The position numbers and the translations under genes are program-made. This document shows, piece after piece, positions 1 through 64,000 of a stretch of 64,000 bases of DNA. Origin of the DNA: Methanobacteriota archaeon. Lineage in GTDB: Archaea; Thermoplasmatota; Thermoplasmata; SG8-5; JAGLSY01. Location of the stretch: contig JAEHCO010000001.1 in NCBI GenBank assembly GCA_020697715.1, positions 352,001-416,000 on the forward strand, written 5' to 3'. The first letter of the stretch is position 1; the number at the start of each line of letters is the position of its first letter. The notes below the pieces were generated by a model that was given only the letters and a program-made list of their open reading frames with translations, was not told where the DNA came from and did not search any database.

Positions 1-2
1 CC

Positions 3-2375
3 GCTTCCTCCACCATAGGTGACCCGATAATATCCAAGAATATCATTGATGGTTTCAGCGATGGCATATATCTTGAAGCCCTTGAGAATTGCACAGTATA
101 CGCCAACAGGATATCGAATTTCGATGGCACTGGCCTGAACCTTATAGATTCCTATAACAGCCTCATTTATTACAATAGTTTCCTCGGGACTGGTATTTGT
201 GCCTATGATACCACAGGCGCCAATATTTGGAATGAATCTTATCCTATGGGCGGTAACTACTATTATGACTACACTGGTGTTGATATCTTCTCTGGTCCAG
301 ATCAAGATATTCTTAACCATGACGAGATAGGGGACACACCATACATGGCCATTGCTGGAGGCATGGGAGCCATAGACAACTATCCGATAGCTGTCCACAG
401 TGTCATGATAACAAGCCACGTTGATGGAGATCTCATATCAGGAAATGAATTGATCGAAGCTGCAGCAACTGGAGCGGATGTAATAGGCGTCAGTTTCTAT
501 GTTGACGGGACTATCATGGCCCATGATCCTACGAACGATTACCAGTTCATTCTGGACACCTTGCCATTGGCAGAGGATGTGCCTATTGTGATAATGGCAG
601 AAGCCATGCTATCATCAGGAATCAACATCACCACCGAAGTTACATTGATACCAAATAACATGGTGAATGCTGGAAATTATATCAGTGCCAGCACTCCGGA
701 GCCTGAATATTCTCCGGATGAAGATGTTGCTGTATTGATAGATATCATCAATGCACCACCGATGTTTGACAATCTTGACCTTGTGGTGAGCTATGCCGAG
801 CCGGGAGGATACACACAGTACGCGAGTGCTATCGCTCTCCCATACAATACCCAGTATCAGATAACTCTCGCTTTGCCAAGTGATGCAGCCCTTGGAACCT
901 ACGATGTCACAGCAGAAGCCTATGGATATGTGGGTCAGATGATTGTCTGGACGGCCAATGATTCGATCCAATTCGATGTCATGGGACAAAGTGTGCAGGA
1001 ATGGTTGGATGATCTGAACATCACGGTAACGGATACCAATGAAACTGTGACCGATATGAACAACACATTGTTGGACATCGTCGACGATATAGCGGGTATG
1101 AATATCACTCTTGCCGATCTGAACAATGACCTATCTGGTCAACTAGATGCGGTGAACATATCCCTGCACAGCACATTGACCGATCTGGAGAACGATCTCC
1201 TGTCAGAGCTTGCGGGTGTGAATGACACTCTCGCTCTCGATATCCAGAATTTATTGACGAGTGTTACCAATGATATTGCTGGAATGAACTTGACAGTAGG
1301 AGATCAGCTGGCAATACTGGAAGGCAATATATCAGGCAATATATCTGATCTCAATGATTGGCTGGACACCGTATTGACGGCTATGGATGCCAATCTGACA
1401 CAAACAAATAACTCGCTCCATCAGCACATGGCGGATCTGGAGACCATGACCACGGATTTCTATGACAATCTCACAGCCGATCTTGTAGATGTGACAAACC
1501 AGCTGACCAATCTGGAGAATGATCTAACAGCCCAGCATGATGCGCTCAACGATACCATCGGTGTATTGTCCATCGCTGTGGATGATCAGCACAACTTGAC
1601 AAGATCCGAGATACTGGATGCTGTGAATAATAGCTATACCTTGTTGGACAGCCTGGACAATAACATGACCACGCACGATACCGATATCCAGGCATTGTTA
1701 GCCGCACTGGACGCTCTTGTACAAAATGAGGGGACTATGACCAGGGATCAATTGATCGTGAACACCGCCCAGATACTCGCGGACATTTCAGCGCTTGACC
1801 AGGAGATCGTATCACATGATGACGACATTAAGGAAAATATCATCACCCTCTCCGATCTTATGGCCACGCTTGACCAGCAGAGTTTGGAAGCAACAAGCTT
1901 CATTGTGACTGAACTGGCTCAGAACCTTTCGACTCATGATGATGCCATTGGAGCGGACCTTCTGGATATGGATGGTGACATAACCACCTTCCAGGATGAT
2001 GTGGATGCCAAGCTTCTGCTAATCGACGCCACCTTGGAGGATCTGGACAAGCTGGATAGTATAATCACCGACTTGCAGGAACTAGATCTAGCATTGCAAG
2101 ATGCAGAGGCTCAGCTCTCCAGCACGATCGAACAGGAAGCTGATGAGACGAATTCGGGCATAAATGATAATAATTCGGACATCTCGACCAATCTCACCTT
2201 CCTCCTCATAGTCCTGATAGCCAGTATACTATTCTTCCTTCTCAGCGCCATGTCATTGAACAAGACCAAGAAGGAATTGATCTCCAGTATACATGACAAG
2301 CCAAGCAGGGATGAGTTCGAGCATGCGGATATGCCGGAAACATCATCCGAAGAGGAGACACTATCCGAAGAGTGA
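3..2375 (+). CDS. Large membrane-anchored surface protein (5'-truncated): NosD/parallel beta-helix end, Ig-like region, long acidic coiled-coil stalk, C-terminal TM helix
   Basis: Frame is open from nt 3 (..GIYLEALENCTVYANRISN..IYYNSF..NIWNESYPMGGNY..GDTPY..DNYP, typical NosD/CASH C-terminus); heptad-rich L/D/N/T region; hydrophobic TFLLIVLIASILFFLL then KTKK. Confidence 0.75.
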   Translation, partial: ASSTIGDPIISKNIIDGFSDGIYLEALENCTVYANRISNFDGTGLNLIDSYNSLIYYNSFLGTGICAYDTTGANIWNESYPMGGNYYYDYTGVDIFSGPDQDILNHDEIGDTPYMAIAGGMGAIDNYPIAVHSVMITSHVDGDLISGNELIEAAATGADVIGVSFYVDGTIMAHDPTNDYQFILDTLPLAEDVPIVIMAEAMLSSGINITTEVTLIPNNMVNAGNYISASTPEPEYSPDEDVAVLIDIINAPPMFDNLDLVVSYAEPGGYTQYASAIALPYNTQYQITLALPSDAALGTYDVTAEAYGYVGQMIVWTANDSIQFDVMGQSVQEWLDDLNITVTDTNETVTDMNNTLLDIVDDIAGMNITLADLNNDLSGQLDAVNISLHSTLTDLENDLLSELAGVNDTLALDIQNLLTSVTNDIAGMNLTVGDQLAILEGNISGNISDLNDWLDTVLTAMDANLTQTNNSLHQHMADLETMTTDFYDNLTADLVDVTNQLTNLENDLTAQHDALNDTIGVLSIAVDDQHNLTRSEILDAVNNSYTLLDSLDNNMTTHDTDIQALLAALDALVQNEGTMTRDQLIVNTAQILADISALDQEIVSHDDDIKENIITLSDLMATLDQQSLEATSFIVTELAQNLSTHDDAIGADLLDMDGDITTFQDDVDAKLLLIDATLEDLDKLDSIITDLQELDLALQDAEAQLSSTIEQEADETNSGINDNNSDISTNLTFLLIVLIASILFFLLSAMSLNKTKKELISSIHDKPSRDEFEHADMPETSSEEETLSEE

Positions 2376-2405
2376 TGGTTGAATATTCAGTCAGGATAAT
2401 GGATC

Positions 2406-2433
2406 GCCCCAAGTCAAATACTGAGCTTGGGGC
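2406..2433 (+). terminator. Hairpin downstream of surface protein gene
   Basis: GCCCCAAG..CTTGGGGC 8-bp inverted repeat. Confidence 0.35.
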
Positions 2434-2527
2434 ACTCTCATTAACACATAGGCTCTAGCATATGATATAGACCATAGTCTGGTCACCATCTCCAACTTTC
2501 ATCTTCATTCTTGGAGGTAATAAGAAC

Positions 2528-2570
2528 TTATAAATACTTCATCCGCCATAATGTAAGTAAGCACTTGCAT
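2528..2570 (+). promoter_or_regulatory. TATA box and probable TetR operator
   Basis: TTATAAATA at 2528-2536; imperfect palindrome ATGTAAGT-AAGC-ACTTGCAT at 2551-2570 just upstream of the TetR gene. Confidence 0.6.
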
Positions 2571-2583
2571 GCATGGTGAGAAT

Positions 2584-3180
2584 ATGGGTGGAAAAAACAC
2601 AAAGATCAGGATACTGGATGCCGCATTGGAGCTTATCTCCAAGGATGGGTTAAAGGCCACGACGACAAAGGCAATTGCGGAAAAGGCCAGCGTGAATGAA
2701 GTTACACTTTTCAGGCATTTCGAGTCCAAGGAGAAATTATTCCTGGCAGTTATCGATCGTGAGGCGATGGTCAGGTTCGAGATAATTCAACATGATATCG
2801 AACCATCAGGGGATCTTGTGGAGGAACTGACAATGATAGGTAATTTCATGTCCAAGGCAATGGTGGGAAAGGCCAATTTCTTCAAACTAATGGTGATGGA
2901 AGTTAATAGATACCCAGAGATATTCGATCATATTGGGACAGTGCCAATGGCGGCGATCGATATGTTGAAAAAATACTTCGATAAGGCCAAGGAAATGGGC
3001 ATTGTGCGAAAGGATGTGCATTCCGAAATAATGGCCATTACCTATTTTAGCTATCTATTCAGAATTCTAGTTACCACCGCCTTCCTGGGTGATGATATAT
3101 TTATGAAAAATAGAACAGGTGATGGAATGAGACAATTTGCAGAGATCTTTGTAAACGGCGTGGCAAGTAGGGGTGATTGA
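2584..3180 (+). CDS. TetR/AcrR family transcriptional regulator
   Basis: ILDAALELISKDGLKATTTKAIAEKASVNEVTLFRHFESKEKL HTH; GGTGAG SD before ATG 2584. Confidence 0.93.
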   Translation: MGGKNTKIRILDAALELISKDGLKATTTKAIAEKASVNEVTLFRHFESKEKLFLAVIDREAMVRFEIIQHDIEPSGDLVEELTMIGNFMSKAMVGKANFFKLMVMEVNRYPEIFDHIGTVPMAAIDMLKKYFDKAKEMGIVRKDVHSEIMAITYFSYLFRILVTTAFLGDDIFMKNRTGDGMRQFAEIFVNGVASRGD

Positions 3181-3181
3181 G

Positions 3182-3937
3182 ATGTTAGCAGTTAAGACAG
3201 ATAAATTGACAAAGAACTATGGTGATTTCAAGGCCCTGGATGAACTGGAACTCCAGGTGATCAAGGGCGAGATATATGGACTACTTGGTCCGAATGGAGC
3301 TGGTAAGACCACGGCTATCAAGGTTCTTGTTGGCTTACTGAAAAAAACCTCGGGCACAGCCCAGGTCCTTGACATCGAGATCCCAAACAAGCAGATAGCC
3401 AGTGATATTGGTTTCATGCCACAGGAGACCGCGATGTACATCGGCCTCACGGTCCATCAGAACATGGAATTTTTCGGAAAGCTCTTTGGCATGACGAAAG
3501 AACAAATAGCCATCAAGGAAGCGGAATTACTGAAATTCGTTGATCTGGAGGATTGGAAGGACGAGCTCGTGCAGAACCTCAGTGGTGGTATGAAACATCG
3601 TGTTAGTCTAGCATGTACTTTGATACACGAGCCTGATATTCTATTTCTTGATGAGCCAACAGTTGGTGTTGACCCTAAACTGAGAGCCAATTTCTGGAAG
3701 TATTTCAATAAGCTGAAGGAGAATGGAACGACCGTCATCATCACCACCCATTACATGGACGAGGCCAGGAACTGCGACAGGGTGGGTTTCATGCGCCAGG
3801 GGAAGCTCATTGCCGAAGGCATACCGAATGAGATAATGAAAGACACTGGCACGGATAATTTGGAGGACGCTTTTCTTCATTATGCGACCATCGGGGAGGC
3901 CTCCGACGGTCCCACGCCCGATGGAGGTGGGGAATAA
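3182..3937 (+). CDS. ABC-2 type transporter ATP-binding protein
   Basis: GPNGAGKTT, LSGGM, LFLDEPT, TTHYMDEA. Confidence 0.95.
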   Translation: MLAVKTDKLTKNYGDFKALDELELQVIKGEIYGLLGPNGAGKTTAIKVLVGLLKKTSGTAQVLDIEIPNKQIASDIGFMPQETAMYIGLTVHQNMEFFGKLFGMTKEQIAIKEAELLKFVDLEDWKDELVQNLSGGMKHRVSLACTLIHEPDILFLDEPTVGVDPKLRANFWKYFNKLKENGTTVIITTHYMDEARNCDRVGFMRQGKLIAEGIPNEIMKDTGTDNLEDAFLHYATIGEASDGPTPDGGGE

Positions 3938-5070
3938 TGGATCTGGGAAGAATACTGGCCGTCAGTAAAAGAGTGTTCATCGACCTGAAGAATGACAAAC
4001 GTAGCCTTGCCTTGATAATCATAGCTCCTCTTTTCTCAATGGCAGTTTTTGGTCTAGCCTTCAGCGGAGAGGTGGAGAATATAGGTGTTATTATTGTGAA
4101 TCATGATACTGGCATGGACATTCCCATTGTAGGAGATGTTGATTTTGCAGATCAGGTGATAGATAATATAGATCATGACACGTTAGATATTCAGGAAAGC
4201 GATGATCTGGTCACGGCAATTGAAAGTCTTGAGGCGGGAGATGCCTGGGCCGTCATATATTTCTCTGAGAATTATACGGCAAACACGATGGCCAGTATAA
4301 TTCCATTCACTAATGCCAGCTCGGAGATCGAGCTGTATATTGATATGAGTAATGTGAACTTGGCAGAAGCGATAATCATAGAGGTCAATTCCGCCCTCAT
4401 GGCAACCATGGAAGAGAATGGCGGAAGCTTGCCAGTCACTGTGGAAAGGACCGAGGTATACGGTCAGAATGCGGAGTTCATGGACTTCTTCGTTCCCGGG
4501 ATAGTGAGCTTCGCTGTCTATCTATTCACCACTCTCCTCACACTCATGGCCTTCATCGGCGAGCGGGTGAGTGGCACATTATCACGAGTACTGGCCACAC
4601 CACTTAGAGAATCAGAGATCGTATCAGGTTACGCGCTGACCTTCAGCATTGTGGGAACTCTCCAATCGATATTCATGATAGTCGTGGGAATTCTGGCATT
4701 CGATGTCATGATCGAAGGAAACATACTCCTGGTCTTCATGGTCGTCGCCCTGTTGGCCATAGTGTGCCAGGCCCTGGGGATCCTCCTCTCATCATTTGCT
4801 CAAAGAGAGGCACAGGCTGCACAGTTCCTTCCATTGATCGTCATGCCAGCCTTCCTCCTTTCGGGGGTCTTTTGGCCATTGGAAGCAATACCTGCCTGGC
4901 TCAGGCCAGCCAGCTTTTTAGTCCCTCCTTCATACTCGATAACGGCCGCAAGGTCCGTCATGATAAGAGGTTGGGGACTGGACATGATATGGATGGACAT
5001 GGTGGCATTGGTGATATTCGCAATGGTCCTGTTGACACTGGCTGTTATATCTCTGAAGAAAAAGGGTTGA
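3937..5070 (+). CDS. ABC-2 type permease
   Basis: N-terminal TM, extracellular loop, DFFVPGI, ERVSGTLSRVLATPL, LSGVFWPLEAIPAWL. Confidence 0.93.
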   Translation: MDLGRILAVSKRVFIDLKNDKRSLALIIIAPLFSMAVFGLAFSGEVENIGVIIVNHDTGMDIPIVGDVDFADQVIDNIDHDTLDIQESDDLVTAIESLEAGDAWAVIYFSENYTANTMASIIPFTNASSEIELYIDMSNVNLAEAIIIEVNSALMATMEENGGSLPVTVERTEVYGQNAEFMDFFVPGIVSFAVYLFTTLLTLMAFIGERVSGTLSRVLATPLRESEIVSGYALTFSIVGTLQSIFMIVVGILAFDVMIEGNILLVFMVVALLAIVCQALGILLSSFAQREAQAAQFLPLIVMPAFLLSGVFWPLEAIPAWLRPASFLVPPSYSITAARSVMIRGWGLDMIWMDMVALVIFAMVLLTLAVISLKKKG

Positions 5071-5159
5071 CATGATGCAGCTTGCGATGATCGGAACCAT
5101 GGGAAAGCCGAAACAAAGTTAATATACTCAATCAAGCTTAACTTCATTAGAATAGGGGA

Positions 5160-5702
5160 TTGAAAATGACGGATCTCAGACAGAAAGTTGAAGATGACAG
5201 AGGATTATTGAAGAAGATACAACTGGTAATTCCAGGTTTCAAGGGCTACAGGGAGAAAGAAGACCTGCGGATAGCGGATCGTCTCCTCAGGGAGCAATTG
5301 GCTGATAAGCTGGGGCATGCGGTGAAAGACCTGGAAGCATCCCGAGACAATCTTGTCTCCAGCAATGAGGTCGAATGCCTGGATGACATCGGGAAGCTGA
5401 TAAACCTCACATCGGCCGCCATGAACAAGATAAGGCACGCGGAGCAGGGCTACACAGGCATATCCCCGGACTATCGCATACAGCAGGGCCAGCTTTACAA
5501 TATGTACGATTGGGATCTTAGCCTCATTTACAATATCGACAATGTCAAAGGTGCATCAGAGAAATTGAAAAGTGCCACATCATCCAGTAATAAGGATGAT
5601 GCGTGCAAAGGTATCGATATTGCGAAGGAAGCCCTGAACAAGTTCGAAGAGCTCTTTGAAAAGAGACGGGAAGCGATTGCGGGATTGCTTGCAGTGGAAT
5701 GA
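5160..5702 (+). CDS. Conserved helical hypothetical protein (first gene of SPFH operon)
   Basis: KIQLVIPGFKGYREKEDLRIADRLLR motif; co-oriented with SPFH gene. Confidence 0.75.
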   Translation: MKMTDLRQKVEDDRGLLKKIQLVIPGFKGYREKEDLRIADRLLREQLADKLGHAVKDLEASRDNLVSSNEVECLDDIGKLINLTSAAMNKIRHAEQGYTGISPDYRIQQGQLYNMYDWDLSLIYNIDNVKGASEKLKSATSSSNKDDACKGIDIAKEALNKFEELFEKRREAIAGLLAVE

Positions 5703-5721
5703 AATGGAGAGGTGATGAAAC

Positions 5722-6876
5722 ATGGGAATATTTAACAGAGGTAAAAGTTCAAAAGGCGATGTGGCCAGGAACACATACACATGGCCAGTGGAATACAAAG
5801 GTGAGAATATCCTTTACAAGATACCCACGAATATCTATTACAATGATAATATCGTGGTAAATGAGGATGAGTTCGCGGTCTTCTTCAGAGATGGAAAGGC
5901 AATGCATGTCTTCGACCAGCCAGGAAGGTTCGCACTCACGACCCAGAACCTGCCGATCCTCACATCATTGGGCTCGGCGATCACCGGCGTGAAGCAGCTG
6001 GGGGAGGTTTATTATCTCCAGAGAAGGGAATTCCGTGGCAAATTTGGCACAGCCGAGCCATTGGTCTTCAAGGATCAGGATTTCGGCATGGTGAGAATAA
6101 GGGTGTTTGGAAATTTCGCATACAAGGTGACAGACCCAATACAATTCATAACACAATTCATCGGAACACGAGGATACAGTTCCAGCCAGCAAGTTATCGA
6201 ATGGCTGAAGACCGAACTGATCCAGACCGTGAATGACGCCCTCGGCGAGCTGAAGAAGGACAAGAACATGGCATTGGTCGAGATGCCAGCCTATCTTCAG
6301 GAGATCGAGCAATTGGTTATCAGCAAGGTATCTGGAGAGGTATCACAATATGGTTTGAAGATCATGAACCTGGCTGGCTTGACGATCACACCTCCAAAGG
6401 AAGTGCAGGAAGCCATTGACAAGAGAGGTGCGATGGGCGCTCTGGGTGTCAATTATATGCAATATCAGACTGGAAAGGCCATTGAGGGTGTTGGAGAAGG
6501 TGCGTCCAAAGGCGGCGATAGTGGAGCCACAGCTCTGGCTGGCCTTGGCGCGGGAGCCGGTATGGGTCTTGGAATGGGAGGCGCGATGAGCCAGGGAATG
6601 CAGCAAGGATCTGAACCACAGACCGAGGTGAAGGTCAAATGTCCACATTGTGAGGCACTATTGGCCCAGGACGCGAAGTTCTGCAAGGAATGTGGCAAAG
6701 AAGTGACTCAGGCCAGCATGACCAAATGTGCGAAATGTGATGCTCAGATAGCCAGTGATGCGAAGTTCTGTAAAGAATGTGGATCCCCAACCAAGATACA
6801 ATGTCCAAAATGCGATGCCGAGCTGGCCGCGGATGCCAAGTTCTGCAAAGAATGCGGTGAGAAGATCGGCGAGTGA
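5722..6876 (+). CDS. SPFH/band-7 (YdjI-like) protein with C-terminal triple zinc ribbon
   Basis: VVNEDEFAVFFRDGK..PGRFALTTQNLP..KFGT; Gly-rich linker; three CxxC..AKFCKECG repeats. Confidence 0.88.
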   Translation: MGIFNRGKSSKGDVARNTYTWPVEYKGENILYKIPTNIYYNDNIVVNEDEFAVFFRDGKAMHVFDQPGRFALTTQNLPILTSLGSAITGVKQLGEVYYLQRREFRGKFGTAEPLVFKDQDFGMVRIRVFGNFAYKVTDPIQFITQFIGTRGYSSSQQVIEWLKTELIQTVNDALGELKKDKNMALVEMPAYLQEIEQLVISKVSGEVSQYGLKIMNLAGLTITPPKEVQEAIDKRGAMGALGVNYMQYQTGKAIEGVGEGASKGGDSGATALAGLGAGAGMGLGMGGAMSQGMQQGSEPQTEVKVKCPHCEALLAQDAKFCKECGKEVTQASMTKCAKCDAQIASDAKFCKECGSPTKIQCPKCDAELAADAKFCKECGEKIGE

Positions 6877-7532
6877 TATTCAATTCATCCTGGGCAAGAG
6901 TTATCTATCAAAATGACCTTGAAGACAGCATGGACATAATGGCATCTGTGAAAGAATTACTTGAACGTCCAGAGATATTCCGCAGAAAGAGGCCACACAT
7001 CCCTATTCTTATCGTGTTCGTTCTTACTCTGCTATGGTTCTTGGGAGCCACTTTCTCACCATATCTTGTGGATGCTGGCACCATCAATCTTGGAGACGAT
7101 GGTGTTGTGGGGACAAGGGATTTCACCCATACAATATCTCAGATAGACAGCCCAGTTGCCAAGTTCTTCTACGATGCGGGAGATGTTAATTGCCATCAGA
7201 AGGCCAGTCGCTCTTACTTTCTGAATGATAATCAAATGCCCTTCTGCGCTCGAGATGCCGCAATATTCATGGGCCTGGCCATAGGTGTGCTGGCCATGGT
7301 GTTCATATCGATAGAATTGAATATCTTCTGGATAATCCTGGGCCTGGTCCCGATGGGCATAGATGGTACGACCCAGCTCTTATTCGATAGCTATGAGAGC
7401 ACTAATTTCATAAGATTGATAACAGGCATGATCGCAGGTATTGTGATCGGTATCGCCCTGGGATATATCATTGGCGAGTTCTCACTCATATCAAAGGAAA
7501 GGAAAATGACCAAGAATATGAAGGAAAAATAG
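6873..7532 (+). CDS. DUF2085-like membrane protein (true start probably 6929-6938)
   Basis: CHQKASRSY..QMPFCARD..PMGIDGTTQ..ESTNFIRLITG motifs. Confidence 0.85.
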   Translation: MIFNSSWARVIYQNDLEDSMDIMASVKELLERPEIFRRKRPHIPILIVFVLTLLWFLGATFSPYLVDAGTINLGDDGVVGTRDFTHTISQIDSPVAKFFYDAGDVNCHQKASRSYFLNDNQMPFCARDAAIFMGLAIGVLAMVFISIELNIFWIILGLVPMGIDGTTQLLFDSYESTNFIRLITGMIAGIVIGIALGYIIGEFSLISKERKMTKNMKEK

Positions 7533-7671
7533 GAGTGGGATAATATAACTGGCTCAATACAGAGGCCTAATAATACAGGATCTGGACAGTCATATATCAA
7601 AGTACCAAACAAACCCCCCAATGTATAAATATTAGTCAATCGATTTACTGGTATAGGTTACGAGGATTGGT

Positions 7672-10086
7672 ATGGTTTTTTCTGATGAGTTTCAAAATTT
7701 GTTTATCGAACATCTTGACAAAGCAAAAGCCAGTGAACCAAAAGTTATTCTTATTGAAAAAGAACCAGGCGCATCAATAATGCCTGTGATGAATGCCATG
7801 GACACCGCGGATATGGCCGGTGCAATTGTATGGAGTGCTTATTGTGGGGATAGAAGCCAGTCTCCCTTTGAACAATTACTTCCAGAGAATAAGAAGAAGG
7901 TCCTGAACATTGAAAAACCACCTCGAATTGAATTGGCATTACTGGCTGATGAAAGCGGAATGAACCTGGGAACTGTGAGCAGGGACAATAGCTCCCTGGA
8001 TCCAGATATAATAAGCGGAATGATGGCCGCAGTTCGGAATTTTGTCAAGGATTCCTTGTCAATGCATGCTGGCAAGGAATTTTCAGAACGGGGTGTTGAG
8101 AGGTTCGAAATGCAGGGATACAAAATACTCGTATGCTCAGGTAATTTGCTTAATCTTACTTTGATCTTATCGGGCTCCATCCCTGACCAGCTTATTTCAG
8201 AGATGAGGAGGGTTCTTGCTCGGATTGAAAGTGCGAATCAAGATATACTAGCAAAATGGAATGGCTCTGCCAGCGACATCGAAGGCATCGAGGCCCCAGT
8301 ATTTCACAGCTTCTTCGCATCAAAGCAATATGAGGGGGAATGGGACTTCCAGCAAATGAATCAGCACAGATCAAAAATGTATGATGATGTTCTGAACATA
8401 GTGGAAAAACAATCCAGAGATGGAACTATTGCATTCTTTGTCGAGGATATGGATAAGGCAGATATCACTTCATTACAGCTTCTTTCATATATCCTCAGAA
8501 ACCTTGAATCTTCCAAGGTCCTTTTCCTGGGAACTCATGGAGTTCTCGATTGTATGGATGGAAATATGAAAGAAATAATAAATTCGATCGGGGCTCTGGA
8601 ACATTCAATATCAATGAGGCAGGAATCAGAGATCAATCTAAGCCAGATGATTGGAAAAATATCTCATAATAATAGGAGAGCGGTGAACACTGTTCTTCGT
8701 CACGGAGCCATATTGGGAACAATGGATCCAGGCACACTTCAAGATTCCACTGGGCTTGATAGATCCGTGGTTTCAAATGCTCTGGAAGAAATGATGACAT
8801 CTGGTTTTATTTCCGGTTCTGGCCAGCATCTACCTCCATCAATTGGAGAAAGCATTCTCAATGAAATGGAAAAGAGCGAAAGAACAAAGATAACAGAATC
8901 CGGGGCACTAGCTTTAGAGGCAAATCACCCTGATGAAACAGTGGTATTGGCCGATCTCTTCTGTTGGCTTGCTGAGCAGAATCCCGAGTACAGGGACAAA
9001 GCAGTGAAATACGCATCTTCCTGCGCCGAGATATATATTAATAATTTCAACAAGGAAGGGGCCATTCGAATGTGGTTGGCTGCCTATGAATTTTCCCATG
9101 ATATTGACGATAAATGCCTCTTTCTTTGGAAAGCAATAGAATTGGAAGATAATTATCAAGAAAAAGAGTTAGAAGAACATTTAAAAGAACTACTGAACCT
9201 ATCAGAGGCCAGTAAATCTGAAAAATATCGCGGGCGGGCGTATTGGGGACTGGGACAGGTTATAGAAAAAACAGGAGATTTTGATACAGCAATATCATAT
9301 TTGGAAATTGCTGAAGAGGCCCTAAGTTCTGTCGAAGATTATGACACGGTTGGACTTGTTCTTAATACGAAAGGAGCTTTCTTCTTATGGAGAGGAAAGA
9401 ACGAAGAGGCATTGAACCTTTTCCAGAAATCAATAGAGTTTTGTAATTTACATAATGATCTAAATCTGAAAGCCACATTAATGGTCAATATGGCCTATAT
9501 TCAGATGTCCCAGGGTGATCTACAAGGCTCTGATGAGACACTGAAAGAAGCATATGATATTGCCAATAATACTGGAATCATGTGGCGCCTGCCAGATATA
9601 TTATGGCATATGGCCATGCTCGCCTACCATCAGGAAGAGTATGAAAAAGGGATCGAACACTGTAAAGAGGCATTGGACATCACCTACAAATCTGGGCAAT
9701 GGTCCCAGACCATAAACACCCTGAGCGTGCTTTCGGTCATGTACCTTAAGCTTGACCAGGAAAACCTGTCCCATGAAAAGAATTTGGAGGCCTATAGAAT
9801 GGCCAAAAGAACCGGCAAGGGAGATCTGCTTGCATTGACCCATAATATTTTTTGTTATCATTCCAGAGCTCGTTCAACCTGGCTCATAAAGAATATGGAC
9901 GTTTTAAAGGGCCCACGCACCCATGCTGAAACCTTGAAGGCGGTTAAAGAAGATCTTGCAGATATTTTCATAAATGAGATCAAAACCATGTCCGACGTGA
10001 TAGATAGCTCCATGTCGGATGAGAACAAGCAAAAGCTGGCACAAGAAATGAAAGATATGCTTGAACTGCTAGAGTCAGACAATTGA
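7672..10086 (+). CDS. Degenerate STAND/AAA ATPase-like protein with inserted longin/roadblock-like domain and C-terminal TPRs
   Basis: Decayed P-loop (IEKEPGAS), Walker-B-like FVEDMDKADITSLQLL, DIISGMMAAVRNFVKDS..KWNG insert, TPR repeats. Confidence 0.7.
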   Translation: MVFSDEFQNLFIEHLDKAKASEPKVILIEKEPGASIMPVMNAMDTADMAGAIVWSAYCGDRSQSPFEQLLPENKKKVLNIEKPPRIELALLADESGMNLGTVSRDNSSLDPDIISGMMAAVRNFVKDSLSMHAGKEFSERGVERFEMQGYKILVCSGNLLNLTLILSGSIPDQLISEMRRVLARIESANQDILAKWNGSASDIEGIEAPVFHSFFASKQYEGEWDFQQMNQHRSKMYDDVLNIVEKQSRDGTIAFFVEDMDKADITSLQLLSYILRNLESSKVLFLGTHGVLDCMDGNMKEIINSIGALEHSISMRQESEINLSQMIGKISHNNRRAVNTVLRHGAILGTMDPGTLQDSTGLDRSVVSNALEEMMTSGFISGSGQHLPPSIGESILNEMEKSERTKITESGALALEANHPDETVVLADLFCWLAEQNPEYRDKAVKYASSCAEIYINNFNKEGAIRMWLAAYEFSHDIDDKCLFLWKAIELEDNYQEKELEEHLKELLNLSEASKSEKYRGRAYWGLGQVIEKTGDFDTAISYLEIAEEALSSVEDYDTVGLVLNTKGAFFLWRGKNEEALNLFQKSIEFCNLHNDLNLKATLMVNMAYIQMSQGDLQGSDETLKEAYDIANNTGIMWRLPDILWHMAMLAYHQEEYEKGIEHCKEALDITYKSGQWSQTINTLSVLSVMYLKLDQENLSHEKNLEAYRMAKRTGKGDLLALTHNIFCYHSRARSTWLIKNMDVLKGPRTHAETLKAVKEDLADIFINEIKTMSDVIDSSMSDENKQKLAQEMKDMLELLESDN

Positions 10087-10122
10087 TCTTTTTTACTCAA
10101 GCCAATTTCTGAAAAATAAAAT

Positions 10123-11481
10123 TCAAGCTAAATCTTGAATTATCTTTTTCAGCAAAACTTTGAATTCATCCAATTTATCTTGTGCCATCTGTGGGTTCGC
10201 AGCCTCCGCGGTGACTCTGAAAATAGGCTCGGTACCTGATGGTCTAAGTAAAACCCACCAGTCATCCCCTTCTATTTTGACACCGTCAATGTCTATGACC
10301 TCGAAGTCCGTCATGGCCTTTTTGACATTATCCAGCACCTGATGTTTCAGCTTCTCATTACATTTGAATTTTGATCGTATTATAGTATAATCTGGAAGGT
10401 CACTCACCATTTCAGAAAGCTTGCGATCGCCAGTGGCCAGTATCTCCACCATCTTGGCCGCCGTCATGATGCCATCTCTGCAAAGCATGTTCTCAGGGAA
10501 TATCACTCCACCATTCCCTTCTCCTCCGACCCTGGCTCCAATTCCCTTCATTCTACGGGCGATGATAGGAGATCCTATTGGGGTGAGCTCTACTTCTCCT
10601 CCATTATCAATGATCGAATCCGTGACCTTTCTGGAGGTGTTGACAGGCACGACGACCTTTCCTTTTTCCGCATCCAGGCTGTCAATGGCGAACAAGGCCA
10701 AGCTCTCATCTCCATTTATGTAATTACCTTTCTCATCCACGAAAGTTGCTCGATCCGCATCTCCATCATGAGCAATACCAAGATCAGCTCCCAAGTTCGC
10801 AACCGTATCCATCAGACCACTCAGATTCTTCTCCAATGGTTCTGGTAATCTTCCTGGGAACATTCCATCTGGCTGTGCATTTATCGTGTGAACCTCACAC
10901 CCCATATCTCGGAGTATGTTGGGCGTGAACTTGCCTGCTGGCCCATTAGAGCAATCGATAACCACTTTCAATTTCTTCCACCCAGAGTTTGGAACGATGA
11001 GTGATGAGATACGATCCATATGGGCGAAACTGACCTCGTCATTGACCTTGAATTTGCCAACTTCATCCCATCCCGCATATTGAAAATTCTTGGAGAAATA
11101 AACATCCTCTATCTTTTCTTCATTATCTCTGGCCATCTCCGTGCCATCATTGTCAATACATTTGAGTCCATTGAATTCCGGTGGATTGTGGGAGGCTGTG
11201 ATCATCACACCCCCTGCGACATCAAGCATCTTGACCCCGAATTGAACTGTAGGTGTGGGAACCACTCCGATATCGATGATGTCACAACCTGCTGACATTA
11301 TTCCTGAAGCCACAGCGGCTGATATGACTGGCCCGGTTATTCGAGTATCCCGACCCATGCACACGGTATTACCTTTTCCAAAATAAGTGCCAATAGCTAA
11401 CCCAAGTTCCACTGAGAAGTTGTGATCTTGCTTTTTATCAGGACGCCACCTGATCCCATTTGTTCCAAATAAACGAGTCAT
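10123..11481 (-). CDS. glmM: Phosphoglucosamine mutase / phosphohexomutase
   Basis: LFGTNGIR, ITASHNPPEFNG, HDGDADR, LRPSGTEP. Confidence 0.9.
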   Translation of the reverse strand: MTRLFGTNGIRWRPDKKQDHNFSVELGLAIGTYFGKGNTVCMGRDTRITGPVISAAVASGIMSAGCDIIDIGVVPTPTVQFGVKMLDVAGGVMITASHNPPEFNGLKCIDNDGTEMARDNEEKIEDVYFSKNFQYAGWDEVGKFKVNDEVSFAHMDRISSLIVPNSGWKKLKVVIDCSNGPAGKFTPNILRDMGCEVHTINAQPDGMFPGRLPEPLEKNLSGLMDTVANLGADLGIAHDGDADRATFVDEKGNYINGDESLALFAIDSLDAEKGKVVVPVNTSRKVTDSIIDNGGEVELTPIGSPIIARRMKGIGARVGGEGNGGVIFPENMLCRDGIMTAAKMVEILATGDRKLSEMVSDLPDYTIIRSKFKCNEKLKHQVLDNVKKAMTDFEVIDIDGVKIEGDDWWVLLRPSGTEPIFRVTAEAANPQMAQDKLDEFKVLLKKIIQDLA

Positions 11482-11513
11482 CGCTCACCAGCTAACTCAA
11501 ACGCTGGTTATTA

Positions 11514-11735
11514 TTATTTTGGTGAAATCGAGACTATGTTATTGCCCCTGAGGATGACCATGCCAATTCTTTTTAAATTGTCATTATGGGTCTCTTCTGT
11601 ATCCTCTAGGACCATGTTCATATATTCATCATAGCCTGTCAGCTTTCCTTCGAGCATTCTGCCGTCCTTTAGTAAAAGGGTTACTTTTCTCATTACGGAT
11701 TTTTCAAGTACATGCAATGGCATAGCCAATGGCAT
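11514..11735 (-). CDS. Sm-like archaeal protein (Lsm/snRNP)
   Basis: LKDGRMLEGKLTGYDEYMNMVLED..ILRGNNIVSISP Sm1/Sm2 motifs. Confidence 0.95.
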   Translation of the reverse strand: MPLAMPLHVLEKSVMRKVTLLLKDGRMLEGKLTGYDEYMNMVLEDTEETHNDNLKRIGMVILRGNNIVSISPK

Positions 11736-11819
11736 TCCTCCCCAGATCTATATTTTTATAATACCTAATCGCCCTCAATGGATTTAAAGCTTTTGTAAAT
11801 GGTCTGGCCCGACAGTTAC

Positions 11820-12185
11820 TTAGCTCATCAATTTAATGATGGCCTCAGCCGGCTCTCCATCACATTCTACCAGTGCTTCCTTCGCTTTCTCATATGAGAC
11901 ATTGGCCTGCATCGCGACCAGTTCAATGTCCTCTTCAGGGATGACCAGACCAACCGGCTCACTGGAAACCTCTCCATGGACTATCTCCGGGTCGCCAACT
12001 ATCTGAAAGGTCTTCTGCCCCTGAACTTCCATCATGGTCACCTCTGGTTTGGTGATGACGTAGCTCTTGTCCTGGGTCTTGATAATGACCTCTTCGACAT
12101 CTCTCATCTCCTCGGATTTGATCCCGAGTCTTTTCATCGCTTGCTGCATCTGGCGCGGGTTCATCCCTTTCATTCCAGGCATCAT
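11820..12185 (-). CDS. nac: Nascent polypeptide-associated complex protein
   Basis: MNPRQMQQAMKRLGI..VEEVII..FQIVG; UBA-like EEDIELVAMQANVS..AEAII. Confidence 0.95.
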   Translation of the reverse strand: MMPGMKGMNPRQMQQAMKRLGIKSEEMRDVEEVIIKTQDKSYVITKPEVTMMEVQGQKTFQIVGDPEIVHGEVSSEPVGLVIPEEDIELVAMQANVSYEKAKEALVECDGEPAEAIIKLMS

Positions 12186-12396
12186 CTAATCTCTCCATTG
12201 ACATTACGAGCTTTTGAAAGCAATCGCTCTGCTCTCGCTTTCAATATCACATCCCATAATAGTGGATTTTGATATTAATAGTTAATGAGAACATTTTCTC
12301 AAAGATATCATCATATCTCCATCAATTACCCTACATCTACGTTACATGCACATATGCTCCTTTATATCTCGAAGAAAAAATCAGGAGGCCGATAAT

Positions 12397-12900
12397 ATGT
12401 CAAACGAACTCATACACGGAATGGCGGCCAGTGCGGCCCAATGCGCCCTGAACATCACATTAGGAGAAACAATGCTGGATGCAAATGTCTTCCTGGCAGC
12501 TGTAATAGCCATGCTGATAAACCTGGACAGGTTCGGCAGTATGTCCATATCCTGGAACAATAGCGGCAGTAATGCGGAAAAGCGAAGCCCCATCGGACAT
12601 TCAATAGGTCTTGCGATCATCTGGATATATGTCGGATACGTGATCCTCAGATCCCTGGATGCATACCTGGGTATAGCTTATGATCCTGCCACCTTCGCCG
12701 CCATCATACTGGCCTACACGACCCATCTGGCTCTCGATCACATGGATGGAGGTATATACCATCTGCCAAGGTCGATGGATATTCCAAGCTGGCTCAGGCC
12801 GATAATACCAGGCAGGGATAGATACTGGCCTGCCTGGAATGATCGATCCTCCAAACATAGAAACCTATATACCACCAAGCCTCAATCATCTAGCCAATGA
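12397..12900 (+). CDS. Membrane protein, probable YdjM-like metal-dependent hydrolase
   Basis: IHG..NLD..GHSI..THLALD motif pattern; GGAGG SD before ATG 12397. Confidence 0.55.
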   Translation: MSNELIHGMAASAAQCALNITLGETMLDANVFLAAVIAMLINLDRFGSMSISWNNSGSNAEKRSPIGHSIGLAIIWIYVGYVILRSLDAYLGIAYDPATFAAIILAYTTHLALDHMDGGIYHLPRSMDIPSWLRPIIPGRDRYWPAWNDRSSKHRNLYTTKPQSSSQ

Positions 12901-14537
12901 GTGGCAAAGAACACACACCGTCCAAATACCGGGCGATCATCCAGGAATCCAAATCGGGCAGGGGTAAGCCAATTGAGAAGCTCGTGGAGGATGCGAGATC
13001 CATCCCCGATCCATATTATCAAGCTCTGGCTCTTTTCGGCCTATCTGCTGACAGAAGGACATCGGAAGCCCTGGCCAAGACCCTGATAAAGGACAGCATC
13101 CAACTCTCGGACAAAGAGGCAAGGGCATGGAGGAAGGCGGAACTTCTTACCACGATGTGCAAGAAAGCCAAAAATAATCCAGCCAGTATGCATGATCTAA
13201 TCCGCAATGAGGTCATGGAAAAGATCTGGAATTTCCCCAAGGGCAAAGGCCAGTCCGACGCAGTCATAGGATGCGCCGGTTTCCTCGGCTGCCCATACAT
13301 GCACGGTCTTCTGAAGTTGGCTGCCAAGAATTCGGGATTCGAGATGGAAACATGCAAGCCACTTCTCCGTCAATGGGCAAAGGACTGCCCATCTTTCCCA
13401 AATACTTCTCTGGAAGACATGGTGAAGATTCTGGCAAGCATGCCAGCCAGTCTTATGAAAGTGAAGCTTCACGGTTACCTGCACGTCCAGATCACGAGAT
13501 CCGGTAATGATGATCTGGTAGTTCTGGAAAACGCCCTATCCCATGCCATGAAATTATCCGATGATGAGAGGATCCAGTCTATCAAATATCTGGCTGACCA
13601 GTCATCCAAACTGGAGGAATTGGAACTTATAGCCACGGCGATCACCGAACTCGGAGAGCCTGTGAACGAGGCCAGCCTCTTCAGCACACTGGCCGCGAAT
13701 GCTGATAAATCCGGGCACAAGGATCTCGCTCTGGACTGGTTCACCACCGGCCTCGATATCTTGGAGGAAGTGGATGATAAAGAAAAGCGCGCACTGGCCA
13801 GGATCAAACTGGCCACCGGCCTCAGGCGACTCGGCAACCAGGAATTGGCAGACAAGACCCTGGAGAAAGCACTGGAGGATGCAGAGGGCGATGAGAAGAT
13901 AACTGCCAAGGTGCGGAAGGCCATTGGCACACCTTCAAAAGATCAAGATCCTGTCCATCAGGAAACTCACATATCCGAAAATACCAGCCAGGATGTCAAG
14001 CGACACACCCTGGGTTTATACGACACCTACGAGGGTGGCCTGAAACCCGTGCACATCCGAATGGTCGCGCGTGCCGCTCCTCTCTGCGTCGCTTACGATC
14101 TCGATCTCGCACTTTTCGGCTTCCCGGAAAAAGACCTGCCCAGGCTGATAAAAAAAGTTCTCAATGACACGAATATCGGCAAGGGGGGGAAGTATCTCAA
14201 AGACCTCCAGAAACAAGGCCGTATATCTCTGATAAAATGTTCACAACAGGTACCACCCAGTGAGGATGATTGGAAGGATATCGGCCTTCCAATTGCCACC
14301 ACTTCCAGACCCGCGAACAATAAGGACACTTGCCTTGAAACCGCCCTGGAGAAAGCGATAGCCAGCCATCCGAAAAAGCACCTGTGCATGATAATGGGGC
14401 TTGGCAAAAAAGGCCTGCCACAGTCGCTTTTGAACAGCGTGGACCATCATATGGAATTGACAGGCCACAACATCGCGTTGGAGACAGCGACCGCGATGGG
14501 GATCATTGCCCAGATGTTGGGTAGTCTGGGTGTTTGA
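12897..14537 (+). CDS. DUF531 (SPOUT-fold) protein with long N-terminal helical repeat region
   Basis: C-terminal TLGLYDTY..ARAAPLCVAYDLDLALFGFP..ATTSRP..GLGKKGLP..LETATAMGII. Confidence 0.75.
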   Translation: MSGKEHTPSKYRAIIQESKSGRGKPIEKLVEDARSIPDPYYQALALFGLSADRRTSEALAKTLIKDSIQLSDKEARAWRKAELLTTMCKKAKNNPASMHDLIRNEVMEKIWNFPKGKGQSDAVIGCAGFLGCPYMHGLLKLAAKNSGFEMETCKPLLRQWAKDCPSFPNTSLEDMVKILASMPASLMKVKLHGYLHVQITRSGNDDLVVLENALSHAMKLSDDERIQSIKYLADQSSKLEELELIATAITELGEPVNEASLFSTLAANADKSGHKDLALDWFTTGLDILEEVDDKEKRALARIKLATGLRRLGNQELADKTLEKALEDAEGDEKITAKVRKAIGTPSKDQDPVHQETHISENTSQDVKRHTLGLYDTYEGGLKPVHIRMVARAAPLCVAYDLDLALFGFPEKDLPRLIKKVLNDTNIGKGGKYLKDLQKQGRISLIKCSQQVPPSEDDWKDIGLPIATTSRPANNKDTCLETALEKAIASHPKKHLCMIMGLGKKGLPQSLLNSVDHHMELTGHNIALETATAMGIIAQMLGSLGV

Positions 14538-14605
14538 GAAAAGAATGGATATGATAGCATAATATTTTTCCACCTAACTCCACCCCCAACATGAATTTTT
14601 ATTGA

Positions 14606-16417
14606 ATGCCTCCACCCAAGTTTTCCCTACAAAAGATTTTTCTAACCTCGCCACATACACTCGAGCATATGAGCAAGATACTTGGTTTTTCAGATATCAA
14701 AGCCACCCGGGAATCCGTGACCGGATGCAGTGGTGCGATGATATCCTCCTTCGCAAGGGAGGATTTTCGAATAGCCAGGGGTTTCATCATACCCCGGGAT
14801 TCAATTAGCGACATGCTCTTGTCCGAGGATGCTCGAAATGCCGTGGACCAGTATGTTCGATCCTGCTCGAACACTCAACAGAATGATGCAGGAGCGAAGG
14901 AGTATCTTTCCAATATCGTCTTAAAGTCCAGGCTGGATTGGTCGGTGGAGATGGACGCCATCACTCGCTTCCGGGATCTGGACGGCCTGGTGAGTGTCAA
15001 GATTTCCACACCCTCTGGAAGGCGCATGGCTCCTGTTTTTGCATATTCCGAATCCAGTTTTATCAGCGGGATCGCCAGGTCGATCGAGGAATGGCTGATG
15101 TCCTGCCCGCCCCATGATATTGAGAAAGAGGTACCTGCTCTTATTATTCAGGAAGTGGTCGATGCCGAGACGAGCATCGAGATAAAGAGGAAAAAGGACG
15201 GCTTCATGATAAGAGGGGTCTTCGGTCTGCCAGAAGGTCTTTTCGACCCTGCTATTTCGAGCGATCATCATCATTTCGATAATAATTTAGAGCTGGTAAG
15301 GTCTGAGGAAAAGAAACAAAGATTCCAGCATATTTCCGGTATCGATGGCATCCAGCGCGTGGATGTCCAGGAAGATTTTAGAGCAGAACCCAAGGTGTCC
15401 AAAGAGCAGCTGGACGGCCTCATTGGCATAATGAGCTACATGCTGGAAAAACCCTCTGTTGGCGAGGTGATCCTTGCCACTATCGATGATACTCCGATAA
15501 TCATAGACATCAGGTGGGAAAGGGATGGTCCTCGACCGCCTCTTTCCCAGCCCAGGGACAAGAGCCACATCATCATTCCAGATAATATTCCCAATGGTAT
15601 CACGCCGGGAGATGTGTCTTCCGGCAATATCCAGATACCGGAAGAAGTGGATCCCTTGCAGTTGCAACAGGCCATTGACAAGGTGGGCGCCAATAAACCC
15701 CGACCAAGAAGGCCAAGAACGAGACTTTTTGTAAAAGCACATGGCCTGGATGAGATCGAATCTCTGGATACCACCAATGTCGAAGGCATCCTCTTGCTCG
15801 GCAATTGGCCTGGACCAGAAGGTATCGAACACACAATTGATGAATTGGTTCGCCAATATCCTTCGACAGAGATAGTTCTCCAGCTGCTGGATGACAATAT
15901 ATGGATAAAAGAGTGCATGAAGGCGTTGATCAAACGCGGATCTGGAGGATCCCGATTCAGTATCATGCTCCCATCCACCAGGACATTGAAGGACCATGCG
16001 AGGCTCATCAGCTTCCTGGAGGACATCATGCCAGCATCATCCTTCCGACCCCCGATATGGGCCAGTTTGGTCTATCCAAGTAATTTATTCTTCGTAAAGG
16101 AAATGACAAGGGATGTGGATGTCATATCCGCGGATCTGGAATCATTGGCCATGCATTTGACCGGCAGGGGCACGGGCCTCGGGCAGAGATATGACGATCA
16201 TGCCATGAAGGAAGCGATGTCCCATTTCATCGATCATGTCAGGTCCAGCAATAAGAAATTGGCCATCCACACTCCAGGCTTTGCCGGAAATCCCGCACTT
16301 CTGGAATCCCTCATCAGACAGGAAATTGACATCATGTGCATCTCCCGAAAGGAATTGGAGCTGGTGAACCAGATCGCGCGATCATTGGAGGAAAAAGTGA
16401 TCGCGGAGAAAGGATGA
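14606..16417 (+). CDS. Degenerate PEP synthase/pyruvate-water dikinase-like protein
   Basis: Decayed ATP-grasp motifs (GFII, LIIQEVVDAETS, GVFGLPEGL) and C-terminal PEP-utiliser barrel remnant; no phospho-His swivel motif seen. Confidence 0.6.
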   Translation: MPPPKFSLQKIFLTSPHTLEHMSKILGFSDIKATRESVTGCSGAMISSFAREDFRIARGFIIPRDSISDMLLSEDARNAVDQYVRSCSNTQQNDAGAKEYLSNIVLKSRLDWSVEMDAITRFRDLDGLVSVKISTPSGRRMAPVFAYSESSFISGIARSIEEWLMSCPPHDIEKEVPALIIQEVVDAETSIEIKRKKDGFMIRGVFGLPEGLFDPAISSDHHHFDNNLELVRSEEKKQRFQHISGIDGIQRVDVQEDFRAEPKVSKEQLDGLIGIMSYMLEKPSVGEVILATIDDTPIIIDIRWERDGPRPPLSQPRDKSHIIIPDNIPNGITPGDVSSGNIQIPEEVDPLQLQQAIDKVGANKPRPRRPRTRLFVKAHGLDEIESLDTTNVEGILLLGNWPGPEGIEHTIDELVRQYPSTEIVLQLLDDNIWIKECMKALIKRGSGGSRFSIMLPSTRTLKDHARLISFLEDIMPASSFRPPIWASLVYPSNLFFVKEMTRDVDVISADLESLAMHLTGRGTGLGQRYDDHAMKEAMSHFIDHVRSSNKKLAIHTPGFAGNPALLESLIRQEIDIMCISRKELELVNQIARSLEEKVIAEKG

Positions 16418-17577
16418 TACAGGATAGGTGTAGGTGTTTGTGGGAAACTGGATCGTCTGAGGAAGTGGTGATGGCCGAATTGGATAAGGCCAGATCAAAG
16501 GATATGCATTTTTCCGATGGCCGGGTGATCAATTCCATGTGCACCGCCCCCCCACCTTTATCACTGAAAGCCCACATGGATTTTATTGAAAGTAATCTTG
16601 GAAATTCCGGTCTGTATCCGGGAACGAGCCAACTGGAGACCCAGGTCATCGACCAGCTAGGCCAGCTAATGAATGGTCATAACATATCCGGCCACATCGT
16701 GAATGGAGGCACGGAATCCAATATCATGGCCCTCTGGATCGCGCGGAATACCACTGGGAAGAAAGAAGTGGTCTTCCCCAAGAGCGCGCATTTTTCCTTT
16801 GCCAAGGCCTGTGATCTGCTTGGCATGAAGCCCATCAGCGTCCCACTTAGCGACGATCTCACCATCGACATTGCCAAGGCCAGGCAGGCGATAAACAATA
16901 AAACGGCCATCGTTATCGGGATGGCCGGGACCACGGAACTCGGACTCATAGACCCGCTCAGGGAACTAGGAGAGATGATCCCTGAAGGAACCTTCTTCCA
17001 TGTGGACGCGGCCTTCGGAGGTTTCGTCATACCTTTTTTGAAGGATCTGGGTCATGAAATGCCAGACTTTGATTTTAAGATACCAGAAGTAACGTCGATC
17101 ACCATCGATCCGCACAAGATGGGGATGTCCACCATGCCTTCCGGGGCTTTCCTGACAAGACAGATTGAGAATTCAGATAATATCGCGACCAGGGCTCCAT
17201 ATCTCACCTTGCTGAAGCAAACGACCCTTTCTGGAACCAGATGTAGTGCGGCAGTGGCATCCACCTACGCGGCCATGCGAAATCTTGGCCGAGCCGGATA
17301 CCGCCAGATAGTCAAGGAATGCATGGATACCACCTACCACGCGGCCGCCTGTACCCGCAATTTGGGTCTTGAACTGGTCAAGGAGCCAGTTATGAATGTT
17401 CTTGGTATCCGTCTACCAGATGGCAAGGAACCGGAGCATGTCCAGGCACTATTGAAGAAAAGAGGCTGGATGGTGTCCAGGGCTGAAGCCCCCAAATGCC
17501 TCAGACTGGTCCTGATGCCACATGTCGAAAAACGACATGTGGATCAACTATTCAAGGAGCTGGAGGCCGTGATCTGA
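16414..17577 (+). CDS. mfnA: PLP-dependent L-tyrosine/L-aspartate decarboxylase
   Basis: SMCT, NLGNSGLYPGT, GGTESN, HVDAAFGG, IDPHKMG, SGTR. Confidence 0.9.
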   Translation: MIQDRCRCLWETGSSEEVVMAELDKARSKDMHFSDGRVINSMCTAPPPLSLKAHMDFIESNLGNSGLYPGTSQLETQVIDQLGQLMNGHNISGHIVNGGTESNIMALWIARNTTGKKEVVFPKSAHFSFAKACDLLGMKPISVPLSDDLTIDIAKARQAINNKTAIVIGMAGTTELGLIDPLRELGEMIPEGTFFHVDAAFGGFVIPFLKDLGHEMPDFDFKIPEVTSITIDPHKMGMSTMPSGAFLTRQIENSDNIATRAPYLTLLKQTTLSGTRCSAAVASTYAAMRNLGRAGYRQIVKECMDTTYHAAACTRNLGLELVKEPVMNVLGIRLPDGKEPEHVQALLKKRGWMVSRAEAPKCLRLVLMPHVEKRHVDQLFKELEAVI

Positions 17578-18569
17578 CATCCGATACAGCACCATTTGAT
17601 TTCGAGATATCTCGCATAGTGGCCACCGTGAAAAAAGCTGGCCACACCTCCATAATCCTGCAATTCCCGGAGGGTTTGAAAAGAAATGCCATCGATGTTG
17701 CAGGTGACATCGATGCACAACTGAAAGACGTGCACGTCCAGATATCTGGAGAACCATGCTTCGGCGCTTGCGATCTTCCATCCAATCCAGACGGCCTGAT
17801 CGTCAATTTCGGTCATTATCCCATTCCCAACCTGGCACATGATGGTGAAGTTCTATTCATCCCGGCCAGGTCCAATAAAGACCCTATCCCGATCGTCAGG
17901 AAAGTCCTTCCTGAATTGAAAGGAAGGGTCGGAGTGGTGTCCACCCCCCAGTACATTCATCGTGTACCGGATATCGTGGATCTTCTATCCGATAATGACA
18001 TCACACCCTTTGTCAGCAAGGGGGATGATCGCATTTTCAAGGAGGGCCAGGTACTTGGCTGCAATACCTCGGCCGCGAGAGCGATAGCCAAAGATATTGA
18101 CATCATCCTCTTCATAGGAGCGGGTGATTTCCACCCACTGGCACTCGCCCTGGGAACCAACAAGGATATTGTCATCGCGGATCCAGATATGGACGAGATA
18201 CGCGGAATACGCGATCTAAAAGACCGCGTACTCCGACAAAGACACGCGGTCATATCACAGGCAAAGGATGCGGAGGTGTTTGGCGTGATACTTTCGACCA
18301 AGCCAGGTCAGCGACGTGAAGACCTTGCCAGGGATATTGTCAAAGATCTGAGAAAGGCAGGGAAAAAGGCCTATATTGTGGAGATGGAGAATACCTCTCC
18401 ACAAATATTGGACTCATTCAGCGCGACAGCCTGGGTGTCCACCGCTTGCCCCAGATTGGCGATCGACGATCATCTCGCATATAATAAGCCGATAATAACC
18501 CCGCCAGAGCTGGATATCATCCTGGGAAAGCGCGAGTGGGAAGATTATATTTTTGATGAAATTGTTTGA
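17574..18569 (+). CDS. dph2: Diphthamide biosynthesis enzyme Dph2 (probable CTG start)
   Basis: LQFPEGLK, PCFGACD, GQVLGCN, TKPGQ, TACPRLAIDD. Confidence 0.93.
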   Translation: MTSDTAPFDFEISRIVATVKKAGHTSIILQFPEGLKRNAIDVAGDIDAQLKDVHVQISGEPCFGACDLPSNPDGLIVNFGHYPIPNLAHDGEVLFIPARSNKDPIPIVRKVLPELKGRVGVVSTPQYIHRVPDIVDLLSDNDITPFVSKGDDRIFKEGQVLGCNTSAARAIAKDIDIILFIGAGDFHPLALALGTNKDIVIADPDMDEIRGIRDLKDRVLRQRHAVISQAKDAEVFGVILSTKPGQRREDLARDIVKDLRKAGKKAYIVEMENTSPQILDSFSATAWVSTACPRLAIDDHLAYNKPIITPPELDIILGKREWEDYIFDEIV

Positions 18570-18692
18570 TATTCAGGTTCAAATAGATCCTTAGCAATTC
18601 ATCCCTCTGTTCTTTATTATAATAATAAGCAAATATTATATACGCGTATTTCCATTACTGGTTGAATTCAATTTCATAGGGATGGGAATAAA

Positions 18693-19787
18693 ATGAAGTC
18701 GATAATAGATGAAGCATTAGCCAGGCATGAGACAGATCAGGGTAAACCAGGTATAGAGGGCTCTCCGGATGACGCCGAGCTCCGCGCACTCGTTGAGACG
18801 CTTAAAATAAGTGTCAAGATCGTGGGCTGTGGCGGCGGCGGAAGCAATACCGTCAACCGTCTAACGGACACAGGTGTCACAGGAGCCGAAATGGCCGCCA
18901 TAAACACCGATGCCACACACCTTCTACATATGCATGTTCCAAAGAAGATACTTATTGGAAGAAGAGCCACCAAAGGTCTTGGAGCTGGCGCATTGCCAGA
19001 GGTCGGAGAGACCGCGGCACGTGAGAATGAAGAAGATATCAAAGGATTCCTGGACGATGCCCATGTGGTATTCGTCACAGCGGGAATGGGTGGCGGAACT
19101 GGAACTGGCTCCGCACCAGTCGTAGCTCAAATGGCCAAGGAGCAGAGCAATGCGATGGTCATGGGTATAGTCACCATGCCTTTCAAGGCAGAGGGACACA
19201 TGAGATATGACAATGCTCTCAAAGGCTTGAACAAGCTGAGACAGCACTGTGATACCACCATCGTTATCCAGAACAATAAGCTTCTGGAATTGGTGCCAAG
19301 ATTACCACTGGATGCAGCTTTCAAAGTAGCTGATGAAATATTGATGAACTCCATTAAAGGGATAACCGAGACCGTGACCAAACCAGGTCTCGTTAACTTG
19401 GACTTCAGTGACCTTATGACCGTTATGACAAATGGCGGTGTCGCGATGATAGGAATTGGATCATCTGATGATGACCGCGAGCGCGTGGACATGGCTGTGA
19501 ACGAAGCACTGACATCACCACTTCTCGGTGATGTAGATCTCTCCAATGCCAAGGGTGCGCTGGTCAGGGTCGTCGGTGGTCATGATATGACACTGGCCGA
19601 GGCCGAGCGCGCGGTTGAACTGGTTGGAGAAAAGATCAGTCCAAATGCCAGGATCATCTGGGGTTGCTCCGTGGACCCGACTATCAGTAAGGAAGTTCAG
19701 ATCTTGCTGGTAATAACCGGTGTTTCCGCACCTTCTCTGGTCGAAGGAACAAGTCGCCCGGATTCCACAATGGATATGGTTCAGTAA
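18693..19787 (+). CDS. ftsZ: Cell division protein FtsZ (paralog A)
   Basis: [26 protein letters not shown]. Confidence 0.97.
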
Positions 19788-19808
19788 GCCGTTGATGGTG
19801 GAACCAAT

Positions 19809-20135
19809 ATGCCTATCAGGGAATTCAGAAAAAGATATGTCGCATTCAGAATAATTGCACCCAGGAATATCCAGAGATGGGAATTGATCGGGGCTTTACA
19901 GAACAGAGCGGAACAGATGGGCATGGCCGGAGAAGGCCTTGCCCGCCCCTGGTTGACCACTTATAAGGAAAATCGAGGTGTCCTGAGATGCGCGCACACT
20001 AACAAGGATAATGCGATAGAACTTCTGACATCCATCACCGAGGTTGGTGATGACAACCTGCAGGTGACGATCGAGACCGTTGTGACATCTGGCACGATAA
20101 AACAGGCCAAGGCAAAAGGCTCTGTTGAAGATTGA
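19809..20135 (+). CDS. rnp2: RNase P protein component 2 (Rpp14/Pop5)
   Basis: RKRYVAF..GVLRCAH..VTSGTIKQAK. Confidence 0.88.
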   Translation: MPIREFRKRYVAFRIIAPRNIQRWELIGALQNRAEQMGMAGEGLARPWLTTYKENRGVLRCAHTNKDNAIELLTSITEVGDDNLQVTIETVVTSGTIKQAKAKGSVED

Positions 20136-20165
20136 TCATACGATCAGCTGAACAATGACTTTAAT

Positions 20166-20187
20166 GGGGATCTGGCAACAGATCCCC
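20166..20187 (+). terminator. Hairpin after rnp2
   Basis: GGGGATCTG-GCAA-CAGATCCCC perfect 9-bp stem. Confidence 0.45.
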
Positions 20188-20248
20188 CAATTTCCATTCA
20201 TATATTTTATCAATAACATATTACATATCTTCTTGAGGGAGAATCAAC

Positions 20249-21163
20249 ATGACCATCATATCCAGACCTTACAGATATCCAGAAGATTTTGAGAGAATTG
20301 GAAAATTCCTAATTGATAATTATCAGCCAATGAACAGGGATGGCAATTGGTTCCAACCTCAATGGGAATATATGCATTTCCACCCCCTCATGGATAGTTC
20401 CACCTTTGATAAGTTCAGAATATGGGAGGACTCTGGTGAAATAGTGGGTGTGGTCCATTTGGAATGGTTTCCAGGAGCAGCATTCTTTCAGACCCACCCA
20501 GATCATCACGATTTAAGATCCGATATGCTGGAATATGCAGAAACCAACCTCATCAAAAGACTGGATGATGGCCAAGGATGCATCAAGGCATATATCAGGG
20601 ATTTTGACAAGGAGTTCGAATCCATAGCATTTGAAAAAGGCTATAGAAAAAATGAAAATAAAGAGGATAACTGGCCTCTTTCTTATTTCAAGATTCCAGA
20701 TCCATTTCCGAGTATCGATCTACCCGACGGCTATAAATTAAAGAGCCTTGAGGATGAAAATGATCTGCACAAGATCAACAGTGTGTTATGGCGTGGTTTT
20801 GACCATTCAGGAGAGCCGCCAGAGGAAGAAATAGAGGGTAGGATCAAGATGCAATCCGGTCCCCACTTTAGGAAGGACCTGACCATCATTGCTCAAGCTC
20901 CGGATGGGAACTACGCATCTTTCTCCGGAACATGGTATGACAGCGCGAACAAGATAGCACTTGTCGAACCTGTTGCCACAGATCCCGATCACCGGTTAAT
21001 GGGACTTGGAAGAGCGGTGGTCATGGAAGGGATACGTCGCTGCGGTATCCTGGGTGCGGAGATCGCGTATGTCGGCTCGTATCAAACATTTTACGAGCGC
21101 ATTGGATTCAAAAGACTTCCCCCGAGCAATTCATGGGTGAAGTTCATTGATAAGGTGGATTAG
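20249..21163 (+). CDS. Tandem GNAT family N-acetyltransferase
   Basis: VEPVATDPDHRLMGLGRA..FYERIGF acetyl-CoA motif. Confidence 0.88.
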   Translation: MTIISRPYRYPEDFERIGKFLIDNYQPMNRDGNWFQPQWEYMHFHPLMDSSTFDKFRIWEDSGEIVGVVHLEWFPGAAFFQTHPDHHDLRSDMLEYAETNLIKRLDDGQGCIKAYIRDFDKEFESIAFEKGYRKNENKEDNWPLSYFKIPDPFPSIDLPDGYKLKSLEDENDLHKINSVLWRGFDHSGEPPEEEIEGRIKMQSGPHFRKDLTIIAQAPDGNYASFSGTWYDSANKIALVEPVATDPDHRLMGLGRAVVMEGIRRCGILGAEIAYVGSYQTFYERIGFKRLPPSNSWVKFIDKVD

Positions 21164-21196
21164 TTATTAAACAATATAAGCAGAAGGGTAAAGGGG

Positions 21197-21224
21197 AAAA
21201 CCCCGCATTTTTCAGCGGGGTTTT
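21197..21224. terminator. Bidirectional terminator-like hairpin between convergent genes
   Basis: AAAACCCCGC..GCGGGGTTTT. Confidence 0.55.
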
Positions 21225-21258
21225 ATTCTGTTTTTCAGGTTGTGCTGGTTGAACGAAC

Positions 21259-22908
21259 TTAGAAGTCCATTCCGCCCATGCCGCCCATTCCTGGAGGCAT
21301 GCCGCCTGCTCCACCTGGTGGGCCGCCAGCCATCTTCTTGCCAGCTATGACGTCATCTATCCTGAGGATCATATTCGCCACTTCGGTAGCTGATTCGATA
21401 GCCTGGGTCTTGACCCTGAGGGGCTCGATGATATTGAGCTTCTTCATGTCAACGACCTTTCCAGTGTCCACATTGATGCCAGCTGTCTTGACCTTCTTAC
21501 CCTCGTGCTCGCTTCTTAGTTTGATGAGGATGTCGATAGAATCCAGACCTGCGTTCTCTGCCAATGTCCATGGGATGATCTCGGTTGCCTTTGCGAAAGC
21601 CTCTATGGCCAGCTGTTCCCTTCCACCGATCTTGGTGCCGAACTTTGTCAAGCCCATTGATAATTCAATTTCAGCTGATCCGCCGCCTGGTATGACCATT
21701 CCGTCCTCGACTGCGACTGCCACTACTTTCAAAGCATCGTGCAGAGCCCTGTCACTCTCATCTATGACGTGTTCTGTCGCGCCCCTGATGAGCATGGAAA
21801 CGGATTTCGCATCCTTGCAACCAGTGACGAATGTCATGTCACTGTCAGCGACCTTCCTCTCTTCCACCATTCCGGCAGTTCCGAGGTCGGACTTCTTGAT
21901 GTCCTCGAGGTTGGTGACAACGTGACCACCAGTCGCCATAGAGAGCTTCTCCATGTCGGACTTCTTGATCCTGCGTATGGTGAAGATATTCTCCTTGGCC
22001 AAGTAGTGCTGGACCAGATCGTCCACGCCCTTCTGGCAGAAGACGACATTCGCGCCTGATTTCTTGATGAGGTCCACTTTCTTCTTCAGTGTCTTCTCTT
22101 CCTCATCCAGGAAAGCCTGCAATTGTGTCGGGTCTGTGATCTGGATCTTTGCATCCACTTCGGTCTTCTTGATCTCGAGAGCGGAATCGATGAGTGCGAT
22201 CTTCGCGTTCTTAACAGAGCTTGGCATCCTTGGGTGAACCTTTTCCTTGTCCAGTATGATACCCTCGATGAGCTCTGAATCACTGACATTTCCACCAGTC
22301 TTCTTCTCGATCTTGATATTGTCGATGTCAACAACGTACTTCGATCCTTTCTTCTCCGCGACTGCCTTCACTGCCTTGACTGTGATGTCCGCGAGGTAGC
22401 TCTTCTCGGTTCCAATGCTCTTTCCGGTCATCGCGGTCATGGCCACACTCTTCAGGGCCTTCCCATCTGTTGGGCTGACCTTCACACCAAGCTTGTTCAG
22501 GATACCGATGGCCTCGATGGAAGCCAGTCTGTATCCGTTCGCTATGACAGTAGGGTGCACATTGTGTTCGATAAGATCTTCAGCTTTCTTCAGTAATTCG
22601 CCAGCCAGTACGACTGCGGATGTTGTTCCATCCCCACACTCATTATCCTGGGTCTTGGCAACCTCGACGACCATCTTGGCCGCAGGGTGTTCGATGTCGA
22701 TCTCCTTCAGGATGGTGGCCCCGTCATTCGTGATGACGACGTCTCCCATTCCATCGACCAGCATCTTGTCCATTCCTTTTGGACCCAAGGTCGAGCGCAC
22801 TGCCTCAGCCACAGCTTTTGCTGCAGCTATATTGTTGAGCTGGGCACCTCTGCCTTTCATGTCCTTCGCTCCTTCTCTTAATACGATAATTGGTTGTTGT
22901 CCTTGCAT
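21259..22908 (-). CDS. ths: Thermosome (group II chaperonin) subunit
   Basis: [35 protein letters not shown] tail. Confidence 0.97.
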
Positions 22909-23046
22909 GTTTTCATCTCCTTAATATATAAATTCGGACTCCCCCAAGAGTTTGAACTTCTATAAAAGCTTTATTGCTAAGTCAACTACTATTTGGAATG
23001 CAAAATTATATGACTTCCATCCCATTCCTATTGATGAGGCAGTATC

Positions 23047-24345
23047 ATTTATATCGGGGTAGACGACACGGATTCCACAAGCGGGATGTGCACCACGTAC
23101 CTGGCCACTGAGCTGATCAGGGAGTTCAGTGAATACGATATCATTGGTAATCCTCGACTTGTTAGATTGAACCCGAATGTTCCGTGGAAGACCAGGGGCA
23201 ATGGCGCGGTTTCTATATTATTTGGCAAGGGCCAGGGCGAGAAGAAGATCATCGGCAATATCGATGGCGAGGATATCTGGGGCTATTATTACGGCGCCTC
23301 CACTCCTTCGACCGAAGCTGATTTCGAAAGGGCATGCGCGGTGGTGAAGGATCTATCCATGTTCGAGGATGAGAAGACCAATCCTGGAATCGTCATGTAC
23401 GATACCAAACCCTCGGAAAGGATATACTGGCAAGCGGTGCGCGACATCGTGACACAAGAGGGCTTGTGGATAATCACCGAGCCTAAGTTCAAACGCGGGT
23501 ACAAGAACGGTCGCGGGCTCATAGGTGCGACCGCGGCAACTGCGTGGAAGCCCAGGGATCGGACATACGAGCTAATTGCTTATCGTGAGAAGGAAAAATG
23601 GGGAACGGAGAGGAAGATAGACGAGGCCAGTGTTATCGCCATGGATAAGAAATTCTATTCCACTTTCAATAATTACGATTATGAAGAAAAGCACATGATC
23701 ATCGCCCCCAGCTCCCCATGCCCGGTGCTTTTCGGGATACGAGGTGATAGTGAATCAATTCTTCCAAAGGCCATGGACCTTCTCGAGACCGAGAAGGTAG
23801 ACCGTTGGCTCTTGTATCTGAGCAATCAGGGCACGGACGATCACATAGTTCCCAAATCTCTAGGGGCTCTAGAGCCATATTCTTCTGTCATGACCACTGG
23901 TATGGTGTCAAAAAATCCGGCTATGATAGCGGGTGGGCATCTGGTATTTGGAATATCCTCAAGAGGAAAGGAGGTGGATTGCACCATATACGAGCCAGCC
24001 AAGAAATTCCGGGACATCGGGATGAAGTTAAGGGTGGGCGATGTTCTGACGATTCTCGGCGGTGTGAGGGAAAGGCCCTTCACCATCAATGTGGAGAAGA
24101 TCCATGTTGATTCTCTGTCACCTCACAGGATCAAGACCTCGAATCCCATTTGCCAGGACTGCTCCAAGGCCATGAAGTCCATAGGGCGCGGTCAAGGATA
24201 CAAATGTGCCAAATGCGGGAAGAAGGCCAAAGAGCAGGATGCGAAGTTCGAAGATGAGATCAGAGACCTCGAGGAGAAATGGTACGAGCCCACGACCAGC
24301 GCATTGCGGCATCTGGCCATGCCATTGAAGAGGATGCAGACGTAA
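23047..24345 (+). CDS. tiaS: tRNA(Ile2) 2-agmatinylcytidine synthetase (no in-frame ATG before conserved N-terminus)
   Basis: YIGVDDTDSTSGMCTTY, RLNPNVPWKTRGNGAV, PVLFGIRG, SNQGTDDH, YEP, zinc ribbon, RHLAMPL. Confidence 0.93.
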   Translation: MYIGVDDTDSTSGMCTTYLATELIREFSEYDIIGNPRLVRLNPNVPWKTRGNGAVSILFGKGQGEKKIIGNIDGEDIWGYYYGASTPSTEADFERACAVVKDLSMFEDEKTNPGIVMYDTKPSERIYWQAVRDIVTQEGLWIITEPKFKRGYKNGRGLIGATAATAWKPRDRTYELIAYREKEKWGTERKIDEASVIAMDKKFYSTFNNYDYEEKHMIIAPSSPCPVLFGIRGDSESILPKAMDLLETEKVDRWLLYLSNQGTDDHIVPKSLGALEPYSSVMTTGMVSKNPAMIAGGHLVFGISSRGKEVDCTIYEPAKKFRDIGMKLRVGDVLTILGGVRERPFTINVEKIHVDSLSPHRIKTSNPICQDCSKAMKSIGRGQGYKCAKCGKKAKEQDAKFEDEIRDLEEKWYEPTTSALRHLAMPLKRMQT

Positions 24346-24547
24346 TCCTCTTTACAAGGATCCGAACAATGAGCAGTCTCGAATCAAATCACACCTCGAG
24401 ATCATCCATATATCAGTATCCCATCTAAACGAAACCTTTTATATAACTATAAGTTAAGGGTGAAATATTGGTAGGCATTACCGATGTTTTAATATATTCA
24501 TTAATCGATGTCTACTTAGTCAAGAAATCAATACGGTAGGTGTACAT

Positions 24548-25660
24548 ATGAGCTCTATTGTAAAAGAAGTATTATCCCGGTCCGCATCAGAGACCACGCC
24601 GCAAGAGTCACCGACAGCGAGAGTTGGAGGCCTTAGTGCGCAGGACGAAGAATTAGAGAGGATACTGGCAGGTTTGAAGACCAATATCAAGATATTTGGT
24701 TGCGGTGGCGGAGGCAGTAATACTGTCGACAGGCTAGTGGACTCTGGAATAATGGGTGCGGAGCTATATGCATTGAATACGGATGCCCAGCATCTCCTGA
24801 CAGTACATGTTCCACACAAGATCCTGCTCGGCAGAAGGGCTACAAGAGGACTCGGCGCTGGAGCTCTCCCACAGGTTGGAGAAGAGGCCGCAAGGGAAGC
24901 TGAGGAAGAGATCAAAGCATCACTGGCCGGCGCAGATATCGTATTTGTCACATGTGGCCTTGGTGGCGGTACTGGAACAGGTTCCGCACCAGTCGTCGCT
25001 CAGATGGCGAAAGAGATGGGAGCACTTGCCATTGCTATTTGTACATCCCCTTTCAAAGCAGAGGGAAATATCAGACAAGAGAATGCGAATTATGGTTTGG
25101 AAAGACTGAGGGACGTGGCAGACACGGTCATAGTCATACCGAACGACAAGCTACTGGATCTTGTTCCACGCTTGTCAGTTACAGCAGCCTTCAAGGTTGC
25201 GGATGAAGTTCTGATGAGATCCATCAAGGGTATCACGGAAGTTGTTACCAAACCCGGTTTGGTCAATCTGGACTTCAATGATCTCAAGACCATCATGCGC
25301 GGCGGAGGCGTGGCCATGATAGGACTTGGAGAGGCCGAGGACGAGGACAGAGCATCAGAAGCTGTCAATGAAGCTATCAATTCCCCACTTATAGACGTGG
25401 ACATAACAGAAGCTGCTGGCGCCCTGGTAAATGTCACTGGCGGTCCGGATATGTCCATTGCCGAAGCTGAGGAAGTGGCTGAGATCGTTCAGAGCAGGAT
25501 AAGTGGCAATGCCCGGATCATCTGGGGAGCTGCTGTTGATCCAGAACTAGAGGGAAAGATACGCGTGATGGTGGTCATCACTGGTGTGAAATCCAATCAG
25601 ATGTACTCCCGCGAGGAAGGAGCCAAGACCAGTAAGGTAGGTCTGGACCTGATAAACTAA
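24548..25660 (+). CDS. ftsZ: Cell division protein FtsZ (paralog B, ftsZ-secE-spt5-rpl11 synteny)
   Basis: [26 protein letters not shown]. Confidence 0.97.
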
Positions 25661-25691
25661 AGAATAACAATAACTCAAAGGAGCTGAACAT

Positions 25692-25928
25692 ATGGATATA
25701 GTCGATGAATCATGGAAAGTTCAAAATAAGATCGAAGATAAGGCCAGGAATCTCGGAAAAGGCAAGTATGGCCGAGTTCTGAAGATGGCCAGAAAACCAG
25801 AGACCGATGAATATGTCAAGATATTGCAAATAACCAGCCTTGGACTCATCCTTATGGGTGGCCTGGGATTTTTGATATACTGGCTCTGGTACAGGCTTCC
25901 AATACATCTTGGATGGGCCCTGTTCTGA
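25692..25928 (+). CDS. secE: Protein translocase SecE/Sec61-gamma
   Basis: YGRVLKMARKPETDEY..GLILMGGLGFLIY; synteny. Confidence 0.92.
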   Translation: MDIVDESWKVQNKIEDKARNLGKGKYGRVLKMARKPETDEYVKILQITSLGLILMGGLGFLIYWLWYRLPIHLGWALF

Positions 25929-25952
25929 TATATTTAGATTTAAGGTGATATT

Positions 25953-26864
25953 ATGTCATTATTAGATGGTATTGAAAAAGATGATGAGGAAAACGATGAT
26001 AAGGCTGTGGCATCCCACACGCCATTTGTTCAGAGAACGATATCATTGTTCACTCTCGGTGAGGATAGGAGGACGATCACTACAGGGATCGAGAGTAATT
26101 ACCGCTTCCTATTGAAGAATGAAGGTTCCAGCAAAGACACAGTGGAGATATCCGCTGACCTTATAGCTGCAACCAGCCTTGGAGAAGATGCTGCAGAATG
26201 GCATGTGTCTTTAAGGCAAAAGGGCGGCAAGCCCTGGGAAGTTATCAAGGGCAGCCTGAAAGGCAAGGAAATAAAATTGCCTGGTGGCGAATCCCTGGAG
26301 CTTGTATTGGCAGTATCATCACCAAGGGGAGCCAGATACGGTGACACGATGAATGTCGTGGTCACAGCTACCTCTCTCACCAATAGAGCGATATCAGATT
26401 CAATAACCTTCAGAACGACAGCCCAGCAATCCGTTCTGGCGATAAAGACCCAAATAGGCCATGAAAGAACTGTGGCCGATACTCTGTCTGCCAGAAGCAA
26501 GGACCTTGGCGTTCAATCCATTTTATGCCCCAATGCTTTGAGAGGGTATATCATCGTGGAGGCCATGAACACCGACCGTCTGGCCGAGACCGTGCGCGGG
26601 ATCAAAAGAGCCAGGGGTGTTGTTGAAGGTGAGATGACCTTTGATGAGATAACACATTACCTGACACCAAAGCCATTGGTGTCCGGAATTGTCGAAGGAG
26701 ATATAGTGGAGCTTATTGCTGGCCCATTCAAGGGTGAGAAGGCGAGGGTTCAGCTGATAGACGAGGGCAAGGAAGAAATAACAGTGGAGCTTTTCGAGGC
26801 TCTCGTGCCCATCCCAGTGACTGTCAAGGGTGACAGTGTACGGGTGATAGAAAAGGATAGATAA
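25953..26864 (+). CDS. spt5: Transcription elongation factor Spt5/NusG with N-terminal extra domain
   Basis: NGN (KTQIGHE..GYIIVEA) and KOW (GDIVELIAGPFKGEKARV) in C-terminal half. Confidence 0.93.
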   Translation: MSLLDGIEKDDEENDDKAVASHTPFVQRTISLFTLGEDRRTITTGIESNYRFLLKNEGSSKDTVEISADLIAATSLGEDAAEWHVSLRQKGGKPWEVIKGSLKGKEIKLPGGESLELVLAVSSPRGARYGDTMNVVVTATSLTNRAISDSITFRTTAQQSVLAIKTQIGHERTVADTLSARSKDLGVQSILCPNALRGYIIVEAMNTDRLAETVRGIKRARGVVEGEMTFDEITHYLTPKPLVSGIVEGDIVELIAGPFKGEKARVQLIDEGKEEITVELFEALVPIPVTVKGDSVRVIEKDR

Positions 26865-26886
26865 TTACAATTCAGGAGTTGAATAA

Positions 26887-27363
26887 ATGGCAGAAAAAAT
26901 AGAAGTACTTGTGGACGGCGGAAAGGCCACACCAGGACCGCCATTGGGACCCGCTTTGGGCCCAATGGGAGTAAATGTTGTGGAGATCGTCGGCGCTATA
27001 AATGAAAAGACAAAGGCCTTCGTGGGAATGAAGGTGCCAGTCAAGCTAACGATCGACCCAAAGACCAAGGCTTACGAGATATCTGTGGGAACACCACCGA
27101 CCAGTGCTTTAGTTCTAAAAGAACTTAAGCTGGATAGCGGATCCGGCAATGCCCCGAATGTCAAGGTTGGAAGCCTGACCATCGACCAGATAAAGAGAGT
27201 TGGTGAGATGAAGCAGGATTCCTTGCTTGGCACTACTCTGAAAGAGAGGGTGATGGAAGTCGCTGGGACATGCGTGTCCATGGGTGTGGAAGTTGAAGGA
27301 CTTGATGCAAAACAATTCCAGGACCAGATGAGACGTGGCAAGTTCGATAAGCATTTCGAGTAG
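26887..27363 (+). CDS. rpl11: 50S ribosomal protein L11
   Basis: GGKATPGPPLGPALGPMG, GTCVSMG. Confidence 0.98.
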   Translation: MAEKIEVLVDGGKATPGPPLGPALGPMGVNVVEIVGAINEKTKAFVGMKVPVKLTIDPKTKAYEISVGTPPTSALVLKELKLDSGSGNAPNVKVGSLTIDQIKRVGEMKQDSLLGTTLKERVMEVAGTCVSMGVEVEGLDAKQFQDQMRRGKFDKHFE

Positions 27364-27372
27364 TCAATAAAT

Positions 27373-27398
27373 AATGCCCCGAACTATCAAGGGGCATT
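27373..27398 (+). terminator. Hairpin after rpl11
   Basis: AATGCCCC..GGGGCATT followed by T-rich tract. Confidence 0.5.
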
Positions 27399-27503
27399 CC
27401 TTTCATATTTTCTAGTATAATTCATTTGTATGATCTTGAATTAATTGTATGATGATCTCACATCTTCAGACAAGTTTTATAAGATAAGGGAGCAATCCTA
27501 CTC

Positions 27504-28013
27504 ATGGAGAAGGGTATGAGCGAAGAGGAAAGCGCAGGGAAGATTATAGGAAGTGGGAAGAAAACTATAGTTTATGTCATCATAATTATAGCAATAATTT
27601 CTGGTTTATATTTGCTTTATTTAACTACACCATCTCCTTCAATTGCTAATCCTGATCCATATTTTTCAATAATTTCTGTTAATAATACTACAACATTTGA
27701 ATTAGTATCAATTGATTATAAATATCCAATTGAATGTTTTAATATTACAAATATGACAGTCTCTATTTCTTCAACTCTTTCAATTGATGATAACTTATCT
27801 AATGGTGATTATTTTTTTAAAGGAAAACTAATCGAATTACATAATAATGTGAGTAGGCCAGTAGTTTTTTATGATAATGACAATGATTTTATTTTGAGTG
27901 AAGGAGATACATTTATTTCAGATTCGACCAATTTCCCTGAAGAGAATATAAAAAATCATGAATTTATTCTATGGATTAACTATAACAATTCTGAAATAAG
28001 GTTGAATATGTGA
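27504..28013 (+). CDS. AT-rich membrane-anchored hypothetical protein (surface/pilin-like)
   Basis: N-terminal TM; FYDNDNDFILSEGDTF motif; markedly AT-rich DNA. Confidence 0.6.
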   Translation: MEKGMSEEESAGKIIGSGKKTIVYVIIIIAIISGLYLLYLTTPSPSIANPDPYFSIISVNNTTTFELVSIDYKYPIECFNITNMTVSISSTLSIDDNLSNGDYFFKGKLIELHNNVSRPVVFYDNDNDFILSEGDTFISDSTNFPEENIKNHEFILWINYNNSEIRLNM

Positions 28014-28055
28014 TAGATAGCACAGATGAATTATCAAGCTATTATGTAATCTAAT

Positions 28056-29477
28056 TCACATCTTCAAACAGGTCTTCAGCACCATTGGCACTTCCTCGAT
28101 TATGTCAGTTGCTGTTAATGAATAGCCCAGTTTTTCAAATGCATTATCACCTGCGGCTCCCGAAAGGAAGACACCCATCCTGGCCGCGGCAAAAGGTCCG
28201 ATTCCTTTTGCCGTCAAGCCCGCTATCAAGCCCGCAAGCACATCTCCTGTACCTCCAACGGTCATTGCGGGGTTTCCTGTGAGGTTCTTCTTGGTCATGC
28301 GACCATCGGACACCAGATCGATCTTCCCCTTCAGAATGACCGTTAAACCCACTTTATCGGCCAATCTCTTTATTGACGCATCCTCCAAATCCTCCACAAG
28401 CTTCTGGAATTCAGCGCCGTGCGGTGTCAGGACACCAGATAACTTGACCTTTTCAAACAGGTCAAGATGTTCGGATATTGCAGTTAGAGCATCAGCATCC
28501 ACCACCACTGGCTTTTCCACCTTCGCCAGGAATTCCCGGACCGCTATCATTGTCCTCTCATCTCTGCCAATGCCGGGCCCGATAAGCACGGCATCGTTGT
28601 CCAAAGCCATTCTCAGAAGATCATCCACATGCTCTGGCTGGATGATGTTTCCCGACAATGGCTTGACAATGAAATTAGGCGAATGAGATGCGATCGGAAC
28701 AAAGCAATTCTCCGGTGTGGCGATGGTGACCAGATCCGCTCCAACTTTGTACGCGGCCAATCCTGCCAGTGCGGGAGCTCCAGTATAAGGTCCGCCTCCG
28801 ATTATCAGCAATCTACCATTATCGCCTTTATGGGAATCGGCTGAAGGTCTTGGGTAGTACTCGAATTCCCCAAGTCCAATGATCTCCACAGCCTCATGGG
28901 GGATTCCAATGTCAATGACTACGATATCTCCAGAATTACCAGCATCCATTCCATTTTTCACATCATGGAAGGTGATGGTCAGAGCCGGTTTGACACAGAT
29001 GTCAGCTCCGAGGCCGCTTGGAATATCTGTTGATATTATCGTTTTGGAACTGTTATTGATAGCATTTATCCAGGCTCTGAAAGGTTCTCTAATGTTCCCT
29101 TTCATTCCCGTGCCCAGCATGGAGTCTATGACGATCTCAGCCTCTCCAATATCATCTGGCTGAGCATTTTCCATTATCTGGATCTTCCCCTCTATCTGCT
29201 GAAGCATATGCCTGGCCACATCCCCACGCACATCATCCTTTCCTTTCACAAGAAGGATGATCGCAGATCTACCAAGCTCATGAAGTCTTCTGGCCGCGAC
29301 AAAACCATCGCCTCCATTGTTCCCCGTTCCACAGACAATGGATATATTTCCTTCTGGATATTTTCCGTGGATCTCATCAGCCAGTGCATCGCCCGCATTG
29401 CTCATGAGCTTGTCAGGCCTCACTCCATAGGCCTCGGAATTTATGTCCAACACTCTTGATTCAATCGGATCCATCAT
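28056..29477 (-). CDS. nnr: Bifunctional NAD(P)H-hydrate epimerase/dehydratase
   Basis: CGTGNNGGDG, DIPSG, HKGDNG, YTGAP, VVDADAL, LTPH, GGTGDVLAG. Confidence 0.95.
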   Translation of the reverse strand: MMDPIESRVLDINSEAYGVRPDKLMSNAGDALADEIHGKYPEGNISIVCGTGNNGGDGFVAARRLHELGRSAIILLVKGKDDVRGDVARHMLQQIEGKIQIMENAQPDDIGEAEIVIDSMLGTGMKGNIREPFRAWINAINNSSKTIISTDIPSGLGADICVKPALTITFHDVKNGMDAGNSGDIVVIDIGIPHEAVEIIGLGEFEYYPRPSADSHKGDNGRLLIIGGGPYTGAPALAGLAAYKVGADLVTIATPENCFVPIASHSPNFIVKPLSGNIIQPEHVDDLLRMALDNDAVLIGPGIGRDERTMIAVREFLAKVEKPVVVDADALTAISEHLDLFEKVKLSGVLTPHGAEFQKLVEDLEDASIKRLADKVGLTVILKGKIDLVSDGRMTKKNLTGNPAMTVGGTGDVLAGLIAGLTAKGIGPFAAARMGVFLSGAAGDNAFEKLGYSLTATDIIEEVPMVLKTCLKM

Positions 29478-32040
29478 CTTCTTCATCTCCCAGGTATTTG
29501 TCCAGCACTTTATTGTAAAGCTTGAACTTATCACTTCTTGCAAATTCCTCAATGGTCTTGTCTGGAAGGTCTTCCAGCATATCATCCAGCACCGTCAGGA
29601 TCTTGGCAACTTCATCCTCCCCCTGTTCTCTCATGAGCTTGTCATCTTCGAGCTGAGAGATCTTGAATTGAAGCATATCTATCCGATCCTTGAACTCTCT
29701 CTCCTTCTTCTCCAGTTCAAGTGCTTTCTTCTCAAGGTTCTCCCTGTCCCTATGCACGGAATTCAGATCGGTATTTATGGACTTGATCACATCCTCCGAA
29801 ACACCACCGCCCATGGATGCCGCGGTCAGATCTTCCACTTTGTCGATCTTCCCAGTAATATCGATCGACATCCCGCTCCTCATTTTCAGCAGTGGTCTGG
29901 ACCGTGTATCGAAATGCGAGTCCTTCAATCCCAGTATCCCGATCCCCAATTGCCCATTTGTATCGGAAATATCAATGACACCATCAAAGATCTCTTCCAT
30001 GGTGGCTATCACCTTCTCGCTTTGAGTACCTTTTTCAAGTATCATGAAAGACGTTATGCCTTTCTTATTGAACTTCGCCCTCAGAGACTGGGCGAATTGA
30101 TAGACCGTTTGAAGATCATAATCCCTTAAAGACGAGGATAAAGTATCTACCACGGCCTGGACCTCTTTATCATAGTCCATTTGCTTCAGGGCCAGATCGA
30201 CAGCCACACCAAGATGCATTATGTCCACGGAGGAGCAAAGGACCCCGCCTCTATCCTCCACACCCATTATTCTCTGATTCCTTTGGCTATGCCAATCGAC
30301 GATCCTCATATGATCGCTCTCCATCAGAGGTGGTGTCATTATGCCTTTCCGCTGTATCTTGGTGATGAACTCCGCCGGAGATGTGGTGGAGACCACCATG
30401 ATGAGCCCATGGTCTTTCATCAAGCAATCCACGGACAATTGAGTTATTATCTCAGCTGGAAAAAGTCCAGGAGGTATCAGGACGAGGAAAGAGCCATGCT
30501 CTGGAAGCCCCCCGCCAGTCAATATATCCAGGCCCGGAATGCCAGTTATTATCCTTTCCACTCCTCCTCCTGTAATAGCCTGATAACTGGATCTCCCAAT
30601 AACTGGATCTCCCAATGTGATCCCTCTTGCATCGATCTCAATGGGTATCTTCTCAGAATTGAACATTCCGGAGAATGCCATGACATTTATGCTGTGCTTG
30701 ACAATTCCATTCTTCACTTTCCTCTCTATCTTCAGGACGCCATCAAAATTATCCTGCATCGCACTCAATTCACGCCTCTCATGCATACTATCGCTCAGGG
30801 TCACAAGGCTGAAGCATTCTTTGGATCTCAATTTCGCACATAGGGCGGTAAGAAAATCAAGTGTGGTCTCAAAATCATGCGCCACACTGGCAGGAGAAAT
30901 AAGATCCAGAACCGCCCTTCTATTAGGATTATCCTTCAGGGTCTGGAAAGCGATATCCAATGCAACTCCGACATTGGTAAGGTCATCGGAACATTTGATC
31001 ACTCCTTCTTCAATTTCCACGCCATGAACACGTTCCACGTTCTTGCTATACCAGTCTATGAATATCAATTTCTTGTCCTTGATGTACTGATCCGCATCTA
31101 TGCCGATGAACCCAAATCTCTTCATCACATTCTTTGGGGATTCCATAGAACATACGTATACGACATCTCCGCCATTCTCCAATCCCTTTTTGGCATACAT
31201 CATGGATATCATGTCTTTGGGCATACCTTTCGGGCCACGCAATAACATGATATATTCTTTGGAAATATCATTTCCCATGGCATCATCCAGCACAGGGATT
31301 CCAAACTCGACCTTTGTGGAAAGAAGCCCTCCATAAAGTCTCTTGAGTATACCAAGCTCCTCTATCAGGGATCCAAATTTCTTGATCTCAGGAGCGATGA
31401 TATGCAATGGAACCTCCAGGGAATTGAAGGAATCCGCCAATCCATCTATCTCGTTCTCAAGATCTTCATCCGGTAGTAGATAGATCCTAACATCTTCTCC
31501 ATTTATCTGTATGCCTTTGATGAACTTCAGTTCTCTCACAACATTCTCAATTCCCAGTTTGTCTATGCCTTCAGCTTTCAATGTGGCTGAAAAAAGTCTG
31601 GAGAAAATAGCGGCGATTTGATCTATCTCGTTTTCCCCTCTCAATCCTTCAATATCCACGCCGCCAGAGTATCCGAACAGCTCTGGAAAGAATCTTGTCA
31701 GCTCATGTTTTTGAATTTCAGATCCATACTCTGCCTGGAACTTCTTCGCAGGCTCCATGATGGCCTCTTCTGCCTCTTCATTCCCCAAAAAGATCTCCAT
31801 GATGCCTTTAGCAGCTTTGATCAGAGCCTTAATGCCCAATACTGCCTCATCTGAATCTGGCAATTTGGTGGCATCGACCACAAGATCATTTGAAATATTC
31901 AACCGAGCCAGTACTGGATGTTCCTTTCTATATCTGCCAAAAGCGTTTGTGAATTGGAGCTCCAAAAGTAGTTCTTTATTACTCTCGATTATTGCAGAAA
32001 GTAGACCAGCACATACAGTTATCCGGTTACTTTCGCCCAT
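29461..32040 (-). CDS. Double KaiC/RAD55-like (apparently inactive) ATPase with N-terminal helical region and C-terminal coiled coil
   Basis: Two RecA-fold repeats (FGIPVLD..; TGIPGLDILTGGGLP..) with degenerate P-loops GPKGMPKD and IPPGLFPA; FDGV motifs. Confidence 0.8.
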   Translation of the reverse strand: MGESNRITVCAGLLSAIIESNKELLLELQFTNAFGRYRKEHPVLARLNISNDLVVDATKLPDSDEAVLGIKALIKAAKGIMEIFLGNEEAEEAIMEPAKKFQAEYGSEIQKHELTRFFPELFGYSGGVDIEGLRGENEIDQIAAIFSRLFSATLKAEGIDKLGIENVVRELKFIKGIQINGEDVRIYLLPDEDLENEIDGLADSFNSLEVPLHIIAPEIKKFGSLIEELGILKRLYGGLLSTKVEFGIPVLDDAMGNDISKEYIMLLRGPKGMPKDMISMMYAKKGLENGGDVVYVCSMESPKNVMKRFGFIGIDADQYIKDKKLIFIDWYSKNVERVHGVEIEEGVIKCSDDLTNVGVALDIAFQTLKDNPNRRAVLDLISPASVAHDFETTLDFLTALCAKLRSKECFSLVTLSDSMHERRELSAMQDNFDGVLKIERKVKNGIVKHSINVMAFSGMFNSEKIPIEIDARGITLGDPVIGRSSYQAITGGGVERIITGIPGLDILTGGGLPEHGSFLVLIPPGLFPAEIITQLSVDCLMKDHGLIMVVSTTSPAEFITKIQRKGIMTPPLMESDHMRIVDWHSQRNQRIMGVEDRGGVLCSSVDIMHLGVAVDLALKQMDYDKEVQAVVDTLSSSLRDYDLQTVYQFAQSLRAKFNKKGITSFMILEKGTQSEKVIATMEEIFDGVIDISDTNGQLGIGILGLKDSHFDTRSRPLLKMRSGMSIDITGKIDKVEDLTAASMGGGVSEDVIKSINTDLNSVHRDRENLEKKALELEKKEREFKDRIDMLQFKISQLEDDKLMREQGEDEVAKILTVLDDMLEDLPDKTIEEFARSDKFKLYNKVLDKYLGDEEDDGSD

Positions 32041-32096
32041 TTTAGAGCCCTCGAAGTTCTAATAAATGAAAATATCCCGTATTCGGGATATCCTCA

Positions 32097-32822
32097 TCAA
32101 AACACCTTGGACTCTGCCGAGACATTAATTCCATTGCTAGTTATCAAAAGCGGATGCTTCGTGGTATCATGCTTGGTGAATCTCATCTTTCTTACAGTCA
32201 GCGTTCTTCTTAGCTCACCTTTGACATCTTCCAGTCCAAGAACAATGAAGGAGTCAGAAATGAACTGCTCTATTCCATATCTTGTAAGCTGTGTACCTTC
32301 AATAGATTCTGTGATCATGAGGGATGTCAATTCTTTCTCCCTGAGGAATGATGCGAACTTGAATAATTCTCTTCGCAGTCTACCTGGCGAATCTTCATAG
32401 TGGAGTCCGATAGCAGTAACGGAATCAATGGACAGGCGCTTTGCCCCGCTGAACTTTAGAAGATTGTCCAGCAACCTCATCAACCCCTCGAATCCTACGA
32501 CGTCCAACTCTTCTTCACTACCACTTCTCCTTCTGACCTCTCCCATATCCAATAGCAGAAGTTTTCCCTCTTTCTCATATTTCTCGATGTCCATCCCATA
32601 GGAGGTCATCGCTCTGATGATATTCTCTCTAGGTTCTTCGAGAGTGAGGTAGATTCCTGTTTCTCCATGGTTCACAACTCCATTGTAGATGAATTGCATG
32701 GATATCAAACTCTTAGCACTACCTGCTGGGCCACTAACGAGGTTGACTGAATCCTCTGGAAACCCCCCGCTGATCAATTCATCCAATCCTGATATTCCTG
32801 TTGGTACTCTACCTTTAATCAT
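32097..32822 (-). CDS. KaiC/RAD55-like ATPase (single domain)
   Basis: TGISGLDELISGGFP, GPAGSAKS, LTLEE, IDS, VRKMRFTKH. Confidence 0.92.
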   Translation of the reverse strand: MIKGRVPTGISGLDELISGGFPEDSVNLVSGPAGSAKSLISMQFIYNGVVNHGETGIYLTLEEPRENIIRAMTSYGMDIEKYEKEGKLLLLDMGEVRRRSGSEEELDVVGFEGLMRLLDNLLKFSGAKRLSIDSVTAIGLHYEDSPGRLRRELFKFASFLREKELTSLMITESIEGTQLTRYGIEQFISDSFIVLGLEDVKGELRRTLTVRKMRFTKHDTTKHPLLITSNGINVSAESKVF

Positions 32823-32826
32823 TTAT

Positions 32827-33075
32827 TCATACTCCTATCTTTTTTCCATTATCGCCCAATCTACTGACCTTCATGAGAACATCATTAGATTCTTCCCCAA
32901 TGAAGAAGGGAAGAACGATCCTGAGCTTTTCTGTCAATATATTGATATCTCTGGGATTTATTGCACTAAGATCAATACCTGCGTCCATGCTCTGCTTCTT
33001 CAGCACGTGGATACTCATAACCCCCAGGTTGCTTTCTTCCATTATACTGAGAACATTTAGTCCTAGCTTATTCAT
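32827..33075 (-). CDS. Small helical protein of KaiC module
   Basis: 82 aa; co-transcribed with KaiC genes; paralog at 49245-49550. Confidence 0.7.
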   Translation of the reverse strand: MNKLGLNVLSIMEESNLGVMSIHVLKKQSMDAGIDLSAINPRDINILTEKLRIVLPFFIGEESNDVLMKVSRLGDNGKKIGV

Positions 33076-33371
33076 TTATCGTCACCAAATAATCCATTAT
33101 GCTGGAGTTCATCTAGTATAAGTGAGGATCTATTTGCTTCGAAACAACATCTAACAGATGTTGTCAGCATTATTTTCGCAGTGGCTTTTCCAAAGGCGCT
33201 CACCAGAGAATTATTAAGTTCCTCAATGGATTCAATTGGCTTATCCTTATCAAAGCCATCCTCTCCCATTTTGACTATATTCCTGGCCATCTGAAACCCT
33301 ATGGCCTTTCCCAAGGTACGATAGAGTTCTCGATAAATCATTTCTGCTGATTCGGGATCTAAATTATTCAA
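33072..33371 (-). CDS. Small helical protein of KaiC module
   Basis: 99 aa, TTG start, 4-nt overlap with next gene. Confidence 0.65.
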   Translation of the reverse strand: MNNLDPESAEMIYRELYRTLGKAIGFQMARNIVKMGEDGFDKDKPIESIEELNNSLVSAFGKATAKIMLTTSVRCCFEANRSSLILDELQHNGLFGDDK

Positions 33372-33593
33372 GACACGTCCCCACTATTCTTTAAATCCTT
33401 AACTCATAACCTATATAAATGAATTTCGGATGCAGATGAGGCCAGATATCCCATAATTAAATTCAGGATGTCAAAGTTCGAATTCCAAAGGCATAATGCC
33501 CATCAGTCTCGAACAAGGAAAAATACCAATCAAAAAGTATTTCAACCCCATGCTATTTCTCATCAAGGTGGATGATGGTTATCAGCACAGTAG

Positions 33594-33707
33594 GGGCCCG
33601 TGGTCTAGACAGGTTTGATTTACGCGAAAAATGATTATCGCGTAAATCCCTGAAATGACGTCGCCTTGACATGGCGAAGATCTCCGGTTCAAATCCGGAC
33701 GGGCCCA
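33594..33707 (+). tRNA. tRNA-Val(GAC) with 39-nt D-loop BHB intron (33616-33654)
   Basis: GGGCCCG/CGGGCCC acceptor, TCGCC-TTGACAT-GGCGA anticodon arm, TCCGG-TTCAAAT-CCGGA; BHB helix CAGG/CCTG with TTT and AAA bulges. Confidence 0.93.
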
Positions 33708-33869
33708 TCTTTGTATTTACATTCTGTATATTATTTTTCAAAGGATGGGTAGCCCATTCCACAGGTAGCCTATTGCATAGCTAACACAGTGGGCGTACCC
33801 TTCAAGCTTCCACAGGAAGGTTGAAATCCCTACAAAATGAAAATAATTATTGGGCGGACTTGGACTGCG

Positions 33870-33904
33870 AAGCAGAACAAGGCCAAGCCCACCTTGTTCT
33901 GCTT
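33870..33904. terminator. 13-bp perfect hairpin between tRNA-Val and convergent pilin-like gene
   Basis: AAGCAGAACAAGG-9nt-CCTTGTTCTGCTT. Confidence 0.45.
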
Positions 33905-33919
33905 AATTAATTTATTCGA

Positions 33920-34495
33920 TCACCATGTGTAGAAGTGCATCTTGACATCGCCATCTTCTCCAAATGCCAATGAGTTCCAGGTAGTTGCGTGGACCTCATC
34001 ACCAAGTTCTTTCTTGAAATCCTCAAAGCTCGGCGTCATATCAACCACTGTCTTGTTCATGGATATCCTGACATCCCCGTATTCGGCCCAGAAGGCCCAT
34101 TTGTATATCGGTTCCACGATGAGATTTGCCTGCTCCTGTATCGCTTTATTGAAAGATGTGAATTTGTCTGGATCCATGTCTTCATCTCCGATCAAACGTA
34201 ATTCTTCCATTATCAGGAACTGCACACTAAGATTGTTGTATACATGGGAAGTACTCAAATGCCAGATAGGATCAATGCTCGTGTATGAAACCTCGGGGAT
34301 ACTGGCACTCATCCATGCCAGTCTTACATTATCATTGTACTCCGCGCTTTGTTGGTCCCTTATCAGTTCCGCGCTATCTGACATCGTGACACCTATCGTC
34401 AGGAAAAGACCTGAAATAATAATCATGATAACGAAGAACAGCATCGCATCAAGCAGAGACATCATACCATGATCATTCCAGGTTTTTTTCATCAA
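33920..34495 (-). CDS. Pilin-like protein with class III signal-like N-terminus
   Basis: KKTWNDHG|MMSLLDAMLFFVIMIIISG. Confidence 0.6.
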   Translation of the reverse strand: MMKKTWNDHGMMSLLDAMLFFVIMIIISGLFLTIGVTMSDSAELIRDQQSAEYNDNVRLAWMSASIPEVSYTSIDPIWHLSTSHVYNNLSVQFLIMEELRLIGDEDMDPDKFTSFNKAIQEQANLIVEPIYKWAFWAEYGDVRISMNKTVVDMTPSFEDFKKELGDEVHATTWNSLAFGEDGDVKMHFYTW

Positions 34496-34498
34496 GTA

Positions 34499-35050
34499 TC
34501 ATCTCCATATTGCCACAATCATGAAGCTAGCTCTGTAATTCCCATCCTCATCCTCAACCACTATAGGGGTGGATTTCGAATATACATCCACTCCAATCGG
34601 CCGATCTTCGGTGCTGATAGGTCCAAAATTTTGTCTTTCACCATGTAGTGTTTCGATATATTCACTTCTATCTAGTATCATTATTTGATATTCAAAATTC
34701 TTGAGTTGTGGGGAAAATTGGTATTCCCAGTCATCGATGTCCATATTGTCAAATGCCTGCCCGTTCAGAACTCCTTCTTGATCCAATGTGATATTGTCCC
34801 AATTAAGTATCTCATCCGAGAAGCCATTTAGATTGTCCATCATCATTGTACTTTCATTGAACCTATTGTATGCTCCATAGACAATGATGGTATTCGTCAC
34901 GAATAAGCCCACGGCAAAGAGAATGAACAATAATTTTGGCAGATCCTCGAAATATCCAGCGACCCCGTTATTATCCAGACATAGGCGGTCTTTTCTAAGT
35001 CCGCTGCTTATTTTATCAGACTCTTTCCAGTTCATCATCCGCCGTGTCAT
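34499..35050 (-). CDS. Pilin-like protein with class III signal-like N-terminus
   Basis: DNNG|VAGYFEDLPKLLFILFAVGLF; C-terminal PIVV..MIVAIW strands. Confidence 0.6.
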   Translation of the reverse strand: MTRRMMNWKESDKISSGLRKDRLCLDNNGVAGYFEDLPKLLFILFAVGLFVTNTIIVYGAYNRFNESTMMMDNLNGFSDEILNWDNITLDQEGVLNGQAFDNMDIDDWEYQFSPQLKNFEYQIMILDRSEYIETLHGERQNFGPISTEDRPIGVDVYSKSTPIVVEDEDGNYRASFMIVAIWR

Positions 35051-35056
35051 CTGGGC

Positions 35057-36577
35057 CTACCTGCTTCCCCTATCAAATGCATTACATTCATAGCAGAACC
35101 ATCGCTTTGAATTTCCCAGGAATGACAATGGTTTTTTGCATTTGATGCATTTGTTCTGGAAGCTTCCCTTTCCCAGGTATTTTTTGCAGTTATCGCAATA
35201 CCATCTACTGTGTTTGCCCAAGAATGTGGCATGCTGTCCACATTTTTTGCAGTAAACCTCTGTCGGATCTGCTTTCTCCATTGCTTTGTCCCTTATGGAA
35301 TGTAGGTCGAGAGTTTCTTTGGAACCATGTATCTTGAATTCAACCGCAAGATCTGAGAATGCATCGATCAGGTCATCAGCGTCCTGTATATTCAGGTACT
35401 CCCCTCCTGTCTTATCCGCCACCGTCATAAGGAATTTCTCATCTATCTTATTCCCATAACCCAGAGTGTTGATGATCATGTCTTTTCGAGGAACTATTCT
35501 TTTATTTATTATCTCAAGGCATTTCTCTTCATTCTCTGGTTTACCATCCATCAGCAGCACGATCATCTTATGCTTTTTGTGATCGAGCTTCTTAGCCACT
35601 TCTATAGACTTTATTAAACCATCTTCCAGGTTGGTCAATCCATGCCAGTTTTTAACTATCTTGCCCAATACGGCCTCGCCAAGCTCCGCTGTTGGAACAT
35701 TCGAGCCAGCATTATAGACCCTACTTCCATCTGGAAATGTTACTGGAATGCCCTCGTCACTGAAATATACAAGTCCAAAATTTTTTTTCCCCCCTCCTAT
35801 TTGAGAATAATTCAATATCGCTAGAGCTGCCCCATCGATCCTGGACACCATCCCACCATCTTGAGGCTTCCCCAGGACAGCATCTATCCTGGACACCATA
35901 TCCTTATCTTGAAGTCGCCCCATAAGATCTGTTCCGTACTTATCTGTGAATTTTGACTCGATCGCTTTCACAGTTTCATGTGCCTTGTCATCCATCATCA
36001 TATCTGCGGTATCCATACTACCTGAAAGGTCGATCATCACGACACTATCATATTCCGCATCCTGTTTTTTGGACCAGGTATAGGAAAAATTCTGAATTCC
36101 ATTGAATTTCGCGGCATCATCTTTAGACAATTCTGGCTTCGTATCAATTATGGTCACTTGCAGATCAAGTTCTTTCAAGATAAAGGAAGTTCCCTTTTGG
36201 AATGCCTTGTTCTTCAATGATCTAACTAGTTCGCTCTCTTTTGTTCTCGTTCTCTGGAGAACATCACCTTTTTTCTTAGATCCGGGTACATTCTCTATTC
36301 CAAGCTCCACGGAATTTATTTGTGTCAGATCTCCTTGCCAGACACTAGTATCTATCTTTATTCCTTCCTGAAGCTCATTGGAGATCAATAGCAAAGGGCT
36401 CACTCCTATGGTACCAGATTCCATATCGCTTTGAATCCCCACGATTCCCAGGATCCTATTACCTGTAGATGTTTGTGTGAGAGATATCAGATCTCCCGCA
36501 TTAGCTCCTAAATTTGATGCATCATCTGGGTTGATCACAATATCTCCTAAATTTGATTCCACAATGCTAAGTTCCAC
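35057..36577 (-). CDS. VWA (MIDAS) protein with CDC48-N-like N-terminus and two C-terminal zinc ribbons
   Basis: DLSGSM, T, LLMDGKP, INTLGYG..TGGEY; CKKC..RWYCDNC, CIKC..RWFCYEC. Confidence 0.8.
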   Translation of the reverse strand: MELSIVESNLGDIVINPDDASNLGANAGDLISLTQTSTGNRILGIVGIQSDMESGTIGVSPLLLISNELQEGIKIDTSVWQGDLTQINSVELGIENVPGSKKKGDVLQRTRTKESELVRSLKNKAFQKGTSFILKELDLQVTIIDTKPELSKDDAAKFNGIQNFSYTWSKKQDAEYDSVVMIDLSGSMDTADMMMDDKAHETVKAIESKFTDKYGTDLMGRLQDKDMVSRIDAVLGKPQDGGMVSRIDGAALAILNYSQIGGGKKNFGLVYFSDEGIPVTFPDGSRVYNAGSNVPTAELGEAVLGKIVKNWHGLTNLEDGLIKSIEVAKKLDHKKHKMIVLLMDGKPENEEKCLEIINKRIVPRKDMIINTLGYGNKIDEKFLMTVADKTGGEYLNIQDADDLIDAFSDLAVEFKIHGSKETLDLHSIRDKAMEKADPTEVYCKKCGQHATFLGKHSRWYCDNCKKYLGKGSFQNKCIKCKKPLSFLGNSKRWFCYECNAFDRGSR

Positions 36578-36759
36578 CCATTACACCTCTTGTCGTCCCA
36601 ATAGAGATGATTTTATAAATATCTTAGGGAATTGATCATATTTTCTGTAATTGATTTTTTTTTCCTTTCACTGGCCATAAAATTAACAATAGTTCTTTAT
36701 TGCGCTCATTAGTATACGGGATAGCCAGTACATTATTATAAATATTAACTCTAATGTTA

Positions 36760-36872
36760 AAAAAATAAGAGCCATTCGGGAGTTCAAATCTCCCAGTCTT
36801 GAATTAATAAAAAATAAGAGCCATTCGGGAGTTCAAATCTCCCAGTCTTGAATTAATAAAAAATAAGAGCCA
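36760..36872. repeat. 49-bp tandem repeat (two full units plus tRNA junction) at tRNA-Thr 3' end
   Basis: AAAAAATAAGAGCCATTCGGGAGTTCAAATCTCCCAGTCTTGAATTAAT twice; GCC at 36771, 36820, 36869. Confidence 0.93.
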
Positions 36873-36977
36873 CTGGGGAGATTTGAACTCCCGACCTACT
36901 GATTACGAATCAGTCGCTATATAGCGCTTGAATGCATCATGAATCGGCGCATTCAAATACCGCTAAGCCACAGTGGC
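36868..36977 (-). tRNA. tRNA-Thr(CGT) with 38-nt D-loop BHB intron (36921-36958)
   Basis: GCCACTG/CAGTGGC acceptor, ACTGA-TTCGTAA-TCAGT, GGGAG-TTCAAAT-CTCCC; BHB helix AGCG/CGCT with GTA and ATA bulges. Confidence 0.93.
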
Positions 36978-36989
36978 ATTGTGTATCCT

Positions 36990-38234
36990 TCAAACCACAC
37001 TGAACTTCATCTTCGATCTCTTGAGAGCCTCGACAACTGGCAATGGCTTCCCAGAAAGCATGTTGATCAATGCTCCTCCGCCCGTGCTCAGGTGGTCGAC
37101 CTTTCTTTCCAGACCCAGCCTCTTAGCGACCGTGCCCGTGTGCCCACCACCAATTATACTGAAGGCATCGCAATCCGCTATTGCCTTGAATATCTCGATA
37201 GTGCCGAAAGAAAATTCCTCGATCTCGAATACACCCAGTGGCCCATTCAGTATCACATTATTGGCCTTGTTTATATGGTCTATGTAATTGACAATGGTGT
37301 CCAGACCTATATCGAATATTGGAAATTCAGAAGGTAATTGATCCACGGTGGCTCCATTCCTATTGCCATTATTATTGAGAGCGATGTCTGTCGGGATCTG
37401 GATCTGATCCGGATACTTCTCGAGAAGTTCTTTTGCCTCGGCTACATATTTCTCATAGTCGGGTATTTCCCTTTCGAGCACATCATCGCTACCAGGGCCA
37501 ACATCTATTCCCTTGGCCATTATGAAAATTGTAGCGACCAGACCTCCAGTGAGTATTTGATTCGCCGAGCCTGATTCCAGCATATTGCCCATGACCTCGA
37601 TGGAATCATCCACCTTGGCTCCTGCAAGTATGGCGAGTGTTCCCGAGCCTTTTTTCATCACTTTGCCCAGAACATCAAGCTCCCTCGCCATGAGCCTGCC
37701 AGCTATGGACGGGATAGCATCCCCAAATCCTACGAGACTCGGCTGTGCCCTGTGAGCTGCGGCAAAGGCATCGCAGACATAATAATCCGCAACAGATGAT
37801 AATCGTGATATCATGTGGGTCTTGGCCAAAACATCGGGTTTGGCCTTTTTCAGAATAAGCTCCTCGGCAAAGAATCGAGTATTCTCTAGTAAAATAATAT
37901 CACCATCTTCCATCTGCTCTATCGCCTGGAGGGCTTTGGAATCAAAAAGAGAATCCACATATTTTATCGGGCGCTTGAGGATCTTGGAAAGACGAGTGGC
38001 ATGGTTCTTCAGGTTGGTGAAGTCCTTCTTGCCAGGCTTGCTCTGGTGGGCCAGGATTATGACTTTGCTTCTAGCAAGGTCATCCAGTGTCTCGATATGA
38101 GCGCGCATCCTGGAATCATCCAGTATCTCACCATAAACTGGGTCCATTGGAGAATTGATATCCAATCTTAGTAAAACTCTTTTACCTCTTAGATTGAAAT
38201 CATCCAAGACAAAGAAGTTCCTTGAAATGGTCAT
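36990..38234 (-). CDS. pgk: Phosphoglycerate kinase
   Basis: LRLDINSP, LLENTRF, DAFAAAHR, NGPLGVFE, GGGHT, STGGGA. Confidence 0.97.
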   Translation of the reverse strand: MTISRNFFVLDDFNLRGKRVLLRLDINSPMDPVYGEILDDSRMRAHIETLDDLARSKVIILAHQSKPGKKDFTNLKNHATRLSKILKRPIKYVDSLFDSKALQAIEQMEDGDIILLENTRFFAEELILKKAKPDVLAKTHMISRLSSVADYYVCDAFAAAHRAQPSLVGFGDAIPSIAGRLMARELDVLGKVMKKGSGTLAILAGAKVDDSIEVMGNMLESGSANQILTGGLVATIFIMAKGIDVGPGSDDVLEREIPDYEKYVAEAKELLEKYPDQIQIPTDIALNNNGNRNGATVDQLPSEFPIFDIGLDTIVNYIDHINKANNVILNGPLGVFEIEEFSFGTIEIFKAIADCDAFSIIGGGHTGTVAKRLGLERKVDHLSTGGGALINMLSGKPLPVVEALKRSKMKFSVV

Positions 38235-38341
38235 CACCCCCCACATATCACTTGATTATTTAATTATTTTCTATTAACATATTATGAATATTGAAGCATG
38301 TGATCTTATAGTGCGAAATGGACTGGGTCGTATTCTGAATA

Positions 38342-39115
38342 TCAATCTGGGCTCAGGTCCTCGCCACCGAAGAAAAGCATCTGGACATAATTGTAGAGAT
38401 CCTCCATGCCCTCCATTTCCATTGAAGATATTGGAATGAGATCTCGATGTATGGAGAAACTTTCCATCGCCCTCAGGAATTCTATAGCTGCCAGAGGTTT
38501 GGATGATTCCATATTCTCATACAATGAGCTCATCAACATATCAGGCTCCTTGGCCCATTCTACCATCTGATTAAGATCTTCTATATCGACCGTGTCCGAC
38601 TTCCCAATGATATTGAGCAATGGCACATTGAACCTGGAATGGATGGATGACGATAATAGGAATAGTGAAACCAGGCCGGTGGGGTCCTTGGCCACCATGG
38701 GATCCATAATGTACGCGAGAACACTCTGGCCGGTTTGGAATGAGTTGACAAACACTTCACTTGCTTTCCTGAAAGCGAAAAGCTCGATCTGGCCAGGTGT
38801 GTCTATGAGTACGTAATCTGATCTGAAAGTGCCGATGGTCTCGACTATCTCGTGAAAATGCACAGCCGCGAGATCCGCGCATGCGACCTGAGCGCCATTG
38901 GGCCCCAGGCCGTATTCTTCCATCACCTCGGGAACCGATACCCAATCTCGAATGTCCACATCTGGCTGATATCCGAGTTTGTCCACACCTGGATCTAGAT
39001 TCACGGTTATCGCGTTCAAACCCCTTTCCTCCGCCCAGTGCTTGTATGCCTGGGTGAGTGTGCTTTTTCCGGATCCTGCTGTTCCGATGAAGTATATTCT
39101 GGTTTCTTCTGCCAT
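38342..39115 (-). CDS. GPN-loop GTPase
   Basis: GTAGSGKST, VNLDPG, LGPNGAQ, DTPGQIE. Confidence 0.95.
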   Translation of the reverse strand: MAEETRIYFIGTAGSGKSTLTQAYKHWAEERGLNAITVNLDPGVDKLGYQPDVDIRDWVSVPEVMEEYGLGPNGAQVACADLAAVHFHEIVETIGTFRSDYVLIDTPGQIELFAFRKASEVFVNSFQTGQSVLAYIMDPMVAKDPTGLVSLFLLSSSIHSRFNVPLLNIIGKSDTVDIEDLNQMVEWAKEPDMLMSSLYENMESSKPLAAIEFLRAMESFSIHRDLIPISSMEMEGMEDLYNYVQMLFFGGEDLSPD

Positions 39116-39181
39116 GTGATCGCCATCATCGCATTAGCCTGCCGAGTAATTAACTTTTTGCACTTAGATAATGGAGGACGA

Positions 39182-39520
39182 TCACAGGAACTTTTGGAAC
39201 TCCAGGTCCCGACCCTCAGGATCTGTGGCGAAAAAATGGTAGATATTGTATTTCTCATTCAACTGTGGCTTGGTCGTGGATATGTCCTTATGCCGGAGAT
39301 AGGCCTCATCCACCTCCTTCTCTGTTTCATAATAGAAGGTGATCATGCCATCCTTACCAGTTTTCTCACGCTGACAGAAGCCGAGCATGAGATTGTCATG
39401 CTTCAATATGACACAATCCGCTTGCTCCAGCCAGATATCCATTCCCAATTTATTGGAATAGAAATCCACGATCGTCTCAAGCTCCCTGGTACTGAAGAAT
39501 ATCAATCCTGACATTTGCAC
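39182..39520 (-). CDS. VOC/glyoxalase family protein
   Basis: FYSNKLG..YHFFATDPEGRDLEFQ. Confidence 0.85.
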   Translation of the reverse strand: MQMSGLIFFSTRELETIVDFYSNKLGMDIWLEQADCVILKHDNLMLGFCQREKTGKDGMITFYYETEKEVDEAYLRHKDISTTKPQLNEKYNIYHFFATDPEGRDLEFQKFL

Positions 39521-39618
39521 AACCTCGAGGGATAAACATTGGGAAAGTATTTTAATGTCCTCTTATTGTGGGGATTCATAATATGGCATATCTCGGTATG
39601 CTGTGATTGAAAAAGTCC

Positions 39619-39776
39619 ATATGGGCCCGTAGCAGACAGGCCCGTAAATACCAAAACAATAATATTTGGGGCTGTAATTGACCTACGTGCCCGCAAATAA
39701 GAAAACAATACAATATGGGCCCGTAGCCGACCTACGTGCCCGCAAATAAGAAAACAATACAATATGGGCCCGTAGC
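39619..39776 (+). repeat. 49-bp tandem repeat of tRNA-Lys leader plus 5' end (two near-exact and degenerate upstream units)
   Basis: GACCTACGTGCCCGCAAATAAGAAAACAATACAATATGGGCCCGTAGC at 39680 and 39729; degenerate unit 39635-39679; ATATGGGCCCGTAGC at 39619. Confidence 0.9.
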
Positions 39777-39839
39777 TTAGCTAGGTAGAGCGCCCGGCTC
39801 TTAACCGGGTGGTCTTGGGTTCGAATCCCATCGGGCTCG
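39766..39839 (+). tRNA. tRNA-Lys(CTT), intronless
   Basis: GGGCCCG/CGGGCTC acceptor, CCCGG-CTCTTAA-CCGGG, GGGTTCGAATCCC. Confidence 0.95.
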
Positions 39840-39890
39840 TATTTATTTTTTATATTTGTTAAGAGCCCTAATGCCAGTGACGTGGATTCT

Positions 39891-40001
39891 GGTGGGATTC
39901 GAATGAAGTTCGACGAGTGATTTCAATGCATACCATTGAAATCACGAGCAAGACTGGGATGCTGGAAGTAGACCAGTCGATGATCCCATCGGGCTCGTAT
40001 T
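39891..40001 (+). repeat. tRNA-anchored structured element, copy 1 (after tRNA-Lys)
   Basis: Antisense T-arm GGTGGGATTCGAA, 76-nt core 39907-39982, 19-bp direct repeat of tRNA 3' end 39983-40001 (=39825-39843). Confidence 0.85.
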
Positions 40002-40015
40002 CTTTTATTCCAAGA

Positions 40016-41056
40016 TCAAGGTTTTGCATCCTCATTTGGTAAGGGCATTCTATATGTCATCCCCAGGGGCGGATTTATTATGAAACCCATCTTCTCATAG
40101 AGCTTCATCGCGCCGTGGATGTTCTCCGTATCCACTCCAAGCGCGGCCTCGGTCATGCCCTCTTCCTTAATCCTGTGAAGTGCCTTGGCAATGAGTGCAC
40201 TGGCTAGGCCTTTCCCGCGCCAGGGCTTTGCCGTGCTGATGAACTCCACATATCCACGCTTTCTGTTATATTCCTCATTCTCCTCTTTAACTATGAATGG
40301 CTTGACCTGGCCCACCACATCATCACCATGCCAGGCGATCTGCCACAAATGTGGTTGAAATACCTTACTGCTGATGAAGCCATCAATTGCCTTGTCTCGG
40401 TCCATTTCAAAATATCCCCAGCTGTCCTTGAAAGCGTCTATATGAGTGTTAATTATCTGGCGGTAATGTTCAGGAATTACGGGTCGTAATTCCACTTCTT
40501 CTGGAAGCTCTATATTAGGAATGTTTTCAAGATCTGACCTGATCATCTCCGCGCCGTAGCGCACGATCTTGTAGCCGAGTGATTCGTGGATATTCCTTGC
40601 ATGTTTTTCAGTTTCTAGAAGTTCTGTCTCGAAAACCTTTTCTCCATCTGGGTGGGCCTTCGATTGCTCGATTATACGTTCCTGTAGATAAGATATCATT
40701 GCTTCACGAATGCCGAGATTTCTCATTTCTGGAACAATTTGTGTGACGAACCAATATCTGGTGAGACCTGATGGTTCCCTGACCCAAGAATGCCTTCCGT
40801 ATCCCACAGTCTTTTCTTCAGATTCTACAATTAACACATCCTGGCTCAGGTCGCAGTTCGGTATTCTGGGCCATCTTTTTTCCAGTTCCTCCACTGTCAC
40901 GGTCGCATCTATGCAATCTGCTTCCTTGCATTGATTGAACACATCGACGATCCCCACAAGGTCTTCTTTCCCAGCATAGTGCCTAAATTTTATATTCATA
41001 CCTTTTGAAATTCCATCATATTCGATATATCTGTGATCCGTCATCTTATCACTCAC
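40016..41056 (-). CDS. Tandem GNAT family N-acetyltransferase
   Basis: PEMRNLGI and KPWRGKGLASALI..LGVDTEN..KLYEKMGF. Confidence 0.88.
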   Translation of the reverse strand: MSDKMTDHRYIEYDGISKGMNIKFRHYAGKEDLVGIVDVFNQCKEADCIDATVTVEELEKRWPRIPNCDLSQDVLIVESEEKTVGYGRHSWVREPSGLTRYWFVTQIVPEMRNLGIREAMISYLQERIIEQSKAHPDGEKVFETELLETEKHARNIHESLGYKIVRYGAEMIRSDLENIPNIELPEEVELRPVIPEHYRQIINTHIDAFKDSWGYFEMDRDKAIDGFISSKVFQPHLWQIAWHGDDVVGQVKPFIVKEENEEYNRKRGYVEFISTAKPWRGKGLASALIAKALHRIKEEGMTEAALGVDTENIHGAMKLYEKMGFIINPPLGMTYRMPLPNEDAKP

Positions 41057-41182
41057 TGATTATCCAAATTGCTAAACCGCATATATATTAGCTGTGGAAA
41101 ATTCTGACCACTTTATAACTGGAAGTTACTGATTGGCTCATATTTTTTTATTCCATATATTGGGAAAATGTAATTATACAGA

Positions 41183-41890
41183 GTGATCGATCAAGATATT
41201 ATGGATCAGAACGGGTCTTCGAGCATCTTGGGAGTCATAATCGTCATAATGAGCGTGACTGCGGTCATAATAGCCAGTGTTTATTTGGTGGACTATGTTT
41301 CTGATGATGGAGCTTCTGAAGGATACGTGATGGAGGAAATACCAGATGATCTGGAGGACGAGATGCCATATGATGGACCTGTCATTATGCCAGATGATGA
41401 TACATCTGATGATAATGATGGATCTGGCGATACATCCGATGACCCGGTTCCAGATGATGAGCCCACTTTACCACTAGCCGCAGGTTTCACCCTACCGATA
41501 GTGGATGATGGGGGATTATTGCAGCTCTCCAGTCTCAGGGGAAAGGTCGTTGTCCTGGATTTCATGGCAACATGGTGCGCTCCCTGTGCGACCCAGATGA
41601 CGGAATTAGAGAACGTTCAGAGCGCGTATTCTGATTCCGAGGTTGTCATCTTATCTATCGATGTGGATGATAGTGAGGGAGAGGATCTTATTTCCCACTA
41701 CATAGCGAATAAGGAGATCACTTGGGATGTCCTTAGAAATGGTGGCGGAGTGGCGTCACAAGCAGGATATGAGGTGACAAGTATTCCCACTATAGTGATA
41801 ATTGACCAAGATGGTTACATAACCTACAGAAATATTGGAGTGACACAAGATTCGGAATTGATAGCGGAGATAAACGCTCTTCTTCCTTGA
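41183..41890 (+). CDS. Membrane-anchored TlpA-like thiol-disulfide oxidoreductase
   Basis: N-terminal TM, acidic linker, GKVVVLDFMATWCAPC, SIPT. Confidence 0.9.
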   Translation: MIDQDIMDQNGSSSILGVIIVIMSVTAVIIASVYLVDYVSDDGASEGYVMEEIPDDLEDEMPYDGPVIMPDDDTSDDNDGSGDTSDDPVPDDEPTLPLAAGFTLPIVDDGGLLQLSSLRGKVVVLDFMATWCAPCATQMTELENVQSAYSDSEVVILSIDVDDSEGEDLISHYIANKEITWDVLRNGGGVASQAGYEVTSIPTIVIIDQDGYITYRNIGVTQDSELIAEINALLP

Positions 41891-41963
41891 TAGTAAATCT
41901 ATATATCAAGAACAGGAGAGTATTTAATCTACCATCTGCATGATCATCACTTGAGGAGATATC

Positions 41964-42440
41964 ATGACAAAAGTTCTAATCGTATATTATTCAAGATCTG
42001 GGAACACGGAGAAAATGGCGGAGATGATTGGATCAGCTATTGAGAATGAAGGTGTGACCGTGGATTTGAAGACAGCTGAGGAGGCCATGCCGGAAGATAT
42101 GGTAAAGGCCGATGGTATTATCGTGGGTTCACCAGTGTATTATGGCAGTATGGCTGCCGAGTTGAAGGGATTTTTTGATGAGAGCATCAAAGTGCATGGA
42201 GATCTGGATGGTAAGATAGGTGGGGCTTTTGCTACTGCGGCCAATTCAGGGTATGAGACGACCATCAGGAATATTCACGAGGCCATGTTGGTGCATGGGA
42301 TGATAATTCAAGGAGATACGGCCAAATATCATTATGGACCAGTATCTATAAATGAACCTGGAGAGGAAGAGGAGAAGGCCTGCAAGAGATTCGGAAAGAG
42401 ATTTGCAGAACTCACTATCATGGGATGCGGATGGAAGTAA
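41964..42440 (+). CDS. Flavodoxin / WrbA-like protein
   Basis: YYSRSGNTEKMA, GSPVYYG, GKIGGAF. Confidence 0.9.
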   Translation: MTKVLIVYYSRSGNTEKMAEMIGSAIENEGVTVDLKTAEEAMPEDMVKADGIIVGSPVYYGSMAAELKGFFDESIKVHGDLDGKIGGAFATAANSGYETTIRNIHEAMLVHGMIIQGDTAKYHYGPVSINEPGEEEEKACKRFGKRFAELTIMGCGWK

Positions 42441-42501
42441 TTCAATACTTTCGCCCACCCTGGAGGAAGATAGATACCCTCACACGCTCTTACCCGGCCT
42501 G

Positions 42502-43206
42502 ATGCACGTCGAATCCGAGGAGAAGGGGATCAATATCCATAATGAATATTCACTTCATAATCTGATAAAACATCTTTATTCACTTCCTGGCGACAGGTAC
42601 GAGGTCAAGCACGATAAAGGGTATGTGATCGACCTTGTTCGTGGGGATGTGATAGTGGAGATCCAGACACGTAGCTTTTCTTCGATCAAAGGAAAGCTCG
42701 AAGACCTTGTCAAGGAACATGAAGTGAGGCTGATCCACCCGATAATCGTTAGGAAATGGGTGGTTTATGTTGATAAAGAGACTGGTAAGAGATCTGGGAA
42801 GCGGAAATCTCCTAAGATCGGCAAGGACATTGACCTTTTCAAAGAGTTGATAAGGATACCTGGCCTGGTGAAGCATCCGAATTTCAGTATCATTCTGTAT
42901 ATGGTGCTGGCCGAGGAAACTCGAATTCGTGGGGAGAAGAAGAACTGGCGTGGTCGAGGCTACAAGATACAGGATAGGAAGATCATAGGGGTGGAGGAAG
43001 TGATCAGCCTGAATCACCCTGGAGATTATACCCGGTTTTTACCAGATGACCTGGAACCCATGTTCACGAACAGGATGCTGGCTGAGGCTGCGGGAATAAG
43101 TCTCAGAGAAGCTGGATGGATCACCTATTGTATGAAAAAGATGGGGGCCATTCAGGAAGAGGGAAAAAGAGGAAGGGCTCTTTTGTTTTCGATCAAGATC
43201 CATTGA
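42502..43206 (+). CDS. PD-(D/E)XK-like nuclease-fold protein with C-terminal wHTH
   Basis: EYSLH..YEV..VIDLV..IVEIQT pattern; FTNRMLAEAAG..YCMKKMG..GKRGR. Confidence 0.6.
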   Translation: MHVESEEKGINIHNEYSLHNLIKHLYSLPGDRYEVKHDKGYVIDLVRGDVIVEIQTRSFSSIKGKLEDLVKEHEVRLIHPIIVRKWVVYVDKETGKRSGKRKSPKIGKDIDLFKELIRIPGLVKHPNFSIILYMVLAEETRIRGEKKNWRGRGYKIQDRKIIGVEEVISLNHPGDYTRFLPDDLEPMFTNRMLAEAAGISLREAGWITYCMKKMGAIQEEGKRGRALLFSIKIH

Positions 43207-43267
43207 ATTCAGGACTTTTGAGTTACAATTAAGTATCAATAATCTGTTATCTTGATGTTGAAATAAC

Positions 43268-45838
43268 ATGCCGAAACATCTGACTGTTCAAGATAAGATC
43301 ATTATTCATCTAGCTGCATATATGAGGTATGCGGAAGAGTTCGAATGTCCAGAGGAAGTCTCACAAGCAGGGATAGCTGGAGCCATTGGCAAAAGCAGAG
43401 CGCATACCACCTTGGAATTGAAGGCATTGAGAGATGCGGAACTTATATCCGAGAGAGTGTCACATGTTCGAGGAGCCAAATCCAAGAGAAAGGTGTATAA
43501 TCTCACAGCCTCCGGGATACAACTCGCCCAGAATCTTCGATCCATGATAGACGCTCTGGAGGTGAAGGTGGAGATAGATGGAGAAATATCAGAAACTGGG
43601 GGGCGCATGGCAATAGAAGAGCTGACCAACCGTGCGGGAATAACAGAGTTGGATGCTATGAACCTGATCATTGGTTCAGAGGGTGTCATAAGACCAAATG
43701 CAGCAGCCCCAGATAAAGGCCAGGCAAACAATGTGGAACAAGATAATTTACCAGAATTGAAATACTTTTTTGGTAGACGGGAAGAGCTGGAAAAGCTCGA
43801 AACCTTCCTGAAAGGAGAAGAGGTCCTTCTATCCATAACTGGAATGTCTGGTATTGGAAAAACAACACTGGCAAGGCAGATCATTGCTTCTGATAAGGGG
43901 GAGCGGAAATTCTTCTATATTCAATTGTATGGGTTTGATTCACCCATATCTTTCATCCAACAATTGGCCAGATACTTGAGTTCGGCCAATTATAAACAAT
44001 TGAGCGACTATATCGCGAACAAGATCTCACCGGATCTGAGAGAGGTCAGCTGGCTTCTTGAGGACATATTCTCAAAAGAAAGATTTGTCATGATCCTGGA
44101 TGATCTGGATGTTGTTTCAGGCTCTTTTAATGGTTTCCTAAGGATGATACACGATATTCTGAAAACATCTGGGAATTCTAAATTGATCCTTCTATCTAAC
44201 AAGCCTCCCGAGTTCTATGATAGGAGGGATGTGAACATCGAGAGATCGGTCCTGGAGATGGAATTAGCCGGGCTGGATGATGAAAGTGCCAGGGCCTTGC
44301 TTGACAAGGTCGATAAGGTGGAAGAGGAAACAAGGGCGGAATTGGTAGAGAAGGTGGGGGGACACCCGCTGGCATTGGAATTGGCAGAGGCAGGAACAGG
44401 AACTGCCAGTTTCCACGATTACATTTATGAGCAAATAATATCCAGGGACATAGAAGGGTTTGATTTCCTTTCCCTGTCATCGGTTCTGAGAATGCCTTTC
44501 AGTCCATGGGATGTCAAAGTATTTGGATTCAGCAGGGCGCAAACACTTTCTGGCAATTCATATTTTACAAAATTCGATGATGGGCTGGTGATGATACACA
44601 AAGCGGTGGCCGATGCCGTGCTCGATAAAGCCGGAGAGAAGGGCGTGAAACTGGCCCATGAACGTGCTGCCCAGTATTGCCAGGATTTCGACATAGAGCC
44701 TTCGGAGGTTCTTTATCACCAAATAGAGGCTGGAATGAATGGTCAGGCCAAGGAGATGGTGAATGATATCAGGAATTATCTTCTTTCGAACACGAATTTG
44801 GAAATGACCCTCATCATGCTGGGAAAATTGAATGACCAGCTTGGGGAAGTGGATGCCGAACTATTGGATATAATGGCCGAGGTCATGAACTTGATAGGGG
44901 ATTGGGATGGAGCATTGAACCTATCGACCACCATCGTGCAGGAGGGGTCGCCTGAGCAAAGGATCAGGGCTCTGGTACGCATTGCCAGAATAGACAATAA
45001 GAGAGGGGATTCTAAAAAAGCAATGGGAAATATCGAAGAGGCTGAGGATCTCATGTATTCTCTGGACGATCCAGTAATGGCCTCGGAGATCATGCTGACC
45101 AAGGGCATCATATTGCATGGCATTGGGGAATACAAAGATGCCATGGCCGCCTTCGGTCGATCCATTGATATATCCAAAGAGAAAGGGGATATGAAAGAAT
45201 ATCTCAGAGGGCTTATGGAACGTGGAAATATCGATATCCTCATAGGCTCTTTCAGAACTGCTGGCAAAGATTATGCACTTGCTCTGAGAACGGCAGAAGA
45301 ATTGAATAGTCAGATAGATATTGCCAGGATCAGATTGAACATGGCCCTTCTGCATATGAAGATGGATGAGCTTGAGAAAGCCTCAGAGGGCATGGAGATC
45401 GCCATATCGATAGGGAGGGAGATATGCCAGCCGAGGATAATCGGTTGGGGGCTGATAGGCATAACGGAATGCTATAATAAGATGGGAAAGCCAGAAGATT
45501 CACTTAAGCGAACCGAGGAAGCATTACAGATCTTTGAGAGTCTGGGGGCTTCCGATCTTCTTTCCGCCGTGTATTCCAATATCGGAATGGCGAAAGCATC
45601 TCTTGGTGATGGCGAGGGCGCTATTGCCAGCTTTGAAAAGAGCATTGAGCTTGTCGAGGACCTCGATGGCCCATATACACATGGCCAGAGATATCTGGAA
45701 TATGGTAAGGGAAAGCAGATTCTTGGTAATACCGAGGAAGCGAAGGAATTGCTGGCCAAGGCTCAGACCATATTTGTCGATATTGGAGCGGAAGAAGAGG
45801 CCAGGCAGATCGCGGACATCCTGAAGGATCTTCAATGA
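43268..45838 (+). CDS. wHTH-STAND ATPase-TPR protein
   Basis: SQAGIAGAIGKSRAH HTH; FFGRREEL, GMSGIGKT, ILDD, GGHPLAL; TPR array. Confidence 0.88.
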   Translation: MPKHLTVQDKIIIHLAAYMRYAEEFECPEEVSQAGIAGAIGKSRAHTTLELKALRDAELISERVSHVRGAKSKRKVYNLTASGIQLAQNLRSMIDALEVKVEIDGEISETGGRMAIEELTNRAGITELDAMNLIIGSEGVIRPNAAAPDKGQANNVEQDNLPELKYFFGRREELEKLETFLKGEEVLLSITGMSGIGKTTLARQIIASDKGERKFFYIQLYGFDSPISFIQQLARYLSSANYKQLSDYIANKISPDLREVSWLLEDIFSKERFVMILDDLDVVSGSFNGFLRMIHDILKTSGNSKLILLSNKPPEFYDRRDVNIERSVLEMELAGLDDESARALLDKVDKVEEETRAELVEKVGGHPLALELAEAGTGTASFHDYIYEQIISRDIEGFDFLSLSSVLRMPFSPWDVKVFGFSRAQTLSGNSYFTKFDDGLVMIHKAVADAVLDKAGEKGVKLAHERAAQYCQDFDIEPSEVLYHQIEAGMNGQAKEMVNDIRNYLLSNTNLEMTLIMLGKLNDQLGEVDAELLDIMAEVMNLIGDWDGALNLSTTIVQEGSPEQRIRALVRIARIDNKRGDSKKAMGNIEEAEDLMYSLDDPVMASEIMLTKGIILHGIGEYKDAMAAFGRSIDISKEKGDMKEYLRGLMERGNIDILIGSFRTAGKDYALALRTAEELNSQIDIARIRLNMALLHMKMDELEKASEGMEIAISIGREICQPRIIGWGLIGITECYNKMGKPEDSLKRTEEALQIFESLGASDLLSAVYSNIGMAKASLGDGEGAIASFEKSIELVEDLDGPYTHGQRYLEYGKGKQILGNTEEAKELLAKAQTIFVDIGAEEEARQIADILKDLQ

Positions 45839-45969
45839 TGTGTTGAAAACATCGATGGATCCAAGATCATGTCTAAAATCAACACTGTTGTGATTTGGGC
45901 TTTGTTATTGGCGATTTCATTATATATATATTCATATTAACATCTAATATCATCCCAGGAGTTGATAAA

Positions 45970-46899
45970 ATGCCAGAGACCATCATCCAAGTTAGAGATC
46001 TTGTCAAGCAATATGGTGATAATACCGCAGTCAATAGCATCAGTTTCGATGTCAATGAAGGAGAGGTATTTGCCTTTCTCGGTCCAAATGGTGCTGGCAA
46101 GACCACCACGGTGGAGATCATCGAGACCATCAGAACTGCAACTTCGGGCGACATCCAGATACTTGGAATGGATGTCAATAAGAATAGAACAGAGATTCTA
46201 AAGAGGATCGGTGTCATGCCTCAGGATTTCAGCTCCTTTGATAGGTTGACAGTGTGGGAGACCGTGCAGTACTATGCCAGGCTCTTTGGCAGTGATGTGG
46301 ATATAGATAGATTGCTCAAACTGGTAAATCTTGGCGAGGAGCGAGATAAGCATTATGTCACCCTCTCTGGCGGACTGAAGCAGAGAGTGGGGATCGCCGT
46401 GGCACTGGTCAATGATCCAGAGATAGTTTTCCTGGACGAGCCCACCACGGGTCTGGACCCACGAGCCAGGCGCGATGTATGGGAGGTCGTCAAGGATCTG
46501 AAAAAGAGAGGTAAGACCATCTTCCTTACCACTCATTACATGGAAGAGGCCGAGGTGCTGGCCGATGATGTGGCCATAATTTCCAAGGGTGATATCATCG
46601 CCCATGGATCTGTTGATGGTCTTATCGATCGATTCTGCTCCACCATCCATGTCGCGATCAAGGGAGCTGGACCCGGTGTTAAGGAGATCGCGGATGAAAT
46701 GTCGCTTGTCTCCGAATCCCTGGGAAATGGCAATGTCCAGATAGAGGCTGAGAACAATGAACAGGTCGTGGAGATCCTCAATTCTTTGAAGAACAAGAAT
46801 ATAGGATATGGCAGCGTGGACATAAGAAAGGCCAATCTGGAAGAGGTGTTTTTGGAATTGACAGGTGAGTCTCTTATTGACAAGGGGGATGCCAAATGA
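45970..46899 (+). CDS. ABC-2 type transporter ATP-binding protein
   Basis: GPNGAGKTT, LSGG, FLDEPTTGLDP. Confidence 0.95.
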   Translation: MPETIIQVRDLVKQYGDNTAVNSISFDVNEGEVFAFLGPNGAGKTTTVEIIETIRTATSGDIQILGMDVNKNRTEILKRIGVMPQDFSSFDRLTVWETVQYYARLFGSDVDIDRLLKLVNLGEERDKHYVTLSGGLKQRVGIAVALVNDPEIVFLDEPTTGLDPRARRDVWEVVKDLKKRGKTIFLTTHYMEEAEVLADDVAIISKGDIIAHGSVDGLIDRFCSTIHVAIKGAGPGVKEIADEMSLVSESLGNGNVQIEAENNEQVVEILNSLKNKNIGYGSVDIRKANLEEVFLELTGESLIDKGDAK

Positions 46900-48032
46900 A
46901 TTTCAAATTAGTGTATGCCAGTCTATCCATCACGCTCAAAGAGTTCTACAGAAGCAAGGCATCGATGTTCTTCGTTCTCCTATTTCCAATAATCCTCATG
47001 CTTCTATTCGGATTGATATTCCAGGATCAGGGGGAGACGGTGTACGACCTCCATGTCAGAGATCTGGATGGTGGTTTGAACTCACAGAATATAACGGAGA
47101 TGCTGGGCAATACTGAGATCTTCAACATAATAGAGGTTGGGGATGAGGTTGGAGATATTGATGATGCCAAAGACTATCTCACGGAGCATAAACTGAATGC
47201 CATGCTTGTGATCCCAGAAGGATACTCTGATGGGTTCGATGCCATAATGATAGATAGATTTCTGGGTATACCGACAAACGATACCGTGGATGTCGTGATG
47301 ATCTATGATCCTGCCAACACCGCGGCCATGACCAAGATCAGTATATTGAATTCCATCATGGATGGTGTTAACAAAGCGGCTACAGGTATGCCGGATGTTC
47401 TCGTGCTGGAAATGGAGACCACAGTATCTGATGATTTTGACTATATCGACTTCTTCGCACCGGGTATAATCGCCATGTCCGTCATGACCACCGCGCTCTT
47501 TGGCACTGTGACTATCAACACGGAATTAAGACAAAAGGGCATATTGAGAAAGCTGGCCACCACTCCTTTATCAAGATCCGAGTGGCTTTTGGCCAATATT
47601 CTGTATCAATTATGCATGGCGGTATTATCGACCATATCGATCATCTTGATAGGGGTGGGATTGTTCGACCTGAACCCTCATCTCAATCTGTTCCTACCAT
47701 TGTTCGTCATCCTCAATGTCTTTGCCTTTTCGGGTATAGGTATGCTCATAACACGCTTTGTTAAAGAGGCGGAGAGTGCGCATGCGGCAGCCAATGCCAT
47801 CATGTTCCCGATGATGTTCCTTTCAGGCACTTTCTTCCCATTGGAGGGTATGCCGGACTTCCTTCAGACCTTTGCCAAGGTTCTACCTCTGTACTATGTG
47901 AATGAGGGACTGAGGGCTGCGATGATCACACTGGATGAGGGTACATTGATGACAAGCACGATCGTGTTGATCGTATTGGCCATCGTGATATTCATCCTCG
48001 GCGTATTGCTCACTTCGTGGAAGCATGATTGA
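46896..48032 (+). CDS. ABC-2 type permease
   Basis: YIDFFAPGI, RQKGILRKLATTPL, FLSGTFFP. Confidence 0.93.
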   Translation: MNFKLVYASLSITLKEFYRSKASMFFVLLFPIILMLLFGLIFQDQGETVYDLHVRDLDGGLNSQNITEMLGNTEIFNIIEVGDEVGDIDDAKDYLTEHKLNAMLVIPEGYSDGFDAIMIDRFLGIPTNDTVDVVMIYDPANTAAMTKISILNSIMDGVNKAATGMPDVLVLEMETTVSDDFDYIDFFAPGIIAMSVMTTALFGTVTINTELRQKGILRKLATTPLSRSEWLLANILYQLCMAVLSTISIILIGVGLFDLNPHLNLFLPLFVILNVFAFSGIGMLITRFVKEAESAHAAANAIMFPMMFLSGTFFPLEGMPDFLQTFAKVLPLYYVNEGLRAAMITLDEGTLMTSTIVLIVLAIVIFILGVLLTSWKHD

Positions 48033-48156
48033 TGCTTCCTCGAAGTGCCAATCATGTTTCCAAAATGTAGATCATGGTAAAGATAGATCGCACTCCTGCG
48101 AACCAAATAGAAAATAATATATCCACAGGGGTATTATCGAGGAATGGTGTTAGAAC

Positions 48157-48417
48157 TTGACAAAAGGGATCGTACTCATTGTTGTTGAACCAAGCCTTGA
48201 ACTGGAAATATATGAGAAGCTATTGAAGCTCGAAGAAGTGCTGGAGGTCACACCGGTTCTTGGCACCGTGGATTTTATAGCTCGTGTTGAGGGCGTGGAT
48301 CATAATGAGGTCGCGGCCATCGTGATAAAGAAGATACGAGGGCTTAAGGGCGTTACCAGTACCAAGACCTTTATCGAGGACGAGTTCCTGAAGGAGCTGG
48401 AAGGCCTCTATAAGTGA
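48157..48417 (+). CDS. Lrp/AsnC ligand-binding (RAM) domain protein
   Basis: VLGTVDFIARV..IRGLKGVTSTKT; no HTH. Confidence 0.85.
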   Translation: MTKGIVLIVVEPSLELEIYEKLLKLEEVLEVTPVLGTVDFIARVEGVDHNEVAAIVIKKIRGLKGVTSTKTFIEDEFLKELEGLYK

Positions 48418-48580
48418 TGAGGCTGATATTACTGGTCTGTTAATTTTTATGCGAAAAATCAGCAGGTTTCACACCTGTTTTCATGATTAATTTAAATATC
48501 GAGAGTAATTTATCATCTGCATATTGATTGATGATGGGCTTCAGTGTAGACACCCATCATCAAATTCAGGAGTTGAATTA

Positions 48581-49210
48581 ATGAAGATCATAATGCTGGG
48601 ACCACCAGGGGCTGGAAAAGGAACGCAGGCGCAATTGCTGGTAGAGAAGTTCGGACTGCCACAGATATCGACAGGTGACCTTCTCAGGGGCGCGCTGGGT
48701 GAAGGGACGGAACTCGGTATCGAGGCAAAGAAATACATGGATGCTGGCCAGCTGGTTCCGGATGACCTTATAATATCACTTATCGAAGAAAGGATCAAAT
48801 TGCCCGATTGTGAGGAGGGCTACATCCTCGATGGATTCCCAAGGACCATCGAGCAAGCTGAGGCACTTGGCGGAATCGACAATATCGATACCGTTCTCAA
48901 TATCGTGGTGGACACGGATGTCCTTATGGGAAGGCTGATGGGAAGGCGCACATGCCGAGGATGCAATGCGGTATTCAATATCACTGGCAGGCCATCGAAA
49001 GTAGAAGGAGTTTGTGACCAGTGTGGTGGCGAACTTTATCAGAGGGATGATGACAATGAGGCCACGGTGACCAAGAGACTGGACACTTACAATAATCAGA
49101 CCGCGCCGCTCATAGATTTCTATCGCGGAAAGGGCATACTGAAGGATGTTAGGACAGGTAAGGAGATCCCCGAGACCTTTGGGAATGTCATGATGGCATT
49201 GGGTCATTGA
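48581..49210 (+). CDS. adk: Adenylate kinase (bacterial-type, Zn lid)
   Basis: GPPGAGKGTQA, ISTGDLLR, LDGFPRT, CRGC..CDQC, QRDDD. Confidence 0.97.
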   Translation: MKIIMLGPPGAGKGTQAQLLVEKFGLPQISTGDLLRGALGEGTELGIEAKKYMDAGQLVPDDLIISLIEERIKLPDCEEGYILDGFPRTIEQAEALGGIDNIDTVLNIVVDTDVLMGRLMGRRTCRGCNAVFNITGRPSKVEGVCDQCGGELYQRDDDNEATVTKRLDTYNNQTAPLIDFYRGKGILKDVRTGKEIPETFGNVMMALGH

Positions 49211-49244
49211 TAATTCCAATTATCAAAACTCTCTAGCAGGATGG

Positions 49245-49550
49245 CTATTCTTCAACCTGGGCTCTCATCACTTTCTCAGATCTGATCAGCTTATGCATGT
49301 CCCTGACCACCCTTGTGGATTTATCCCGGCCAAAATCCTCCATGGCCTCGGAAAGTGCCTGGGAAAGCTTGGGAATGTCCCGGGTGGTGATGAAATCGGG
49401 CATGATACCCAGCTCCATACATTGCTTCTTGATGAAAAATTCCCCCATCTCACCCAGTTCTGATTCCATGATCTTATGGATCTCGAGGCTGAAATTACGG
49501 GGTTCCATGATAGGTGTATTGTTAATGAGGTTCATGAAGTTTTTGCTCAT
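49245..49550 (-). CDS. Small helical protein, paralog of 32827-33075
   Basis: ELGEMGEFFIKKQCMELGI..ITTRDIPKL vs NLGVMSIHVLKKQSMDAGI..INPRDINIL. Confidence 0.7.
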   Translation of the reverse strand: MSKNFMNLINNTPIMEPRNFSLEIHKIMESELGEMGEFFIKKQCMELGIMPDFITTRDIPKLSQALSEAMEDFGRDKSTRVVRDMHKLIRSEKVMRAQVEE

Positions 49551-49588
49551 GCGGAAGATTATTCATTATTGAGCCGAATACACTCACT

Positions 49589-50731
49589 GTGTTGAAATTG
49601 GGTTTTCTGATCAATCCCATAGCGGGGATCGGGGGTCGTGTCGGCCTCAAGGGAAGTGATGGGCCAGATACTCCGAGGAAGGCTCTGGATATGGGAGCGA
49701 GACCCATGGCAGGTCAAAAGGCCATGGATTTTCTATCAGCATTGAAATGCCTGGATGATATCGAGATTTACACATGCGGAGGGAGCATGGGCCAGGATGT
49801 TCTGGAAGAAGCGAGTGTGGCGTATCACGCGATCGTGCATGATGTGGCTGATAAGACAGGAATTGAGGATACTCTAGCTGCTGTTAGGGGGTTCGAAGGC
49901 GCGGGGGTCGACCTTATAGCCTTTTGCGGAGGCGACGGAACTGCCAGGGACGTGCACCATGCCATGGATGCTGAAATGCCTATTATCGGTATCCCATCGG
50001 GTGTCAAGATGTATTCATCCGTATTCGCTCTGAGCCCGGAAGCTGCGGCTTCAACTGTTTGCACCTTCACGCAGGCCTCGGATATGCTGGCAGAGGCCGA
50101 GATCATGGACCTGGATGAGGAAGCAGTTAGAAAAGGAAAGCCAGGAGTGAGGGTGAAGCTCCATGGCCTGGCCATGATTCCATTTGATAAGACCTCGATA
50201 CAGAGGGCGAAAGTTCCCTCGGAGCCCGAAGAGAAAGAGTTCGCGGAAGCAATAGCCAGCTGCCTTGTGGAGGAGATGGGAAAGGATGATGACCAGGATG
50301 TGCAGGGCGTTCTATATATCCTGGGGCCAGGCTCCGTGAAGAAAGCCATCATGCGGGAATTGGGGCTGGAAGGCTCATTCCTGGGCGTTGATGTGATAGT
50401 GAACAAAAAGATCGCTGACCTTGACCTTAATGAAGGCCAGCTTATTCAACTTCTTGATGATAAGATGCCAGGAGATGCCAGGCTGATAATAACACCCATC
50501 GGGGCGCAGGGCTTCGTGCTGGGAAGAGGCAATCAGCAGATCGGCCCGGGGGTCATAAGGAAAGTAGGAATTGACAATATCCAAATAGTGGCAACCCCGC
50601 AAAAACTAGCCCACACGCCGAGGCTGTTCGTCCAGACTGGCGATAAAGAACTGGACATGGAGATAGCGGGATATCGAAAAATTCTCGTCGGATACAGGAT
50701 GTGGGAGATGAAGAAGGTGAAAGCCGCATAG
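49589..50731 (+). CDS. ATP-NAD kinase / AcoX-like family protein
   Basis: INPIAGIGGRVGLKGSDG, GGDGTARD, IPSGVKMYS, GRGNQQ. Confidence 0.88.
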   Translation: MLKLGFLINPIAGIGGRVGLKGSDGPDTPRKALDMGARPMAGQKAMDFLSALKCLDDIEIYTCGGSMGQDVLEEASVAYHAIVHDVADKTGIEDTLAAVRGFEGAGVDLIAFCGGDGTARDVHHAMDAEMPIIGIPSGVKMYSSVFALSPEAAASTVCTFTQASDMLAEAEIMDLDEEAVRKGKPGVRVKLHGLAMIPFDKTSIQRAKVPSEPEEKEFAEAIASCLVEEMGKDDDQDVQGVLYILGPGSVKKAIMRELGLEGSFLGVDVIVNKKIADLDLNEGQLIQLLDDKMPGDARLIITPIGAQGFVLGRGNQQIGPGVIRKVGIDNIQIVATPQKLAHTPRLFVQTGDKELDMEIAGYRKILVGYRMWEMKKVKAA

Positions 50732-50738
50732 TATGGGG

Positions 50739-51356
50739 CTACGGTATCCCGCAAAACTCTTCCAGACTGCTGGCCAGCATCACCTTGCTGACCATTTTCT
50801 GATTTCCCAGAGTGTCAAAAGGCTTGTCCCCATAATCATGGCCAGGATACACGATGAGATGGTCTGGTAGTGTCTTTATTTTATCATTTATGGAGGCGTA
50901 CATCACCTCGCAGGAACCGTCCGGGAGATCCACCCTGCCGCAATCACCTATAAAAAGAGTGTCGCCAGTCAGTAGGAATTTGTCATCCACCAGGAGGCAT
51001 ATCCCGCCCCTGGTGTGGCCGGGAGTGTGAATTATCTTGATCTCCACATCACCTATATTCAATATCTGGCCATCCTGTAAAGTGACATCCGCGCCCCCTT
51101 TGATCTTGGGAGCGTCCAGCTCGTGGGCCAGTATCTGAGGTGAGAATAATTTTTTCACCGAATCATTGGCCGCGGTATGATCCGCGTGATGGTGGGTGTT
51201 GATGATATAGGAAAGGTCGAGCCCCAGATCGGAAAGGCGCTTTAATGATCCAGCGGCACTGAATCCAGGGTCTACGAGGGCGGCTTCCTTCTCGCCCTCG
51301 GAATATATTAGATAAGAAAAATTGTCACGGCCAGTCAATATCTGTTCCACAGTCAT
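50739..51356 (-). CDS. MBL-fold hydrolase (glyoxalase II-like)
   Basis: THHHADH, HTPGHT, TGDTLF, PGHDY. Confidence 0.92.
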   Translation of the reverse strand: MTVEQILTGRDNFSYLIYSEGEKEAALVDPGFSAAGSLKRLSDLGLDLSYIINTHHHADHTAANDSVKKLFSPQILAHELDAPKIKGGADVTLQDGQILNIGDVEIKIIHTPGHTRGGICLLVDDKFLLTGDTLFIGDCGRVDLPDGSCEVMYASINDKIKTLPDHLIVYPGHDYGDKPFDTLGNQKMVSKVMLASSLEEFCGIP

Positions 51357-51379
51357 GCGAGTATAATGGTGGACATTGT

Positions 51380-52387
51380 TTATATTTTCTTGCGGTGTTT
51401 GTCATTGTTGGCTGCTTTTCCCAAAAGCTGGGAGATCAGCATACCAGCCAGCATCAGGCCAGCTCCCGTCATGCCTCTTGGTGAAAGGACCTCGCCAAGA
51501 ATGAGCCAACCACCGATAGCGGCGAAAACAGCTTCCAGGCTGAGGATGATGGCCGCGTGAGCTGGATGGGCTTTCTTCTGCGCGAACACCTGGAGGGTGT
51601 AGGCAATTCCTACAGAGATCGCGCCCCCGTAAAGGATGGGGACCGCGGCCTTGGCGATACTGGATATCAGGATGGTCTCAGTTGCCAGGGCGACCAGCGT
51701 GCTGAGGAGCGCGCATATCGCGAATTGGGTTATGGCCAGCTTGATCGCATTGATACGCGGTGAGAGATGACTGATGATCAACACATGGGCGGCCCAGAAG
51801 ACCGCTCCGAGAAGCACCAGAAGGTCGCCCCAGGCGATATTGAAGCCTTCTGTCACGCTGAGTAGATACAGACCCAGTGCTGCCAGTATTGCCCCGATAA
51901 AGGTCCCTATGCTGGTTTTTCTTCCCAACGCGATGCCCATGATCGGCACTATCACGACATACAGTCCCGTGATGAAGCCCGCGTTTCCAGCAGTCGTGTG
52001 CACGATGCCCATCTGCTGCAATGACGCCCCCATGAAAAGCACCAGGCCGAGAAGGATACTGCCCATGATGACACCTATCTTGTTCCTGGCGAAGGATCGT
52101 CTATCTGGTGGTAATATTTGCCTGGCAGATCGCTTTTTTCGAGGGGATAGTAATAAAAATGGCAGAAGAACAGCAGCACCCAGTGCGAAGCGGATGCCAT
52201 TGAAAGTGAAGGGGCCGACATGTTCCATCCCCATCCTCTGGGCTACAAAGGCGAATCCCCAAATTCCAGCTGTCAGAAGGAGCATGACATCTGATAAATT
52301 GTTACCTTTTTTTGGACTGTGCTTGGACTTCATCAATACGCACCTCATGCTGCTGGCTATACCCTGTGCCATTGACTCCAATGACAT
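51380..52387 (-). CDS. DMT/EamA family transporter (start may be downstream)
   Basis: IWGFAFVAQ, FITGLYVVIVP, AYTLQ, ILSLEAVFA; many TM segments. Confidence 0.92.
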   Translation of the reverse strand: MSLESMAQGIASSMRCVLMKSKHSPKKGNNLSDVMLLLTAGIWGFAFVAQRMGMEHVGPFTFNGIRFALGAAVLLPFLLLSPRKKRSARQILPPDRRSFARNKIGVIMGSILLGLVLFMGASLQQMGIVHTTAGNAGFITGLYVVIVPIMGIALGRKTSIGTFIGAILAALGLYLLSVTEGFNIAWGDLLVLLGAVFWAAHVLIISHLSPRINAIKLAITQFAICALLSTLVALATETILISSIAKAAVPILYGGAISVGIAYTLQVFAQKKAHPAHAAIILSLEAVFAAIGGWLILGEVLSPRGMTGAGLMLAGMLISQLLGKAANNDKHRKKI

Positions 52388-52511
52388 GCGGGCATATATT
52401 GTTTATTGAATCCTCTCTAAGCCCAATACTTCAGGATTGGGGAGCCCTCATTGGGAAAAATCCTAATATCGCATGCGGCATATTGCGAATGTCGAATGGA
52501 GAACGAGTGTG

Positions 52512-53270
52512 ATGACTGGAGAACAGATCGAAGGAAATATTTTCGATATCAAGAGATATGCCATCCATGACGGGCCAGGCATTCGTGTTACCGTGTTCTT
52601 GCAAGGTTGTCCGTTGGACTGCTGGTGGTGCCACAATCCGGAAGGAATTGGGCCGTCATCTGATGGTGGAAGAAAGATCACTATCAAGGAGCTCATGGAA
52701 GAAGTGGAAAAGGATACGATATTCATGGACGAATCCGGAGGTGGAGTAACTTTCTCCGGAGGCGAGCCACTAATGCAATCTGATTTCCTGATCCTAGCTC
52801 TGAAAGAATGTGGAGAAAGATATATTCACAGGACGCTGGACACTTCGGGTTACGCAAAACCCGAAGTCTTCGCCAGCGTGTTGGAACATGTGGATATGGT
52901 ATTATTTGACCTGAAGTTGGCCGACCCTGCAAAACATTCTCGATATGCTGGCCATACCAATGATCTTATTCTGGAGAACCTGAGAGCTTTAGACAGTAGT
53001 GAGGTGGAGACTATGATTCGACTACCTATCATTCCAGGTATCACGGATACTGAAGAAAACATACTGGCGATTGCCGAAATCGTATCTGGATTAGGGAGGC
53101 TGGATACCATTGAACTACTGCCATATCATGCCACGGCCAGAGCGAAATACGATAGGCTGGGTATCGAGTTCCGTATGGGTGATGTCGTGCCTGTGAGTGA
53201 GCGGGATTTGGTATCAATTAAATATACTATGGAGAGCATGGGGATCAAAGTGATTGGAGGACCGGAATGA
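52512..53270 (+). CDS. Glycyl-radical enzyme activating enzyme (radical SAM)
   Basis: HDGPGIRVTVFLQGCPLDCWWCHNPE, GVTFSGGEP, LLPYH. Confidence 0.95.
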   Translation: MTGEQIEGNIFDIKRYAIHDGPGIRVTVFLQGCPLDCWWCHNPEGIGPSSDGGRKITIKELMEEVEKDTIFMDESGGGVTFSGGEPLMQSDFLILALKECGERYIHRTLDTSGYAKPEVFASVLEHVDMVLFDLKLADPAKHSRYAGHTNDLILENLRALDSSEVETMIRLPIIPGITDTEENILAIAEIVSGLGRLDTIELLPYHATARAKYDRLGIEFRMGDVVPVSERDLVSIKYTMESMGIKVIGGPE

Positions 53271-55627
53271 ACTCTCGTATCCAGAAGCTCAGGGAAGATA
53301 GCATATCGGCTGTTCCAGAGGTATCGGTGGAGCGAGCTGTCCTTGTAACTGAGTATTATAAGAGCGTGCAAGGGCAGGATATTCCAATCCCCATAAAGAG
53401 AGCCAGTGCCTTCAAACACATTATGATGAATAAGGAATTGTGCATATTGGATGGAGAGATCATTGTGGGCGAGAGAGGGCCGTCACCCAAGGCCACTCCC
53501 ACATACCCAGAGATCTGCATCCATTCTCTGGATGACCTTCAAGTACTGGATACCAGGCTGAAGATACCGTATAAAGTATCTTCAGAAGTGAGGGATATCT
53601 ATGAAAGAGAGATCATCCCATTCTGGAAAGGTAAGTCACAAAGAGAGATCATCTTCAAGAACATGAAAGATGATTGGCTGGCAGCATATGAGGCGGGTGT
53701 TTTCACAGAGTTCATGGAACAAAGACCTCCAGGGCACACGGCGCTTGATGATAAAATATACAAAAAAGGATTTTTGGATATTCAGAAAGATATCCAAGCC
53801 AGTATTGAAAATATTGATGATAATGATCCTGAGGCGCGTGGAAAGAAGAACGAGCTGGAGGCCATGCGGATAAGTCTCGATGCCCTGATCGGCTTCGCAG
53901 AGCGGCACGCGGAAAGATTGGAAGAGATGGCGCGCGTGGAACCAGATGCTGATAGGAGGGGGGAGATCGAGGATATGGCACGCGTATGTCGCCGCGTGCC
54001 AGCAAATGCCCCTGAGAGCTTCTGGGAGGCCATCCAGTATTATTGGTTCGTCCATATCGGTATCATCACCGAGGTCAATCCCTGGGATGCTTTCAATCCA
54101 GGAAGACTGGATCAACATCTTTATCCATTTTACAAGCGAGAGATAGAAGCTGGAACATTGACCGAAGAGAGGGCGAAAGAACTTCTCCAAGCTCTTTGGA
54201 TCAAGTTCAATGATCATCCAGCTCCTCCGAAGGTCGGCGTCACTTCCAAGGAAAGCAACACTTACACGGACTTCGCCCTTATCAATCTTGGTGGATTGAA
54301 GGAAGATGGCTCAGATGCGGTGAACGACCTGAGCTACCTGATACTGGACGTCATTGGCGAGATGCGTATGATCCAACCCAGTTCCATGGTCCAGCTTAGC
54401 AAGAAGAATCCAGATAGGTTCATCAAACACGCGATCCAGATCATTCGATCTGGATTCGGACAACCGTCGGTATTCAATACCGATGCCATTGTTCAGGAAT
54501 TGATACTTCAAGGTAAGAAGCTGGAGGACGCGCGAGCTGGTGGAGCCAGTGGCTGCGTGGAGAGCGGAGCCTTCGGCAAAGAAGCTTACATACTCACTGG
54601 CTATTTCAATATCCCAAAGGTTCTGGAGATCACACTCAATAATGGCCAAGACCCACGCACTGGAAAGATCGTGGGTGTGGAAACTGGCGATCCATCTGAA
54701 TTCAATTCCTTCGATCAGCTCTACGAAGCTTTCGAGAAACAAATGAAATATTTCATAGATATCAAGATCATTGGGAACAATATCATTGACAAGCTGTACG
54801 CTGGACATCTGCCAGTTCCCTTCTTATCCACCATGATAGATGATTGCATATCCGAAGGAAAGGATTATCATGATGGGGGTGCGAGATACAATACCAGCTA
54901 CATCCAGGGTGTGGGTTTGGGAAGTATAACCGATTCCTTAGTTGCGATCAAACATAATGTGTTTGATGAAAAAAGTGCGACCATGGCCGAGTTCCAGAAG
55001 GCACTGGCTCAGGACTTTGATGGTTCTCCAGAATTGCATCATACAGTTATGGCGAACACACCGAAATACGGCAATGATGATGATCGAGCCGATGATATAA
55101 TGAAAAGAGTCTTCAACACCTATTATAGGCTGATAGATGGCCGACCGAATTCCAGAGGCGGCCAGCATAGGATCAATCTTCTTCCCACGACCGTCCATAT
55201 CTACTTCGGCAATGTGATCGGTGCCTTACCAGATGGTAGAAAGGCTGGCCAGCCATTGTCCGAGGGTGTGTCCCCCGTACAGGGGGCGGACAGGAATGGG
55301 CCTACCTCGGTACTGCGATCTGCTGGCAAGATAGATCATATAAGAACTGGTGGCACTCTTTTGAACCAGAAATTCACTCCACAATTACTCGCTGATCAAG
55401 CCGGGAGAAACAAGCTGGCACATCTCATCAGAGGATATTTCAAAATGGACGGCCACCATATTCAATTCAATGTAGTCAGCGCTGAAACTCTCAGGAAAGC
55501 GCAGAAAGAGCCGGATAAACACCGTGATCTGATCGTCAGGGTGGCTGGCTATAGTGATTATTTTGTGGATCTGACACCCGAACTTCAAGAAGAGATCATC
55601 AAGAGGACGGAACATATCGAACTCTGA
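53267..55627 (+). CDS. hypD: Glycyl radical enzyme, trans-4-hydroxy-L-proline dehydratase type
   Basis: EQRPPGHT, WDAFNPGRLDQ, ESNTYTDF, SGCVE..AYILTGY, LPTT, RVAGYS. Confidence 0.85.
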   Translation: MNSRIQKLREDSISAVPEVSVERAVLVTEYYKSVQGQDIPIPIKRASAFKHIMMNKELCILDGEIIVGERGPSPKATPTYPEICIHSLDDLQVLDTRLKIPYKVSSEVRDIYEREIIPFWKGKSQREIIFKNMKDDWLAAYEAGVFTEFMEQRPPGHTALDDKIYKKGFLDIQKDIQASIENIDDNDPEARGKKNELEAMRISLDALIGFAERHAERLEEMARVEPDADRRGEIEDMARVCRRVPANAPESFWEAIQYYWFVHIGIITEVNPWDAFNPGRLDQHLYPFYKREIEAGTLTEERAKELLQALWIKFNDHPAPPKVGVTSKESNTYTDFALINLGGLKEDGSDAVNDLSYLILDVIGEMRMIQPSSMVQLSKKNPDRFIKHAIQIIRSGFGQPSVFNTDAIVQELILQGKKLEDARAGGASGCVESGAFGKEAYILTGYFNIPKVLEITLNNGQDPRTGKIVGVETGDPSEFNSFDQLYEAFEKQMKYFIDIKIIGNNIIDKLYAGHLPVPFLSTMIDDCISEGKDYHDGGARYNTSYIQGVGLGSITDSLVAIKHNVFDEKSATMAEFQKALAQDFDGSPELHHTVMANTPKYGNDDDRADDIMKRVFNTYYRLIDGRPNSRGGQHRINLLPTTVHIYFGNVIGALPDGRKAGQPLSEGVSPVQGADRNGPTSVLRSAGKIDHIRTGGTLLNQKFTPQLLADQAGRNKLAHLIRGYFKMDGHHIQFNVVSAETLRKAQKEPDKHRDLIVRVAGYSDYFVDLTPELQEEIIKRTEHIEL

Positions 55628-55705
55628 ATTTTGACTAGAGAGTGGCTGGAGCAAAAAAACTTAAAACCGTTAATCCAATGACCGAGCATCAAATGGTATG
55701 GGATC

Positions 55706-57559
55706 ATGATTGACTCGAACAAATACAAAACAGCAACATCATATCAACTTTCAGCATTGCGTAGATATCCTGGATTGACCATATTCGCCTTCGGGTTGGC
55801 TATCTTCGCTTCCTTTGTGACAACCCTATCATCCTGGGTCCTGGGTGATGCCATGGACCACCTGAAATTCGCCGTGGATAATGATCTTGGACTTACTCCG
55901 GAATTCATTGGCTCCTGCTGGTTGATCTTTGGACTGGCCCTTCTTCTTTTCATCACATACATCGTGGTCGGTTTCTCTTTTGCCATAATGACACTGAGAT
56001 GGGAAAGGGATGCTAGACAGGAATTCTTCGAGACCATTCAGAACAATAGCATGACCTTCCATGATCAGATCGACAGCAAGAAGATGCTGGCTGTCGCGAT
56101 GCAGGATATAAGGTGGGTGAGATTCTCACTCAACCCTGCCCTTCGTAATATCATCATGTCTATTGGCTCATTGATCATTGCCTCGATACTTTTGGCTTGG
56201 ATAGATATCCAGGAGGGTTTGTTTCCAGTACTGGGTATTATCGTGGCAGTGGGCTCGCCTCTCTATCTATTCTTCGCCTACAGATATGCTGTTTCCATAG
56301 AGCCAGTTCGAAGGGAGCGATCTGAACAGAATGAGCGGCTCACTGCGGTTAGCCAGGAGGTCTTTCGAGGCATCGAGGTGGTCAGGGCATTTGGAGCAGA
56401 CGACCAAGAGATCGGAAAATTCAGAGATGTATCAAAGGAATATGAGAGATTGTTGACCAAAGAAGGAAGACTGGCTGCCTTCTATATCCCTAATATGATA
56501 TTGACATTCACCACCGCTGCGGCCTTTTTATACTGTGCTAATCAGGTCATCCTTGGTGTTTTTCCAATTGGCACTTTGGTAAAGGCAATTGCCTTGCTGG
56601 CAGTTGTCGATGGTTTCAGCCATATGCTTCCAAGGTTCCTGCTGGTCATTCGCGGTGGGCATGTGAATGCCCAAAGGATAGTGGATATTCTGAACTGGGA
56701 TGATCCATTCAAAGAGCCTGTCTCTCCCATCAAGGACATTGACTGGGGAGGGGATATCGTTCTCGAGGATGTTGATTTCAAATACACCTCGGAAAATGGA
56801 AAGGAAGGACCAAATGCCCTGCGTGGGCTGAACCTCACCATACCTGGAGGATCCAGAGTGGCACTTATTGGTGGGCCAGGAAGTGGTAAGAGTACCTTGC
56901 TCAAACTACTGCTCAGACTATATGATCCGACCGATGGGAAGATATTGATCGGGGACACAGACCTGGATAATATATGCACCAGGGATGCCAGAGAGGCGAT
57001 CGGCCTGGTCGAGCAAAATATATTCCTATTCAGGAGAAGTGTGAAGGATAATATCGGCTTCGGGAAAGTGGATGCAACCCAGGAGGAAGTTGAGGAGGCC
57101 GCTGAAAGAGCACAGGCCATCGAGTTTATAAATGAACTCGATGACGGATATGATACTATCATCGGTGAGAGAGGGATGACATTGAGTGGGGGTCAAAGAC
57201 AGAGACTGGCAATTGCCAGAACCCTTCTGCAGGACCCGAAGATACTGCTACTTGATGATTCTGTGAGTGCCATCGATGCAAGGACGGAGTTCCAACTTCG
57301 AAAGGCACTGGATGAGGTGATGAAAGGAAGGACGAGCATCACCGTGACCCAGAGATTGAGAACCTTATTGGAGGCCGATATGATCATAATCATGGAAAAA
57401 GGCAGCATCGTGGCTGTCGGGAACCATGATGAATTGATCAGATCCTCAGAGCATTACAAAAGGATATTCAGAAGGCTGCCAGGAGCGGAGCGGTTCTTTC
57501 ATCAAGATGAAAAATCCGACATGCCAGTTCATTCTGACGAAAGTGGAGGTGGTGCCTGA
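55706..57559 (+). CDS. ABC exporter half-transporter (degenerate NBD)
   Basis: TMD plus GGPGSGKST, LSGGQ, LLDD (catalytic E to D), TQR (H switch to Q). Confidence 0.92.
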   Translation: MIDSNKYKTATSYQLSALRRYPGLTIFAFGLAIFASFVTTLSSWVLGDAMDHLKFAVDNDLGLTPEFIGSCWLIFGLALLLFITYIVVGFSFAIMTLRWERDARQEFFETIQNNSMTFHDQIDSKKMLAVAMQDIRWVRFSLNPALRNIIMSIGSLIIASILLAWIDIQEGLFPVLGIIVAVGSPLYLFFAYRYAVSIEPVRRERSEQNERLTAVSQEVFRGIEVVRAFGADDQEIGKFRDVSKEYERLLTKEGRLAAFYIPNMILTFTTAAAFLYCANQVILGVFPIGTLVKAIALLAVVDGFSHMLPRFLLVIRGGHVNAQRIVDILNWDDPFKEPVSPIKDIDWGGDIVLEDVDFKYTSENGKEGPNALRGLNLTIPGGSRVALIGGPGSGKSTLLKLLLRLYDPTDGKILIGDTDLDNICTRDAREAIGLVEQNIFLFRRSVKDNIGFGKVDATQEEVEEAAERAQAIEFINELDDGYDTIIGERGMTLSGGQRQRLAIARTLLQDPKILLLDDSVSAIDARTEFQLRKALDEVMKGRTSITVTQRLRTLLEADMIIIMEKGSIVAVGNHDELIRSSEHYKRIFRRLPGAERFFHQDEKSDMPVHSDESGGGA

Positions 57560-59490
57560 TGGCGGCACCTAGAGGGCCAGCCCTTATGATGGAGAAGGAG
57601 AAGCTAAGCAGGCCATTTGGAGTTCTGATACGGGCTATGTTCGGTTATCTGGGTAAGTTCAAACGCATCATCTATATCGGTGCCTGTTTATCCATCCTCG
57701 CCACGATATTCATGGCCATAAATCCACTTGTCCTGTCCTGGGGCATAGACCTTGTGCTCGAGCCTGGAACGAACTTCGATAGCATAATCATGCTGGCTCT
57801 TCTCTATACGGGACTCAAGGTGACCGGTTGGCTTCTGGGATCGATAAATACCTGGATATTTTCTGGAGCACAGGCAGGATTCGTCCAATCTCTGCAGCAA
57901 GATGTTTACAGCAAGCTCATAAAGGCTGACCTTTCATATCATAAAGGCGAGCAGAGTGGCGATGTGACCTCCAGAGTCACATCGGATACTGATTCCATGG
58001 CAATGGGCATTCAGATAATCATAGACCTGGCAAGCCAAATACTTCTGGTAATAGCCACCTTCATCTTGATGTGGATGGCCTCACCCTTTATCGCAATGGC
58101 CGCTCTTGTCGTGATACCGGTCGTGATCCTGATAGTCATCATATTCGGAACTGTGGGCCAGCGCATAATGTTAGCCACCCATCGTGCAGCGGGTAAGGTA
58201 TCCGGCCAGATAGCGGAGAACCTTGGCGGGGTGCATGTCGCCAAGGCTTTCAACCGAGAGAATGAGACCGCTGCCATACTAAGTGAATTGAACCAAGAAT
58301 CATACCGCCATGGTTTCAATTTCATGATGTTGATGACCTTGATGCAACCTATGGTTAGAGCGACTGGCATAGCGGCAATGTCGCTCATACTCTTTGTCGG
58401 TGGTGGCCTGATCGTAGGAAGTGATCCAGTACTTACATTGGGTGAGGTCTTCCTGGGAACTATCCTTATCCAGCGTTTCTTCCATCCCCTTTTGATGCTG
58501 AGCATGAACGCCACCCAGTTCCAGGCCTCATTGGCCTCCATGGATAGGCTAATGGATGTTCTGGATAATGAGCCGGGTGTTAAGAATAAAGATGGGGCGA
58601 TCGCCCTTAGGCCAGATAGTGATGGTATAGAGTTCGACAAGGTCTCCTTCTCATATCTAGAAGGCAGTGAGGTATTGAAGGACGTGAGCTTCAAAATAGA
58701 GGCAGGGGAGATGGTGGCCATAGTGGGTCATACAGGCGCGGGTAAAAGCACCATAGCGGCCCTTCTGAATAGATTCTATGATCCGCAGAAGGGAAGCATT
58801 AGGATCGGTCGACAGGATCTTAAAGACATCACTCTGGAGTCCCTCCATGATGATCTGTCTCTCATAGCTCAGGAACCATACCTGTTCAATGGCACGATAA
58901 TGGATAATATCAGATACGGGAGGCCTACAGCCAGTGATGGGGAGGTCATGGAAATGTGTAAGATGATCGGAGCTAATGAGTTCATCGAAGTTCTGCCAGA
59001 AGCCTATTCCTCTATCATTATTGAAGAGGGAAAGAACCTGAGTGCGGGTCAGGTACAGATGATCTCCATCGCGAGAACCATGTTGGCCGATCCTAGAATC
59101 CTGATACTTGATGAGGCAACAAGTCGACTGGATGCATATTCCGAATCCCTGGTCCAGGATGCGCAGGACAAACTTTTCGAGAAGCGGACCACGGTGGTCA
59201 TCGCCCATCGCCTGACCACCATTACCAAGGCCTCGAGGATACTGGTCTTCGAGAATGGTTCTCTGGTCGAGCAGGGCTCTCATGAAGAATTGATGAAGGG
59301 GAGGGGGAGATACATGGCTCTTTACAACACGTACTATTCACATCAATCGGCCAGTGAGATCTCGGACGAGGCCGTGATGATGGCCCAGAAAGAGATGGAC
59401 AAGGTTGGGAAGATCACTGATATGAAGCAGGTGGGAAAGGGTGGGGGATCGATGAAAGGGACTGGGTCTGGGCATCATGCTGGTGGTTGA
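57559..59490 (+). CDS. ABC exporter half-transporter (partner)
   Basis: TMD plus GHTGAGKST, LSAGQ, ILDEAT, AHRL. Confidence 0.92.
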   Translation: MAAPRGPALMMEKEKLSRPFGVLIRAMFGYLGKFKRIIYIGACLSILATIFMAINPLVLSWGIDLVLEPGTNFDSIIMLALLYTGLKVTGWLLGSINTWIFSGAQAGFVQSLQQDVYSKLIKADLSYHKGEQSGDVTSRVTSDTDSMAMGIQIIIDLASQILLVIATFILMWMASPFIAMAALVVIPVVILIVIIFGTVGQRIMLATHRAAGKVSGQIAENLGGVHVAKAFNRENETAAILSELNQESYRHGFNFMMLMTLMQPMVRATGIAAMSLILFVGGGLIVGSDPVLTLGEVFLGTILIQRFFHPLLMLSMNATQFQASLASMDRLMDVLDNEPGVKNKDGAIALRPDSDGIEFDKVSFSYLEGSEVLKDVSFKIEAGEMVAIVGHTGAGKSTIAALLNRFYDPQKGSIRIGRQDLKDITLESLHDDLSLIAQEPYLFNGTIMDNIRYGRPTASDGEVMEMCKMIGANEFIEVLPEAYSSIIIEEGKNLSAGQVQMISIARTMLADPRILILDEATSRLDAYSESLVQDAQDKLFEKRTTVVIAHRLTTITKASRILVFENGSLVEQGSHEELMKGRGRYMALYNTYYSHQSASEISDEAVMMAQKEMDKVGKITDMKQVGKGGGSMKGTGSGHHAGG

Positions 59491-59642
59491 TGATCGATGA
59501 TTGATAAATAAAAAATGAACACATCGAGGTATTCGATTGACCTGTCTGGCTAAAAGCTCAATCAGGGGGTTATATAAATAGAGTTATTACAGACTGCTTA
59601 TTAGGTGTTTCATCCCCCCCATATTTTTTTGATTGTTCCCAA

Positions 59643-60776
59643 TTATTTGTGAGGATAATCGGCTTTTCGGTTTTGGTAAGATAATATCTGAGATTTTTGG
59701 ATCACTCCCTTTTCAATTACCACGGCACGCCGAATGGTTTCATTCTTGCTCCAACTATCCGGCCCCTCAAGAACCGTTTTCAAATACACTATGAGAGCAG
59801 CTGATATTGAACGAGACGCACTCTCCCACAAATAAGATGGTGTATGATCCACACCATAGTAGTCCACATCACCTGCCTTGAACATTGGATCTTTGAATGT
59901 TGTTGGTTTTGCAAAAGGAAAGCCCATGCCTTCATCGCAACTGACATCGATGATAAGACTAGCTGGCTTGAGATAAGACATCTCTTCGGAGGTAACAAAC
60001 ATATATGGAGATTCGGGATCTTGAAAGCTTCCGTTGACAATTATGTCCGCCTCGCTGATCAACTCCTTAAAGGGTCGCCTGCTCCCATCATGTTCAACAG
60101 CCACCAATCTGGCTTCGTTGTCCATACCTTCTTCAATTCTAATATAGTGACAGTCCAAAACCTCTTCTCTAACCTCATGGTCAGGCCTTTGAATACAAAT
60201 GGTAATATCCTTAAAGCCCCGGGCTTTGAGAGCGTAGATAGCCCCTCTGCTGACGGCTCCAAAACTAAAGATAAGGACTTTCCGCTGGTTTCCATAGTGT
60301 CCGTCAATTCCCTTTAATTGCAGAGCATGTATTATTGCGCAGTAGCCAGCGAGTTCATTATTTTTGTAAAATGTGTGGCGTCCGATCTCCCCTTTAGGCC
60401 CCCAGACAAACATCTCTTCAAACGCAATAAGTGTGAGCTTTCGATCGATTGCCAACTGGGTAATTGGGCGTTGTTGAGCACAATGTGGGTACCCCCACAT
60501 GAATCCTCCCTCCTTCATGGTCTCAAGGTCTGATAAAACAGGTTTGGTAATGATCACGTTTCCAATTTCTGACAATAATTGATCCCGCTCCATCGTACTG
60601 CCACTAGATAGTTCAGCAATTTCATCATCCGTCATGTGAAAGGGCTCACCGTAGCCTTGCTCAAATATGAGTTGGCGGCGTATGTTCTCAGGCAGACGCT
60701 TCAGGTGGTCTGGGTGTATTGGCACCCGGTGTTCGTTTTCCTTTTTCGATGTCCCAATAACTCCAATCTTAATCAT
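59643..60776 (-). CDS. N5-(carboxyethyl)ornithine synthase-like (AlaDH/PNT family)
   Basis: SKKENEHRVP, EQGYG, WGYPHC, FYKNNELAGY, DHTPS. Confidence 0.8.
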   Translation of the reverse strand: MIKIGVIGTSKKENEHRVPIHPDHLKRLPENIRRQLIFEQGYGEPFHMTDDEIAELSSGSTMERDQLLSEIGNVIITKPVLSDLETMKEGGFMWGYPHCAQQRPITQLAIDRKLTLIAFEEMFVWGPKGEIGRHTFYKNNELAGYCAIIHALQLKGIDGHYGNQRKVLIFSFGAVSRGAIYALKARGFKDITICIQRPDHEVREEVLDCHYIRIEEGMDNEARLVAVEHDGSRRPFKELISEADIIVNGSFQDPESPYMFVTSEEMSYLKPASLIIDVSCDEGMGFPFAKPTTFKDPMFKAGDVDYYGVDHTPSYLWESASRSISAALIVYLKTVLEGPDSWSKNETIRRAVVIEKGVIQKSQILSYQNRKADYPHK

Positions 60777-60873
60777 GGGCCACCTATAGCCCTTGGGCTT
60801 AAAATACAACAGGGTCATTGAGTTTGATGATTTTGTTTTGCCAAATTCCTTCTGTAGCCAGATAAAGAAAAAA

Positions 60874-60986
60874 TGGACCCATCGGGATTTGAACCCGAGG
60901 CCTCCTGCTGGTTTGGGATTGGACGAATAACGTCATTCGCCCAAACCATGCAAAGCAGGCGATCTTCCAGTCTGATCTATGAGCCC
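60874..60986 (-). tRNA. tRNA-Ala(TGC) with 39-nt canonical 37/38 intron (60910-60948)
   Basis: GGGCTCA/TGGGTCC acceptor, CCTGC-TTTGCA|A-GCAGG, TCGGG-TTCAAAT-CCCGA; BHB helix TTTG/CAAA. Confidence 0.93.
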
Positions 60987-61149
60987 ATGTCGTGACCCAA
61001 GTTTGATGATTCAAATCCTGAAATGTCAAACTTAGATTATATAGGTCGGAAAATACCCAATGGATAAAACGTTTTCGGATGATTATCAATAAAACATCAA
61101 TAGGTCAACTGTTAAATACAATTTGGAATTACAGGATTAGTGATATTAA

Positions 61150-61249
61150 GGGCGCGTGGCCTAGCCAGGATATGGCGACAGCCTCCTACTCCGACTGCAA
61201 AGTCAGAGGAGCAAGCTGTAAGTCAAGGGTTCGAATCCCTTCGCGCTCG
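61150..61249 (+). tRNA. tRNA-Arg(CCT) with 25-nt canonical 37/38 intron (61189-61213)
   Basis: GGGCGCG/CGCGCTC acceptor, ACAGC-CTCCTA|A-GCTGT, AAGGG-TTCGAAT-CCCTT; BHB helix CTCC/GGAG. Confidence 0.93.
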
Positions 61250-61273
61250 CTTATCTTTTATTTTGTATTTGGA

Positions 61274-61399
61274 GAGTGAGAAGGATGAGAACGTAGTTCG
61301 ACGAGTGATTTCTGAGTGTGGCGAAGAAATAACGAGCAAAACCTGGATGCCGAAGGTAGACAGGTTGATGATCCCTTCGCGCTCGCTTATCTTTTATTT
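61274..61399 (+). repeat. tRNA-anchored structured element, copy 2 (after tRNA-Arg)
   Basis: Degenerate antisense of tRNA end GAGTGAGAAGGAT, 76-nt core 61295-61370, 29-bp direct repeat 61371-61399 (=61235-61263). Confidence 0.85.
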
Positions 61400-61441
61400 G
61401 GGATTGTAATTACAGATCATGAATGAGTAAATACCATCCAC

Positions 61442-61996
61442 TCAGTTCATGCTCATTTCCATGAACTTCATTTCCCTTCTCTTACCTTCCAGGAATCGAT
61501 AGACGGCGGCATGTTCACTGCCTTCAAGCACCATCTCGGCCGCTCGTTTGGCCGCATTGAGCGATATGATATCTCCGATCAGGCCAACTGTATTGCCATA
61601 TACCACCATCTCGGACCCTGAAAGTTCCTCTATAAGACGCCGTGTCCTTCCACCAGTGCCGATTATCCTGGCTCTGACCCTTCTGACATGCTTCGAGTCC
61701 TTACCTGAATAATCCCTTATATCTATGAGCTCGAGATAATTATCATCATCAAAGAGACGCATGGCATTTGGTGGAGAAAATCCTCTGGCTATGGCCTTTA
61801 CCACATCTCTGGCAGCCATTGCCTTGAAGTTCGCACCTCCGGCCTTATCCCCGCCCTTGAAGGAAAGGGACACATCTCCAGTCTTGGAATTTATCTTGAT
61901 CTTGACCTCGCCAAGTCTTTCTATCAGCTTCTTGGTCTCTCCTTCTGGACCTATGAGTACCGCCACTCTTTCCTTAGGCATTCGGACATACATCAT
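61442..61996 (-). CDS. KH-domain ribosome biogenesis protein Dim2/Pno1
   Basis: RVAVLIGPEG, KAIARGF, RARIIGTGGRTR, GSEHAAVY. Confidence 0.93.
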   Translation of the reverse strand: MMYVRMPKERVAVLIGPEGETKKLIERLGEVKIKINSKTGDVSLSFKGGDKAGGANFKAMAARDVVKAIARGFSPPNAMRLFDDDNYLELIDIRDYSGKDSKHVRRVRARIIGTGGRTRRLIEELSGSEMVVYGNTVGLIGDIISLNAAKRAAEMVLEGSEHAAVYRFLEGKRREMKFMEMSMN

Positions 61997-62769
61997 TGAG
62001 TATCACCTTTTATTATCTTCAGTATCTCGTCCTTATCAGACTCCACGCCATGCTTATTAAAGAAGTAGGTGATATTATTTATGTCCCTAATTAAGAACTC
62101 CTGAGCCATCGGATGAGTTGTAAGCACTGCCTGGCCAACATCGATGATGATGGGATCTCCTTCCATCATCAGAATATTATACTCACTGAGATCGCAATGG
62201 ACAAGATCCGCATCCTGGTACATCTTCCTCATTTGTTCCACAAGGTGAGTGAATATTGCTTCTGGATCTTCAATCTCAACATCCTTCAAATGCCTGGCCG
62301 GAGTGTCCTTTGTTCCAATATATTCCATTACCACCACATTGTTCTCGCAGAACACTGGTCTGGGCACATGTATTCCATTTTCATACAGTCTATCAAGATT
62401 GCGGAACTCTTTCTGCGCCCACAGGTAAATACCTCGCCTGTGGTTCTTTCCCACTCCTCTGAAACGTCGATCGCCTTGTATGTATTTTTGAATATTCTTG
62501 AAGGATGAATTGGTAACACGATATATTTTGACGGCCAGTCGTTTGCCGTCAATGGTATTCGCCCTGAAAACATTGCCCTCCTTTCCGGTTGCCAGAGGAA
62601 AATCCAGTATATCGATGACATTGTTAGTCATCAATTTGTATAAGGTCATCAGGGTCTTCTCATCAAAGACCTCATCATAGGTCTTTCTCTGATCGGAATC
62701 CTTGTCCCTGTATCTGTAGGACATGATCTTGGATTCGAGATCCATTCTCATCTTCTCGGAAAATGCCAT
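61993..62769 (-). CDS. rio1: RIO1 serine kinase/ATPase
   Basis: ATGKEGNVF, AVKIYR, WAQKEFRNL, HCDLSEYNIL, IDVGQ. Confidence 0.95.
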   Translation of the reverse strand: MAFSEKMRMDLESKIMSYRYRDKDSDQRKTYDEVFDEKTLMTLYKLMTNNVIDILDFPLATGKEGNVFRANTIDGKRLAVKIYRVTNSSFKNIQKYIQGDRRFRGVGKNHRRGIYLWAQKEFRNLDRLYENGIHVPRPVFCENNVVVMEYIGTKDTPARHLKDVEIEDPEAIFTHLVEQMRKMYQDADLVHCDLSEYNILMMEGDPIIIDVGQAVLTTHPMAQEFLIRDINNITYFFNKHGVESDKDEILKIIKGDTQ

Positions 62770-62783
62770 ATTACCTCATGGAC

Positions 62784-63104
62784 CTAAAAAACATTTATGA
62801 TCTCGGGGATGACGCCCTTACGTGCGAGATTTGTCGCCTGGGTGCGTGTGTATCGATATATTATATCACACTTCTCATCCTGAAATTCCCAGGGTCTGAT
62901 TATGAGAAGGTCACCTTCTCTTATCCACATCCTTTTCTTGAGTTTCCCTCTGATCCTGCCCATTCTGGATTCGCCGTCCGCACACATGACCCTTATCTTG
63001 GAGGCTCCCATCAGCTGATCCGCTATAGCGAAGGATTCGCGTTTCATCTTTTTGGGCATCGGAGAGCGAACATACTCTCCTTCCTCTGGTCTCTTGTAAG
63101 CCAA
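62784..63104 (-). CDS. eif1a: Translation initiation factor 1A (probable TTG start)
   Basis: MGASKIRVMCADG..RIRGKLKKRMWIREGD..PWEFQ..YRYT. Confidence 0.95.
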   Translation of the reverse strand: MAYKRPEEGEYVRSPMPKKMKRESFAIADQLMGASKIRVMCADGESRMGRIRGKLKKRMWIREGDLLIIRPWEFQDEKCDIIYRYTRTQATNLARKGVIPEIINVF

Positions 63105-63273
63105 GTTAATTACCATCCCCGACATATATAAAGCCATATAAGAAGGGTTTGGTCTGGATTATTTCCATATTTGAGTCTAAATCGATAAGGATAATGAGTA
63201 GATTCAACACTGATCCATCATATACTGGATGGGGATTGAAAGCTTATTGGAGATCGGTGATCGGCAGATGATA

Positions 63274-64000
63274 TTAGCCAGATATGGAATAGATCGATGC
63301 TGTCAATAATTTGATGAAATTGGCCAGGTCGTCCATATGAATTACCTCCACCGATGAGTGGGAGTATCTCATTGGAATTCCGATCGGCATCGTGGCAGCT
63401 CCTGATTCCTGCAATGCCATACCATCGGTACTTCCTCCAGTTACTCCAAATTGTACTGGAATTTTATTCTTCGTAGCTATCTTCGCCAGTTTTTCTCCAA
63501 AGCTCGGGGTCGCGATAACACGAGCATCCACCATTCTCAATACAGGACCTTTTCCCATGTACACTGGCTCGAAGAAATCACCGAGGCCGGGAGCGTCCGT
63601 TGTCGAGTAGGTGTCGACAGGAATGGCATAATCCAAAGGTATTCGGTTCGATATGACCCTGGCCCCTCTCAATCCGATCTCTTCCTGAACTCCCCAAACA
63701 AACAATACTTCGTTTTTCAGTTTCTTCTCATCTATTTGTTTGAAGGTTTCCAGAAGGCCAGTACATCCGGCTCTATTGTCCAGTGCCCGAGAAACAGCAT
63801 ATTTTTTGTTCATGATGAAAAAGTCTTTTTTCATCGTGATAGGCTGGAGTAGGTTGATCCCAAGTTTTTCTGTCTCCTCTCGACTTCTGGTTCCAAGGTC
63901 TATGCAGAGCTTGTCCCAGGTGGGGATTTTATCTTTTTCTTTGGGATCCAACATCAGGTGTGGGGCATTGACTCCGATGACACCATAGACCGGTCCTTTT
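63274..64000 (-). CDS. M42 (TET-like) aminopeptidase, 5'-truncated by window edge
   Basis: APHL, IDLG, RALDNRAG, QEEIGLRG, GGSTD, RYSHS. Confidence 0.9.
   Translation of the reverse strand, partial: KGPVYGVIGVNAPHLMLDPKEKDKIPTWDKLCIDLGTRSREETEKLGINLLQPITMKKDFFIMNKKYAVSRALDNRAGCTGLLETFKQIDEKKLKNEVLFVWGVQEEIGLRGARVISNRIPLDYAIPVDTYSTTDAPGLGDFFEPVYMGKGPVLRMVDARVIATPSFGEKLAKIATKNKIPVQFGVTGGSTDGMALQESGAATMPIGIPMRYSHSSVEVIHMDDLANFIKLLTASIYSISG

Follow-up and report, generated by a model that had tools for sequence, protein, structure and literature searches.

Background

At the tyrT locus of Escherichia coli, units known as tyrT repeats or RtT RNA (Rfam RF00391) repeat the 3' end of the tRNA. The archaeal units described here resemble them in layout: a tRNA is followed by repeated units, which stand in tandem and end in a copy of the tRNA 3' end, and an antisense stretch of T-stem and acceptor forms a closing stem with this tail copy. 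They differ from RtT in having an unrelated inner sequence, in accompanying many tRNAs per genome, and in possessing a conserved core, copies of which are found outside tRNA contexts as well.

IS200/IS605 elements carry subterminal hairpins on one active strand and need a Y1 transposase acting in trans; the two ends of such an element usually resemble each other. PATEs are described as non-autonomous IS200/IS605 derivatives (PMC6006769). Both insert 3' of a short target without duplicating it; the archaeal core matches them in this and in having hairpins on one strand, and would likewise depend on Y1 in trans. Its two hairpins (P3 and P4) are, however, unlike in sequence, its host-specific inverted arm and duplicated tail lie outside known IS200/IS605 chemistry, and TnpB is absent here; a comparison of the core ends with the ends of the resident Y1 element gave no match. 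The REP/REPIN repeats of bacteria, which three accounts (PMC3116915, PMC5581495, PMC3733652) associate with a single-copy Y1 transposase, are likewise short, intergenic and palindromic, with structure on one strand, vertical persistence and a conserved tetranucleotide beside the hairpin (GTAG or CGTC in REP; CGAG, on both sides of the stem, in the archaeal family). In contrast to REP/REPIN-RAYT systems, the Y1 protein here scores as IS200/IS605 and falls below the RAYT cut-off, the cores do not flank the Y1 gene, and the closing stems consist of host tRNA sequence.

Three further phenomena need to be considered. t-elements are reported to serve as RNA processing signals in plant mitochondria and Haloferax; like minihelices and some of the archaeal units, they mimic an acceptor/T-stem outside a tRNA and leave its 3' end free. 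The archaeal mimic differs in copying the tail of the neighbouring tRNA and in having a large insert in place of the T-loop. In Thermococcaceae, partial tRNA genes adjoin intact ones (PMC9897764); here, by comparison, no integrated element lies between the copies. In Methanopyrus kandleri, a conserved palindrome lies some 10 bp downstream of roughly half of the tRNA genes (PMC5217627); it differs from the present units in being a simple 5+5 motif that has neither tail copy nor core. Our search, whose scope lay mostly outside subscription journals, found no account of archaeal tRNA-tail hairpin units.

Two copies of the element in the window

The window, that is, the whole stretch of DNA analysed, has a length of 64,000 nt. 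The sequence-only reading had singled out two segments, 39907-39982 and 61295-61370, as copies of one hairpin element beside different tRNA genes. When realigned, the two match without gaps over 76 nt, with 56 of 76 positions identical overall; identity outside a 13-nt loop segment is 53/63, and eight of the ten remaining differences make up four compensatory pairs, all in agreement with that reading. Three of these pairs are placed in the outer P4 stem and one in the P4 inner stem. The features of the two loci, and of a third locus with related units, are as follows.

36770..36867, minus strand: two tandem 49-nt 'empty' units 3' of tRNA-Thr; same layout in genome G003
36868..36977, minus strand: tRNA-Thr(CGT), extra sequence inserted in its D-loop region; boundaries set by eye
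39600..39764, plus strand: tandem units upstream of tRNA-Lys; also kept in G003
39765..39840, plus strand: host tRNA-Lys(CTT), intact (ARAGORN; Rfam tRNA 63.2 bits)
39841..39863, plus strand: T-rich tRNA-Lys trailer, with a T-run and a TATA-like AT-rich stretch
39864..39869, plus strand: outer arm GAGCCC, complement of GGGCTC (acceptor 3' strand, distal copy); paired in the MFE fold
39870-39890, plus strand: 21-nt bulge after the outer arm
39891..39898, plus strand: P1 5' strand GGTGGGAT, imperfect antisense of the T-stem 3' strand plus two T-loop bases
39899..39913, plus strand: P2 hairpin TCGAAT-GAA-GTTCGA, host T-loop sequence plus inverted copy
39914..39982, plus strand: family-A core at tRNA-Lys
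39983..40001, plus strand: tRNA-Lys tail copy, direct, 19 bp, with 4 nt of trailer; T-run after it
61150..61249, plus strand: host tRNA of copy 2, intron-bearing (Rfam tRNA 49.5 bits)
61272..61301, plus strand: decayed antisense arm GAGAGTGAGAAGGAT and P2 hairpin GAGAAC-GTA-GTTCGA of copy 2
61302..61370, plus strand: family-A core of copy 2
61371..61399, plus strand: direct 29-bp copy of the tRNA 3' end, including 14 nt of trailer

The antisense stretch GGTGGGATTCGAA claimed for the tRNA-Lys unit was confirmed, as was the direct 19-bp tail copy (39825-39843 = 39983-40001), which comprises the T-loop AT, the T-stem 3' strand, the acceptor 3' strand, the discriminator and the 4 nt of trailer. 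The P1 5' strand pairs with 39983-39990, and the extra GAGCCC at 39864-39869 complements the acceptor 3' strand. P2 matches the T-loop type of the host in other copies too. The core itself consists, in order, of CGAG, stem-loop P3, CGAGC, AAG, stem-loop P4 (with an internal GA/GA loop) and CGATG. It interrupts the distal partial tRNA copy cleanly, between positions 58 and 59 of the T-loop. At the second tRNA the tail copy is longer (29 bp, 61235-61263 = 61371-61399); the G003 orthologue of this tRNA is intron-less and has the anticodon CCT (Arg).

Two loci in the window carry units of other kinds. Each unit upstream of tRNA-Lys, of which 39717-39743 is the clearest, holds the tRNA promoter region and the first 11 nt of the tRNA (GGGCCCGTAGC) and continues with CGAC and an imperfect complement, CTACGTGCCCGC; the head repeat lies at -49. 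These 5' units have the mirror layout of the 3' units. Both tandem units at tRNA-Thr lack a core; each combines trailer sequence with a T-arm hairpin whose loop is inverted (GGGAG-ATTTGAA-CTCCC) and with an acceptor 3' strand that has diverged. Rfam matched this tRNA-Thr(CGT) in its 3' part only (36876-36925).

Copies of the tRNA 3' end downstream of tRNA genes

Host tRNAs were listed from Rfam tRNA matches, as ARAGORN alone gave too few (22); one intron-bearing tRNA-Arg(CCG) missed by this list was recovered by the covariance model. In the Thermoplasmata lineage concerned, about a third of tRNA genes are trailed by a partial copy of their own 3' end on the same strand: 12/38, 13/40, 13/40 and 13/42 tRNA genes in four genomes, and 0/37 in a closed control genome. 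Chance is excluded as the origin of the tail copies, since about 9e-4 would be expected per tRNA (12-mer with at most one mismatch, within 400 nt) and the control genome has none. The copies begin within the 3' part of the T-loop and reach the discriminator, in many cases taking in part of the trailer. Often an inverted copy of these bases stands ahead of them, with which they form a hairpin. Several unrelated inner sequences share this layout. The tRNA's own T-run terminator sits between the tRNA and the unit. Several contigs stop directly 3' of tRNAs.

Duplicated tRNA 3' ends are the classical signature of integrase activity, and in Thermococcaceae integrating elements are reported to generate tRNA gene fragments (PMC9897764). 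The sequence-only reading had taken the duplicates to mark integration sites. That the units are att-site scars of plasmids or viruses that integrated and excised at tRNA 3' ends is nevertheless very improbable. Tail copies lie only 37-298 nt from the tRNA in 51/51 units, all on the same strand, and a search for kb-scale islands bounded by them found none. Tail 14-mers recur locally only, with the exception of one distant case and of tails common to two tRNA genes, and the source genome has a single Phage_integrase-type recombinase. Further, the duplicated block begins within the T-loop exactly at the core insertion point, and one and the same core sits at many tRNAs. Spacing, local recurrence and the single integrase led us to reject this candidate.

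A second possibility, improbable in our estimation, is that local DNA rearrangement at tRNA genes under heavy transcription gave rise to the units as by-products, which were kept as spare terminators. Here, partial tandem and fold-back duplications would have been seeded by the palindromic T-loop and T-arm, and the core would have spread by gene conversion only. Several features of the units are in keeping with this: mirror-image upstream units at some tRNAs, with promoter and 5'-end copies and inverted arms; tail copies in tandem, including arrays of identical units; a duplicated trailer that ranges from 0 to 64 nt; 'empty' units; unrelated inner sequences within one layout; and arms that resemble decaying perfect inverted copies. 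The core is harder to reconcile with it, as both its sequence and its fold have been conserved between families of the class.

Spread and structure of the family-A core

Family A exceeds the two copies and one core sequence to which the sequence-only reading was limited, and several inner sequences exist. Eight covariance-model matches were obtained in the source genome. Across the order, 16/22 genomes have family A, whose range extends to additional families of the class. Our first covariance model, R1, was too narrow (matches in 2/41 genomes); R2 is the model that detects the family across the class. Regular-expression scans for CGAG-hairpin-CGAG returned mainly coding-sequence noise. The core is a module of about 50-85 nt (CGAG, stem-loop, CGAGC, 2-3 nt, stem-loop) and stands beside at least ten different tRNAs with matching flanks.

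In an alignment of 18 copies, 83.9% of cells pair, vs 63.4% in shuffles, and both sides have changed in 31 of 37 pairs. Covariation is far above shuffled and slid controls. Within P2-P4, G.U/U.G outnumber A.C/C.A by 19 to 3, and the G.A/A.G pairs at the base of P3 are conserved in 17 and 16 of the 18 copies; both the fold and the G.A pairs are a property of one strand only. The following points of the description are supported: the element is structured on the sense strand, covaries, exists in multiple copies associated with tRNA 3' ends, and is closed by host-specific stems.

No Rfam family covers the element: tRNA alone reached its gathering score, matches at E<=10 were at chance level apart from a weak one to RtT (copy 2, 16.3 bits, E=1.5, gathering score 45, by cmscan; copy 1 gave none), and an Rfam scan of the non-tRNA variants gave no match. 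Three structured RNAs were considered and rejected by inspection. An archaeal BHB tRNA intron, defined by two 3-nt bulges around a 4-bp helix that takes in the intron start and the start of exon 2, does not fit, as CGAG at the core start is unable to pair with AUCC of the next flank and the host is a partial tRNA. A box C/D or K-turn guide RNA would have C (RUGAUGA) and D (CUGA) boxes that position the guide according to the N+5 rule; neither a D nor a D' box follows the antisense arm, and Rfam C/D matches were at chance level. The CGAUGAG..CGAG or CGAA combination lacks the C3/U4 and stem I required of a hammerhead, and no Rfam ribozyme matched.

Strong, sense-strand-specific covariation is also what would be expected if the units were genes, or co-transcribed modules, for small tRNA-like RNAs of t-element or minihelix type, an explanation that we regard as the main rival to the one favoured below and, taken by itself, as rather unlikely. 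The arm and tail would mimic acceptor and T-stem and putatively recruit RNase P, tRNase Z and CCA-adding enzyme, and the core, in the place of the T-loop, would be a putative protein-binding domain with tandem G.A pairs and K-loop-like motifs; the P3 tip CUGA..GAAG of several copies is K-loop-like by inspection. Such RNAs might act as processing signals, terminators or insulators, decoys, or regulators of their own tRNA. In support, the units lie on the tRNA strand and end with a duplicated T-run or trailer, their layout parallels the RtT RNA of E. coli tyrT, and t-elements are documented in plant mitochondria and were reportedly used in Haloferax. Some units have an acceptor/T-stem mimic of about 12 bp: that of tRNA-Lys includes a bulge, and that of tRNA-Arg(TCT) of G003 is a full 12-14 bp minihelix closing stem with a free discriminator. 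On the other hand, many arms are just 5 bp or decayed, the arm-to-tail duplex is better than at least 99% of shuffles (p<=0.01) in only 17/51 units, and the terminator of the tRNA intervenes before the unit.

Insertion of the core in hairpin loops

The family-A core is a separate module inserted cleanly in tail hairpins. It follows TTCGA or TTCA of T-loop sequence, and no target duplication is present, since the rejoined flanks regenerate the host T-loop. All 18 aligned copies have a left bracket of GTTCGA, GGTTCA or GATTCA and a right bracket of (A)ATYCC followed by the host tail, so that the breakpoints are TTCGA|core|AT or TTCA|core|AAT in 18/18. The element had been described as grafted onto tRNA 3' ends. 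The tie to 3' ends stands; 'grafted' is better replaced by insertion in a hairpin loop, at T-loop position 57/58 or 58/59. In the common form, the core lies between P2 and P1 and so breaks a palindrome in its right arm instead of occupying a simple loop.

Many copies follow tRNAs; a GC-rich hairpin repeat of unrelated sequence likewise has cores in its loops, away from tRNA genes. One such hairpin is empty in G015 and G013 (CATGCCCCGCC-tgtga-GGGCGGGG), and its counterpart in G020 is filled (CATGCCCCATC-tgtg[52-nt core]a-GGGCGGGG), giving the breakpoint TGTG|core|A. The core occupies the second hairpin of the GC-rich repeat in G014, G015 and G013. Two cores, at tRNA-Cys of G000 and tRNA-Ser(CGA) of G003, are reversed relative to the tRNA, with all anchors aligning. 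Reversed cores, and the same core inside unrelated hairpin loops, speak against genes for tRNA-like RNAs. They also count against local rearrangement: gene conversion alone fails to account for one core that occurs in either orientation, within unrelated hairpins, and beside at least ten different tRNAs, each time between flanks that match.

Turnover and retention between genomes

The comparison of filled and empty loci bears on mobility, and presence or absence was found to differ between congeneric genomes, consistent with a mobile element. Between G000 and G003, two species of one genus, the loci at tRNA-Ala(CGC) and tRNA-Arg(TCG) are filled in G003 only, and the units at tRNA-Cys and tRNA-Gly(GCC) were seen in G000 only. 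G003 has a truncated copy at tRNA-Gly(TCC) and, in one unit, a tail copy that has diverged. Decay of this kind, and the variation of units between congeneric species, weigh against tRNA-like RNA genes. The P4 stem differs between orthologous copies and is common to paralogues within G003.

The tail copy of tRNA-Glu tracks the acceptor change of its tRNA in each species, and copies at the same tRNA occur in different families, with compensatory changes: tRNA-Trp (f2, f3), tRNA-Ser(GCT) (f2, f4) and tRNA-Met (f5, f18). Both observations are in line with tRNA-like RNAs; long retention at the same tRNA would fit a function and a persistent replicator equally.

Candidate enzymes

The sequence-only reading had proposed a trans-acting enzyme and named HUH proteins among the candidates. 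An IS200-type Y1 transposase was indeed found; its link to the cores is circumstantial. It is present, mostly in single copy, in 16/22 genomes of the order and in all seven high-quality ones (7/7), and matches NF033573 (IS200/IS605) at 119.5 bits and NF047646 (REP_Tyr_transpos) at 28.2 bits, below the cut-off of 80. Y1 and family A each occur in 16/22 genomes and together in 14, counts that are confounded by kinship and completeness. Among genomes without a Y1 match, G022 carries units at 13/42 tRNA genes, one of them with a family-A core, and G031 also has copies; G079 and G126 carry copies and presumably lack Y1, as they are absent among the matching genomes. These copy-bearing genomes are 92-99% complete. 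In 20 Y1 loci (67 kb, searched with R2 and filters off), one significant family-A match was obtained, about 1.2 kb off, and no core-like ends were found at Y1 genes. A different GC-rich hairpin adjoins Y1 and resembles the 17-copy GC-hairpin repeat of G000.

TnpB (PF07282) had no matches in G000 and exceeded the cut-off in 1/22 genomes of the order, and a TnpB omega-RNA was rejected on this basis. A reverse transcriptase had likewise been suggested as a mover; RVT_1 gave 0 matches, and the arms are without a CCA complement by inspection, so a retroelement was rejected too.

A model for the core and its tail hairpins

We tentatively favour, with somewhat less than even confidence, a REP/PATE-like explanation, in which the core is an insertion module that is not autonomous, resides in hairpins of tRNA tails and is possibly mobilised by the single-copy IS200-type transposase. 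Insertion without duplication, empty and filled hairpins, both orientations and a single structured strand would all fit such a module, as would the turnover between congeneric species, the exchange of P4 stems, the concerted change at tRNA-Glu, the presence of Y1 and the lack of kb-scale islands. Against it, the two stem-loops of the core are dissimilar, unlike the usual IS200/IS605 ends, the link to Y1 is weak, and copies occur in genomes listed with no Y1. IS200/IS605 chemistry also leaves the host-specific inverted arm, the duplicated tail and its trailer unaccounted for, and the common form has the core in a palindrome arm.

Under this REP/PATE-like model, the core would be an insertion module of single-stranded DNA type that enters exposed hairpin loops, with the Y1 (HUH) transposase, mostly single-copy in the order, as the likeliest candidate mover. 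Insertion in a genuine T-loop would destroy an essential tRNA, so that survivors would be expected only in duplicated tails. The tail may be kept identical to the tRNA by exchange between these short direct repeats, through gene conversion and unequal crossing-over; the same processes could give rise to tandem arrays and to stem modules swapped between copies. Read-through transcription of the units from the tRNA is possible, and the DNA-element reading does not need it.

A more far-reaching proposal, which we regard as rather unlikely, is that an old, class-wide and previously undescribed replicator or RNA family of Thermoplasmata exploits the T-arm of tRNA genes: its structured, single-strand-specific module targets the T-loop, survives only in duplicated tails, and so drives tail-hairpin units, tandem arrays and mirror 5' units at a third of tRNA genes. 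The minihelix RNAs may in this case have been recruited as decoys or for tRNA processing or termination.

If the insertion-module reading holds, the family would be an archaeal counterpart of the bacterial REP/REPIN or PATE systems, with tRNA-tail copies as safe havens, and would have reshaped the flanks of about a third of tRNA genes in much of an uncultured class. For transposon biology, the targeting of hairpin loops would show the use of a universally conserved, essential sequence. For tRNA biology, the units may be a source of tRNA-like minihelix RNAs and of additional terminators, and may evolve in concert with the tRNA. Annotation is affected as well, as the units yield partial tRNA genes and assembly breaks; the R2 covariance model locates the family class-wide.

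Two copies of the core in the window and its fold

The window holds two copies of the family-A core, a conserved folded insert of about 50-85 nt, each behind a tRNA gene:

39765-39840, tRNA-Lys(CTT), host of the first copy
61150-61249, plus strand, intron-bearing tRNA, host of the second copy; its orthologue in the congeneric genome G003 reads as tRNA-Arg(CCT)

The ungapped 76-nt alignment of 39907-39982 with 61295-61370 described in the sequence-only reading was recovered, as were its counts: 53 of 63 positions outside the 13-nt loop are identical, and eight of the ten differences form four compensatory pairs. Each core is followed by a repeat of the tail of its host, 19 bp at tRNA-Lys (39825-39843 = 39983-40001), as also described there, and 29 bp at the second tRNA (61235-61263 = 61371-61399). 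Minimum free energy folding gives four helices: P1, which closes the structure and is specific to the host; P2, a short hairpin built from T-loop sequence; P3, a stem with CGAG on either side; and P4, a hairpin containing an internal GA/GA loop.

In the window, an intron of about 25 nt interrupts the tRNA-Arg(CCT) gene, whereas its orthologue at G003:C22:282609-282683 has none, so that an intron was gained or lost inside one genus. The tRNA-Thr(CGT) gene (36868-36977, minus strand) appears, with boundaries set by eye, to have an insertion of about 38 nt in its D-loop region; Rfam matched its 3' part alone and ARAGORN missed it.

A covariance-model scan, suggested in the sequence-only reading, found further copies. 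With BLAST and a model built from four copies (R1), we identified eight in the genome from which the window comes (G000; 2.12 Mb, 34 contigs), each directly behind a different tRNA; G003 has six matches with R1 and eight with R2, a wider model from 18 copies. We found that, among 18 copies from three genomes aligned to the model, a set of related sequences whose fitting to the model biases the alignment towards the structure, standard pairs occupy 83.9% of cells, compared with 63.4 ± 1.2% in 500 shuffles, none of which attains the observed figure, and 26-45% in slid controls, and both sides have changed in 31 of 37 pairs. Given the effect size and the slid controls, there is little doubt that the covariation claimed earlier is real, despite fitting and kinship. 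Two positions at the foot of P3 retain G.A/A.G in 17 and 16 of the 18 copies, and within P2-P4 G.U/U.G outnumber A.C/C.A by 19 to 3. The conserved fold is therefore a property of a single strand, whether in RNA or in single-stranded DNA. As for the earlier caveat that the element might prove to be a known Rfam family, a search matched none, its sole echo being a chance-level RtT hit.

Distribution across the class

R2 detects the core in 16 of the 22 genomes of the order, including all seven that are at least 90% complete. The proposed tie to tRNAs holds for 13 of 22 new R2 matches inspected, the stronger ones, found 22-41 nt downstream of a tRNA whose tail they repeat at their end; it fails for the other nine, which do not follow a tRNA with a matching tail. 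When the filters were tightened, matches were found in 10 of the 121 high-quality class genomes, three further families included. Outside the order, four of seven inspected matches follow a tRNA with a matching tail, and G022, a genome of another family, has one more copy behind tRNA-Met. Copies at the same tRNA recur between families of the class (tRNA-Trp in f2 and f3, tRNA-Ser(GCT) in f2 and f4, tRNA-Met in f5 and f18), and their compensatory changes track phylogeny.

tRNA-tail units

Cores behind tRNAs sit in tail units, that is, downstream partial copies of a tRNA 3' end, which also occur without a core. We searched for the last 12 nt of every Rfam tRNA hit, with at most one mismatch, within 400 nt downstream.

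Tail copies found behind tRNA genes
G000, own genome: 12 of 38 tRNAs, one doubtful; one extra tRNA found by the model alone
G003, same genus: 13 of 40 tRNAs
G005, same order, different family: 13 of 40 examined tRNAs, of 41 hits
G022, same class but different family, not among the 22 genomes of the order: 13 of 42 tRNAs, six of the 42 with less than 100 nt downstream, where the contig ends
G033, closed genome, another family: 0 of 37 tRNAs

The contig ends near G022 tRNAs suggest that tandem tail units break short-read assemblies. The within-tRNA part of the duplicated block is 12-22 nt long and begins in the 3' part of the T-loop, the duplicated trailer after it measures 0-64 nt, and the copies lie 37-298 nt downstream of the tRNA. 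Upstream of many units is an inverted tail copy, and for 17 of the 51 units the duplex between spacer and tail is better than at least 99% of 200 shuffles; in other units the inverted arm is just about 5 bp. The inner sequences comprise several unrelated families, and whole units are tandemly repeated in some cases. Units with no core are present in the window:

36770-36867, minus strand, two 'empty' tandem units behind tRNA-Thr

Each consists of a T-arm hairpin with inverted loop and acceptor strand. Mirror-image units, containing promoter, approximately the first 11 nt of the tRNA and an inverted arm, are found upstream of tRNA-Lys and three other tRNAs.

Since tail 14-mers recur only locally, no large integrated element between the copies is involved, which argues against the earlier view of the duplicates as integration-site marks; integrase scars fit the units less well and are a highly improbable origin for them. 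The orientation of units, their terminators, the full minihelices in some of them and their long retention at orthologous tRNAs favour another reading, an RNA that would resemble a tRNA minihelix and carry an insert for protein binding.

The units share their layout with the RtT repeats of E. coli tyrT, although the test for that family failed here, and t-elements are among their closest analogues. A literature search of incomplete coverage turned up no account of archaeal tRNA-tail hairpin units that enclose a conserved insert; closest to them come tRNA fragments that derive from integrating elements (PMC9897764) and, downstream of Methanopyrus tRNA genes, a simple palindrome (PMC5217627).

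Other elements are also found behind tRNA genes. A small inverted repeat, AGATGCG..N..CGCATCT, is inserted in G003 trailers L040, L044, L047 and L057 and inside the G003 Ser unit, and is missing from the orthologous G000 loci. Behind Leu units is an element of about 250-300 nt (G000:C22:278925.., C28:52421..; G003:C11:13690-13990), which starts GGATTCGA(A/C)AGTAGTAA(A/G)CGG and ends with the tRNA-Leu acceptor 3' strand again. G033, with no tail copies, has a conserved hairpin, CTAAGCCCCTTTCTTAGAAAGAAAGGTGCTT, directly 3' of many tRNA genes (about a dozen trailers); it may terminate transcription or direct processing in that lineage specifically.

Insertion and turnover of the core

The T-loop sequence of the partial tRNA copy borders the core in all 18 aligned copies, with TTCGA or TTCA on one side and (A)AT on the other, and excising the core restores the T-loop, with no duplication. 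Commonly it interrupts the right arm of the palindrome, between P2 and P1. The non-tRNA matches have the same core (CGAG, stem, CGAGC, stem) within a GC-rich hairpin that belongs to an unrelated repeat, dispersed between ordinary genes; this type of hairpin is empty in genomes G015 and G013 (CATGCCCCGCC-tgtga-GGGCGGGG) and filled in G020 (CATGCCCCATC-tgtg[core]a-GGGCGGGG). At tRNA-Cys (G000) and tRNA-Ser(CGA) (G003) the core runs opposite to the tRNA, and all anchors still align. Between G000 and G003, copies at orthologous tRNAs vary in presence, with one of them truncated, and a tail copy has diverged. A swapped P4 stem is common to paralogues within a genome, and the tRNA-Glu tail copy matches the acceptor change of its tRNA in each species. 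Taken together, clean insertion, other contexts, reversal, turnover and concerted change point to an insertion module acting at the DNA level, with recombination between short repeats on top.

Reversed cores, copies away from tRNAs and decaying arms count against the minihelix RNA, the main rival, which we consider rather unlikely; units as a pure by-product of rearrangement fit less well and are improbable. We tentatively favour a non-autonomous REP/PATE-like module that would enter exposed hairpin loops and be kept in duplicated tRNA tails, insertion into a genuine T-loop being presumably lethal, with an IS200-type Y1 enzyme as its probable mover; we infer that recombination between short repeats also acts on the units. 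This mobile module leaves without account the origin of the host-specific inverted arm, the tail duplication and the interruption of the right arm of the palindrome. It is compatible with the minihelix RNA: REP elements are mobile and also used by the host. REP/REPIN-RAYT systems and IS200/IS605 PATEs are among the closest analogues of the family-A element.

A candidate enzyme and a GC-hairpin repeat

Among the enzymes that the sequence-only reading had named as possible movers, an HUH gene is present, G000 having one Y1 HUH transposase; G000 has no RVT_1-type reverse transcriptase and one tyrosine recombinase. TnpB is absent from G000 and exceeds its cut-off in one of the 22 genomes of the order. 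The Y1 gene occurs in 16 of these 22, including all seven of high quality, mostly as a single copy, and its score class is that of IS200/IS605 transposases, not bacterial RAYTs. At 7 of 20 loci its neighbour is a long-arm tRNA (8 tRNA genes). The conserved hairpin CAAGCCTCGTCTGTAAGGRCGGGGTAT beside it is similar to the beginning of a two-hairpin repeat with 17 copies in G000, and in family f4 the core resides in repeats of this type. A firm link between core and Y1 is opposed by the missing flanking cores (one significant match in 20 loci), by the occurrence of Y1 in only 42 of 121 class genomes, and by core carriers G022 and G031, with no Y1 match, and G079 and G126, absent among the Y1-matching genomes listed.

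The Y1 loci (G000:C1:16359-16709(-), L246-L264) have one constant neighbourhood, a membrane protein gene and a long-arm tRNA, but G000 and G003 have the Y1 gene in opposite orientations. On both flanks of Y1 in family f4 is a repeat of about 200 nt, followed by a partial second copy of the Y1 C-terminal part. The 17-copy repeat of G000, itself about 200 nt long (e.g. C11:270734(+), C11:483342(-), C28:236610(-), C30:3089(+)), consists of two GC-rich hairpins (CATGCCCCGTC..GGGCGGGG) separated by a conserved stretch (TACTATATTCGATGAG.ATTCGAGTGACAG), and its tail (GTCAAACTCTCTAAAACCCTAAACAC) is conserved too; the loop of the first hairpin ranges from about 11 nt (CGAGTGACGCA) up to inserts of about 70 nt that also start CGAG. 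Upstream of Y1 genes and some tRNAs, about 10 nt before a TTATATA-like box, is the motif (A/G)TACTTTC(G/A)C(C/T)CACC, which occurs at seven places in G000 (e.g. C11:394445 = window 42445) and may form part of an extended promoter or bind a regulator.

Follow-up and report, generated by a model that had tools for sequence, protein, structure and literature searches.

A folded element ending in a copy of the tRNA tail behind tRNA-Arg(CCT) of a Thermoplasmatota archaeon and its resemblance to the tRNA-linked repeats of Escherichia coli

E. coli has been known since 1978 to carry repeats that follow stable-RNA genes, the tRNA-linked repeats (TLRs; RtT RNA, RF00391), which the excerpts used here of a 2021 paper (PMC8144298) still describe as lacking a known function. 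[quoted passage not shown] The three TLRs behind 5S rRNA are transcribed by terminator read-through, as was reported for the rrnB TLR, and bind Hfq and CsrA in vitro, and the authors proposed that the repeated 3' end acts as a processing signal (PMC8144298, as excerpted). A covariation-supported helix framing tandem GA has been described for RtT RNA in the consulted portion of a further report (PMC8250186). TLRs have been described in E. coli and other Enterobacteriales, as far as the excerpted sources go; the full-text literature searched, which covers few subscription papers, contained no description of TLRs in archaea.

Two mobile systems are also relevant to repeats of this kind. Integrase-mediated insertion leaves direct repeats of the 3' part of a tRNA that start in the T loop. 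PATEs, which derive from IS200/IS605, are small elements with two hairpins that lie beside a fixed short sequence and have no inverted terminal repeats. Here we describe an element of about 110 nt in an archaeon, folded and lying directly behind a tRNA gene, whose 3' end is a copy of that tRNA's tail. Elements of this kind occur in bacteria and archaea, and we think that the archaeal one is probably a member of the class described in E. coli as tRNA-linked repeats.

The tRNA-Arg(CCT) element and its sister copy

The element lies in DNA of a Methanobacteriota archaeon (Thermoplasmatota; GCA_020697715.1, contig JAEHCO010000001.1, positions 352,001-416,000), a stretch of 64,000 nt that is called the window below. 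Its genome (G000) is a metagenome-type assembly of 34 contigs, and that of a congener (G003) was assembled independently. The upstream tRNA-Arg(CCT) gene is complete without the element, and its anticodon is upheld by the intron-less G003 orthologue, which aragorn types as Arg(cct). Run without its intron option aragorn misses the gene in the window, and run with that option mistypes it as Ala(agc).

Table 1. Features of the tRNA-Arg(CCT) and tRNA-Lys(CTT) loci in window coordinates
Feature	Position	Strand	Basis
tRNA-Arg(CCT) gene with canonical 37/38 intron; nt 73 (discriminator G) at 61249	61150..61249	+	Rfam RF00005, 49.5 bits
S1, first copy of the 29-nt repeat: tRNA nt 59-73 and 14-nt T-rich trailer	61235..61263	+	repeat search
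A/T-rich 10-nt spacer between trailer and antisense	61264..61273	+	sequence reading
A, imperfect antisense of the tRNA 3' strand; 5' strand of the outer helix	61274..61286	+	sequence reading; RNAfold
Conserved module GA-GAAC-GTA-GTTC-GA	61287..61301	+	also in DPANN and gammaproteobacterial units
Hairpin P1, inverted copy of T-loop sequence, with GA/GA on either side	61289-61299	+	within conserved module
69-nt insert between tRNA-type nt 58 and 59	61302..61370	+	structure supplied to covariance model
Hairpin P2 in the insert	61305-61333	+	paired-change counts
Hairpin P3 in the insert, with internal tandem GA	61341-61365	+	paired-change counts
S2, second exact copy: tRNA nt 59-73 (61371-61385) and 14-nt trailer (61386-61399)	61371..61399	+	repeat search
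Conserved folded core of the Arg(CCT) copy	61287-61370	+	sequence comparison with Lys copy
tRNA-Lys(CTT), tRNA of the sister copy	39765..39840	+	aragorn; Rfam, 63.2 bits
Sister element behind tRNA-Lys (whole copy with tRNA 39765-40009)	39863..40001	+	sequence reading, RNAfold
Antisense of the Lys copy, interrupted by a 22-nt bulge	39863-39898	+	sequence reading, RNAfold
Core of the Lys copy, 97 nt	39893-39989	+	alignment
S2 of the Lys copy, 19 nt identical to tRNA-Lys tail and trailer	39983-40001	+	exact-run comparison

The element starts 25 nt past the end of the tRNA, on the same strand, and is the only full unit at the locus (Table 1). S1 and S2 are identical at 29/29 nt and are separated by 107 nt that contain no ORF; the first tRNA position common to both is nt 59, and the exact run counted from C61 is 27 nt. 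Antisense segment A (GAGTGAGAAGGAT) consists of a 7-nt acceptor-like part, a 5-nt T-stem-like part and AT, and, when aligned by hand with the reverse complement of the tRNA tail, it agrees at 11/14 positions with one deletion. It is followed by P1, where the GA dinucleotides on either side can, in the modelled fold, form tandem G.A pairs. S2 is the predicted 3' strand of the outer helix. The sister element behind tRNA-Lys(CTT) is built in the same way: its repeat also begins at nt 59, with 19 nt exact, and AGTTCGACGAG is present in both cores, which over 97 nt have a mean column identity of 86%.

An initial annotation of this DNA had reported the 29-bp exact repeat of the tRNA-Arg end with its T-rich trailer, the degenerate antisense ahead of the core, the same T-loop start of the repeat in both copies and a core common to the two; all of these observations are borne out by the measurements above. 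It had further noted that the flanks match their own tRNA and the core does not vary with it, which proved to extend across the tRNA-linked copies described below, and that the arrangement departs from that of a classical integrase, which carries a single fixed attP. The latter agrees with flanks that differ per tRNA and with the neighbourhood of the two window copies, where no integrase, transposase or reverse transcriptase was found and the 16 ORFs scanned have housekeeping-type domains or no Pfam match. Elsewhere in the genome there are one Phage_integrase match and, on another contig, one Y1_Tnp gene, and an RVT_1 match was not found in it. As side observations, units combining sense and antisense of the tRNA-Lys 5' end occur upstream of the tRNA-Lys gene, and a 49-nt sequence is arrayed three times at 36760-36906.

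The likeness to the E. coli TLRs begins with position, as both follow a stable-RNA gene directly and on its strand, and extends to a 3' end that is identical to that of the upstream gene (29/29 nt for the Arg copy, 19 nt for the Lys copy) and to the number of units, which at this locus lies within the one to five seen in E. coli; archaeal loci, too, hold one to several tandem units of which the last is often partial. In the units of the E. coli K-12 tyrT-tyrV-rttR locus, an antisense of the tRNA-Tyr 3' part comes first and a T-loop-derived hairpin flanked by GA second; T-arm sequence then runs to nt 58, where an insert of 67 nt leads over to the final 18 nt of tRNA-Tyr. These units have the same architecture and insertion point (nt 58/59) as the archaeal copies. 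The helix framing tandem GA that is described for RtT RNA in the consulted part of the report (PMC8250186) may also have a counterpart in the archaeal units. The archaeal units differ from the E. coli units in their archaeal host, in a tail copy that comprises 15 nt of tRNA without CCA and whose identity continues into the trailer, in an insert of two hairpins with a sequence unrelated to the E. coli insert, and in T-rich archaeal terminators in place of hairpin terminators. Among RNAs released from tRNA or rRNA precursors, the leuZ 3'-ETS and RrA/B/F behind 5S rRNA would be comparable as small RNAs for which a stable-RNA operon supplies both promoter and processing; unlike the archaeal units, they have demonstrated partners, namely an sRNA for which one acts as a sponge, and Hfq/CsrA (PMC8144298, as excerpted).

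At Rfam gathering thresholds, the window gave tRNA matches only. The Arg copy aligned end to end with positions 1-130 of RF00391 and scored 16.3 bits where 45 are required (E 0.58 for a slice of 171 nt). A permissive Rfam scan of the Lys copy returned no RtT match, and a search of the whole genome with RF00391 at E <= 10 found nothing. Across the gathering-threshold scan of the window and the permissive scans of both copies, no Rfam 15 family captured the archaeal copies. The practical consequence is that archaeal units lie outside the Rfam 15 families, and they lie here beside intron-bearing tRNAs that aragorn mistypes. A self-cleaving ribozyme or box C/D sRNA was rejected as an identity, given no match to a curated Rfam model and only weak, unrelated matches in the permissive scans. 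Inspection by eye found the core residues or geometry missing for a hammerhead-like fold (GAUGA-hairpin-GA), a k-turn, box C/D, a bulge-helix-bulge intron and an integron attC, none of which had Rfam support, and no 3-4-3 bulge-helix-bulge was seen at 61301/61302 and 61370/61371.

Linkage to tRNA genes in the genus, the class and other phyla

R1, a covariance model of the two window copies, matched nine places in 2/101 genomes, four in the archaeon's own genome and five in G003. All nine lie directly 3' of a same-strand tRNA, which is Lys(CTT), Arg(CCT), Arg(TCT), Arg(TCG) or Gly(TCC), and 8/9 end in an exact or near-exact copy of their own tRNA's tail; in the truncated Gly(TCC) copy of G003 only the last 10 nt of the tail remain. 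A second model built from these nine copies (R2) matched at E <= 0.1 in 13/151 genomes of the class, and inspection found tRNA-linked copies in seven of the 13. Of its 17 new places, 11 have a same-strand tRNA just upstream and represent ten distinct loci, because two of them (L012 and L023) are units of one locus. The new loci include four in the archaeon's own genome, behind Glu(CTC), Leu(CAG), Leu(TAG) and Arg(CCG), and others in different families, behind Gly(TCC) with two tandem units, Arg(GCG) and His(GTG). The remaining six new places have no tRNA and look like false matches.

The archaeon's own genome therefore contains at least eight elements, all tRNA-linked: each of its 8/8 R2 matches lies directly 3' of a same-strand tRNA and ends in the tail of that tRNA, and none of the eight lies away from a tRNA. 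Around one core family the flanks vary with the tRNA (Lys, four Arg, Gly, Glu and two Leu), and second full or partial units are present at L004, L012/L023, L026, L027 and L028. The linkage was also counted with no covariance model, by searching within 700 nt of each tRNA for its last 15 nt with <= 2 mismatches. Downstream tail copies were found for 12/44 tRNAs of the genome and upstream copies for 0/44, and in the control with mismatched tRNA and flank 3/1824 pairs matched. Four of these 12 tRNAs have other, shorter inserts; short units with other inserts lie behind Ala(GGC), Ser(GGA), Gly(GCC) and a tRNA at C11:45558, and antisense-only remnants behind Thr(GGT), Tyr(GTA), Met(CAT) and the Arg(TCG) orthologue.

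From the common T-loop start of the two window copies, the initial annotation had proposed a fixed cleavage or crossover bond and had called for a check of breakpoint constancy. Constancy was found within the genus, where the copy begins at nt 59 in all seven core-type copies that keep a tail copy, and was lost across the family. Among 46 repeats, which include five places twice (L012/L046, L008/L062, L006/L095, L013/L087, L081/L097), the first tRNA position in the copy was nt 59 in 17, nt 58 in 14, nt 60 in 7, nt 61 in 7 and nt 57 in 1. The boundary is nearly constant, yet it is not one single bond. It also fits a structural limit, because the copy corresponds to the 3' strand of the T stem plus the acceptor stem, and the E. 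coli TLRs that follow 5S rRNA, which lacks a T loop (PMC8144298, as excerpted), count against a fixed T-loop bond.

We scanned one genome per species with the pattern GGATKMGAACN{3,5}GTTCGAYGAG, which returned 89 stretches, and 80 of these were examined as loci. A same-strand tRNA was detected just upstream by aragorn in 30 of the 80, and in 20 of those 30 a downstream tail copy passed a strict test; two more loci were cut by contig ends with tRNA sequence visible. The tRNA-linked loci belong to DPANN (Woese-, Pace- and Nanoarchaeota), Thermoplasmatota and Gammaproteobacteria. The other 48 have no such tRNA, are mostly GC-rich and look like chance matches. Viral contigs gave six pattern matches, all to one coding sequence, and 0/6 were tRNA-linked. 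The Thermoplasmatota loci include some in MAGs titled Saliniplasma and Haladaptatiplasma.

In Gammaproteobacteria, a tRNA-Gln is followed by tandem units of 173-174 nt. In a test of 20 of the 80 loci, these units passed RF00391 with 46.2-50.8 bits at seven places in five loci, one Nanoarchaeia unit reached 24.6 bits, and the other archaeal units gave no RtT match. The gammaproteobacterial units (L042, L075, L081, L088, L091) are like the archaeal ones in placement, in the tail copy and in an exact 24-nt module, GGATGAGAAC(C)-N3-(G)GTTCGACGAG; they are unlike them in having inserts of 72-83 nt with three to four GC-rich hairpins and an encoded CCA. R2 was rejected as a cross-domain homology test, since chance pattern matches with no upstream tRNA (16.6-23.4 bits) score as high with it as true RtT units of E. 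coli and other Gammaproteobacteria (13-17.5 bits). On the E. coli 5S-linked TLR region R2 gave no match (best 4.0 bits). With R2 adding nothing to the module, it is the 24-nt module and the architecture that carry the cross-domain link. Any tRNA could have supplied the T-arm sequence in the module, a part that could be convergent, and the GA/GA and CGAG parts are not tRNA-derived. We lean towards common descent of the archaeal and bacterial units, including by transfer, with convergence a substantial alternative.

Units with this architecture and module behind many tRNAs in Thermoplasmatota, DPANN and Gammaproteobacteria form a wide comparative set, in which the T-loop-derived hairpin with GA/GA, the insertion site at nt 58/59 and the tail copy are so far conserved. 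Their occurrence in archaea makes the phenomenon independent of the bacteria-specific Hfq, CsrA and RNase E, and the old question of functional RNA versus selfish repeat can now be tested in two domains.

Predicted fold and evolutionary behaviour of the copies

RNAfold predicts a four-way junction for the Arg copy, closed by a helix of the antisense and the tail in which 61274-61284 pair with 61374-61384 through ten pairs and one mismatch. In length and sequence, this closing helix is predicted to correspond to the acceptor and T stems of the tRNA stacked on each other. The fold has a free energy of -36.5 kcal/mol compared to -25.35 +/- 2.95 for shuffled sequences (z -3.78), with 0/200 shuffles as good, and for the Lys copy z was -5.32. 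In an alignment of nine copies from two species, 94.0% of the cells were paired versus 31.6-47.9% with slid partners, and 11/27 pairs had changes on both sides, which 0/500 shuffles matched; the alignment was fitted to the proposed structure, so these values lean towards it. Pairing was present in 100% of the cells of P1, five pairs each in P2 and P3 had changes on both sides, and the outer helix was paired in 88.9% over its six modelled pairs in this same structure-fitted alignment. The nucleotides flanking P1 are GA/GA in 4/9 genus copies and TC, pairing normally, in the other five. Judged by these comparisons, the predicted helices are kept by compensatory change.

The antisense strand is more variable. 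Its layout of 7 + 5 stem nucleotides is present in the Arg(CCT) and Arg(TCT) copies, and the Gly(TCC) and several DPANN copies pair only at the level of GGAT/ATCC. An ungapped count of antisense/tail pairing gave 9.32 of 15 for a tRNA's own pairs and 8.37 for mismatched ones and did not separate the two, because bulges and short helices are common. A measure based on the best complementary window was discarded, as it was misled by the A/T-rich trailers.

Copies occupy orthologous sites in G000 and G003 and are therefore old and stable rather than recently transposed. At tRNA-Glu(CTC) the acceptor stem differs between the species and each S2 has the sequence of its own tRNA, with compensatory changes in P2 and P3 between the two. 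At tRNA-Arg(TCG) the antisense complements, without a mismatch, the 3' strand of the species in which it lies, and it is not a copy of the tRNA 5' strand because the two differ in G003. In the P3 region, the Lys and Arg(CCT) copies are 80% alike within G003 and 73% within G000, compared to 52-57% between orthologues; core modules that are alike within a genome and not by orthology must move or convert between tRNA-specific scaffolds. The S1 and S2 trailers, identical in the window and different in G003, point to homogenisation. Whole units are gained or lost as well, with a full and a partial unit at Arg(TCG) in G003 and a partial one only in G000, and with a tRNA-Glu element in G000 and G003 and none in G001, a genome of the same genus. 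Decayed copies in relatives, at G002 Lys, G003 Gly(TCC) and, as a partial unit, G001 Gly(CCC), indicate that copies are dispensable. These patterns fit gene conversion and unequal crossing-over between direct repeats, and an active mobile phase would also be compatible with them. Among sequencing runs, none was found to contain the archaeon itself; no RNA run and five DNA runs from four studies came up with a small share of matching sequence, and four of the five gave pieces of tRNA only and no contig across the element. In a relative about 94% alike, a contig of 239 nt and depth 2.3 joins S2 and trailer to a short core-less unit, a trace too weak to use.

Origin and maintenance of the elements

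The comparisons above establish the anatomy, the conserved predicted fold, and the tRNA-specific flanks together with their concerted change. We consider it probable that the element is a structured-RNA module on the 3' side of the tRNA gene that mimics the tRNA end and is kept matched to it by gene conversion. A transcript of the unit would arise by read-through of the tRNA gene or start in the A/T-rich trailer, and the closing helix would mimic the acceptor/T minihelix of a tRNA. The tRNA-like helix, the discriminator and the T-rich tract could then recruit RNase P, RNase Z, CCA addition and the termination machinery, and such end maturation and termination would give the unit defined, stable ends. 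On this view one would expect a discrete RNA of about 112 nt that extends from about 61274 to 61385 and may or may not bear CCA; for the CUGA...UGAAGA loop of its P2, L7Ae is a candidate partner. The S1 and S2 direct repeats may drive gene conversion and unequal crossing-over, and this recombination would keep the flanks matched to the tRNA, make and delete tandem units and exchange cores between loci. Several points count against this explanation: the acceptor-mimicking antisense is not universal, as the Gly(TCC) and several DPANN copies illustrate; the T-rich tracts that bracket each unit should terminate archaeal transcription; the Arg copy scores below the RF00391 threshold; R2 does not set true RtT units apart from chance matches; and copies have decayed in relatives.

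The core could instead be an actively mobile module that enters a fixed T-loop bond (nt 58/59), acquires its flanks from the target and spreads between tRNA loci and domains through host functions or a circular intermediate; we regard this as unlikely. An insert that invariably has GTTCGA at its left border and ATCC at its right one, and the nt 59 boundary in 7/7 genus copies, are what it would predict, but the range of nt 57-61 across the family and the E. coli TLRs behind 5S rRNA, with no T loop (PMC8144298, as excerpted), are not. The patchy spread (13/151 genomes of the class, seven of them with tRNA-linked copies, and also DPANN and Gammaproteobacteria) and the tRNA-Glu element that G001 lacks would suit mobility, as would tandem arrays with a partial last unit, which resemble products of rolling-circle replication or circle integration; against this stand copies at orthologous sites in two species, the 8/8 tRNA linkage in the archaeon's own genome and the viral contigs, where 0/6 pattern matches were tRNA-linked. 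Mosaic cores, with a P3 type common to Lys and Arg(CCT) within a genome and differing between orthologues, also accord with movement, but gene conversion accounts for them with no need of transposition. No enzyme candidate is at hand, given only housekeeping neighbours, a genome lacking RVT_1, and a single Y1 transposase and integrase located elsewhere in it. Mobility would also agree with a preprint on E. coli that reports, in the part consulted, raised 'mobilome' coverage over tyrT-rttR under stress (10.1101/2024.07.17.603846). A bolder form of the idea, which we find somewhat harder to credit, makes all TLR/RtT-type units one cross-domain family of self-propagating parasites of stable-RNA genes that has moved between Bacteria, Thermoplasmatota and DPANN. 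Its T-loop-bounded module may copy itself into a hairpin derived from the 3' end of a host tRNA or 5S rRNA, by universal host machinery only and possibly by way of unit-length circles from tandem arrays. A miniature element of the IS200/IS605 type was considered and rejected: PATEs are likewise small, with two hairpins and insertion beside a fixed short sequence, but here P2 is unlike P3, both covary between copies in one genome, all 8/8 copies are tRNA-linked and the single Y1_Tnp is unlinked.

The structured module with tRNA-matched flanks must also be weighed against origins that involve neither RNA function nor mobility. Inverted and tandem duplications of tRNA ends could arise as a neutral by-product of template switching and unequal recombination, and the graded series within the genome (antisense-only remnants, short units with other inserts, the 49-nt x3 array), the sense-plus-antisense units upstream of tRNA-Lys and the decay of copies in relatives all point that way. 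We nevertheless judge this quite improbable in view of P2 and P3, which are kept by compensatory changes in orthologous and paralogous copies, of a motif (GA...GA, CGAG) that is not tRNA-derived and is common to archaea and Gammaproteobacteria, and of the E. coli 5S-linked TLRs, for which transcription and in vitro binding to Hfq and CsrA have been reported (PMC8144298, as excerpted). [quoted passage not shown] That history is very improbable: no integrase gene or fragment and no kilobase-sized element DNA accompany the repeats, only 107 nt lie between them, and in place of one fixed att core the same core is found behind at least eight different tRNAs with flanks that match each time; an att scar also leaves the tail antisense and the conserved fold unexplained. 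Finally, an assembly artefact, which the initial annotation had named as a risk and which the metagenome-type assembly could have favoured through a collapsed or mis-joined repeat, has next to no probability. The 29-nt repeat is short, and its two copies are set in different, unique sequence. An artefact is excluded because the architecture recurs at the orthologous loci of G003, which was assembled independently, in numerous other MAGs and in the finished genome of E. coli K-12.

Rearrangement and possible length variation of the tRNA-linked repeats

Comparison of the tRNA-Glu(CTC) cassettes from the congener G003 and the genome containing the window (G000) showed that the tRNA and its tRNA-linked repeat (TLR) element were inverted together, as an entire cassette, relative to both flanks. 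Behind both tRNA-Leu(CAG) and tRNA-Leu(TAG), an 82-nt unit was followed by a longer second unit (~150 nt) that carried a different insert and ended once more in the tRNA tail. In a 239-nt low-depth contig from a relative (~94% alike), S2, the second tail copy that closes the tRNA-Arg(CCT) element of the window, was followed by one more short unit lacking the core. This hints at natural variation in array length.

Insert-less units and the 5' end of tRNA-Lys

In the tandem array behind the intron-bearing tRNA, every unit combined a T-rich trailer with 20 nt antisense to the tRNA T arm and a short piece resembling the acceptor tail. This array looks like a minimal variant of the TLR theme that lacks the insert. 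The units upstream of tRNA-Lys each contained an A/T-rich stretch resembling a promoter, the initial ~14 nt of tRNA-Lys and then the antisense of those nucleotides, indicating that the tRNA-Lys 5' end was likewise duplicated, as a hairpin.

tRNA-Arg(CCT) intron and a palindrome in tRNA trailers

The orthologue of tRNA-Arg(CCT) in the congener (L008, G003:C22) was found without the 37/38 intron present in G000, implying intron gain or loss inside one genus. A small palindromic repeat distinct from the TLR, AGATGCGAC...CCCACGCATCT, recurred downstream of tRNAs and of TLR units, within their T-rich trailers.

Locations of the features described
Feature	Location	Strand	Context
tRNA-Glu(CTC) cassettes	G003:C22:45908-46154 (L123); G000:C11 ~155529-155779 (L024)
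Double unit	G000 C22:278740-279100 (L026)		behind tRNA-Leu(CAG)
Double unit	G000 C28:52235-52600 (L028)		behind tRNA-Leu(TAG)
Contig of relative with extra unit	window 61346-61547		after S2
Three tandem 49-nt units	window 36760-36906	minus	behind intron-bearing tRNA, about 36867-36977
Two to three 49-nt units	window 39610-39786		5' of tRNA-Lys
856-aa ORF, NB-ARC/AAA ATPase and TPR domains (STAND-type NTPase)	window 43268-45838	plus	downstream of tRNA-Lys locus
37/38 intron, ~25 nt	window 61186-61211		tRNA-Arg(CCT)
Palindromic repeat	L006		spacer separating tRNA-Arg(TCT) from its element
Palindromic repeat	L120		trailer of tRNA-Glu in G001, another genome of the genus
Palindromic repeat	G000 C11		just 3' of tRNA-Phe (472667-472739, minus strand)
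Palindromic repeat	L008, L026		downstream
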